Shown here: positions 1-32,000 of the stretch, piece after piece
How the letters are laid out: each line of letters begins with the position of its first letter
How positions within the stretch are numbered: the stretch's first letter is position 1
Source: an uncultured Chloroflexia bacterium
GTDB taxonomy: Bacteria; Chloroflexota; Ktedonobacteria; Ktedonobacterales; JADMIN01
Assembly: GCA_963718915.1 (NCBI GenBank)
Contig: CAVRAI010000003.1
Coordinates: forward strand, 420,001 to 452,000
Length of the DNA: 32,000 nucleotides
Reading direction: 5' to 3'
Program-made: the position numbers and the translations under genes
Notes under the pieces: model-generated
Database searches by the model: none
Told to the model about the DNA's origin: nothing
Seen by the model: the letters and a program-made list of their open reading frames with translations, nothing else

Positions 1-1
1 G

Positions 2-1471
2 CACCGGCCGGTACGTGGTGGTCGGCAGTATGGCTACCCGCCGTACAACGATCAGCAGGGCAACCGGGGATATACCGACCAGCGCGATATGCGCGCGCCG
101 CGTGATCGTCGCCCGCCCGCGTCGCCCGCGTCCTATGCCGAGCAGGCCGAGCGCGGTGGGCCGCTCACCAACCGCCGCAATCTTGGCAATCAGGGTGGTC
201 GGCGCGGTCAGCCAGACACGCGCGGCGGACGCCCGTCGCGTGATGGCGGCTCGATGTACACTCATACGTCCACGCCCGCCGCCGCCGAGAGCCGCTACGG
301 CTACGGCCAGCGTCAGCCCGCGCCCGCTGCTCCGGCGCGAACCGTCGAGGTCAGTGGGGTGCTCTGGCTGGGTGGCGGCCAGGGCATGTCGCCCGCCGAG
401 GTACTGGATGAGCGCAACCTGCTCCCGCTCGCCCGCATCAATCCTGAGGATGTGCGCCGCTATGGGCTGCGCTCAGGCGATCTCATCAGCGGAATGGCGG
501 AGGAGCGCGCTGGGCGGCGTCATGTGGTGCAAATCGACAGCGTCAACGACGCCGATCCCGAAACGCAGCGCGACCGTCCGCTCTTCGAGCAGTTGACGGC
601 CACCTTCCCCGACCGGCGTATCCGGATGGAGCAGGGGACGCATCCCCCCGTTTCGACACGGCTGATTGATCTGTTCGCGCCGCTCGGCTTTGGCTCGCGC
701 GCGCTGGTCGTGGCCCCGCCAAAGACCGGCAAGACGACGCTGATCCGCGAGGCGGCGGAGGCGGTGCTGACGGGCTATCCCAATGCCGTCGTGATGGCGG
801 TGCTCGTCGGCGAGCGGCCAGAAGAGGTCACCGACCTGCGCGCCCGGCTGGAGCCGCGCGGTGGGTTGGTCTACGCGGCCAGCTTCGACGAAGAGACCGA
901 GCGCCATGCCTGGCTGGTTCAGGTGGCGGTCGAGCGCGCGAAGCGGGTTGCCGAGTCTGGACGCGACGCCTTCATGGTGCTGGACTCGCTGACACGACTG
1001 GCGCGCGCCGAGAATCTGGCGACGCGCGGCGCGGGACGCACGCTTTCCGGCGGTATCGACGCGCAGGCGCTGGATACCGGACGGCGCGCGTTTGGCGCGG
1101 CTCGTAACCTGGACGAAGGCGGCAGCCTGACGATTCTGGCGACCTGTCTGGTGGATACCGGCAGCCGTCAGGACGACGTGGTCTATGAGGAGTTCAAGGG
1201 CACCGGCAACATGGAGCTTCACCTCTCGCGCGAGCTGTCGCAACGACGGCTCTTCCCGGCAATGGATATCATCAAGTCGGGTACGCGCCGCGAGGAGATG
1301 TTGCTGACGCCCGAGGAGCTACGCGCGACCACGGCGCTTCGTCGTCGGCTGGCCGATGTGCCGCCCGCTCAGGCGACACAGCAGTTGCTCAACGTGCTGG
1401 AGCGCACGCAATCCAACGCGGCGCTGCTTCAGGCGCTGGAGCAGAGTGGCTGGCTCACCAGCGCGCGGTAA
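2..1471 (+). CDS. rho: Transcription termination factor Rho (5'-partial; frame open to the window edge)
   Basis: Walker A 'APPKTGKTTL', 'VLVGERPEEV', 'DSLTRLARA' and 'LFPAMDIIKSGTRREE' are typical Rho motifs. Frame 2 has no stop from nt 2, so the RG/Q/Y-rich N-terminal extension probably continues upstream. The first in-window ATG is at 89. Confidence 0.95.
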   Translation, partial: HRPVRGGRQYGYPPYNDQQGNRGYTDQRDMRAPRDRRPPASPASYAEQAERGGPLTNRRNLGNQGGRRGQPDTRGGRPSRDGGSMYTHTSTPAAAESRYGYGQRQPAPAAPARTVEVSGVLWLGGGQGMSPAEVLDERNLLPLARINPEDVRRYGLRSGDLISGMAEERAGRRHVVQIDSVNDADPETQRDRPLFEQLTATFPDRRIRMEQGTHPPVSTRLIDLFAPLGFGSRALVVAPPKTGKTTLIREAAEAVLTGYPNAVVMAVLVGERPEEVTDLRARLEPRGGLVYAASFDEETERHAWLVQVAVERAKRVAESGRDAFMVLDSLTRLARAENLATRGAGRTLSGGIDAQALDTGRRAFGAARNLDEGGSLTILATCLVDTGSRQDDVVYEEFKGTGNMELHLSRELSQRRLFPAMDIIKSGTRREEMLLTPEELRATTALRRRLADVPPAQATQQLLNVLERTQSNAALLQALEQSGWLTSAR

Positions 1472-1506
1472 CGTAGCGTCAGGCGTCTCCGGCTCTGCTT
1501 CTGGCT

Positions 1507-1530
1507 CCCCCTCTCCTATGGGAGAGGGGG
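1507..1530. other. Perfect 10-bp GC hairpin (CCCCCTCTCC-tatg-GGAGAGGGGG) 36 nt after the rho stop
   Basis: Arms 1507-1516 and 1521-1530 are exact reverse complements with a 4-nt loop. No U-tract follows on either strand. Confidence 0.6.
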
Positions 1531-1565
1531 CCGGGGAGTGAGGTTCGGCGTCACCACAACTATCT

Positions 1566-1599
1566 GGCCTCTCATCACCTTGATGGGGGGCCTTTTTTT
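1566..1599 (+). terminator. Possible intrinsic terminator downstream of rho
   Basis: GGCCTC (1566-1571) pairs with GGGGCC (1587-1592), including one G-U pair, and is followed by T7 (1593-1599). The 15-nt loop is large, so this is only moderately convincing. Confidence 0.4.
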
Positions 1600-1659
1600 G
1601 TGTCCTGGCACAGAGATGGCACAGGGTCTGCCACGGAAAGCGAGTGACTGTGGCATACT

Positions 1660-3118
1660 ATGCACGGAGAAGGACGACACCTGGGGAGGACTATGGACAC
1701 CGGCCTGATGCGCAATCCACGAATACAGAACGTGGTGGAGTGGATGGCGCGCGACTGGCGCGGCCCGCGCTATCTCGCCTGGGGTGGAGTGGCGCTGGCG
1801 CTGACCTCGCTGGTGACGATCTTCTATTACGCCAACGCGCCGCACCCTGGAATAGACCCCGACACCGCCGCCTATCTCCGCCAGGCCAGCGCCATCCTCG
1901 ACAGCGGCCATTTTGTTGATCCGACGCGGCTGCCGGGCTATCCCACCTTCATCGCGCTGCTCTTTCTGGCGACCGGACGCGGCAACCTCGACGCGGTCAG
2001 CATTGCGCAGGGCGTCCTTTATGTGCTGGCGACGCTGGAACTCTACGCCGCGCTCTGTCTCATGGTGCGGCGGGGGTGGGTTGCCGCCCTCATCGTCGCG
2101 CCCGTTGCGTTCAATACCCATCTGCTCTCCTACGTGCGCCCGCTGCTCTCGGAGGGGCTGGCGCTCTTTCTGCTGGCGTCGCTGGCGCTGGCGCTTGTCG
2201 TCGCCTTGCGCTGGCCGGGCGCGCGCGCGCTCTGGGGCGTGACGCTGGCGTTGCTGGCGCTCTTTCTGACACGGCCCGAATGGATCTATCTGCCGATTCC
2301 ACTCTTTGCGTGCCTGCTGATTCTGGCGTGCGCGGCGCGGGCTGTTGCGACGGCTGTTGCCCACCGCCGCCATCGCGCTCGGCGTGCTCTATGGGATGCT
2401 TGGCGGCTATGTCATCCTCAATCGCGTCCAGAACTCGTGTACGTGCGTCACCTATATCTCGAACGTCAACCTGCTGGGCAAGGTGATGCAGTATCGCATG
2501 GAACGCGAGGCTCCGCCACAATACGCGGCGCTGACCCAACTGGTCTCGGCGCATGTCGCGCGCGGCGACACCGACCCCTGGAACGTCATCCGCGAGGACT
2601 ACCCGCCGCTGCACCACGACTATTTCGCGCTGGCAGGCGAGTATAGCGGCGCCATCATCCGCGCGCACCCGGTCGAGTTCGTCGCGAAATCTGGCCCGGT
2701 GGCCGCCGCCACGCTGACGACAGTGAACCCCTTCCTGCCAATCGATCCTCAAAGGCCATTCGCCGCGCTTCTCCTGGCGATCAACACGGCGGTCACGACG
2801 CTGATGCGCAATCTGCTTCCCTTCTTCCCTCTGCTTGGGGCGGGCTGGCTGCTGTGGATGCTTATGCTCTGGTGGCGGCGCAAGCCTTCGGTGCTGGCGG
2901 AGGCGATGGGCCTCTTCGCGCTGCTCGGCGGCTATGGTCTCGCGCTGACGGTCTTCGGCGGCTACGTCTACTACGCCCGGCTGCGCGCGCCCTATACCCC
3001 GCTGCTCATCATCGTCGCCTGGGGCAGCGCCGTGCTGGCCGCGCTCTGGCTCGGTGGCCGCGCGCTCGCCTGGTGGCGCGGACGACATGTGCATACAGTG
3101 AAAAGCGCTGCCGACTGA
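1660..3118 (+). pseudogene. Polytopic membrane protein, GT-C/ArnT-PMT-like glycosyltransferase candidate, split by a 1-nt frameshift as assembled
   Basis: ORF 1660..2646 (frame 1; start 1660 or ATG 1693) is TM-rich until about 2338 and then becomes Arg-rich nonsense. Frame 2 opens at 2321 and stays TM-rich to 3118 (ORF 2345..3118). One extra G in GGG 2339-2341 gives ...LILACAARGLLRRLLPTAAIALGV.... The loop motifs 'DPDTAAYL' and 'LPGYP' give only weak family support. Confidence 0.6.
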
Positions 3119-3195
3119 TGCTATCCGCTATGCATGAAGTTGAGGGTTTTCAGCCAACGATACGAGAAGACTGCCCAGGCGCCATGCCAATCGAC

Positions 3196-5163
3196 CTACT
3201 GAGCGCCTCGACCATCTGCATCATCTGCCGCCACATCATCGAGCGGCAGGCCGACCATCTCCATCAGCTTGAGCGCGTTGGTCGAGGTGGCGACGCCGGG
3301 ACGCAGCCGATAGTCGAACGACATCGCGGGGCCATCCGGGCCGCGGGTGAACGTCTCGGTGAAGTGGACGGCGTCGCGGGTGGCGGTCAGGTCGGGCGTC
3401 TCGGTTAGCGACAGGTCGTGGGAAGAGACGGCCCCCGTCGCGCCGTAGCGCAGCAGCGTGCGGATGATCTGGCGCGCGGCAATCTGACGCTCGCTCGTGT
3501 TGGTGCCATGCAATATCTCATCCAGCAGGAAGAGCGGCTCGCGCTCGCCTGTCCCAGTCGTCCCAGTCGTCCCAGTCGTCGCGTGGGCAATCTCCACCAC
3601 CTCACGCAGCCGCCGCAACTCCGCCATGAAGTACGAGATGCCATACTCCAGCGAGTCCTGCACGCGGATGCTGGTCGCCAGTGTCAGCGGCATCAGGCGC
3701 ATCTCGTCCGCGCAGACCGGCCCACCCGCCTGCGCCAGCACAACGTTCATCCCGATGGCGCGCAGTAGCGTGCTCTTGCCTGACATGTTCGAGCCGGTGA
3801 CGAAGAGGAAGCGGCCCACCGGCCCGATGCCGACATCGTTGCCAACGCAGACCGCGGACGGCAGCAGCGGATGCCCCAGGTTGCGCGCGCTGAGGGCTGG
3901 CCCGTCGGCAGTCTTCTCAACGATCTCCGGAAATGCCCAGGTCGGATTATCCGCCGCCAGCGTCGCCAGCGCCGAGAGCGCCTCCAGCTCGCTCAACGTC
4001 TCCAGCCAGACACGCACCCGCCGCCCTGCCGTCTGCTGCCAGCCTTCGAGCAGCCAGAGCGCATGAAAGCTCCACAGCAAAAACGCCTGAATAATCGGGA
4101 AGAACATCGAGAGGCGAAAATCGCCGAATTGTAGAATATGCCCCAGCCGCCGCATCTGCTCGTCCGCGTTGATCTGTTCCGCCGCCAGATCGAGCTGAAT
4201 GCGCCGCAGCCGCTCCGCCTCAAATGGCTGTTGGGCGACCTGTGCGAAGACACCCTCATACGGCTGAAAGACCGCCTGGCGGTCGGAGACCTGGTCGATC
4301 AGCTCCTCGACCTGCTTGCCATAACTCATGCTGAAGAGAATGCTGGCCGCCAGGGCAAGCAGCCAGAACGGCGCCCGCACGACGCCCGTCACATTCAGCA
4401 CCGCCAGCCCAACCGTCAGCACGGGCAGTATCCGACTGATCCAGATGAGCGCGGGATGCTTCAGCAGCCACGGCTCTTGTTCGGCCCAGGCCAGAAAGGA
4501 GCGGTAGCCAGCGGGCGACATGCCCGAGAGGCGGCCAAAGAGCGTCAGCTCGTCGCGGAAGTCCACCATCTCAGCCAGTTCGGCCACTGCGGTCTGGCGC
4601 TCGCGGATCTCGTCGGGCGCGGCGGGAGCGAGCAGCCATCCTGTCAGGCGCTGCTGCGCGGCGGGGGTGCTGGCGGTGTTGAGCAGGTGTTGTAGTGAGG
4701 CGTGGCCGAGCAGGTCGAGGTCACCCGTGAAGGATGGTATGGGCGCGGGCGGCTCTGGCGGCTCGCGAAGTGGCATCGCGGGCCAGTCGCGCTCCAGGCG
4801 GTGCAGCCCCTCGTCATTAATCTCCGCCAGCGTTTTGAAGCGGCGAAAGCGGGCTTCGAGCCGTCCCTGGCGTACGAAGAAGTAGCCACAGGCGACCCAC
4901 ACCAGCGCCGCTGGAATGAGGAGCAGCATCGATTGCGTGCCGATGGCGAAGACGATGAAGATGAGTGGCGCGAAGAAGAGCAACACGGTCAGGTTGGCCG
5001 CCTGCATCCGCTGGCGATGGTAGTCGTCGCGCTGGCGCATAAAGACATTGCGCCGGGCGGCATAGAGCGCGGCGGGCGTGTCGGCTGCCACCATCGGTGT
5101 GGCGTCTTCTGGCGAGGCGGTAGATGATGATGATTGCACCAAGGCGCTGCTCCTGACCTGCAC
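3196..5163 (-). CDS. MutS-domain-V ATPase with N-terminal transmembrane region (MutS-related, no mismatch-binding domain seen)
   Basis: Walker A 'TGSNMSGKSTLLRAIG', 'SYFMAELRRL', Walker B 'LFLLDEILHGTN' and 'SSHDLSL' are present. Two hydrophobic helices lie near the N-terminus ('LTVLLFFAPLIFIVFAIG', 'LLLIPAALVWVACGYFF'). The start is GTG 5163 or ATG 5094. Confidence 0.85.
   Translation of the reverse strand: MQVRSSALVQSSSSTASPEDATPMVAADTPAALYAARRNVFMRQRDDYHRQRMQAANLTVLLFFAPLIFIVFAIGTQSMLLLIPAALVWVACGYFFVRQGRLEARFRRFKTLAEINDEGLHRLERDWPAMPLREPPEPPAPIPSFTGDLDLLGHASLQHLLNTASTPAAQQRLTGWLLAPAAPDEIRERQTAVAELAEMVDFRDELTLFGRLSGMSPAGYRSFLAWAEQEPWLLKHPALIWISRILPVLTVGLAVLNVTGVVRAPFWLLALAASILFSMSYGKQVEELIDQVSDRQAVFQPYEGVFAQVAQQPFEAERLRRIQLDLAAEQINADEQMRRLGHILQFGDFRLSMFFPIIQAFLLWSFHALWLLEGWQQTAGRRVRVWLETLSELEALSALATLAADNPTWAFPEIVEKTADGPALSARNLGHPLLPSAVCVGNDVGIGPVGRFLFVTGSNMSGKSTLLRAIGMNVVLAQAGGPVCADEMRLMPLTLATSIRVQDSLEYGISYFMAELRRLREVVEIAHATTGTTGTTGTGEREPLFLLDEILHGTNTSERQIAARQIIRTLLRYGATGAVSSHDLSLTETPDLTATRDAVHFTETFTRGPDGPAMSFDYRLRPGVATSTNALKLMEMVGLPLDDVAADDADGRGAQ
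3551..3580. repeat. In-frame 9-bp tandem repeat (GTCCCAGTC x3.3) inside the MutS-like CDS
   Basis: Units lie at 3551-3559, 3560-3568 and 3569-3577, plus a partial unit. On the minus strand they encode 'TTGTTGTTGTG', between the 'AELRRL' motif and Walker B. Confidence 0.95.
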
Positions 5164-5300
5164 ATGGATCTGCTACGAATGAACCCTCTCACAAGAATTA
5201 TAGCCACTTCTCCGATTCGTCAGCAGCGATTCGGGCTATTTCGAGGACGCAAGACCGAAACCGTGCGCGAGATCGTCATGCGCCACGGAGCGGACAGCTA

Positions 5301-5309
5301 TGTTATACT
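5301..5309 (+). promoter_or_regulatory. Candidate extended -10 (TGtTATACT) for the 5367 gene
   Basis: TGTTATACT is read directly, 58 nt upstream of ATG 5367 in the AT-richer divergent intergenic region. No good -35 element is visible. Confidence 0.3.
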
Positions 5310-5366
5310 CGCGATACTCATGGCACATACTACTGATCGCCGCGGCTCCTTGGTGGAGGAGGAGGA

Positions 5367-5936
5367 ATGCTCAACTTTACGACCGATATCTCGATTAGCC
5401 AGATCATCAGCGCATGTCTGTTGCTCGCGGCAGTAGGAGGAATTTTGCTTACCTACCGACAGATGCGAAGTAATTACCGGATGCAGAAGGCGACCTTCTT
5501 CAAAGAGTTGTACTCGACGATGTTCGCTGATTCCGAGGTGCGTAGCGCGCTCTACATGATCGAGTACAACCGTTTCGTCTACAGCGAGCAGTTTCACGGT
5601 TCGACCGATGAGAACATTGTGGACCGGCTGCTCAGTTTCGCCGACCTCGTCTGCGACCTCTATGCCCAGGACGTGCTGACCGACCACGAGATGGACTTTT
5701 TCAAATACGAGTTCTATCGCATTTATAAGAATACCAATGTGCAGCGCTATCTCGACTTCCTCAAGGAGCGCTACACCGACACCGGCCACAATATCGAGCC
5801 GTTCCCAGCATTCGTCGCCTATTGCGAGACCGAGCTACGCAAGCGCGGCCAGTCTGGCATCCGCCTGCTCGATAGCCTGCGCAACCTGCGCTTCGACTTG
5901 AAGGCGGTCGCGGCGCTTGGGCGGCGGCGTTCGTAG
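5367..5936 (+). CDS. Hypothetical protein with one N-terminal TM helix, in a low-GC island
   Basis: A strong SD (GGAGGAGGAGGA) lies directly upstream of ATG 5367. The N-terminal hydrophobic helix is 'ISQIISACLLLAAVGGILL'. The rest is helical and Y/F/D/E-rich, and I recognise no motif in it. The gene is visibly AT-richer than its flanks. Confidence 0.8.
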   Translation: MLNFTTDISISQIISACLLLAAVGGILLTYRQMRSNYRMQKATFFKELYSTMFADSEVRSALYMIEYNRFVYSEQFHGSTDENIVDRLLSFADLVCDLYAQDVLTDHEMDFFKYEFYRIYKNTNVQRYLDFLKERYTDTGHNIEPFPAFVAYCETELRKRGQSGIRLLDSLRNLRFDLKAVAALGRRRS

Positions 5937-5963
5937 CGTACCATAGCATCGCGGAGTCCCAGC

Positions 5964-6806
5964 ATGAGCGTCGTCCTCTCCCATGTGCAGATCGAACCGT
6001 TGCTCCGCGCGCGCAACGCGGGCGAAGCGTCGGCCACCACGTCAGCCGACCTGGGCCGCACGGAGACGCTGGTCACGCTTGACGCTGAGGGCATCCTGTA
6101 TCCTGTAGGCGAGCGCTTGCGCTGGGATGATGCCGCGCGCATCGTGAAGAACGCCTCGGTCTGCTTCACCCTGAGCGGCGGTGAGATCGCGGACATTCGT
6201 ATCTTCTCGCCGACGACCAACTGGGTGCGCAGCCTCTATCCCACGCTCTCCGCGCCGACGATGCTGGTCTCGGGCGTGCCGATGCATCGGATCAAGGATA
6301 CCGATCCCTGGCGCGATACGCTGGCGAAGGTGAAGACGATTGCGCCGATGGCGGGCCGGGTGCTGGATACCGCGACTGGCCTGGGCTATACGGCGATTGT
6401 GGCGGCGGAAACGGCGGCCGAGGTCGTCACCATCGAGCTAGACCCCGCCGGGCTGGAGATCGCGCGCGCGAATCCGTGGTCGAGTGAGCTATTCGAGCGG
6501 GCCAACATCCGCCAACTCATCGGCGATGCCGCCGAGATCGTGCCAACGCTCGATGCGGCCTCGTTCGCGCGTATTGTGCATGACCCGCCGCAACTGAGCC
6601 TGGCGGGTCATCTCTACTCCGAGGAATTTTACCGTGAGCTGCGGCGCGTCCTGGCCAGTAGAGGCCGTCTCTTCCACTACATCGGCGACCCCAACAGCCC
6701 CTTCGGCAGTCGCACCACCAGCGGCGTGATGCGTCGGCTGCACAACGCCGGATTCGCGCGCGTCGTGCGTCGGCCCGAGGCATTCGGCCTCGTCGCCTAT
6801 GCGTGA
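5964..6806 (+). CDS. Class I SAM-dependent methyltransferase (COG2521-like 'archaeal-type' family)
   Basis: Motif I 'VLDTATGLGYTA', 'TIELDP', motif IV-like 'HDPPQLS' and 'GRLFHYIGDP' are present. The N-terminal roughly 110 aa are non-MTase. SD GCGGAG lies 7 nt before the ATG. The family call is from memory of the COG2521 pattern. Confidence 0.85.
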   Translation: MSVVLSHVQIEPLLRARNAGEASATTSADLGRTETLVTLDAEGILYPVGERLRWDDAARIVKNASVCFTLSGGEIADIRIFSPTTNWVRSLYPTLSAPTMLVSGVPMHRIKDTDPWRDTLAKVKTIAPMAGRVLDTATGLGYTAIVAAETAAEVVTIELDPAGLEIARANPWSSELFERANIRQLIGDAAEIVPTLDAASFARIVHDPPQLSLAGHLYSEEFYRELRRVLASRGRLFHYIGDPNSPFGSRTTSGVMRRLHNAGFARVVRRPEAFGLVAYA

Positions 6807-6975
6807 CGGGGCGAGGAAGGCGTAGCATTCATGCTACGGCGAATGGGGCGGGGAAATTAGCCGCAGCCTGACAGGCTGCGGTCGGCCCACCCCAGCACCC
6901 TGTTCGAGGTAATTTGTTACAATTCATCATGCCGCGAACCCGGATTATAACCCACGTTGTTGGCTCGATCACCGT
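6807..6975 (+). repeat. B-family structured repeat, copy B1 (left end truncated at the MTase stop codon)
   Basis: It contains hairpin CGTAGCA-TTCA-TGCTACG (6821-6838) followed by CGAAT, then 'CCCACCCCAGCAC..TGT', as in copy B2. The right part, 'TTCATCATGCCGCGAA...GCTCG.CACC', is shared with copy B3. It fills the whole gap between the two convergent genes. Confidence 0.8.
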
Positions 6976-7334
6976 CTCATGTTAAACGCAAAGTTGACGC
7001 CGAAAATCATCGCGGCGACCACGATGATGCCAACAAGCTGCGCCTCGCCGCCCGCGATAGCCACAATCGGGATGCCGAAGATTAGCGAGCAGATGGCCAG
7101 CGCCAGCGCGTGCTCCGAGTGCTCGCTCTTGACCACCTGTGTCTGCTGTGTCTGCTGCACCTGCCGATTGAGTTTCTCGACCAGCGCGTCAAGGAAGTGG
7201 TCATCGTAGCCGGGGCCAAGCTCGCGCCGCGCTTCCAGGCTCGCCTGAAGGTCGCGCCGAATATCTTCCTGTGTCGCCCGCGCCGCCTGTGGTGATTGCG
7301 GAGGTTGCTGGGATTGCTGGGATTGTGGAGTCAT
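6969..7334 (-). CDS. Small membrane protein with a Q-rich N-terminus and a C-terminal double TM segment
   Basis: The N-terminus 'MTPQSQQSQQPPQSPQ' and the 'QQTQQTQ' stretch come from 9-bp repeats. The C-terminal hydrophobic part is 'ALALAICSLIFGIPIVAIAGG...IIVVAAMIFGVNFAF'. I recognise no family. Confidence 0.7.
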   Translation of the reverse strand: MTPQSQQSQQPPQSPQAARATQEDIRRDLQASLEARRELGPGYDDHFLDALVEKLNRQVQQTQQTQVVKSEHSEHALALAICSLIFGIPIVAIAGGEAQLVGIIVVAAMIFGVNFAFNMRR

Positions 7335-7467
7335 CGCGACCGCCGTCCTTTCGCTTGCTATCGGCCATCTCTGGGACCTGTAGAATTATACGTTATGCAA
7401 TGACGACGGGTTAACAACTACCTCTCACGACGCTCCTGGCCGACGGAACATTACGGATGCAGCGCGA

Positions 7468-7917
7468 TCACACTTGTGGAGGCATCAGCATCTCGCCATG
7501 TTCCTGGCAATGCTCGATGATGCCGTAAGTCCGTTCGTAGACATACTCACCCGGCTGAAAGTAGCGCTCATCCAGCGTCTGGAGAAACGTGACGTCCCGC
7601 TGATACGCCCGGCGCAGCACGGCACAGACCGCCTCTAGCGGCTGATCGCCGACGAGCGCGACAAACGCCGTGTTGATCGCGTCGTTCATCACCTGGTTCT
7701 GCGCCTCGTCCTCGAACTCAATCGGCGCCATACCGGCGGCGACGGCGGGAACGCGCACGGTCGCCATCATCTCCCAGCCCGCCAGGTGGGCGACGATCTC
7801 GCGCGGCCCCCACCCATCGTCCGCGCGGACAACACCTCGTTGCTCCGCCGCGATTGCTGTCTCCATCAGGCGCTCGTATGCATTCGCAAACGCCTGTAGC
7901 AGCTCATCTTTTGTCAT
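7468..7917 (-). CDS. DinB-superfamily four-helix-bundle protein
   Basis: 'REIVAHLAGWE' and the C-terminal 'IIEHCQEHGEM' give a His-containing pattern typical of the DinB/MDMPI_N fold. A strong SD (GAGGAG) precedes ATG 7917. Confidence 0.75.
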   Translation of the reverse strand: MTKDELLQAFANAYERLMETAIAAEQRGVVRADDGWGPREIVAHLAGWEMMATVRVPAVAAGMAPIEFEDEAQNQVMNDAINTAFVALVGDQPLEAVCAVLRRAYQRDVTFLQTLDERYFQPGEYVYERTYGIIEHCQEHGEMLMPPQV

Positions 7918-7942
7918 GAATCACTCCTCGCTAGCAGGAAAA

Positions 7943-8011
7943 GAGTCCGCGCAGGCGGACTTCGTGGCGGAACGCAGTGAGGCCGTTCAGGCGCGGTTTT
8001 AACCGCCAGCC
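7943..8011 (+). repeat. A-family REP-like repeat, copy A1
   Basis: Hairpin 1 is AGTCCGC-gcag-GCGGACT and hairpin 2 is GCGGT-ttta-ACCGC, followed by CAGCC. It has the same layout as A2-A4. It ends 4 nt before the stop codon (8016-8018) of the minus-strand VOC gene. Confidence 0.85.
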
Positions 8012-8015
8012 ACGT

Positions 8016-8399
8016 TCATACCTGCACGAGTTGTATCAGGTTGCCACAGGTATCGTCCAAGACCGCGACAGTGGTTGGCCCCATGCTCGTCGGCTCCATC
8101 GTGAAGCGCACACCCCGCGCCTTCAAATCCTCGTATTCCGCCTGAATATCGTCCACAACGAACGTCGCGGCTGATATACCCTGCTGAAAAATCGCCTGCT
8201 GATACGTCGCGGCAGCCGGATTGTCGTTCGGCTCCAGCAGTAGCTTGGCCGCATCTGGCTCTTCGGGCGAGGCTACGGTAATCCAGCGAAACTGCCCCAC
8301 CGGGAAATCCTGCGTCTTCACGAAATTGAGTATCTCGGTATAGAACCGTAGCGCCTTGTCCTGGTCGTCTACGAAGACACTGGTGAGCTTGATCTTCAT
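8016..8399 (-). CDS. VOC/glyoxalase-bleomycin-resistance family protein
   Basis: 'MKIKLTSVFVDDQDKALRFYTEILNF' and 'VVDDIQAEYEDLKARGVRF' are typical VOC beta-alpha-beta modules. I chose ATG 8399 (SD AGGAGG at 8404-8409) over the longer ORF start at 8486, which would overlap the upstream paralogue. Confidence 0.85.
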   Translation of the reverse strand: MKIKLTSVFVDDQDKALRFYTEILNFVKTQDFPVGQFRWITVASPEEPDAAKLLLEPNDNPAAATYQQAIFQQGISAATFVVDDIQAEYEDLKARGVRFTMEPTSMGPTTVAVLDDTCGNLIQLVQV

Positions 8400-8409
8400 G
8401 CGTCGCCTC

Positions 8410-8853
8410 CTAATTCGCGGGCGCCTCAGGCATCTCAGGCATCTCAGGCATCTCAGCCGGTTGCAGCAGGCTGAACGAGTTGCCATACAAATCCTGGAAG
8501 ACCGCCTCGACGCCGTAGGGCTGATCCTGCGGCGGGCTGCTAAACGTCACGCCGCGGCCTTTGAGCGTTTCATAGTCGGCGCGGCAGTCATCGGTGGCGA
8601 AGACCCAGGTCGTCCCCTGGCCGACGCGCTCGCCGATCTTCTGGGCGAACTCCTCGCCATGCATCGCGGGCACTGGTTCCTGCAAGACGATCTCAATGTC
8701 GGCCTGCCTAGCGGGGGAGACGGTGAGCCAGCGTGCGCCGGGGCCGAACACAATGTCCGAGCGTTTCTCCAGGCCAAGCTGCTCGGTGTAGAAGCGCAGG
8801 GCCTCATCCTGATTGTGGACGTAGATGGTGACGCGGGCAAGACGGGTAATCAT
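8410..8853 (-). CDS. VOC/glyoxalase family protein with a repeat-encoded C-terminal tail
   Basis: 'VTIYVHNQDEALRFYTEQLGL' and 'TDDCRADYETLKGRGVTF' are present. SD AGGAGG lies 8 nt before ATG 8853. The tail 'AEMPEMPEMPEAPAN' is encoded by a 9-bp tandem repeat. Confidence 0.85.
   Translation of the reverse strand: MITRLARVTIYVHNQDEALRFYTEQLGLEKRSDIVFGPGARWLTVSPARQADIEIVLQEPVPAMHGEEFAQKIGERVGQGTTWVFATDDCRADYETLKGRGVTFSSPPQDQPYGVEAVFQDLYGNSFSLLQPAEMPEMPEMPEAPAN
8422..8457. repeat. In-frame 9-bp tandem repeat (CATCTCAGG x3 plus one degenerate copy)
   Basis: Units lie at 8431-8439, 8440-8448 and 8449-8457, preceded by the degenerate copy GCGCCTCAGG. They encode (EMP)x3 at the C-terminus of the VOC protein. 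Confidence 0.95.
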
Positions 8854-9015
8854 CGGTCATTCCTCCTGAACTGAGGCAAAGCGACGCTATTTTGGCGCGA
8901 AGGGCGCTCGCCCTTCTTTGATGAGACGACGGGCAATGCTTTGCCATTCCCGACCATCACGCCAAAACCGGTATCGCTTGCCCGAAGAGGATACGCCAAT
9001 GTATACCCTGGCGTC

Positions 9016-10119
9016 TCACCCGGCGAAGGCCTTGTCATCATCAGGGCTCGCGCGAAGAGATTCGTCGTCCTTGCGGCTTCTGGAACTGCCGAAGAGGGGG
9101 TCATCGGTCCAGAAATAGGGGCTGGTTGAATCGGATGCTGGTGGCGCAAAGGCCTCAGGAGGTGTCGGCTCCGGGCGCCCCAGAAGATCGACCAGCGCCC
9201 GTTTCAGGTGGGCGTCGTCGGTCTCCAGCGCTCGATCCAGACGTGCGAACCATCCAGCATGGCGGTGCAGGTCTTCCGTCGCGATCACGAATGGCCAGAA
9301 CCGGCCATGTTCGAGGACGTACTTTGTCCAGAGGATATCCTGCGGGCTGTGGATGGGAGGAACCCGCGGCGCGTAGAGGACGGGAACGCCAAGCCGCCTC
9401 ACCACCTGGCGCGCGCCCTTATCCACATGCCCGATGATCGCGTCAATATGCATCTGGGGATCGCGCGCCAGACACGACATGGTATAGAAGCCCTCGATGA
9501 GCGCGGCGAAGCTGAGCGGGTTTGTCAGGGCGCGATTGCTCAGCAGGCAGGTAAGTTCGTAGACACGATCGATTGGCAGCGCGGCCAGTGCGGGCAGGGA
9601 GGCTAACATATCAGGCCCGGATTGATCGTACTCTGTCGGGAAGAGCGGCCGGTCGCGGTCGCCGATGCGCGGCGTCCGGGTCGGCGCCGACCCATTGAGC
9701 GCGTGGTCGTGCGCGAGTGATGGCGCGGCTTGCAGGCAGAAGTACGCCAGCACGCGGTAATCGGACTGGACGCCGACGAGAATGTGAATCGTCCTGTCGG
9801 GGCATTGCGCAAGCATTGGATCGACCAGAAGCCGTTGTTTCCTGACTTCCGCGAGGTCATACCAGCCGCAGAGTGCGAACTGTTGTAGGCGAAATACGCC
9901 TAACGCGGCACGCTGGCGGGCAGTCAGCGACCCATGCCGTATCGCCATGCTCACGAGTCCCGTGCCAGATCGCACACGGTGGAGAAGCGGCGCCTCAGCC
10001 GGAGTCGTGAAAAGATCGGGGTAGCGCGCCTGACGCTGTTCGTGCGCATAGATATCCTGAAGCGCGGAACTTTCGATCCACGCTCCGGTGTCCAGGTCCT
10101 CAGAGACTCTCCGCTGCAT
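9016..10119 (-). CDS. Hypothetical protein with possible autoinducer-synthase/N-acyl-amino-acid-synthase-like (GNAT-related) core
   Basis: The ORF is long and has non-shadow composition. The motif order 'FRLQQFALCGW', 'VLAYFCLQA', 'PLFPTEY', 'YELTCLL', 'ARQVVRRLGVPV' parallels LuxI's RYQVF..W, WRLLPT, ELSRF and RFLKRIKVP, with similar spacing. This comparison is from memory and is not a search result. The SD is weak, so the start is uncertain. Confidence 0.6.
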   Translation of the reverse strand: MQRRVSEDLDTGAWIESSALQDIYAHEQRQARYPDLFTTPAEAPLLHRVRSGTGLVSMAIRHGSLTARQRAALGVFRLQQFALCGWYDLAEVRKQRLLVDPMLAQCPDRTIHILVGVQSDYRVLAYFCLQAAPSLAHDHALNGSAPTRTPRIGDRDRPLFPTEYDQSGPDMLASLPALAALPIDRVYELTCLLSNRALTNPLSFAALIEGFYTMSCLARDPQMHIDAIIGHVDKGARQVVRRLGVPVLYAPRVPPIHSPQDILWTKYVLEHGRFWPFVIATEDLHRHAGWFARLDRALETDDAHLKRALVDLLGRPEPTPPEAFAPPASDSTSPYFWTDDPLFGSSRSRKDDESLRASPDDDKAFAG

Positions 10120-10253
10120 CCTTTGCCCTGCTTTCTGTCCTCGCTATCCAGTCCCATTTCCTGATGCGCCTCGGCCCCTTCCTGAGTCGATGGAGCCACG
10201 CAATGCCTTGCTAGTGGTGCTGTGTGCTAGTAGTGCTTGTGCTGCTGTTGTTG

Positions 10254-11429
10254 CTAGTGGTGATCTGGTGGCGGGTGCAGTGCGGGCCAATCGCTCGGTG
10301 GCTCGACAAACTGGCTGCTATGGCTCCAGCCGCCCGGCTCCGACCCTGACGCCTGGCCGTACGGCAGCGAGCCTCCCTGTGGCGTGGAGCCACCGGATGC
10401 GGCAGAATGGAAGAATTGCACGAGCGGATCGACGAAGGTGCCGGATAGCTCCGGCCAGTGTGGCTGACGCCCGGCCTGTGCGTCGCGCAGCGCGGCCAGC
10501 AAGCGCTGTGTTTCCTCGAAGGCCCGCTGCATCTGGACGTCCGCGGCTGCCAGGCGCTGCATGCGCCCAATGAGGTTGTTGAGCGAGACGGAGACCTGCC
10601 AGAGGATGTTGTCACGCTGCAACGTCGGCGCACGCGCGCCGAAGTCACCGTTTGCCAGGCGCACATGTGTCTGTAGCAACTGCGTAACGCCGATCTCCAG
10701 CTGGCGTCGTTGCTCAGCCACCGCATGCTCCAGTTGAGCGATCTCCTCAGCACGGTCAGCGCGGCGAATTGCGCGCTCGGCGCCGACGACCCAGAGTATC
10801 GCGACGACGGTGATGATAATGTGAAGCCCAACTGGCCGACCGAGCAACGACAGCACGCCGATGGAGGGGTCGGGATAACTGGCGAGGTCAGTCACCAGGT
10901 CTGGAGCATGCGGCTGCAAGAAGAAGTCTCCGCAAATCAGCGCGATGTTGAGGGCGGAGACGATGACGGCGGAAATCGGCCCGAGGATCGAGGCGGCGAT
11001 GAGGACCGCCGCCAGCATCAGGTCGTAGGCTGGCAATGAATCGACGGTCATGCTGCCAGAAGAAAGCAGTGATCCCATGACGCCCACGTCGACAAGCGCC
11101 ACCACCAGCCAGCCGACAAATACGATGCGGCCAATCCGATTAAAAAAGATACCGGCGAGCAGGCCTACAAATACCACGCCGATTGCCGCCAGCGTGCCAG
11201 AATCACTCAGCCCGATGGGAATGAGCAGCGCGTCGACGATCAGGAAGGCAAGCAGGATCCAGGAGGCTAGCTGGCTGCGCCGAACTCGCTCGCGCTCCTC
11301 AATCGTGCGCTGGCCGCCGTAGGAGCCATAACTCGTCGCGCGTACCCACCAGCTGCCTCCCGCTGCTCGGGATGGGTGGCGGTTTTGCCACTGTGATGCA
11401 TCGTCGGTGGAATCAGGCCAATGATCCAT
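10254..11429 (-). CDS. Multi-pass membrane protein with HAMP-like and coiled-coil C-terminal region, no output domain
   Basis: About 6 hydrophobic helices span aa 55-225. They are followed by 'LLQTHVRLANGDFGARAPTLQRDNILWQVSVSLNNLIGRM', which fits a HAMP-like pattern (G-D-F..R.P...D.I..L..S.N.L). SD GGAGG precedes ATG 11429. Confidence 0.75.
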   Translation of the reverse strand: MDHWPDSTDDASQWQNRHPSRAAGGSWWVRATSYGSYGGQRTIEERERVRRSQLASWILLAFLIVDALLIPIGLSDSGTLAAIGVVFVGLLAGIFFNRIGRIVFVGWLVVALVDVGVMGSLLSSGSMTVDSLPAYDLMLAAVLIAASILGPISAVIVSALNIALICGDFFLQPHAPDLVTDLASYPDPSIGVLSLLGRPVGLHIIITVVAILWVVGAERAIRRADRAEEIAQLEHAVAEQRRQLEIGVTQLLQTHVRLANGDFGARAPTLQRDNILWQVSVSLNNLIGRMQRLAAADVQMQRAFEETQRLLAALRDAQAGRQPHWPELSGTFVDPLVQFFHSAASGGSTPQGGSLPYGQASGSEPGGWSHSSQFVEPPSDWPALHPPPDHH

Positions 11430-12007
11430 CTGCTACCTCCACACCAACCCTTGGGTTTCGCGAGGACACACGTCATATCCTCGTACACCTCAACTACGCT
11501 GACGAACGCGGGGTCACGTGCTATAACATGGATAACCATCAGCCTGCGTCAGTATTAGTACGTAGTGTGCGGCATCGAGTAACAATCTGTCAATGCAGTT
11601 TAGCATAGCATGATATGAGTGGTAGCGGGAGCGTATGGCACAATTGGCACGATTGGCGCGCCTGATAAACCTGACGATCACATGGCCTCAGAGCGGTATC
11701 GGGTAGGTGAACGGTCTGGACTATCCGCATTGTATCAGGCGTATCCAGAGAGGTCTATGCAGCGCTTCATAGAGCAGGTGAATCGCGCCGCCTCACCCCA
11801 TCGAACAGGCGCTCGTGATTCGCTCGCTTTGGGACTGTACGATAGTTGCCTTGCGCTGGCATTTGCTGTATCCTGCAAGGCGCTGATGCGCGTCCCAAAA
11901 TCGCGATCAATCGCAGGCGATACGGGCAATGGATGGGAGAAGCGCGATGTCGACCGGAATTGACGATATGACTGCTCGTCGGCCTCGTACCAATCCCGAC
12001 CGGTCGG

Positions 12008-13321
12008 TTGGGCGGATTCGCCGGGCCGCGATCGCAGGTGGTGCTGCTTCTCGCCTTCGGGCTTGATCTGCTGCTGTATAGCCTGATCGTGCCGTTTCTG
12101 CCACAGGAGGCAAAGCGTCTTGGGGCGTCTCCGCTCGTTATTGGAATCCTCTTTGCCATGTATGCCGTGGGTCTGTTTGCCGCCGCTCCCCTGGCCGCAT
12201 GGCTCACCGATCGCGCCGGGGCGCGCTGGACGCTCCTGCTGGGGCTGGTGATTCTGGGTGGCTCGACACTGCTCTTCGCCTACTCGTTCGCGCTTGGGCT
12301 GGGTTTGCCCGGGCTATTCGTCGCGCGCACCGCGCAGGGAGGCGCCAGCGCGTTGACCTGGACGGCGGGCCTGGCGATCCTCGTGCAGCTCTACCCCGCC
12401 GAGGCGCGCGCACGCATCTTCGCCCGTGCCTTCACCGCCGCTGGCCTTGGCGCGCTGATCGGCCCACCGCTGGGCGGCGTGCTCTACTCATTTGGCGGCT
12501 TCACGCTGCCTTTTCTGGTGGCCACGGGGCTCGTTGTGCTCGATGGCATTGGCCGCCTGCTGCTGCTCCCTGGCAATCGGCTGCTGCCCGCCACCCGCCC
12601 AGAGCCAGCGGCGAGGCGCACGCTGTTGCGCGATCCCGCCTTTCGGCTGGGATTGGCGGCCACGGTCGCGGGGGCGCTGGCCCTCTCCTCGCTTGAGCCA
12701 GTGACGCCGTTGCTTCTGGGCGGCTCATTTGGCATGCCCGCCTGGGGTATCGGCGTGGCATTTGCTGCCCTTGCCGTCTGCTTCGTGCTGATGCAGCCGC
12801 TCGTCAGCCGTTCAGAGCGGCGATTGGGGACCAAGGAGACCATCTGCGCCGGGCTACTGGTCGCGGCGCTCAGTTTTCTGGGGATCGCTTATGTCTCCAG
12901 CCATAGCAATGATCTTGGCGTCGTCGCGAGCATTCCCGCCATCTCATTGCTGGGGCCTGATATACAGTTACAGTCCATCAGGCTGGCGCTCGTTCTGGTC
13001 GTGGCGCTGCTGGCGCTCGTGGGATGCGCGCTCGCGTTCGTGCTGATTCCCGCGCCGGAACTGCTCACCGGCAGCGGGCAGCGGCTGGCGGGGCTAAGCG
13101 GCGTCGCGTATGGCGCGATCTTTGCCGCCTATAGCGCCGCCGATGCCCTTGGCATTCTCGCGGGTCCGGTGCTTACGGGCGGCGCTGTCGTGGCGCGGGG
13201 AGTTGCGCAGAGCTTTCTGCTGCTGGCGCTCGCGCCCGCCATCTGCGCGCTGCTCCTATCCCTATTTTTCTGGCGGGTACGACTACGCGGATCCGCACGT
13301 GAGAAAGCCAGCGAATCGTAA
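12008..13321 (+). CDS. MFS transporter
   Basis: There are 12-14 hydrophobic segments and a motif-A-like 'WLTDRAGARWTLLLG'. The frame opens at 11972. The start is TTG 12008 or GTG 12035/12038. Confidence 0.85.
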   Translation: MGGFAGPRSQVVLLLAFGLDLLLYSLIVPFLPQEAKRLGASPLVIGILFAMYAVGLFAAAPLAAWLTDRAGARWTLLLGLVILGGSTLLFAYSFALGLGLPGLFVARTAQGGASALTWTAGLAILVQLYPAEARARIFARAFTAAGLGALIGPPLGGVLYSFGGFTLPFLVATGLVVLDGIGRLLLLPGNRLLPATRPEPAARRTLLRDPAFRLGLAATVAGALALSSLEPVTPLLLGGSFGMPAWGIGVAFAALAVCFVLMQPLVSRSERRLGTKETICAGLLVAALSFLGIAYVSSHSNDLGVVASIPAISLLGPDIQLQSIRLALVLVVALLALVGCALAFVLIPAPELLTGSGQRLAGLSGVAYGAIFAAYSAADALGILAGPVLTGGAVVARGVAQSFLLLALAPAICALLLSLFFWRVRLRGSAREKASES

Positions 13322-13412
13322 CGGTCGCCCGCCTTGAAATGCCCCGAGAGGCTCCGACTCTCTATATGGTTGCCGCGTTACTCATCGGCGTCCCTGGTGC
13401 GATAACTTCTGC

Positions 13413-13461
13413 TAGCCCGCGCAGGTGGGCTTCGCGGCGGAACGCCCATAGGCGCGGCTTA
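13413..13461 (+). repeat. A-family REP-like repeat, copy A2 (left part; continues at 13627-13640 after the MITE)
   Basis: TAGCCCGCGCAGGTGGGC is hairpin 1, with a G-U wobble. It continues ...TAGGCGCGGCTTA, is interrupted, and resumes as TTAGCCGCCAGCG at 13627. Confidence 0.85.
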
Positions 13462-13626
13462 TGTCGTTTTAGAAAATAGGAGGGACACGGGCATTCCGGT
13501 GGGGTGAGCAGGCCGTAGCGTTCACGCTACGGCGAATTTCCCGCTCTCTCTGGCCCATTCGCTGGCAGGCTCCGGCTCGCTCTCGCCCACCCCAGCACGC
13601 TGTACGGGGTTATTTCTAAAACGACA
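13462..13626 (+). mobile_element. B-family MITE, copy B2: 165 bp with terminal inverted repeats, flanked by a TTA target-site duplication
   Basis: The left TIR is TGTCGTTTTAGAAAATA (13462-13478). The right TIR is TATTTCTAAAACGACA (13611-13626). TTA occurs at 13459-61 and again at 13627-29. The internal hairpin CCGTAGCG-TTCA-CGCTACGG lies at 13513-13532. It contains no ORF. Confidence 0.85.
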
Positions 13627-13664
13627 TTAGCCGCCAGCGCCTTATTACCCGCAATGAATGAATA

Positions 13665-14414
13665 CTAGCGATAGCCGCCGTAGATCGCGTGCCCCGCGAG
13701 CATCCAGAAGCAGTCCGCGACCGAGAAGCCCGCCGCGCGCAGCCATTGCATCTGGTCGGCCAGTGGCGAGGGATGGTCTATCGGGTCTTCCTCGGTCAGC
13801 TCGTAATAGTTCCACTCGGCGTCGCGGAACTGCTGATACAGGCTGAGGTCGCCCGCAAGCACCTGACTTTGTATCTGTGCCGCGGTATTCCACTGGTCGG
13901 CGAAGAGCAGCCGCACGCGATCACTGGCGGGCGCGACCAGGTCGGCCAGCAAGAGTGCGCCCCCCGGCTCCAGTCGTCCCGCCACATCGGCGAACAGTTG
14001 ACGCTTGCCTTCGTGTGTCAGGTGGTGGACCACCAGCGACGAGAGCACGCAGCGTAGCGGCGAGGGCAGCGCCTCACGCCAGGCAGTATCGGCTAGCTCG
14101 AACGGGCCAATCGTCACGCGGTCGCCGTAGGGGGCCAGTTTCTCGCGCAGTTCCGCTCGCATTGTCTCCGAGCCATCCAGCGCGTGATAGTGACAGTTGG
14201 GATAGGCGTCCAGCACAGCGCGCGCCAGTAGCCCACCGCCCGCGCCAAGCTCGACGGCGGTAAAGGTTTCGTCGGCCTCGGCGGGGATCAGCGCGCAGAG
14301 CGTCGCAATCTGCTGCTCGCGCATCGGCACGGCCACATCGTCGAGGGTCAGAAAAAGGGCGGAATTGTCCTCCGACCAGTGTTGGGGCGCACTATCGTCT
14401 GCCATGCGGGACAT
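13665..14414 (-). CDS. Class I SAM-dependent methyltransferase
   Basis: Motif I is 'AVELGAGGGLLA', with 'HALDGSETM' and 'LLLADLV' also present. The alternative start ATG 14405 has better SD spacing (AAAGGA, 8 nt). Confidence 0.9.
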   Translation of the reverse strand: MSRMADDSAPQHWSEDNSALFLTLDDVAVPMREQQIATLCALIPAEADETFTAVELGAGGGLLARAVLDAYPNCHYHALDGSETMRAELREKLAPYGDRVTIGPFELADTAWREALPSPLRCVLSSLVVHHLTHEGKRQLFADVAGRLEPGGALLLADLVAPASDRVRLLFADQWNTAAQIQSQVLAGDLSLYQQFRDAEWNYYELTEEDPIDHPSPLADQMQWLRAAGFSVADCFWMLAGHAIYGGYR

Positions 14415-14423
14415 CCTTTCGTT

Positions 14424-14714
14424 TCAGCGCGTGCGATCTTTCCAGTTCCACCACTTGAGCAAGTCAGGATCATGCTGCTCTTCGCTGGCGAAGTAGACGG
14501 CGCAGCGAAACGTATAGAGCACGCAGCGATCGATATGGGCGCCACGGAGCGCACACAGGTGATCGTAGAGCGCCTCCGGGTCGGCGCGGCGCAGGTCAGC
14601 CACTCGCGCAATACCCAGGTCGCGCAGATCCCGCGCGATGCTCTTGCCAACACCGGGAATGCGCAGCAGGTCGTCGGTCGTGCTCGTCGTCTCAGTCCTG
14701 GCTGTAGCAGGCAT
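14424..14714 (-). CDS. Helix-hairpin-helix domain protein (Cdd1/'pathogenicity locus'-like small HhH family)
   Basis: 'LLRIPGVGKSIARDLRDLGI' is an HhH motif. It is followed by 'ADPEALYDHLCALRG..DRCVLY', as in the roughly 90-aa HhH family (recalled from memory). SD GGGAG precedes ATG 14714. Confidence 0.7.
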   Translation of the reverse strand: MPATARTETTSTTDDLLRIPGVGKSIARDLRDLGIARVADLRRADPEALYDHLCALRGAHIDRCVLYTFRCAVYFASEEQHDPDLLKWWNWKDRTR

Positions 14715-14823
14715 GGTGGTTCTCCCTTCCAGAGTCTATCGCGTACTGAAGCGAAATGACAGTCAGATATTCCGCTGGATTGGAGAAGAAGTGGAACAGG
14801 AGTTCTTGCCAGTCAGACATTTG

Positions 14824-15480
14824 CTAGATGACGGGATAGCCCTGCCGCCAGCGATAGATACACCAGCCGATCACCACCAGCGAGACGACCGCCACCACCA
14901 CTTTCTCGACCCACGTGCCCGACTTGAAGCGCCACTTGTAGTTTGGGGGGAAGCCGAAGCGCGTATGCGCGGGCCAGAGCCAGGGGACGCCGCCGGTGGT
15001 CAGGCTATCGGCGACGAGATGCAGGAAGTAGCCGACGAGCAGGCCGACGAATGCCACGCCCAGCCCCTGCGCCACGTTGAAGCCGGGCACGACTCCGGTG
15101 AGCACGTCGCCGAGGTGGCGTGTGGCGCTATCCGCCCCCGTTTGTTCCAACGCCAGGCCGATGCCACGTTGCGCGCCCCAGATGACCGCCCCAACCACGA
15201 CCAGTCCAATGATGCTATGGAAGAACCGCCGATGCCCGGCAATATGCTGGATGCCTTTGCTGACAGGGCCGAGGCGTCTGCCGAGTGTGCTGCGCGCGTT
15301 GTCGATGTCTGGCGTGAGCGCGCCCAGCGCCGCGAAGCCGTAGAAGATGGCCTTCTGCGCGACCAATGCGCCCGTGATGGCGGTCGAGCCGCCAAGGATG
15401 GCTGGCCCGGAGAGATGAAAAATACTGTCAGCCGCCACCGCGCCCGCGAGGCCAAAGACTACATGCGACGAACCGTTCAC
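14824..15480 (-). CDS. Membrane-bound metal-dependent hydrolase (YdjM/DUF457-like)
   Basis: The protein is hydrophobic, with an N-terminal 'SSH', 'PDIDN', 'HRRFFHS' and 'LHLVADSLT' His/Asp pattern. I chose GTG 15480, with SD GAGGAGGG 5 nt upstream, over the longer ORF start at 15528. Confidence 0.75.
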   Translation of the reverse strand: MNGSSHVVFGLAGAVAADSIFHLSGPAILGGSTAITGALVAQKAIFYGFAALGALTPDIDNARSTLGRRLGPVSKGIQHIAGHRRFFHSIIGLVVVGAVIWGAQRGIGLALEQTGADSATRHLGDVLTGVVPGFNVAQGLGVAFVGLLVGYFLHLVADSLTTGGVPWLWPAHTRFGFPPNYKWRFKSGTWVEKVVVAVVSLVVIGWCIYRWRQGYPVI

Positions 15481-15538
15481 CCGCACCCTCCTCAAAAAGC
15501 CAGGCCACGATGCCCGGCAGTGTTCCACCTATTCGTAG

Positions 15539-15862
15539 CTATTCGTGTTCGTCGGGGTCGGCGACGAAGATACGACCGTCTTCGACCCGCACCTGATAAG
15601 CGCAGAGCGGCTCGCGCGCTGGCCCGCGCACCACCTGTCCGTCGCGCACGTCGAAGCGCGCCAGGTGGATCGGGCAGGTGAGCACGTAGCCGTCAAGCTC
15701 GCCCTCGTCGAGCGGGCCGCCGGTATGTGTGCAGTCATCGTCCACGGCGTAGATGGCGCCACCCACATTCGCCAGGCAGACGAGATGTATGCCGACCTCC
15801 ACCCGCAGTAGCTCGCCGGGCGCAACCTCCTCCAGGCGCGCCACCTCGTGAAATGTACCCAT
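15539..15862 (-). CDS. Rieske [2Fe-2S] domain protein (small ferredoxin/NirD-like)
   Basis: 'CTHTGGPL' (CxH) and 'CPIHLARF' (CxxH) are 19 residues apart. The start is ATG 15862 ('MGTFHEVARLEEV'). The SD spacing is poor, so the start is moderately uncertain. Confidence 0.88.
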   Translation of the reverse strand: MGTFHEVARLEEVAPGELLRVEVGIHLVCLANVGGAIYAVDDDCTHTGGPLDEGELDGYVLTCPIHLARFDVRDGQVVRGPAREPLCAYQVRVEDGRIFVADPDEHE

Positions 15863-15964
15863 AAATGAAAAGCGGCCCTCCAGCCGCGAAGTAGTGCTAT
15901 ACCGCGTCATCAGGCTACCACAGATGGCCCTATAGCTCAACCGTCCCGCGCAACGGCATAGCGA

Positions 15965-16525
15965 TTATGCGTCCTGCTGTCTGGCGTGAACGCTCTTTTT
16001 CTCGTCCGCGGGTGTCTCGCGGAGCATGGCGATGGTGTCGGTCAGCCAGCCGTGCTCGGCCTCCAGGTGCAGCAGGATGCGCTCGATGGCGAGCCGCGCG
16101 CCCAGGTCGTAGTCGTGTCGCGGCGCGCGCTTGTAGGATGCCCGCTGCTCGTCCAGGTCGGCCAGCCTCTGCTCCAGCAGGGTGATGGCCTCGGCGCCAG
16201 GAAGCTGCATGAGGAACATCAGGCCGATATCGCCGGGCGCGAAGAAGCGGTCGGCGCGCGCCAGCGTCTTGCGCAGCAGCTCCTCGAAAGCTCGCTCGCC
16301 CTTCTCCGTGATCGAATAGACCTTGCGCGGCGGGCGGTTGCCCTCCTGTTCGCTATGCGCGTGTACGTAGCCGTCGCGGCTCAGGCGATCCAGGATGGCG
16401 TAGGCGGTCGGCTTCTTCATATCGGTGACGCGACTGAGGTTCCGTTCGATGAATTCGTTGATCTGGTAGCCATGCTGGCTCTGCGCCCGCAACATGCCGA
16501 GCAGCAGCAACGCGCGCTCATCCAT
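15965..16525 (-). CDS. PadR-family transcriptional regulator
   Basis: 'LLLLGMLRAQSQHGYQINEFIE' and 'AYAILDRLSRDGYV...RKVYSITEKGERAF' form a PadR winged-helix pattern with a C-terminal helical extension. The start is ATG 16525, with SD GGGGGAG. Confidence 0.9.
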   Translation of the reverse strand: MDERALLLLGMLRAQSQHGYQINEFIERNLSRVTDMKKPTAYAILDRLSRDGYVHAHSEQEGNRPPRKVYSITEKGERAFEELLRKTLARADRFFAPGDIGLMFLMQLPGAEAITLLEQRLADLDEQRASYKRAPRHDYDLGARLAIERILLHLEAEHGWLTDTIAMLRETPADEKKSVHARQQDA

Positions 16526-16597
16526 CGCTGATTCTCCCCCATCGCCAAGTATCGGACACATATCTGAACCAACGATGCACGTATCATCTGGATCGAT

Positions 16598-16613
16598 TAG
16601 TCATACTTGACTA
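16598..16613. promoter_or_regulatory. Palindromic operator candidate O1 (TAGTCA-tact-TGACTA)
   Basis: A perfect 6+6 inverted repeat is read directly. It overlaps the -35 of the plus-strand promoter candidate. The same half-sites recur at 16647-16662. Confidence 0.55.
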
Positions 16614-16635
16614 TTCGCTCTTCTCGTGCTATATT
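16607..16635 (+). promoter_or_regulatory. Sigma70-like promoter candidate for the MFS gene (TTGACT-17 nt-TATATT)
   Basis: The -35 TTGACT lies at 16607-16612, the spacer is 17 nt, and the -10 TATATT lies at 16630-16635. A second -10, TATAAT at 16673-16678, lies downstream of O2. Confidence 0.5.
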
Positions 16636-16646
16636 TGTGGGTGTAG

Positions 16647-16662
16647 TAGTCAAAGCTGACTA
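16647..16662. promoter_or_regulatory. Palindromic operator candidate O2 (TAGTCA-aagc-TGACTA) plus an extra half-site TAGTCA at 16661-16666
   Basis: This is the second perfect copy of the same 6+6 palindrome, 49 bp from O1. It sits just upstream of TATAAT (16673-16678). Confidence 0.55.
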
Positions 16663-16696
16663 GTCAAGATCATATAATCGCTCTAAGGATACCACG

Positions 16697-17974
16697 ATGA
16701 GGACGCATATGCCAGACGAGGCAGACGCCGCCGCGAAGAAACGCTCGCGCAACGCCATTCTGATGGTTGCGCTGGTCGTGCTGGTGGATATTACCGGCTT
16801 TGGCCTGATTCTGCCGCTGTTGCCCTTCTGGGCGGAGAAGCTCGGCGCCAATCCGTTCGAGGTTGGCCTGATTCTGACTGTCTACGCGCTGGCGCAGTTT
16901 CTCTTTACGCCCGTCCTCGGCGCGCTCTCCGACCGTTTCGGGCGGCGTCCGGTTATTCTCGTCTCGCTGCTGATCGAGGCGCTGGGCTTCGCGCTGACGG
17001 CACTGGCGGGCACGCTGCCGCTGTTGCTGGTGGCGCGCTTTGTCGGCGGGCTGGGCGCGTCGAATATTGGCTCGGCGCAGGCGGTCGTGGCGGATGTTAC
17101 CGCGCCGAAGGACCGCGCGCGCGGCATGGGGATGGTTGGCGCGGCGATTGGCCTGGGCTTCGTCGTTGGCCCGGCGCTTGGCGGCATCCTGGCGGGCATT
17201 GGCGCCACGGTTCCCTTCTGGGCGGCGCTCGTCGTGGCGCTGGCGAATGCGCTGCTGGTGCTGCTCTTCATGCCGGAGACTCGCGCGCGGAGCACTGCCC
17301 CTGCTGAGCCGCTCAGCCCGTTCGCATTCTTCGCTGGCTGGAAGCGCGCGCGCCAGAACCCCGCCATCGTGCGGCTGATCGTCGTCAGTCTGCTCTTCAC
17401 GCTGGCGTTCACGGCGATGGAGGCGGTCTTCCCGCTCTTCTCGCAGCGTGTCTTTGGCTGGCAGGCGCTACAGAACGGCTACATCTTCACCTATGTCGGC
17501 GTAGTCATCGTTATCATGCAGGGCGGGTTGGTGGGACGGCTCGTGAAACGCTTTGGCGAGCGCGGCGTCCAGATCGCTGGATTGGCGTTGCTTGCCCTTG
17601 GTCTGGCGCTGCTGCCCTTTGGGGTGACGCTGGGCATGCTGCTGGTCGCGCTGGGTCTGCTGAGCATCGGCGATGGCGCGGTGACGCCAACCAACAACGC
17701 GATGCTCTCACTGGCGACGCCCGCGGAGGCGCAGGGCGAGATCCTCGGCTTGTCGCAGGGGATAGCTGGCCTGGGTCGGATGATCGGGCCAATGGTCGCG
17801 GGCTGGCTCTTTGGCGTTGGCATTGGCCTGCCGTTCTTTGTCGGCGCCGGACTGGTCCTGCTGGCGCTGCTGGTGGCCCTGCCACACATCGAGAGTCGCC
17901 CGTCAATACCCATACAGGAAACTGATTCGTTGCAATCAGTAGAAGAGGTCGCGGTAACCGCTTCGCTCAAATAG
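16697..17974 (+). CDS. MFS efflux transporter (DHA1/TetA-like)
   Basis: Motif A is 'GALSDRFGRRPV'. 'GGLGASNIGSAQAVVAD' and 'GLGFVVGPALGG' are also present, with 12 hydrophobic segments. It is divergent from the PadR gene. The alternative start is ATG 16709. Confidence 0.92.
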   Translation: MRTHMPDEADAAAKKRSRNAILMVALVVLVDITGFGLILPLLPFWAEKLGANPFEVGLILTVYALAQFLFTPVLGALSDRFGRRPVILVSLLIEALGFALTALAGTLPLLLVARFVGGLGASNIGSAQAVVADVTAPKDRARGMGMVGAAIGLGFVVGPALGGILAGIGATVPFWAALVVALANALLVLLFMPETRARSTAPAEPLSPFAFFAGWKRARQNPAIVRLIVVSLLFTLAFTAMEAVFPLFSQRVFGWQALQNGYIFTYVGVVIVIMQGGLVGRLVKRFGERGVQIAGLALLALGLALLPFGVTLGMLLVALGLLSIGDGAVTPTNNAMLSLATPAEAQGEILGLSQGIAGLGRMIGPMVAGWLFGVGIGLPFFVGAGLVLLALLVALPHIESRPSIPIQETDSLQSVEEVAVTASLK

Positions 17975-18010
17975 ATTGTCCTGTTGTTTCACTCGAAAGG
18001 GGATAGCGCA

Positions 18011-18406
18011 ATGGCTGCGAAGATCGCGTCCTGGGTGGTGCGCCTGGGTGGCTTGATAATGATCGTGCTTGGCCTGCTCTTCTGGACGGGCAACGCGCTG
18101 GGGTTGGTGCAGGAGCATATGACGCTCGGTTTGCTGGTGGTGCTGGCGCTCTGGGTGCTGGCCGCCACGGCCATGCAGAAAGGCGTGGGTGTCGGGCTGG
18201 TGATCGGCGCATTCGTGCTGGGTCTGGTGGTCATCGGCTTCGGCCTGGCCCAGGAATCGCTGATGTCGGGCGCGACACGTGTGGTGGTCGAGCTTATCAG
18301 GATTGTCCACCTGCTGCTGGGCCTGGCGCTGATTAGCTTCGGCGAGATCCTCACCGCGCGGCTGCGTCGGCTGGGCCAGGGAAGCAAACCCATCGCGGCG
18401 GCATAG
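18011..18406 (+). CDS. Small integral membrane protein (4 predicted TM helices)
   Basis: The protein is hydrophobic throughout. ATG 18011 is preceded by AAAGGGGA. An intrinsic terminator follows. Confidence 0.7.
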   Translation: MAAKIASWVVRLGGLIMIVLGLLFWTGNALGLVQEHMTLGLLVVLALWVLAATAMQKGVGVGLVIGAFVLGLVVIGFGLAQESLMSGATRVVVELIRIVHLLLGLALISFGEILTARLRRLGQGSKPIAAA

Positions 18407-18426
18407 AGTCGCTTACATAAATACGG

Positions 18427-18465
18427 GACGCTGGAGGCATCGCGCTTCCGGCGTCCTGTTTTTTT
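18427..18465 (+). terminator. Rho-independent terminator
   Basis: GGACGC(T)GGAGGC...GCTTCC(G)GCGTCC forms a stem of about 12 bp, including one G-U pair. It is followed by TG and T7 (18459-18465). Confidence 0.85.
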
Positions 18466-18581
18466 GGCGCAGTATGAAACCCAGCTTGAAGTAAATGCCT
18501 AACTCGCCTTAACGTTGCGTTATATGGATCTATATGATATGCTGAGACACACGGGCTGCTTGAAGAATCTGGAGGCTATAG

Positions 18582-18788
18582 TTGAGCGAGTCAGAATACA
18601 TGACCGTTGCGGAAGCGCGGGATTTTCTGGGAGTGTCCAGGACGAAGATCGCCGATCTCATTGAAAAGGGGGTGCTGGCGGCGGAGCCTAATCCGCTTGA
18701 CAACCGATCAAAGTTGGTGCGTCGTGAGGCTGTTGAGGCTCTGAAAGCAAAAGTGCCTCATTACACAGCAAAAAAAGACACCGCGTAG
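18582..18788 (+). CDS. Excisionase-family / MerR-like helix-turn-helix DNA-binding protein
   Basis: 'MTVAEARDFLGVSRTKIADLIEKG' is the typical excisionase-type HTH. TTG 18582 has SD GGAGG 6 nt upstream. ATG 18600 is the alternative start. Confidence 0.8.
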   Translation: MSESEYMTVAEARDFLGVSRTKIADLIEKGVLAAEPNPLDNRSKLVRREAVEALKAKVPHYTAKKDTA

Positions 18789-18883
18789 AGTCACCTACGC
18801 GGCCTTAAGGTCGCAGCGAGCGGTCTAGGTGCTGCTGTGACCCACCTTAGTGTAGCATGGCGAGTAGCGCATGAGGAGGCATC

Positions 18884-19777
18884 ATGAGCAATCAGGAAAC
18901 CACCAGCAGCCCATTCGAGACGATCCGGCATACCACAGACGATGGCGTGGAGTATTGGAGCGCGCGCGAGTTAGCCAGGGTACTCGGCTACAGCGGTTGG
19001 CAGAGATTTCGCACGGTCATCGAACGCGCTCAGGTAGCCTGCGAGAACAGTGGGCAAGCCGTCTCAGACCATTTTATCGCTACTGTTAAAATGGTCGAAA
19101 TTGGCTCTGGTTCCCAACGCGAGGTAGAGGACTTCCATCTCTCGCGTTACGCCTGCTATCTCGTCGTGCAGAACGCTGACCCCAACAAGCCGATTGTCGC
19201 GCTGGGGCAGACGTACTTCGCCGTCAGAACGCGCGAGGCGGAACTGACCGAAGAAGCCGTCTTGCAGGGCATGAGCGAAGCTCAACAGCGGCTCTACATT
19301 CGGCATCAACTCACCAGCTATAACAAGCAGCTCGCCGACGCGGCCCAGGCCGCTGGCGTCCCCAGCAATGGCTTCGCCGCCTTCCAGGATCACGGCTACC
19401 GTGGCCTCTACGCCGGAGAGACCGCCCGTGATATTGCCGCCAGGAAGGGACTGAAGAAGGGGCAAGGCATCCTCGACTGGATGGATCCCGACGAGCTGGC
19501 CGCCAACCTCTTCCGCGCGTCACTTACCGAGCAGAAGCTGCACAACGATCCGACCATCGTCGGCAAAGAGGCGGCCAACCACGCGCATCATGATGTCGGC
19601 GCGGCCGTTCGCAGTGTCATCATTGAGCAGGGTGGCACACCGCCGGAGCAGCTTCCCATGCCAGCGCAGTCCATCCAGCAACTCCAGCGGCAGGAGCAAA
19701 AGCGTATCGAGGCGGGACATCAGGCAAAGCGGCAGCCGCAGCTATTCCCCTCGCCAGCGCCCAACGCCGACCAGTGA
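18884..19777 (+). CDS. dinD: DNA-damage-inducible protein D (BRO-N-type N-terminal domain)
   Basis: The protein is collinear with E. coli DinD as I recall it: 'WSARELARVLGYS', 'ACENSG', 'SRYACYLVVQNADP', 'GQTYFA', 'HGYRGLY', 'KGLKKGQGILDWM' and 'ELAANLFRA'. SD GAGGAGG precedes the ATG. Confidence 0.92.
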   Translation: MSNQETTSSPFETIRHTTDDGVEYWSARELARVLGYSGWQRFRTVIERAQVACENSGQAVSDHFIATVKMVEIGSGSQREVEDFHLSRYACYLVVQNADPNKPIVALGQTYFAVRTREAELTEEAVLQGMSEAQQRLYIRHQLTSYNKQLADAAQAAGVPSNGFAAFQDHGYRGLYAGETARDIAARKGLKKGQGILDWMDPDELAANLFRASLTEQKLHNDPTIVGKEAANHAHHDVGAAVRSVIIEQGGTPPEQLPMPAQSIQQLQRQEQKRIEAGHQAKRQPQLFPSPAPNADQ

Positions 19778-19900
19778 CGTTTGGCTGATGCTGGAAGTGT
19801 GATGCCCCCAGTGTCCTGTTGAATATGGGTGAAACTCCATCAGATTTCCGCCGATTCCACGAGTATAACTGGTGCTAGACTGGCGGCAAGGAGGTCGCCC

Positions 19901-20019
19901 ATGCCAGACGTCACGCTGCCACGTCGCGACGAGATATTCCCATCGAGCAAACCTGGGATCTCGCTAGCGTGTGCTCCAGACAGCCGCCGACCACCTCCAG
20001 GAGCATCAGGTTCAGGTAG
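19901..20019 (+). pseudogene. 5' stub resembling the N-terminus of an M3B oligoendopeptidase F, frameshifted and truncated
   Basis: SD AAGGAGG lies 6 nt before ATG 19901 ('MPDVTLPRRDEI'). After the ATAT at about 19934, frame +2 continues 'PIEQTWDLASV' to TAG 20017. Joined, this is the PepF-type start motif LPxRxEIPxExTWDL (recalled from memory). No peptidase body follows. Confidence 0.4.
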
Positions 20020-20071
20020 CTGGTATACTGGCTCATTGGCAAACGGTCTGGTAGCCTCTTCCGAGGGTGAA

Positions 20072-20167
20072 ATGAACGAACAACTTGAACTGGTATTGCC
20101 CTCGCTTGAACTAGAGGTGGCGTACCAGGCGTGCGAAGCCGACTTCCAGCGGGCGGATTCTCTGTAG
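20072..20167 (+). pseudogene. 31-codon stub resembling a GNAT N-terminus, ended by the TAG of repeat A3
   Basis: SD GAGGG lies 5 nt before ATG 20072. 'MNEQLELVLPSLELEVAYQACEADFQRA' resembles the N-termini of a GNAT subfamily (L.LV.PS.E....Y). The stop codon 20165-67 is the first 3 nt of the A-family repeat. Confidence 0.35.
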
Positions 20168-20228
20168 CCCGCGCAGGCGGGCTTTGCGGTTGCGCAGCAA
20201 CCCTTAGGCGCGGCTTCAGCCGCCAGCC
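20165..20228 (+). repeat. A-family REP-like repeat, copy A3
   Basis: The sequence is TAG-GCCCGC-gcag-GCGGGC-TTTGCGG...TAGGC-GCGGC-ttca-GCCGC-CAGCC. Confidence 0.9.
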
Positions 20229-20296
20229 ACCGTCCTCGTCGCCCGCTACAGGATACACATCGATGCCGATAGCGACGACCAGAGAGAGGGAGCGAT

Positions 20297-21112
20297 ATGA
20301 GCGAGATCGTGCGCGACGTTTCCCCGGAGTCCCTGGCACGGGCGAACGAGGACAACCTGGCGGAGGGCCTGGCAGCCTGCGCCCGCGCCTATGGTGGCGA
20401 GGTGCGCGAGGAGCCGGATCTGCTCTGGTGCGCGGCGGGTATCCCTGGCGCGGGATGGAATCGTGTTCCCCGCGCTCACCTTGCGCCTGAGACACTTGAC
20501 GAGCGTATCGAGTGGGTCATCGAACGGGCGCGTGCCTTGCGCGTGCCGTTCCTGTGGGATATCGGCCCTTCGACGCGGCCAACGGATCTGGGCGACCATC
20601 TCCTGCGCCATGGCTTCATGGATGAGGGCGAGGAGCCTGCGATGGGAGTCGCGCTTGCTGCCTTGCCGAGCGACCTGCCATTACTTGATGGCGTCACCGT
20701 CGAGCGGGTGCGGGATCGCGCGTCGCAGGAGCAATGGGTGCGCGCCTCATGTGAAGGCTTCGGGATGTCTGCCACTGACGCCGCGGCGGAAATCGTTGCG
20801 ATGGCGCGTGATGACCTGGGAGACGCCGGAGCAGCCAGCTACTACCTCGCGCGACTGGATGGCGAGCCGGTGGCGACCGCCGCGCTGACGCTGGCTGGGG
20901 GCGTGGCGGGCCTCTTCGCGGTGGCGACTATCGAAGCGGCGCGCGGTCGGGGCATCGGAACGGCCGTCACGCTGGCGCCGCTGCTGGACGCGCGGGAGCG
21001 TGGCTACTGTGTCGGCGTCTTGCAGGCCAGCGAGATGGGCTATCCCGTCTACGCGCGCATGGGCTTCTCGGAGCAGTTCCACTATCACATCTACTATTGG
21101 AAGCCAGAGTGA
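20297..21112 (+). CDS. GNAT-family N-acetyltransferase (two-lobed, 271 aa)
   Basis: The C-terminal GNAT motif A is 'VATIEAARGRGIGTAVT'. 'LQASEMGYPVYARMGF' is also present. SD GAGAGGGAG precedes the ATG. Confidence 0.88.
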   Translation: MSEIVRDVSPESLARANEDNLAEGLAACARAYGGEVREEPDLLWCAAGIPGAGWNRVPRAHLAPETLDERIEWVIERARALRVPFLWDIGPSTRPTDLGDHLLRHGFMDEGEEPAMGVALAALPSDLPLLDGVTVERVRDRASQEQWVRASCEGFGMSATDAAAEIVAMARDDLGDAGAASYYLARLDGEPVATAALTLAGGVAGLFAVATIEAARGRGIGTAVTLAPLLDARERGYCVGVLQASEMGYPVYARMGFSEQFHYHIYYWKPE

Positions 21113-21113
21113 T

Positions 21114-21824
21114 TCAGCCGTCGGCCTTGCTGACTGACTGATAGCGCGCCGGGTCGGTCTGGCCAGCCTCGGCGAAGCCCTTGAGCCGCAAGAGACAGGC
21201 GTCGCAGTGGCCACACGCCTCGCCAGCGGGCGTGGGGTCGTAGCAGGTCAGCGTCATGCCGTAATCAATACCCAGCGCCAGCCCGCGCTCAATGATCTGC
21301 GCCTTGGTCAGCGCGATGAGCGGCGTGTGTATCGTCAGCCGCTGCTGCCCTTCGACGCCTGCTCTGGTGGCGAGGTTGGCCATGCGCTCGTAGGCGGCAA
21401 TATACTCCGGTCGGCAATCGGGATAGCCACTGAAGTCGAGCGCATTGACGCCGATAAAAATATCACTCGCCCCAAGCACCTCGGCCCAGGCCAGCGCGAA
21501 CGAGAGGAAGATGGTGTTGCGCGCGGGGACATAGGTGATCGGGATACCCTCGCCCATCTCGTCGAGTGGGCGATCCTTGGGCACGGCAAGCTCGCTGGTG
21601 AGGGCGGAGCCGCCGAAGGTGCGGAGATCAATATCGGCGATAACATGCCGCGCCACGCCAAAGTGTTCGGCGACACGTGTGGCCGCCGCAAGCTCGGCGC
21701 TGTGGCGCTGGCCATAGCGAAACGAAAGCGCGTAGACCTCGAATCCCTCTTGCAGCGCGATGGCGAGCGTGGTCGTCGAATCCAGCCCGCCGCTCAGCAG
21801 CACAACCGCTTTTGGCGCACTCAT
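21114..21824 (-). CDS. queC: 7-cyano-7-deazaguanine synthase
   Basis: The PP-loop is '[12 protein letters not shown]'. 'YGQRH' and '[18 protein letters not shown]' are present, as is the C-terminal Zn cluster 'CGHCDAC..R'. Confidence 0.95.
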
Positions 21825-21873
21825 ATCCGGCTCAGTCCCCTATCATGCAGTATCAATGAAGCAGTTCTCTGCC

Positions 21874-21933
21874 TAGCCCGCGCAGGCGGGCTTTGCGGCC
21901 AACGGCCCCTAGGCGCGACTTTAGTCGCCAGCC
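21874..21933 (+). repeat. A-family REP-like repeat, copy A4
   Basis: The sequence is TAG-GCCCGC-gcag-GCGGGC-TTTGCGG...TAGGC-GCGAC-ttta-GTCGC-CAGCC. It ends 2 nt before the sufU stop codon (21936-38). Confidence 0.9.
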
Positions 21934-21935
21934 CG

Positions 21936-22340
21936 CTAACCCTCGTCCAGATCCTCGTCATCCAGATGGCCGGTATATGGCCCACCGATGCCCTGATGCA
22001 GCACCCGCAGCCCCAGCAGCGCGCACCGCTGTCGCGCCGGGCCGATGGGCACGCCCAGCATCTCCAGCACATCCTGTGGCGTGATCGCGCGCAACTCTTC
22101 GAGTGTCGCGCCTTCGATACGCTCCGTCAGCATCGAGGCCGACGCCTGGCTGATGGCGCAGCCGCGCCCGCTGAAGCGCACCTCGGTCACGCGATCATCG
22201 CTCACCAGCAGGTCGATCTCGACCCGGTCGCCGCAGAGCGGATTGGTATCCGCCGCCGCGATGGTGGGATGCTCCAGATGGCCGTGATTGCGCGGGTCGC
22301 GGTAGTGATCGAGGATATACTCGCGATAAATGTCATCCAT
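21936..22340 (-). CDS. sufU: SUF-type Fe-S cluster assembly scaffold/sulfur acceptor SufU
   Basis: The SufU pattern is present: 'NPLCGDRVEIDL', 'GRGCAISQASASMLTE' and 'ARQRCALLGL'. Confidence 0.93.
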   Translation of the reverse strand: MDDIYREYILDHYRDPRNHGHLEHPTIAAADTNPLCGDRVEIDLLVSDDRVTEVRFSGRGCAISQASASMLTERIEGATLEELRAITPQDVLEMLGVPIGPARQRCALLGLRVLHQGIGGPYTGHLDDEDLDEG

Positions 22341-22590
22341 ACTTTAAGTCTCCCAAACTGCCCAGGTGCGGCGGCTGGCAACGCTGGTTCTGGGCCACCG
22401 CAAGCCGTAGCCTGAAGGGCACGGCTAATCCCGTGATAAGTATATCCGCTCGCCATCAACACGGCTCTCGAATGAACAGGATTAGCCGCATAGCTCTCAG
22501 CCCGCGGCGCGCGCCCCAGCTCGCTGTTGGAGGTCATTCTTAAAGTTCATCATGCCGCGAAGTTCGATTCACCGCAATGCTCGCCACCAG
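22341..22590 (+). repeat. B-family repeat, copy B3 (long variant) filling the sufS-sufU gap
   Basis: The right end GGAGGTCATTCTTAAAGTTCA matches the termini of B2 and B5. The degenerate hairpin is CCGTAGCC-tgaag-GGCACGG. An extra inverted repeat is GGCTAATCC (22431-39) / GGATTAGCC (22479-87). The tail TTCATCATGCCGCGAA... is shared with B1. The left boundary, which abuts the sufU ATG, is approximate. Confidence 0.7.
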
Positions 22591-22593
22591 CGC

Positions 22594-23862
22594 CTATAAC
22601 GCGAACACCTGATGCGCCCGCTCCAGAGCCTCCGCCAGCGCGTCAACCTCCGACGAGGTGGAATACACATAGAAACTGGCGCGCGCCGTCGCCGGAATGC
22701 AATAGCGATCCATAATTGGCTGGGCGCAGTGATGTCCCGCGCGAATCGCGATGCCGTCGCGGTCGAGCAGGGTGGCGAGATCGTGCGCGTGGATATCCCC
22801 CAGCGTGAAGGAGATCGTTCCGCCGCGCGCCTCGGCTCCCGGCCCGAAGATACGAATCTCAGGCACACGCGCCAGCCGTTCCAGCGCATAGCGTGTCAGC
22901 GCATGTTCGTGCGCGCGCACCTGCTCCATCCCCAGCGCCGAGAGATACGTTACCGCCGCGCCCAGTCCCACCGCCTCGATGATGGCGGGCGTGCCGGCCT
23001 CGAACTTCTGCGGCAGATCGGCCCAGGTTGAGCCAGACATCTTCACCTCACGGATCATGCTGCCCCCGCCGAGGAACGGCGGCATCGCCTCCAGCAACTC
23101 GCGCCGCCCCCAGAGCACACCGATACCTGTCGGCCCCAGCATCTTATGCCCGCTGAACGCCAGGAAGTCGCAGTCGAGCGCCCGCACGTCCACCGGCATA
23201 TGCGGCACACTCTGAGCGGCGTCCAGCAACACCAGCGCGCCGATGGCATGCGCCTGCGCGATCATCTCCGTGACCGGCGGCAGCGTGCCCAGGACGTTGG
23301 ACATCTGCGACAGCGCGACAAGCTTGGGCCTGGCTGTCTCCAGCAGGCGCTCATACGCTGCCTGATCGAGCTCGCCATCGTCGGTGAGCGGCACATAGTC
23401 TACCCGCGCGCCGGTTCGCTCCGCCGCGAGCTGCCACGGCACGATGTTGCTATGATGCTCCATCTCGGTGGTGAGGATGGTGTCGCCGGGGCGCAGATTG
23501 GCCTCGGTCCAGGTGCGCGCGACGAGATTGATGCTCTCGGTGGTGTTGCGTGTGAAGATAACCTCGCGCACACTGTTGGCGTTGATGAAGCGGGCGACCT
23601 GTTTGCGCGCGCGCTCGTAGGCGCCGGTCGCTTCTTCTGCCAGCGTATACGCGCCGCGATGGGTGTTGGAGTAGGATGTGCGGGCGAAGGTGTCCATGGC
23701 GTCGAGGACTTGTGTGGGTTTCTGCGCTGAGGCGGCGCTATCGAGGTAGATCAGTGGTTTGCCGTTGACCTCACGCGCCAGGATCGGGAAATCAGCGCGT
23801 GGGGCAAGCGCTGGAATACCAGCGGCCGTCATCACCCCGGAAACGACGGGTTGATCACTCAT
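22594..23862 (-). CDS. sufS: Cysteine desulfurase, SufS subfamily (group II)
   Basis: 'HHSNIVPW', the PLP-Lys motif 'FSGHKMLGPTGIGVL' and the active-site 'RAGHHCAQP' are present. Confidence 0.95.
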   Translation of the reverse strand: MSDQPVVSGVMTAAGIPALAPRADFPILAREVNGKPLIYLDSAASAQKPTQVLDAMDTFARTSYSNTHRGAYTLAEEATGAYERARKQVARFINANSVREVIFTRNTTESINLVARTWTEANLRPGDTILTTEMEHHSNIVPWQLAAERTGARVDYVPLTDDGELDQAAYERLLETARPKLVALSQMSNVLGTLPPVTEMIAQAHAIGALVLLDAAQSVPHMPVDVRALDCDFLAFSGHKMLGPTGIGVLWGRRELLEAMPPFLGGGSMIREVKMSGSTWADLPQKFEAGTPAIIEAVGLGAAVTYLSALGMEQVRAHEHALTRYALERLARVPEIRIFGPGAEARGGTISFTLGDIHAHDLATLLDRDGIAIRAGHHCAQPIMDRYCIPATARASFYVYSTSSEVDALAEALERAHQVFAL

Positions 23863-23925
23863 ATTCGCACATCCCTTCTTCCGCGAGGACGCCAGTCACG
23901 CAACTCGGCTCGTATGAAATTGGTC

Positions 23926-24056
23926 TGGGACGTTGGATTTGGGGAGATGGTCCGCAGCATTCATGCTGCGGCGAATGAAGAATCGACCAATTCGTCGGGG
24001 TCTTCAGGCTCCGGCATGCTTCCCGAAAGGCAACGTCCTCAAAATCCAATGTCATA
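23926..24056 (+). repeat. B-family MITE-like repeat, copy B4 (short variant) in the sufC-sufS gap
   Basis: The inverted ends are GACGTTGGATTTGGGGA (left) and TCCTCAAAATCCAATGTC (right). The hairpin CCGCAGCA-TTCA-TGCTGCGG (23952-23971) is followed by CGAAT. The 'CAGGCTCCGGC' block is shared with B2. No clear TSD is visible. Confidence 0.75.
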
Positions 24057-24148
24057 CCCCTGATAAGCCCAATGCCCTCTTGAGCGACGAGAGGGCCGGA
24101 AGGTTCACCCCCGGCCCCGCGCGCAGTCTCTGACGGTTGGCGCAGTGG

Positions 24149-25024
24149 CTATGCCTTCGGCGCGTCGCCGTCTTCGCCCGCATCGTCCTCGATCTCGCCC
24201 GTCAGCCACTCGTAGCCCTTCTGCTCCAGTTCGAGCGCAAGCTCCGGGCCGCCCGTGCGGATGATACGCCCCTTGAACATCACATGGACAATATCCGGGT
24301 GGATATAGTTGAGCAGCCGCTGGTAGTGCGTGATGAGCAGCACACCCATATTCGGCCCGCGCAGCGCGTTGACACCCTCGGCGACGATCCGCAACGCATC
24401 GATATCGAGGCCAGAGTCGGTTTCGTCGAGCACCGCCATCCTCGGCTCAAGCATCGCCATCTGCAGAATCTCGGCGCGCTTTTTCTCGCCGCCAGAGAAG
24501 CCCTCGTTGATATAGCGGCTGACGAAGGTATTATCGACCTTCAACAACTTCATCTTTTCGTTGAGGAGTTTGCGGAACTCGGCGGGTGGCATGCCCTTGC
24601 GCTTGGGCGCTTCGCCGCTCGGAACCTCTGGCGCGTTCGGATCGTACCCTTCGCGTTTGGCTTCGAGCGCGCGCCGCAAGAAGTTGCCGACCGAGACGCC
24701 CGGCACGCTGGAGGGATACTGGAAGGCGAGGAAGATGCCCAGGCGGGCGCGCTTATCTGGCGACAGGGCGAGCAGATTGATTCCGTTGAAATAAATCTCG
24801 CCCTGTGTCACCTCGTAGCGCGGGTGGCCCATAATCACGTTCGCCAGCGTGCTCTTGCCAGAGCCATTCGGCCCCATCAGCGCGTGGGTCTCACCCTGGC
24901 GGACCGTCAGGTTGACGCCGCGCAGAATCTCTTTGCCGTCAATGCGGGCATGCAGATCGCGAATCTCCAGCTCAGCAGGCGTTACCGTGGGCTGCTGTGC
25001 GGGGGTGGCTTGCTCTGTCTCCAT
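24149..25024 (-). CDS. sufC: Fe-S cluster assembly ATPase SufC
   Basis: Walker A is '[10 protein letters not shown]', the ABC signature is 'FSGGEKKR' and Walker B is '[11 protein letters not shown]'. 'HYQRLL' is also present. There is a short acidic C-terminal tail. Confidence 0.95.
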
Positions 25025-25093
25025 AATGGTAGAACCGACTCCTCTAACCTATCTCTATATCGTCATAATCAGCGCAGCTTATCATCAGCCCTG

Positions 25094-25612
25094 TCAGTGC
25101 CCGGCGGTATCAAGCGCCGCGTTGCGGGGCAGGCGTGGCGAGAGTGAAATTAGCCGCGTACCATCCGGCGCGCGCCCCGCAAGCTCGTTCTCGTTCGCGC
25201 GCACCACATCGGCCAGCGTCATCGCGTCGAGCGTGGCGGTCACGGCGTCGCGCACACGCGCCCAGAGAAACTTGGTCGAGCAGCCATCCAGCCGGTCGCA
25301 GATGATCTCCATCTCACCCTCGGTCGCGCAGATCATGGGTGCGATGGGGCCTTCGAGCGCCCGCAGAATCTCGCTCATCCGCATCTCTTGCGGCGGACGC
25401 GCCAATCGGTAGCCGCCATGCGCGCCACGGGTGGATTCCACCAGACCCTGCTCGCGCAGTGCGCGTACCAACTGTTCCAGGTACTGAACCTTCAGCTCAA
25501 GGCCTTCAGACTGGCCAATCTCGCTTAATGAGCGGGGAGTGCCGCCATAGTGTCGCGCCAGGTCAACCATCAGGCGCACGCCGTACTCCCCGCGAGTAGA
25601 CACTCGCAACAT
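25094..25612 (-). CDS. Rrf2-family transcriptional regulator (IscR/SufR-like, 3-Cys cluster motif)
   Basis: 'MLRVSTRGEYGVRLMVDLA' and 'GGYRLARP' are present, with Cys spacing C-x10-C-x5-C ('MICATEGEMEIICDRLDGC'). I chose ATG 25612, with SD GAGGAGG, over the longer ORF start at 25672. Confidence 0.9.
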   Translation of the reverse strand: MLRVSTRGEYGVRLMVDLARHYGGTPRSLSEIGQSEGLELKVQYLEQLVRALREQGLVESTRGAHGGYRLARPPQEMRMSEILRALEGPIAPMICATEGEMEIICDRLDGCSTKFLWARVRDAVTATLDAMTLADVVRANENELAGRAPDGTRLISLSPRLPRNAALDTAGH

Positions 25613-25655
25613 CAGGGCGGCCTCCTCGCCTATTCCGACTGATTCACTCGGATAT

Positions 25656-25685
25656 ACTATAGCATCGGTCACGAAGCAGCGTCAA
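25656..25685 (-). promoter_or_regulatory. Sigma70-like promoter candidate for the Rrf2-suf operon (TTGACG-18 nt-TATAGT on the minus strand)
   Basis: The reverse complement of 25680-25685 is TTGACG and that of 25656-25661 is TATAGT. The spacer is 18 nt. The -10 lies about 44 nt upstream of ATG 25612. Confidence 0.5.
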
Positions 25686-25717
25686 GCAGCGCCCGGCTGG
25701 CATAGAGCCTGAGAGGT

Positions 25718-25747
25718 GTCGTGAGAAGTCGTGAGATGGCGTGAGAT
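25718..25747. promoter_or_regulatory. Three tandem 10-bp direct repeats (GTCGTGAGAA GTCGTGAGAT GGCGTGAGAT) in the divergent promoter region
   Basis: The repeats are read directly. The period is exactly 10 bp (helical). They lie 33-62 bp beyond the -35 of the Rrf2 promoter candidate and about 110 bp upstream of the lipoprotein gene. Confidence 0.5.
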
Positions 25748-25854
25748 ATAGCCGAAGCGGAAGATTGTGGCGCCAGATACTAGACAACTCCTGTATACTT
25801 TTTCCGTTGATTGGTATGAGGGCTGGCATAAGGAGAGAGTGACGAGGAGAGGGA

Positions 25855-26475
25855 GTGGGTATGGGGACGACATCTCAGGAGGGAATCCCGGCGCGGGCAT
25901 CGCGGATATCGCGGATATCGCGGACATCAGGCGCCGGGATCGTTGTAATCGTGGCTCTTCTACTGCTGGTTCTCGGTCTGGCGGGATGCGCGCTCAACGC
26001 GGGCCTGGCCGAGCCGACAGCTGCGGCAACCAGCAACATCTCAGGCACACCTGGCGCGCATGCGACGCTGACGCTCCCCACATTGACCGCAGTGGCCTCG
26101 CCGAGTGGGCCGGGCGGCGCTGGTGGTGTGAGTGAATTCTGCTCCAAGGCGCCCAATATCTCCATCCACCCGGCAGGTAACGTTCTGGTGTATCCCGGCT
26201 CCGCGCTGCAATTCAGTCAGGCGAATGGCAGCAATGCCTTCTTTGGCTACTGCACCAGCCATTCGACCAGCGACGTGCAGAACTACTACGCAACACATCT
26301 GCGCGATAAAGGCTGGTCCGGTCTCAAGACCGCGACAATTGCATCGGTGGTCCAGATCACGGCCACACAGTGCAATTCGCAGAATCCACCCCAGATCATC
26401 GTGACGATTGCCCCCGATGCGACAGGCACAACCGCGACCAGTATCTCCATCGTGATGCTCGCGGGTACCTGTTAG
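25855..26475 (+). CDS. Putative lipoprotein
   Basis: The signal peptide has a lipobox: 'IVVIVALLLLVLGLAGCA'. The start is GTG 25855 or ATG 25861, after GAGGAGAGGGAG. The N-region 'SRISRISRTS' is repeat-encoded. Confidence 0.8.
   Translation: MGMGTTSQEGIPARASRISRISRTSGAGIVVIVALLLLVLGLAGCALNAGLAEPTAAATSNISGTPGAHATLTLPTLTAVASPSGPGGAGGVSEFCSKAPNISIHPAGNVLVYPGSALQFSQANGSNAFFGYCTSHSTSDVQNYYATHLRDKGWSGLKTATIASVVQITATQCNSQNPPQIIVTIAPDATGTTATSISIVMLAGTC
25899..25928. repeat. In-frame 9-bp tandem repeat (ATCGCGGAT x3.3)
   Basis: Units lie at 25899-25907, 25908-25916 and 25917-25925, plus a partial unit. They encode (SRI/T)x3 ahead of the signal-peptide hydrophobic core. Confidence 0.95.
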
Positions 26476-26496
26476 CTCCCTCTAATTCATCGTCGG

Positions 26497-26547
26497 AAAA
26501 AACCAGTGCGGCGGGGATACCGGGAATGCGCTCCCGATCCTCGCCGC
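26497..26547 (-). terminator. Possible intrinsic terminator for the CHAP gene (minus strand)
   Basis: A long imperfect hairpin, GCGGCGGGGATACCGGGA-atgcgc-TCCCGATCCTCGCCGC (26508-26547), is followed on the minus strand by ACTGG and U6 (A6 at 26497-26502 on plus). A second hairpin lies at 26552-26581. Confidence 0.45.
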
Positions 26548-26606
26548 GCTGGCTTGCCTGATGGTGGTATCAGGACAAGCTAAACAAGCCGTGCTGGCTG
26601 CGTGGG

Positions 26607-27398
26607 CTAATGGAGAAAGTAGATACCCGCCCCAACATGGATGTAGCGGAAGTCAACGCGCCCAAAGCCGCCACCGCGCCAGGAGAAATTCATCTCGGTA
26701 ATCAGCACCCAGTAGCCATCCGGCGATACCGCGACGGCCTGCGCCCAGTGACCATCCGAGCCTGCGCCCTGCACATTCGGATTGAACCAGACCGCGGCGC
26801 CCGCAATTGGCGTGCTGGTGCGCGTATATTCTTTGCCATAGAGGATGTCTGGCTGGTTGGGATGAAGCGCCTGCACCCACCAGTTGCAGTAGCCAAAGGT
26901 GCTGCTGGCATGGTAGACAGAGCGGTTGGGATAGTAAATGTTCGCGTAGCAGCCGGGTGGGACGGTCCACTGGCTGATGCTCGCGACGAATATGTAGCTG
27001 TCCTGGCAGGGAAGCCCGCCAGTCGCCGTCGCATAATGCGACTGGCTCGTATGCGCCTGCACCGTCTTCCTGGTGGTATGTACCGGAGTCAGTGCCTGCG
27101 TGCTGATGCGCGACATACGGGGAATATCGTTGATGCCAGCGTCATCGGCCATCGCGCTGAACGCGGTCAGTGTCGAGGTCTGCGCCAGCGTCTGCGTCTG
27201 CGCCAGCGTCTGAACCTGGCAGGTTGGCGAGGAAGACGTCGCTCCGGCGCAGGCGGCTGCGGCGGTGGGCAACGGCGTCCAGGTCATCGCGGCGGCCAGC
27301 AGGCCAGTGATTGCCAGCGTGACACATGTCGCGGTGCGCCATACCCCACCCAGCATCTTGCGGCGCGGCGCGGTAAACTGATACGGAAGAGCGGCCAT
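26607..27398 (-). CDS. Secreted CHAP-domain protein (cysteine peptidase/amidase fold)
   Basis: 'FGYCNWWV' carries the catalytic Cys context and 'DGHWAQAVAV' the His context, followed by 'ITEMN'. The signal-like N-terminus is 'RRKMLGGVWRTATCVTLAITGLLAAA'. ATG 27398 has SD AGGAGG 10 nt upstream. ATG 27356 is the alternative start. Confidence 0.8.
   Translation of the reverse strand: MAALPYQFTAPRRKMLGGVWRTATCVTLAITGLLAAAMTWTPLPTAAAACAGATSSSPTCQVQTLAQTQTLAQTSTLTAFSAMADDAGINDIPRMSRISTQALTPVHTTRKTVQAHTSQSHYATATGGLPCQDSYIFVASISQWTVPPGCYANIYYPNRSVYHASSTFGYCNWWVQALHPNQPDILYGKEYTRTSTPIAGAAVWFNPNVQGAGSDGHWAQAVAVSPDGYWVLITEMNFSWRGGGFGRVDFRYIHVGAGIYFLH
27178..27213. repeat. In-frame 18-bp tandem duplication (GTCTGCGCCAGCGTCTGC / ...TGA)
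   Basis: The two units, 27178-27195 and 27196-27213, differ at 1 nt. They encode 'TLAQTQTLAQTS' in the linker of the CHAP protein. Confidence 0.95.
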
Positions 27399-27886
27399 AC
27401 GTACAAAACCTCCTGTGCAAGCCACCGATAAGCCAGTGGCGGTCACTCATAGGCGAGTGACGGTCTATGCACTGGAACGAGCCGCCACAATAAAGTGTCT
27501 CATTTAGGACCGGTGAATATTGTCATGAACGGGAGAAATATGACAGAAAATTCACAAAACACCATTCAGGGCAAGGCGACGCAACGGCAGATGAATTGGT
27601 TGAGAAGTCCAGGAAATTTCAGCGTTGGCTTCTGGTAATCGCGAAATTATCTGGGATATGGATTCTGCGTTGCCGATGCGGCCATCGCAACCGCCAGGGA
27701 CTATTGATGATTGTTGGAGAGGATGGGGAATCCGGGAATTAAGCCATTTCTGTAGATAGGTAACGCGAAACGACGCGAAGTTACGCAAGATGGCAAAACT
27801 GTCATCAAAACCTGTCGGCTTGAGTGTCGTTGCGCGCCCTGAATCGTGTCAGAAGAGCATAGCGAGCATACAAAAGGGGGTATTCC

Positions 27887-28300
27887 GTGCGTCTGTTGAT
27901 CTGGCATGTGGATCGTTTTCGCGCTGAACCCACCGAGCGGGGGCGCTCGAAGGTGGCGGATGCCGAGCCGCGCGCGGTCGCGGTCGAAAATGCGCTGGTC
28001 GTCTTCGCCGCCGCCGAAAAGCAGGACGAGGCCGAGCCTGACGCCGTCGCCGAGCGCGCGACGGCCGCCATCGAGGAGGTGGCGCGACAACTGGGCGCGC
28101 ATACGGTGGCGCTGCACTCGTTTGCCCACCTGTTCGTCGAGCTATCAGCGCCTGCCGTCGCCCGCGCGATCCTTAACACCATGGAGCAGCAACTGGCCGC
28201 CGAGGGCTACTCCGTCAGCCAAAGCGCCTTTGGCTGGTTCAATCGGCTGGAACTGGACGCGAAGGGGCATCCGCTCTCGCGCATCGCCCGCCAGGTGTAG
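27887..28300 (+). CDS. Free-standing archaeal-type threonyl-tRNA synthetase editing domain (tRNA-Thr_ED / DTD-like fold)
   Basis: The 137-aa protein is collinear with the N-terminal editing domain of archaeal ThrRS as I recall it: 'MRLLIWHVD', 'LVVFAAAEKQDE', 'HSFAHL', 'SAFGWF' and 'AKGHPLSRIAR'. GTG 27887 has SD AAAGGGGG 6 nt upstream. Confidence 0.8.
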   Translation: MRLLIWHVDRFRAEPTERGRSKVADAEPRAVAVENALVVFAAAEKQDEAEPDAVAERATAAIEEVARQLGAHTVALHSFAHLFVELSAPAVARAILNTMEQQLAAEGYSVSQSAFGWFNRLELDAKGHPLSRIARQV

Positions 28301-28373
28301 CCTCGGGAACAAACTGGCGGCAGAGCGCGTCATCCGACATCAATCATGCCCTGCTGTTGAGAGGACGCGAGAG

Positions 28374-29071
28374 ATGGTGAAACGGGTATTCGCGCTGGGC
28401 GCCGTGGCGCTGTCGATGCTGGTGGGCTTCGGGGGATGCGGCTTGTTACGGCACGATATGCGATCAACGATTGGGTGAATTTCGTCCGCTTCGGCGGCAT
28501 CACCTACCTGGCCAGCGTCGATGCGGGACGGGAGCTCCAGCCAGCCGATCTTGGGACGCAGTTCGCCACCGTCCGCTTTCGCCTCGACGGCAACGTCAGT
28601 GACCCAAACTATCAGCCACAGGATGGCGACGCGGCGTTTCTCGACGCGGGCACGCCAATCTATCGCGTCCAGGGCTACACGCCCACCTTCCGCCTCGCCG
28701 CCCACCAGGGAGGCCACATCGTGCTCTTCGAGGCCGATACCAACCCGCACGCGAAGACCGGCGCCGACCTGCTGGATATCGGCGGGAAGGTGCAGTCCAT
28801 CGTGGTGACCGACGACATCAGCGGCGGCGCGCCTGTAGCCACTCTTGCCGACGCGCATCTGGTCACGACGCTGGTCTCGCTCCTGCTTGCCGCGCCTGTG
28901 GACCAGTCGCGCCAGAGTGGTGACGCTACGGTGCGCTACTTCCTCGCCTTTCACCTGGCCGATGGAACGCAGGTGAGCCGTCTCTATCTGCCCGAGGCTC
29001 ACGAGGTGGCGCGGGGAATCATCGTGCCCGATGCCTTCGTCTCGACGCTGGCGGCGGCGCTTGCCAGATAG
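28374..29071 (+). pseudogene. Secreted/lipo-protein of unknown function, with signal peptide and body in different frames as assembled
   Basis: ATG 28374 (frame 0) encodes 'MVKRVFALGAVALSMLVGFGGCG..', which stops at 28478. The 211-aa body ORF 28436..29071 is in frame 2. One extra G in G5 (28431-28435) joins them: ...LSMLVGFGGMRLVTARYAINDW.... Confidence 0.6.
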
Positions 29072-30353
29072 CCCGCATGGCGGCGCGCGTGAAGGTAATA
29101 GCCCGCGTGGGCGAGCCAGACCAGCGCCAGCCCGACCGGATGGGCGGCGATGCCGAGCACATACGCCGCGCTCATCGGCGCCGCCGTCCGTGGATCGAGC
29201 GGAAAGACCAGCGTCGCGATGAAGTAGCCGATCAGCCCCACCAGCAGCCAGCCCTGGGCGCGTCCACGATTGCGGCCATCCGTGACCAGCGCGGTCAGCA
29301 GCCAGGCCAGCGGCACGAGCAGCAGGATGTAATAGAAGATCCAGACAATCGGCTCGACCACCAGCAGCGAGCAGATCGCCCACGAGACCGCGAAGAGCGG
29401 CGTCATCGCGGCCCGCGTGTCTGCCCCCACTGCGCTGGTCGCAGCCGCCGCAGGATATCCGGCGTCCCCTGGGCCAGGAGCATCGCGCCAAAGAGCGCGA
29501 GACAGACTAGCAGCGCGAGGATTGGTATCGGCCCGCTGGTAGGCTCGCTCGCGCCGGGATGTACCAGCGCGGCGGAGAGCACGATCAGCGCGTGATAGAG
29601 CGAGAGGTTTACCGGCCCGGCGTTCGGCTGATTGGAGTACGTGCGCAGCGCCTCGACGAACGCGCCATAGATCGCTACGCCGGTAAAAGGCAGTGTGACG
29701 ACGATCAGCAGCGCGATGGTCGCGAGGGTGGTGAGGCAGAGGCGATAGTTGCCGCGCCAGAAGAAGAACAAGAGCAATATGCCGGGAAAGAGCTTATCCA
29801 GGATGGCGATGGCCAGTCCCACGCCCGCCACCATCGGACGATCTTCGACCTCGCCATAGGCGACCAGCGCGAACCCCAGCAGCAGGAAGGTGGTGCTCTG
29901 GCCCAGCCTCAGGCTATCGGTGACGGGCTGCGCCAGCGCCGCCGCGCCGAACAACGTCAGGCTCATAACCCAGGTGGGGATGACACGTCCGGCCTTCCGC
30001 GCGGTCGTCGTGACACAGCGCGCCAGCAGCCAGAGACTTGCCAGCAGCGCCGCCAGCGAGAGCATCCACCAGAGGATGCGCGCCGCCGAATAGGGCAGGA
30101 ACCCGAACGGGATCAGCAGCGCGGCGGAGGGTGGCGTCCAGCGGAAGTCCGACGGCCCAGCAGGCAGATGCAGCACCTGCATGTTGAAGATGCGCTGCAT
30201 CGGCACGTTGTAGACCTGGAGCGCGGCGTGATGGGCCAGCGCATAGCCCGCCTCATACGGCCCCGTGAAGTCGTAGCCGCTGCTATGCAACGGCAGCCAG
30301 ACACCCCAGTAGCCGAAGATGCCAAGGGCAAGCAGCAGGGCGCCTATCCCCAC
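28999..30353 (-). pseudogene. GT87/DUF2029-like polytopic membrane glycosyltransferase candidate, split by a 1-nt frameshift as assembled
   Basis: ORF 29403..30353 (GTG start) and ORF 28999..29430 are both TM-rich. One extra G in the minus-strand G5 run (29424-29428) joins ...LRRLRPAQWG to ADTRAAMTPLFAVSWAICSLLV.... The 'D..L.LG', 'DK.FPG' and 'S.SW' pattern resembles GT87, though the family call is weak. Confidence 0.6.
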
Positions 30354-30400
30354 GACCGCGCGCGATGGGCCGTGAAAGCATCCGTGTGATACTCGCTCTC

Positions 30401-30895
30401 CTATAAGTCAGGCGTTGGCAGGCCATTCATGCCGAGCGTGTAGAACAGCTCGCCGCCATGATGGAGGTCGTGCTCGATCAGATGCCAGATGACCCACTGG
30501 CGCGTATACGCCTCAGGATCGCCGGGATCGGGCTGGTCATTCGGAAATGTATCCGCCAGGTTGGCGAGCGTCCAGCGGCCCAAGCACTCGCTGATGACGC
30601 CCCACGACTGTTCCAGCCCCTGCTCCAGTTCGGCGGCGTTGCGCCTGGGCTGGTTGGGGCGATCCCAGACTGTCAGATTGGCCATCGTCTCGCCACCCTC
30701 GCCCATCAGTCGGTGGAACCAGCGCGCCCGCGCGCCGATGATATGCGTCACGATGGCATAGACGTTGCGCAGGTTCGGCGCTGGCCGCAACTCGAGTTGC
30801 TCCAGGGTGAGCGGCGCCACCGCCTCGACCAGATAGCGGGTGTAGACATCCCAGCCCGCGTAGACCTGCTTCAGGGTCATTGTCTCATCGCTCAT
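30401..30895 (-). CDS. DinB-family protein
   Basis: 'IVTHIIGARARWF' and the C-terminal 'WHLIEHDLHHGGEL' form the classical DinB His triad pattern. Confidence 0.88.
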   Translation of the reverse strand: MSDETMTLKQVYAGWDVYTRYLVEAVAPLTLEQLELRPAPNLRNVYAIVTHIIGARARWFHRLMGEGGETMANLTVWDRPNQPRRNAAELEQGLEQSWGVISECLGRWTLANLADTFPNDQPDPGDPEAYTRQWVIWHLIEHDLHHGGELFYTLGMNGLPTPDL

Positions 30896-31371
30896 GATTG
30901 CGCCTCCACAGATTGTCCTTGCTCCAGCATCGCGATATGTTCGCGATAGTGCTCGAAGGTGTCGCCCGCGACGAGGCCATGCATCTCCTCGTCGTCCAAC
31001 TGCTCCGTGCTCAACGTCTCGACCAGCGCCAGCGTCTCCTGATACGAATCGTCGAAGGCGGCGCGCACCTCGGCGAGCGGGCGGTCGCGGTTGGCGGCCA
31101 GCACCCCGGCGTTGATCCGGTCAACCGCCGTCTGTTCGTTCTCGCCCGGTTGGACGAGGCTCTCCTTCGCGCCGTTGACGTAGGCGATCAGGCGCTGCTC
31201 CCAGAACGTGATGTGCGCCAGCATATCTTTGACGGACCACTCACCGAATCGCCCCGGCTGGACAAACTGCTCGTCGCCGATGGTGGCAAGCAGCGCATCG
31301 AGGCGCGCATGCTCCGCGCGCATCCGGTCGGCCACGGATGTCGCTTCATTGGTCTGGTTGTTGGATGGCAT
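30892..31371 (-). CDS. DinB-superfamily (ClbS/DfsB- or MDMPI_N-like) four-helix-bundle protein
   Basis: 'WSVKDMLAHITFWEQ' and the C-terminal 'TFEHYREHIAML' are present. Its stop overlaps the downstream DinB gene's start by 4 nt (ATGA), which suggests translational coupling. Confidence 0.8.
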   Translation of the reverse strand: MPSNNQTNEATSVADRMRAEHARLDALLATIGDEQFVQPGRFGEWSVKDMLAHITFWEQRLIAYVNGAKESLVQPGENEQTAVDRINAGVLAANRDRPLAEVRAAFDDSYQETLALVETLSTEQLDDEEMHGLVAGDTFEHYREHIAMLEQGQSVEAQS

Positions 31372-31429
31372 AGTTGGTTCTCCTGGCCGAGTCGGCGTCT
31401 GGACTGTAGACTACGACGCGCGCGGCTGA

Positions 31430-31596
31430 TGAACTTTTAGAAATAACCCCGTACAGCGTCCTATGGCGGGCGTCCAGGAAGCCCAAAGGCCCCGGCGAAT
31501 GGGCCAGAGCAGCCGGGAAATTCGCCGTAGCGTTCACGCTACGGTCTGCCTCGCCCACCACGACGTGCGGTGTTCGGCGTACATAGTAAATCGACA
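31430..31596 (-). mobile_element. B-family MITE, copy B5 (inverted relative to B2), flanked by TGA on both sides
   Basis: The reverse complement aligns with B2 over its whole length: ...GGCGAGGCAGA-CCGTAGCG-TGAA-CGCTACGG-CGAATTTCCC...GCTGTACGGGGTTATTTCTAAAAGTTCA. TGA occurs at 31427-29 and 31597-99. The hairpin lies at 31525-31544. Confidence 0.8.
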
Positions 31597-31622
31597 TGAT
31601 GCTACGGCCAGCTCCCCCTGCT

Positions 31623-32000
31623 CTAGTAAACGCCACGAGTAGCTGTTTCTATGCGCAGGTCGGCCCAGATGGCCGTCTCGCGATAGCGGTTCGCCTGGCC
31701 GCCCCCCGGCAGCAGCTCGCGCCCAAGCGCCGACAGCCGCGCGCGCCGTTCGCTCAGCGTCAGACCCGGCTCGACGGCAACAGGGTCAATCATAACCCAT
31801 GGCGCGACCGCCAGAAAGCCTCCCACCAGCGCCGCGCCCGTCACAGTATGGACCGCCTCATCCACGCCGACAAAGGCGCCGCCTGGTCGCGATGGCGCGG
31901 GAGCATCGCGCGCCGTGATGCTGGACTGGCCATCGAAGGTGATATCGAACAGATTGCCGGTCTGCATCGCGCAGACATTGTAGCGCAGGCGCGAATAGAG
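31623..32000 (-). CDS. Hypothetical protein, C-terminal part (frame open to the right window edge)
   Basis: The minus-strand frame runs without a stop from nt 32000 to the stop at 31623. Its composition is not shadow-like. I recognise no family. Confidence 0.55.
   Translation of the reverse strand, partial: LYSRLRYNVCAMQTGNLFDITFDGQSSITARDAPAPSRPGGAFVGVDEAVHTVTGAALVGGFLAVAPWVMIDPVAVEPGLTLSERRARLSALGRELLPGGGQANRYRETAIWADLRIETATRGVY

Follow-up and report, generated by a model that had tools for sequence, protein, structure and literature searches.

Insertion of mobile elements into REP sequences is documented for members of the IS3, IS110, IS4, IS256 and IS5 families, and for IS1397 and ISKpn1 the targeting has been attributed to the transposase itself (PMC1525189). 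REP superfamilies with GTAG- or CTAG-like tags have been described (PMC3733652), bacterial MITEs have been reviewed (PMC3184786), and most members of the IS110 family are known to lack inverted repeats (PMC1525189). Small non-autonomous transposons and REP-targeted insertion are thus ordinary, known bacterial kinds, and what is new here is the lineage; in the literature searched, no REP-like or MITE-like repeats were described from this lineage of Chloroflexota. Insertion into the loop of a REP hairpin is known from a few full-length IS in Proteobacteria, and the locus described here would add to these a non-autonomous element from a phylum far removed.

We analysed a single stretch of 32,000 nucleotides from an uncultured Chloroflexia bacterium (GCA_963718915.1, CAVRAI010000003.1:420001-452000), hereafter the window, in which all positions are counted from the first letter. 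At one intergenic site a 165-bp insert, B, lies inside a REP-like repeat, A. On balance we consider it probable that B is a non-autonomous, MITE-type relic of a cut-and-paste or copy-and-paste DNA transposon, which inserted in the loop of hairpin 2 of an A repeat and duplicated the triplet TTA.

Genomic setting and structure of the insert

The genes of the 32-kb window are ordinary chromosomal ones, including the suf operon, queC, a mutS-like gene and transporters, and three of the encoded proteins have their best homologues in MAGs of Ktedonobacterales (Chloroflexota). No transposase gene, Y1_Tnp included, was found in the window. The site of B lies between the 3' ends of convergent genes, an MFS transporter (12008-13321, + strand) and a SAM-methyltransferase (13665-14414, - strand), and comprises the following features.

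13462-13626, + strand: B element, a probable 165-bp non-coding MITE-like transposon relic, recognised by its inverted ends, family alignment, fold and ORF scan
13462-13475, + strand: left terminal inverted repeat TGTCGTTTTAGAAA, 14 nt and perfect, with GGACAC following at nt 22-27
13613-13626, - strand: right terminal inverted repeat, which reads TTTCTAAAACGACA on the + strand
13459-13461, unstranded: left copy of a putative 3-bp target-site duplication, TTA
13627-13629, unstranded: right-hand counterpart of this putative duplication, TTA
13512-13533, + strand: internal REP-like hairpin of B, GCCGTAGCG-TTCA-CGCTACGGC, followed by GAAT

The first-pass annotation had described a 165-bp insert with perfect 14-nt ends, TTA on both sides and no ORF, and each of these particulars was borne out. 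The junctions, marked here by slashes, read ...AGGCGCGGC-TTA/TGTCGTTTTAGAAAATAG...TTATTTCTAAAACGACA/TTA-GCCGCCAGCG, and a scan of the 32 kb with the 14-mer TGTCGTTTTAGAAA returned exactly two occurrences, at 13462-13475 (+) and 13613-13626 (-). When up to two mismatches are allowed, 0.04 chance matches are expected, and two or more were seen in none of 100 shuffles; the perfect 14-nt inverted ends of B are far above chance. A repeat finder extended the inverted repeat to 22 nt (13454-13475 and 13613-13634), taking in the flanking GCGGC and GCCGC, with a sole mismatch at the middle base of the TTA triplets, which shows that the triplets are direct and not inverted repeats. The longest ORF within B encodes 29 aa and no sigma-70-like promoter match lies within it; at 165 bp and lacking a transposase ORF, B falls inside the size range of MITEs (less than about 500 bp).

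B is a foldback, the homology between its left and right halves appearing once the right one is reverse-complemented. In each half there are a terminal repeat, a G[GA]ACA[CG] block, the motif GGGGTGRGC and a GAAT-tagged REP-like hairpin.

The interrupted A repeat

B is flanked by the two parts of a repeat that is found intact three times elsewhere in the window.

13413-13461, + strand: left part of the interrupted A repeat, with hairpin 1 (GCCCGC-GCAG-GTGGGC), a spacer, the hairpin-2 arm GCGGC and the loop or duplication TTA; aligns with A1, A3 and A4
13630-13640, + strand: right part of the interrupted A repeat, with the hairpin-2 arm GCCGC and the tail CAGCG; matches the A consensus GCCGCCAGC
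7943-8013, + strand: A1, an intact A repeat with hairpin 2 GCGGT-TTTA-ACCGC
20165-20230, + strand: A3, an intact A repeat with hairpin 2 GCGGC-TTCA-GCCGC
21874-21935, + strand: A4, an intact A repeat with hairpin 2 GCGAC-TTTA-GTCGC

With the interrupted copy there are four A repeats in the window, and further copies occur in related genomes. Deletion of 13462-13629 gives GCGGC-TTA-GCCGCCAGCG, and the copy restored in this way aligns over its full length, across the junction, with A1, A3, A4 and the A copies of related genomes, the A consensus being matched on both sides of B (49 nt on the left, GCCGCCAGC on the right). The alignments accordingly give robust grounds for placing B within the hairpin-2 loop of an A repeat, which it splits. 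Since the two parts match intact copies, A must have been in place before B, which upholds the nested order originally proposed. The proposal that the deletion restores hairpin 2 holds as far as these alignments go, with a discrepancy in the length of the loop: intact A hairpin-2 loops are 4 nt long (TTCA or TTTA) in all nine independent copies compared, whereas the restored loop has 3 nt, and TTA appears in none of the nine.

Related genomes were compared at this site. In a 90%-identical relative (L137), hairpin 1 of A occupies the matching place beyond the 3' end of the MFS gene, and the contig ends inside A; both A and B are missing from the MFS-gene site of an 80% relative (L138). The presence of A at the B locus in the one and its absence from the other are in line with A predating B. 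Most relatives, for which homologues of both flanking genes were fetched, lack the whole MFS gene block. In a JGI contig with the same gene order, only 36 nt separate the two genes according to its gene table, so that it probably carries neither A nor B.

Rfam gave a sub-threshold CRISPR-DR28 hit on hairpin 1 of A; a CRISPR reading of such hits was excluded, the A hairpins being isolated and not arranged in an array. More generally, A and B repeats give false CRISPR-repeat hits, and they account for much of the variation in spacer length between closely related genomes. They may also break metagenome assemblies, given that the contig of the relative L137 ends inside an A repeat.

Other members of the B family

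In search of relatives of B, a profile derived from four half-units, those of B and those of its homologue L124 (described below), was run over the window and over all of the DNA fetched from related genomes. Four further members were located in the window.

31430-31596, - strand: B2, a second complete member, 167 bp, inverted relative to B (its halves score nhmmer E values of 2.4e-12 and 1.4e-08)
6808-6926, + strand: left-truncated copy, its left end missing, directly after a stop codon
22509-22549, + strand: right-end fragment in the sufS-nifU spacer, followed by TCA (22550-22552) and the arm TGCCGCGAA
23912-24057, + strand: diverged relative in the sufC-sufS spacer

The family in the window therefore comprises two complete, two truncated and one diverged copy, at 48-72% identity. 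B2 is collinear with B over its whole length, opening TG to closing CA, at 72% identity, and has TGA on either side (31427-31429 and 31597-31599), a 3-bp direct repeat that differs from the TTA of B. This second complete copy, with the same TG...CA termini and another direct repeat, supports the identification of B as a MITE. A TA duplication of the IS630/mariner type fits neither B nor B2, and duplications of 4 bp or 2 bp do not fit B. The terminal repeats of B2 are degenerate (9 of 18 positions match). The two elements agree at every position of a 25-nt subterminal block, TTTTAGAAATAACCCCGTACAGCGT (the right-end side of B corresponding to the left end of B2), despite 72% identity overall, which points either to constrained ends or to gene conversion. 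The arms that flank B2 come from two distinct types of hairpin, not from a single one; recombination between two copies is a possible source of these mismatched arms.

A full homologue of 180 bp with the same TG...CA start and end, L124, was found in the MAG SMAG_U1423 (DASUHD01), a second Ktedonobacterales bin, through a scan of genomes for the internal-hairpin pattern that gave three hits, of which only this one was relevant. Its terminal repeats match at 12 of 18 positions, and its arms are complementary at 70% over 87 nt. The diverged relative at 23912-24057 (48-55% identity) shares the internal hairpin doublet and terminates in 12-nt inverted repeats of its own, GTATGAAATTGG and CCAATGTCATAC; it is absent in two related genomes (L121 and L122). 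Of the 3-bp duplications expected at other copies, one is seen at B2, which has TGA on both sides, but L124 is flanked by TGA and TCG, with no clean duplication, and the 23912 copy by GTA and TAC, which is not a direct repeat. Common TG...CA boundaries set in different flanks are seen in B, B2 and L124; fragments of the family lie at 6808 and 22509.

Whereas the 32-kb window holds five members, the profile search found none in about 141 kb of DNA from closer Ktedonobacterales relatives, in which the orthologous spacers are shorter or filled by other repeats. From this absence the B family seems to be specific to its lineage and to have moved within the time that parts these genomes. Wider searches were likewise negative. 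A scan for two terminal repeats separated by a gap gave no hits, and hence no copy with perfect terminal repeats, in 185,579 species-representative genomes, among which the source genome is not included. Among the matches listed, a 14-mer scan of viral contigs gave chance hits only, and two family patterns had no match in viral contigs; the left-end pattern had two hits in JGI metagenomes, both by chance in AT-rich DNA; and a plasmid BLAST found no match.

Two accounts do not treat B as a DDE transposon. In one, the 165 bp would serve as a structured non-coding RNA or as a regulatory element kept for its fold, the inverted ends forming the closing stem. B does fold as one long hairpin (-46.8 kcal/mol with DNA parameters, z = -3.8), and its internal hairpin (13512-13533), the best-conserved core of the family, shows paired changes in the stem between copies. 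However, the full-length paralogue B2 folds no better than shuffled sequences (z = 0.1), Rfam has no match inside B at gathering thresholds or at E values up to 10, and the copies lie in unrelated spacers and are absent from the orthologous spacers of relatives. As copies are found truncated and in either orientation, the element as a whole is unlikely to act as an RNA, and we find this account scarcely credible.

The other account regards B as a composite like a REPIN or BIME, spread by a REP-associated Y1/HUH transposase or built by recombination among hairpins. Its foldback form would suit such an origin, with homologous inverted halves that each bear a GC-rich hairpin and a GAAT/ATTC tag, as would the long arms of L124 and the occurrence of the inner hairpin doublet without the outer ends. 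The genome is also rich in REP-like hairpins, and hairpin 1 of A carries a GTAG or CTAG tag, as in REP superfamilies (PMC3733652). Yet three full copies have sharp TG...CA boundaries, two of them with 3-bp direct repeats, and REPINs and IS200/IS605 elements have neither terminal inverted repeats nor duplications (PMC3333891). The 32-kb window contains no Y1 transposase gene, and the units of B, at about 80 nt, are far longer than REPs. A composite of this kind is improbable in our judgement, and the reading of B as a MITE-type relic is retained in what follows.

Insertion junctions and hairpin loops

The 6808 copy ends on the right with ...AATTCA, beyond which stand TCA (6927-6929) and, at 6930-6935, the hairpin arm TGCCGC, so that its junction reads ...CA/TCA/TGCCGCGAAC, and the 22509 fragment adjoins the same arm. 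At the orthologous site of the 6808 copy, GCA_025928125.1 (L128) has an uninterrupted hairpin, GCGGCA-TTCA-TGCCGC-GAAC, with the same downstream flank. Judged by this alignment, the L128 hairpin is an empty site for the right junction of the 6808 copy, and it lends support to hairpin loops as preferred targets. The sequences on either side of L124 are CGTAGCC and GGTTACG, which would pair as a 7-bp stem with one G-T. Loops of perfect hairpins (stem of at least 5 bp, loop of 3-4 nt) make up 1.6% of intergenic junction positions, and at least two of five insertions lie in such loops (binomial P about 0.003). What had been offered as a hint of loop preference has gained weight from the 6808 junction, the intact L128 hairpin and the scarcity of such loops. 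Inverted ends, flanking triplets, a split A repeat, family copies and one empty site are all directly observed.

Read inward, the ends all follow one pattern: a GC-rich arm, a triplet NNA and then the element from its TG onward. At 10 of 10 ends, including those of L124 and of 23912-24057, the base adjoining the terminus is the same, an A on the left side and a T on the right, and this invariant A/T could belong to the element. The flanking triplets are TTA in B, TGA in B2, TCA in the 6808 and 22509 copies and TGA on the left side of L124, all of which conform to T-N-A. Because most target loops are TTCA or TGAA, a TCA or TGA match is in each case less informative than 1/64 would imply, and because the loops hit are TTCA, TTTA or TGAA, the T..A pattern is possibly imposed by the target. 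Several different hairpin types have been hit, which suggests that structure, or the loop, is recognised and not one REP sequence. Insertion beside a fixed tetranucleotide, as in IS200/IS605 elements, was excluded, the flanks not being constant.

These junctions admit a different placing of the boundaries, in which the mobile unit is the 167 bp from 13461 to 13627, begins ATG and ends CAT, has 15-nt perfect ends, and enters the centre of 4-nt loops with no duplication. Removal of 13461-13627 leaves GCGGC-TTTA-GCCGC, a loop known from intact A copies as TTA never is; the sequence A/TG...CA/T is found at 10 of 10 ends, including L124 and 23912-24057, which lack direct repeats; the 6808 and 22509 junctions (...TTCAT/CA-TGCCGC) and the L128 site (TT/CA) fit with no ad hoc change; and removal of the unit from L124 leaves CGTAGCC-TGCG-GGTTACG. 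Against this, perfect 3-bp direct repeats flank B as well as B2, a strict preference for TNA targets equally explains the constant A/T, and elements that have terminal inverted repeats and lack a target duplication are essentially unprecedented. None of the IS families without duplications (IS110, IS200/IS605, IS91, IS607) is known to have such terminal repeats. We therefore think the 167-bp unit unlikely, though worth keeping in view; were it true, the mechanism would be either not standard DDE transposition or structure-specific.

A related and somewhat less likely proposition is that the transposase reads hairpin or cruciform structure rather than sequence, and inserts an element with ATG...CAT termini at the dyad centre of 4-nt loops in unrelated hairpins, maybe without duplication. 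The hairpins concerned would be hairpin 2 of A, GCGGCA-TTCA-TGCCGC and CGTAGCC/GGTTACG. This would constitute a mode of integration not described for elements with terminal inverted repeats.

Proposed mechanism and possible parent family

On the preferred reading, that of a MITE-type relic with a TTA duplication, a transposase encoded elsewhere would recognise the TG...CA inverted ends of B, and a 3-bp staggered cut would integrate B into the loop-encoding DNA of hairpin 2 in a pre-existing A repeat, duplicating TTA. The outcome would be a lineage-specific family of 165-180-bp foldback elements whose insertions favour the loops of GC-rich REP-like hairpins, loops that may offer the family safe sites free of genes. 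Mobilisation in trans, a DDE mechanism and the parent family are what we infer from the features of B and its relatives, and the same would apply to any present-day activity.

The best lead for the parent is an IS3-family-like DDE element of the REP-targeting kind to which IS1397, ISKpn1 and ISPsy8 belong, an assignment that we make tentatively and as one of resemblance, not membership. TG opens all eight of the B-family ends listed, and G[GA]ACA[CG] is found at nt 22-27 in every B-family end. In E. coli IS3, GGACAC lies at nt 21-26 of IRL and of IRR alike, and ISPsy8 has it there too, a likeness that is offset by 1 nt, was noticed post hoc and draws on three reference ends only. The putative 3-bp duplication in B and B2 fits the IS3-family range of 3-5 bp. 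No autonomous parent with B-type ends was found in the window or in the pattern scans, and for the transposases encountered in relatives (IS630-like in L121, DDE_5 in L131) no B-like ends were found in the adjoining DNA examined.

A link to the IS5 family or its PIF/Harbinger relatives had been suggested by the first-pass annotation, and B might accordingly be a MITE mobilised by an IS5-family transposase of the IS1031-group type, with 3-bp TNA duplications, or by a PIF/Harbinger-like relative. One part of the suggestion stands, in that T-N-A recurs (TTA, TGA, TCA) across B, B2, the 6808 and 22509 copies and the left side of L124. Insertion sites of three nucleotides are a feature of the IS1031 group (PMC2516522), and the IS5-family element ISNm1106 shows REP association (PMC1525189). 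The other part fares less well: the termini of B are TG...CA with an IS3-like subterminal GGACAC block, of the form G[GA]ACA[CG] in the family, the triplets TGA and TCA do not fit the Harbinger TWA, and the T..A pattern may mirror the TTCA, TTTA and TGAA loops that were hit. The ends known for IS5-family elements begin with GG or GA, which would count against an IS5 parent for B, and we rate such a parent as quite unlikely.

Discussion

Two waves of small repeats reached this locus in Ktedonobacterales one after the other, first A and then B. Nothing in this nested arrangement overturns current understanding, and as several hairpin types have been hit, the family is a possible system in which to ask whether a transposase reads structure or sequence.

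The locus may be set beside five kinds of described element. IS110-family members have one fixed short crossover core, whereas the triplet flanking B-family elements varies (TTA, TGA, TCA), and B, unlike most of that family, has 14-nt terminal repeats. What the two have in common is specific insertion into REP sequences, as seen in IS621, ISPpu9 and ISPa11 (PMC1525189, PMC12288879). With REPINs and BIMEs, which are tied to RAYT (Y1) enzymes, B shares two inverted, hairpin-bearing units with a spacer, an intergenic position and a host genome rich in REP-like hairpins. REPIN units are about 25 nt long, while those of B are about 80 nt, and B differs further in its outer TG...CA inverted ends and 3-bp direct repeats. 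The putative 3-bp T-N-A duplication would be shared with the IS1031 group of the IS5 family and with PIF/Harbinger elements; B departs from both in its TG...CA termini with an IS3-like subterminal block, and in its TGA and TCA triplets, the Harbinger target duplication being TWA.

As a type, B resembles bacterial MITEs such as Correia/NEMIS, ERIC and MITEAba12 in being shorter than 200 bp, in having terminal inverted repeats, direct repeats and a long stem-loop, and in being intergenic and devoid of a transposase. It differs from bacterial MITEs in general in that few copies are seen, at 48-72% identity and not as a large homogeneous population, and in that no matching IS is known. In its choice of site it is most like the REP-targeting IS of the IS3 family, which insert inside REP palindromes: IS1397 splits the E. 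coli REP at its centre, and ISPsy8 of Pseudomonas syringae has 3-bp direct repeats, with every copy splitting a REP. IS3 and ISPsy8 also have a TG terminus and a GGACAC block about 21 nt in. Unlike IS1397 and ISKpn1 of the Enterobacteriaceae and ISPsy8, B is 165 bp long without a transposase, and its motif is offset by 1 nt. The host of B belongs to the Chloroflexota, whereas those of IS1397, ISKpn1 and ISPsy8 are Proteobacteria, and the B family hits several types of hairpin.

Genomic context of the A and B repeats

The element designated B, a 165-bp MITE-like insertion within the second hairpin of an older, REP-like A repeat, lies together with that repeat at one edge of a block of approximately 4.8 kb (about 8854-13664) that separates a methyltransferase gene from a glyoxalase gene. 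Most relatives have only about 70-90 nt between these two genes, and the block is also present on one JGI contig. It contains the following genes:

9016-10119, unknown gene
10254-11429, unknown gene
12008-13321, MFS gene

In L137, the closest relative at the B locus, the contig end falls within an A repeat (2370-2402), which is consistent with A-type repeats breaking short-read metagenome assemblies.

Structure and targets of B-family copies

B2, the second complete copy, lies in the opposite orientation to B, yet its internal hairpin (31525-31546; 13512-13533 in B) presents the loop TTCA on the plus strand. Read in the orientation of B, this loop is TGAA; hence, it is flipped relative to B while the palindromic stem is unaltered. 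B and the incomplete copy at 6808 both retain a second-tier stem, GGGGTGAGC / GCCCACCCC, and the sequences between its arms are not alike:

13501-13509 / 13585-13594, stem arms in B
6808-6816 / 6885-6894, stem arms in the 6808 copy

The target of the 6808 copy, and of another incomplete member at 22509, is a third type of hairpin repeat bearing a GGATTAGCC tag (for example, GGATTAGCC-GCGGCA-TTCA-TGCCGC-GAAC). This type occurs in the window (22397-22505) and in the related genome GCA_025928125.1 (approximately 6705-6830) as inverted doublets with approximately 47 nt between them, and looks REPIN-like.

Transposase genes are present in two relatives:

L121, 18441-21290, group II intron reverse transcriptase adjoining an IS630-like (DDE_3) transposase
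L131, 9483-10697, DDE_5 transposase

The DDE_5 gene is missing from L130, which is otherwise collinear with L131. Within the fetched DNA of L121 and L131, B-like ends were not found at the IS630-like/intron or DDE_5 genes.

A conserved block in the sufC-sufS spacer

A block of approximately 45 nt, ACGCGCGGGGCCGGGGGTGAACCTTCCGGCCCTGTCGTCGCTCA, is conserved across three genomes within an otherwise variable sufC-sufS spacer, and is possibly a regulatory hairpin such as a terminator or an attenuator:

about 24075-24125, minus strand, window
about 9760-9810, L122
about 9790-9840, L121

Hairpin 1 of the A repeats

Rfam matches to CRISPR-DR28 coincide with hairpin 1 of the A family:

20165-20188, minus strand, match
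21874-21897, minus strand, match
13413-13436, minus strand, match below threshold

We rejected a CRISPR repeat as the explanation, because these hairpins are single copies spaced at least 1.7 kb apart and form no array; the matches are therefore false calls. The tag 5' of hairpin 1 is GTAG in A3 (20169-20186) and CTAG in A2, the copy interrupted by B, and A4. In carrying GTAG or CTAG ahead of this hairpin, the A repeats resemble the GTAG-tagged REP superfamily described previously (PMC3733652).

Follow-up and report, generated by a model that had tools for sequence, protein, structure and literature searches.

An archaeal-type editing domain of threonyl-tRNA synthetase (ThrRS) is encoded as a stand-alone protein in the genome of an uncultured soil bacterium of the order Ktedonobacterales (Chloroflexota). 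In this study, we analyzed its gene, which lies in a window of 32,000 nucleotides (the whole stretch of DNA under analysis), and found that the product represents a conserved, free-standing branch of the family in several bacterial phyla, with a substrate pocket that departs from the archaeal one. In our preferred but tentative reading, which we rate at slightly less than even odds, the protein is a trans-acting aminoacyl-tRNA deacylase whose likeliest substrate would be Ser-tRNAThr and which would act as a second, cysteine-free check beside the N2 editing domain of ThrRS.

Gene and gene product

The identified gene (Table 1) consists of 137 uninterrupted codons, and upstream of its GTG the frame stays open for just eight codons. 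The 40 bacterial orthologues found in a scan of species-representative genomes share this N terminus, MR(L/I/V)L(I/M)WH, in most cases with an ATG as the start codon. Since the orthologues begin at the same residue and so little open frame exists upstream, the start site is secure, and the protein is truly stand-alone. All five motif blocks quoted in a preliminary description of this DNA are present in the translation, i.e., MRLLIWHVD (residues 1-9), LVVFAAAEKQDE (37-48), SFAHL (78-82), FGWF (115-118), and KGHPLSRI (126-133). The protein harbors no cysteine, which is also true for 31 of 34 Ktedonobacterales-type orthologues. Comparison with 13 orthologues yielded dN/dS values of 0.08-0.27, by which the gene is functional and under purifying selection.

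The promoters of the gene and of its divergent upstream neighbor presumably lie in the ORF-free region between them. A consensus scan around the gene revealed neither a sigma-70-like promoter nor an intrinsic terminator. Analysis of the same region with Rfam revealed no T-box, riboswitch, or leader, the sole match being a chance-level CRISPR-DR inside the coding sequence. Alignment of the downstream region with two orthologous loci was uninformative. The sequence for a lipoprotein-type signal peptide, MVKRVFALGAVALSMLVGFGGCG, lies about 75 nt after the gene and is out of frame with the following ORF of 211 aa, whose orthologues have about 230 aa; the mismatch may reflect a frameshift or an assembly error.

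Table 1. Features of the editing-domain locus and of related loci. Plain positions refer to the window; all others are given with their locus (L), genome (G), or contig (C).
Feature	Position	Strand	Remarks
Free-standing ThrRS-editing-domain-like (DTD-fold) protein gene	27887..28300	+	137 aa; GTG start, TAG stop
Shine-Dalgarno-like AAGGGGG	27874..27880	+	6 nt before GTG start; read from sequence
ORF-free region	27447..27886		440 bp; between the editing-domain gene and the divergent upstream gene
Divergent upstream gene	26607-27446	-	
Lipoprotein-type signal peptide	28375-28478		out of frame with the next ORF
Following ORF	28436-29071		211 aa
DinB/mycothiol-S-transferase-like genes	30401-30895, 30892-31371	-	2-3 kb from the editing-domain gene
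Key residues of the protein, own numbering (P. abyssi NTD)	His81 (His83), Phe118 (Tyr120), Asn119 (Lys121), Arg132 (Glu134)		
Further key residues, own numbering	Gly19-Arg20-Ser21, Gly127-His128-Pro129		Gly-Arg-Ser loop specific to the bacterial branch
thrS of the same genome	L002:1408-3246; C4:159735-161426, also given as C4:159642-161477		612 aa
tRNAThr genes	C3:840362-840436, C7:37624-37700, C7:154207-154281		three genuine genes
ARAGORN call 'tRNA-Thr(cgt)'	G000:C1:211783-211874		92 nt; probable false positive
Canonical DTD	C4:770635-771069		
YbaK/ProX-type (three) and AlaX-like (one) proteins	G000 C4:931833-932189, C9:51907-52266, C14:69689-70060, C15:451884-452015		
Second ThrRS paralogues in relatives	G053:C3:858684-860111, G041:C37:84588-86003, G027:C30:108784-110199, G002:C73:34470-35912		
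Tandem upstream copy and adjacent copy (G020)	L018:960-1484, L018:1501-1914		further such pairs: G020:C11:32459-33317; also G098
Archaeal-type ThrRS, genome sampled as Planctomycetota	L156:4-1908:- (G735:C110)	-	634 aa; contig of ~4 kb

Family and fold

The preliminary description had recognized the domain by its motifs, and the assignment is borne out by sequence, profile, and predicted fold. A search against Pfam-A gave a highly significant match to PF08915 (tRNA-Thr_ED; E = 3.5e-37, 128 bits with a cut-off of 30.2) that spans residues 1-136 of the protein and positions 1-136 of the 137-position profile. PF08915 is the only Pfam domain in the 137 aa; there is no anticodon-binding domain and no match to PF02580 (Tyr_Deacylase, DTD). 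The NCBIfam match is confined to positions 1 to ~138 of PRK03991, the model for archaeal ThrRS. The best sequence matches in the PDB were the editing domains of Methanocaldococcus jannaschii (E = 6e-22) and Pyrococcus abyssi (E = 7e-21), followed by Aeropyrum pernix ThrRS-2 (E = 1e-11).

An AlphaFold2 model built on an alignment of 20 sequences reached a mean pLDDT of 94.3 and a pTM of 0.88. In Foldseek comparisons, it superimposed on the archaeal N-terminal editing domains (NTDs) MjNTD and PabNTD (4RRF, 1Y2Q, and 3PD4) with TM scores of 0.92-0.94 at ~34% identity, in agreement with the DTD-like fold that had been predicted. D-aminoacyl-tRNA deacylases gave TM scores of only ~0.7. Neither of the two results named beforehand as counter-evidence, a non-significant PF08915 match or a fold unlike that of DTD, was thus obtained. 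DTD (PF02580) and animal ATD, which backs up ThrRS editing under oxidative stress, are free-standing proteins of ~140-150 aa that deacylate tRNAs in trans. The protein is likewise free-standing and shares their fold superfamily; it differs from both in sequence (14-18% identity) and is scored by Pfam as PF08915.

The near homologues come from named Ktedonobacterales metagenome-assembled genomes (MAGs). NCBI names them "threonyl-tRNA synthetase editing domain-containing protein," and JGI likewise names the bacterial proteins by domain. Some relatives of 137 aa (P0010, P0016, and P0099) carry the JGI name "KaiC/GvpD/RAD55 family RecA-like ATPase," which lacks Pfam support.

Distribution and phylogeny

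We further analyzed how widely PF08915 proteins occur. Carriers account for 39 of the 44 genomes of the bacterium's own family (f1) and 3 of 7 in a second family of the order (f4), and two other families of the order have none (0/5 in f2 and 0/94 in f3). In whole-phylum samples, the domain was found in 25 of 401 Chloroflexota genomes from several families (~6%) and in 26 of 301 Planctomycetota genomes (~9%), in the latter nearly always as open frames of ~145-185 aa. Most of the 40 bacterial loci from the species-representative scan belong to Ktedonobacterales. Relatives with 49-54% identity were found there in Myxococcota, Abditibacteriales, Phycisphaerae, and Acetothermia, whereas the nearest archaeal sequences share just 31-37%. 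The phyla in which the bacterial branch was found are Chloroflexota, Planctomycetota, Myxococcota, Abditibacteriota, and Bipolaricaulota. In a search without a length limit, 1.84 billion representatives yielded 606 relatives. Every match with the bacterial signature had at most 179 aa. Informative fusions were not seen, the longer matches harboring, besides PF08915, just extensions that are of low complexity or mis-called.

An unrooted tree of 132 domain sequences, calculated by maximum likelihood (LG+C20, quick search), contains a branch with an SH-aLRT value of 99 that splits 36 free-standing sequences from 96 canonical domains, including all ThrRS-fused ones. The free-standing set consists of 27 bacterial-signature sequences and a sister clade of nine, whose named members belong to Bipolaricaulota, to candidate division KSB1, and to a single Methanocellales genome. 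The proteins of the sister clade are also bare free-standing domains of ~135-140 aa without Lys121 and Glu134 (P. abyssi numbering), but they have a C-terminal …A(R/K)(V/I)(Y/F)K signature and no Gly-Arg-Ser loop. The gene is clearly not a recent capture from the tip of an archaeal thrS, and its history within the Ktedonobacterales family looks vertical. Horizontal acquisition, one of three explanations offered earlier, holds in a broad sense only: the gene belongs to an old free-standing branch scattered over several bacterial phyla.

In two genomes (G020 and G098), tandem pairs were observed. The upstream copy examined in the first ends right after FGWFN, without the C-terminal KGHPLSRVAR strand, and is probably a decaying duplicate. 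A separate case is a complete archaeal-type ThrRS with a canonical FGWYK…GHPLSE in a genome sampled as Planctomycetota (Table 1), either a whole transferred archaeal thrS or a mis-binned contig.

Substrate pocket

For the substrate pocket, 53 sequences of the bacterial branch were compared using P. abyssi numbering. Within 6 Å of the scissile bond, the archaeal domain has Pro80, Phe81, Ala82, His83, Tyr120, Lys121, and, from the other subunit, Glu134 (PMC4491819). His83 is retained in all 53 sequences, and the FG and GHP motifs are conserved as well. Phe replaces Tyr120 in 52 of the 53, and Glu134 has become Arg in 52 and Lys in one. Lys121 is found in none (Asn in 44, otherwise H/Y/S/T/G/D/F), and Pro80 is usually Ser. 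In the 137-aa protein, four of the seven positions are not as in P. abyssi, with Ser for Pro80, Phe for Tyr120, Asn for Lys121, and Arg for Glu134. The branch further harbors a Gly-Arg-Ser loop (50/53) that is not present in canonical domains, and a cysteine common in the latter (…SCKGHP…) is Ala. Overall, the protein resembles the archaeal ThrRS NTD in length, in fold, and in the His83 of FAHL, FG(W/Y), and KGHP, and isolated archaeal NTDs also act in trans; it differs in being bacterial and unfused, in the substituted residues and the extra loop, and in its separate, well-supported branch.

The consequences of such exchanges are partly known from archaeal NTDs. Neither Tyr120 nor Glu134 is required for activity or for the discrimination of Ser from Thr, PabNTD is inactivated by His83Ala, and Lys121Met severely compromises three NTDs, with the catalytic water displaced (PMC4491819). 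DTD naturally has Met at the position of Lys121 and is yet active, and the specificity of archaeal NTDs resides in main-chain atoms rather than in side chains (PMC4491819). The substitutions are compatible with hydrolysis, since Tyr120 and Glu134 are dispensable and DTD carries Met at position 121. They do mean, however, that specificity and mechanistic details are not transferable from the archaeal enzyme to the bacterial branch. A different deacylase specificity, also suggested earlier, gains plausibility from the systematic substitutions. It is an attractive speculation that the positive charge has moved, from the lost Lys121 to an Arg134 supplied by the partner subunit.

Proposed function

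We propose that the 137-aa DTD-fold protein probably forms a homodimer, which would engage mischarged tRNA at its 3' end in trans and hydrolyze the ester bond as in the archaeal ThrRS NTD, where main-chain contacts and the 2'-OH of the tRNA itself bring about hydrolysis with no catalytic side chain. The most likely substrate would be tRNAThr with a small wrong amino acid, by default Ser-tRNAThr. The fold, the retained His83, FG, and GHP, and the strong purifying selection lead to the reading as a trans-acting deacylase. Ser-tRNAThr serves as the default substrate because isolated archaeal NTDs of equal size (~140 aa) deacylate it in trans, including on Escherichia coli tRNAThr (PMC4491819). 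Besides dimerization and deacylase activity, we infer specificity for tRNAThr and serine and a role as a backup. Oxidants inactivate the N2 editing site of ThrRS, which relies on Cys182 (PMC4041444, PMC12003907), and this sensitivity would be a plausible reason for keeping a cysteine-free checkpoint beside it. Animals back up N2 editing with the DTD-fold protein ATD (PMC7302879).

Several observations are in line with Ser-tRNAThr as the substrate. The full-length PF08915 match, the confident model close to MjNTD and PabNTD, and the invariant His83 point to the same type of enzyme, and a bare archaeal domain works alone, even without Tyr120 or Glu134 (PMC4491819). The gene is kept in most genomes of its family at low dN/dS, and its product is free of cysteine. 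The genome also invests in trans-editing. It encodes a canonical DTD as well as three YbaK/ProX-type and one AlaX-like free-standing proofreading proteins (Table 1) and is rich in trans-editing factors.

In addition, the three genuine tRNAThr genes all encode U73. Archaeal tRNAThr has this discriminator base as well, and the archaeal editing domains reportedly select for archaeal tRNAThr (PMC11295145). U73 was also present in every relative from the order that was checked, with or without the editing-domain gene, and in checked carriers from Phycisphaeraceae and Acetothermia (one genome each). The discriminator was therefore rejected as a correlate of the gene, since carriers and non-carriers are alike; U73 is compatible with a tRNAThr substrate and is no evidence for it. 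A further ARAGORN call in the genome is not tRNA-like and probably a false positive.

Against Ser-tRNAThr stand the branch-wide absence of Lys121, given the severe effect of Lys121Met, and the four changed residues around the scissile bond. The protein also has no anticodon-binding domain to pick tRNAThr, and no conserved neighbor, fusion, or regulatory RNA links the gene to threonine or ThrRS. As the N2 domain of the genome's ThrRS is intact, the need for a second editor is conjectural.

A trans-acting deacylase with a substrate other than that of the archaeal domain is a real, if doubtful, possibility. Candidate substrates are another mischarged L-aminoacyl-tRNA or tRNAs that have a pyrimidine discriminator and carry glycine or a D-amino acid. 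The latter are poor substrates of bacterial DTD, the activity of which depends strongly on the discriminator base (PMC6097841). The branch-wide rewiring of the pocket and the SH-aLRT 99 branch that sets the free-standing subfamily apart from ThrRS-fused domains fit such a change, as does the fact that ThrRS editing is already intact in cis. Moreover, the DTD fold has changed specificity repeatedly, giving rise to DTD, NTD, and ATD (PMC5802732, PMC7302879). Side-chain changes, on the other hand, need not alter a specificity that resides in the main chain (PMC4491819), a canonical DTD is present in the genome, and neither a racemase nor any other informative neighbor is conserved in the bacterial branch. 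None of the tRNAThr genes has G4:U69, so an Ala-tRNAThr problem like that handled by ATD is not expected. Taken one step further, the Phe120/Asn121/Arg134 branch would be a widespread trans-editing factor with its own specificity rather than a copy of the archaeal Ser-tRNAThr editor, with Arg134 of the partner subunit assuming the water-positioning role of the lost Lys121; we regard this bolder version as rather unlikely.

Loss of hydrolytic activity, leaving a tRNA- or aminoacyl-tRNA-binding protein or some other role, seems improbable. The loss of the functionally important Lys121 and the variability at its position would agree with it, and the gained conserved arginines (Arg20 and Arg132, own numbering) could simply bind RNA, but His83, FG, GHP, and the fold as a whole show strict conservation and strong purifying selection, and DTD is active with Met in place of Lys121 (PMC4491819).

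ThrRS of the genome and its relatives

To return to Ser-tRNAThr editing as the preferred function, it would operate beside a ThrRS that has its own editing domain. The genome has one full thrS, encoding tRNA_SAD (N2), the class II core, and the anticodon domain without TGS/N1. Inspection of this only full ThrRS for the N2 editing domain, as had been suggested, revealed it to be present, with its motifs HSAAH and DLCRGQH intact. Across the order, ThrRS is N1-less with intact N2 motifs (HSAAH and DLCRG(P/Q)H, read in 17 of 29 ThrRS loci) in families with and without the editing-domain gene alike. At L002 and at loci L078-L107, the order's ThrRS begins ~30 residues before the HSAAH of N2. Carriers from Phycisphaerae and Acetothermia have a ThrRS N-terminal extension consistent with N1, and their N2 motifs are intact as well.

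Compensation for a non-editing ThrRS, in a split arrangement as in Crenarchaeota, was among the earlier suggestions and is very improbable. The lack of N1/TGS in the order would speak for it; at the motif level, however, it is already contradicted by the intact N2 in genomes with and without the gene and by the Planctomycetota and Bipolaricaulota carriers, whose ThrRS has both the N1-like extension and N2 motifs. Furthermore, an extra ThrRS copy without the first ~130 residues occurs in the family that lacks the editing-domain gene. Four such paralogues were located (Table 1). They match from residue ~126-135 onward with 48-56% identity and may be editing-less backups or antibiotic self-resistance copies; three of them are located within 1-3 kb of the main thrS.

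Crenarchaeal ThrRS-ed proteins (A. pernix ThrRS-2, 4RR6; Sulfolobus) are similar in that an archaeal-type editing domain exists apart from the catalytic ThrRS and acts in trans. The free-standing crenarchaeal copies invoked as a precedent do exist, yet they carry an anticodon-binding domain (PMC4491819), unlike the bare domain described here. Their partner ThrRS also has no editing domain, whereas the ThrRS of our genome keeps N2, and their sequence similarity to the 137-aa protein is lower than that of MjNTD and PabNTD.

Genomic context

The gene is located on a 910-kb contig of a 5.45-Mb MAG that is 90% complete, and its neighbors are bacterial, i.e., genes for SufS, SufC, Rrf2, QueC, GT87, and two DinB-family proteins. 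Synteny is shared with Ktedonobacterales contigs of the same genus that are as long as 666 kb, and one orthologue was found in a complete Ktedonobacterales chromosome of 5.07 Mb. Contamination of the assembly or very recent archaeal transfer, for which one could cite the archaea-specific label of PF08915 in Pfam and one close homologue filed under a Nitrososphaerota MAG, is hardly conceivable and is already contradicted by this contig and its synteny, by the GC content of the gene (0.68 versus 0.63 for the window), and by the much lower identity of archaeal sequences than of those from other bacterial phyla. Given the dN/dS values, the native bacterial context, and the synteny, pseudogene status and contamination were set aside.

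Some Ktedonobacterales-type copies are found under other labels, namely, L065 (JAJPIU010000200.1, Proteobacteria) and P0009 (Nitrososphaerota), with 71% and 85% identity, respectively. L065 is nested inside the Ktedonobacterales clade, and both labels look like mis-binning rather than transfer.

When the ORFs located within 3 kb at the 40 loci were clustered all against all, no partner proved to be conserved across the bacterial branch. The commonest neighbor, a DinB-family gene, was present at 6 of the 40 loci, no partner occurred at more than six, and synteny with the neighbors in the window is limited to the genus (5 loci). DinB genes were also observed directly beside the editing-domain gene in several other genera (L044, L049, L050, L060, and L065). 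This proximity could be chance, as DinB is perhaps common in the phylum.

Biological implications

The DTD-like ThrRS editing domain is treated as archaea-specific by textbooks, Pfam, and reviews, where it is presented as the archaeal solution (PMC11295145); the branch described here is bacterial, conserved, free-standing, and under selection. Neither the family nor the fold is new, and NCBI and JGI already give the bacterial proteins domain-based names. In the literature, we found no paper describing or testing bacterial PF08915 members. If the branch had its own specificity, it could be a proofreader insensitive to oxidants, stepping in once the cysteine-based N2 domain of ThrRS is off, or, alternatively, a deacylase acting on tRNAs that have U73 as the discriminator and are disfavored by bacterial DTD. 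The 137-aa protein is small, soluble-looking, and easily assayed. With Lys121, the one side chain needed by archaeal enzymes, absent and Arg (once Lys) in place of the Glu of the opposite subunit, the branch represents a natural experiment on side-chain-free proofreading by a DTD-like fold, and it may add a so far undescribed member to the trans-editing factors of bacteria.
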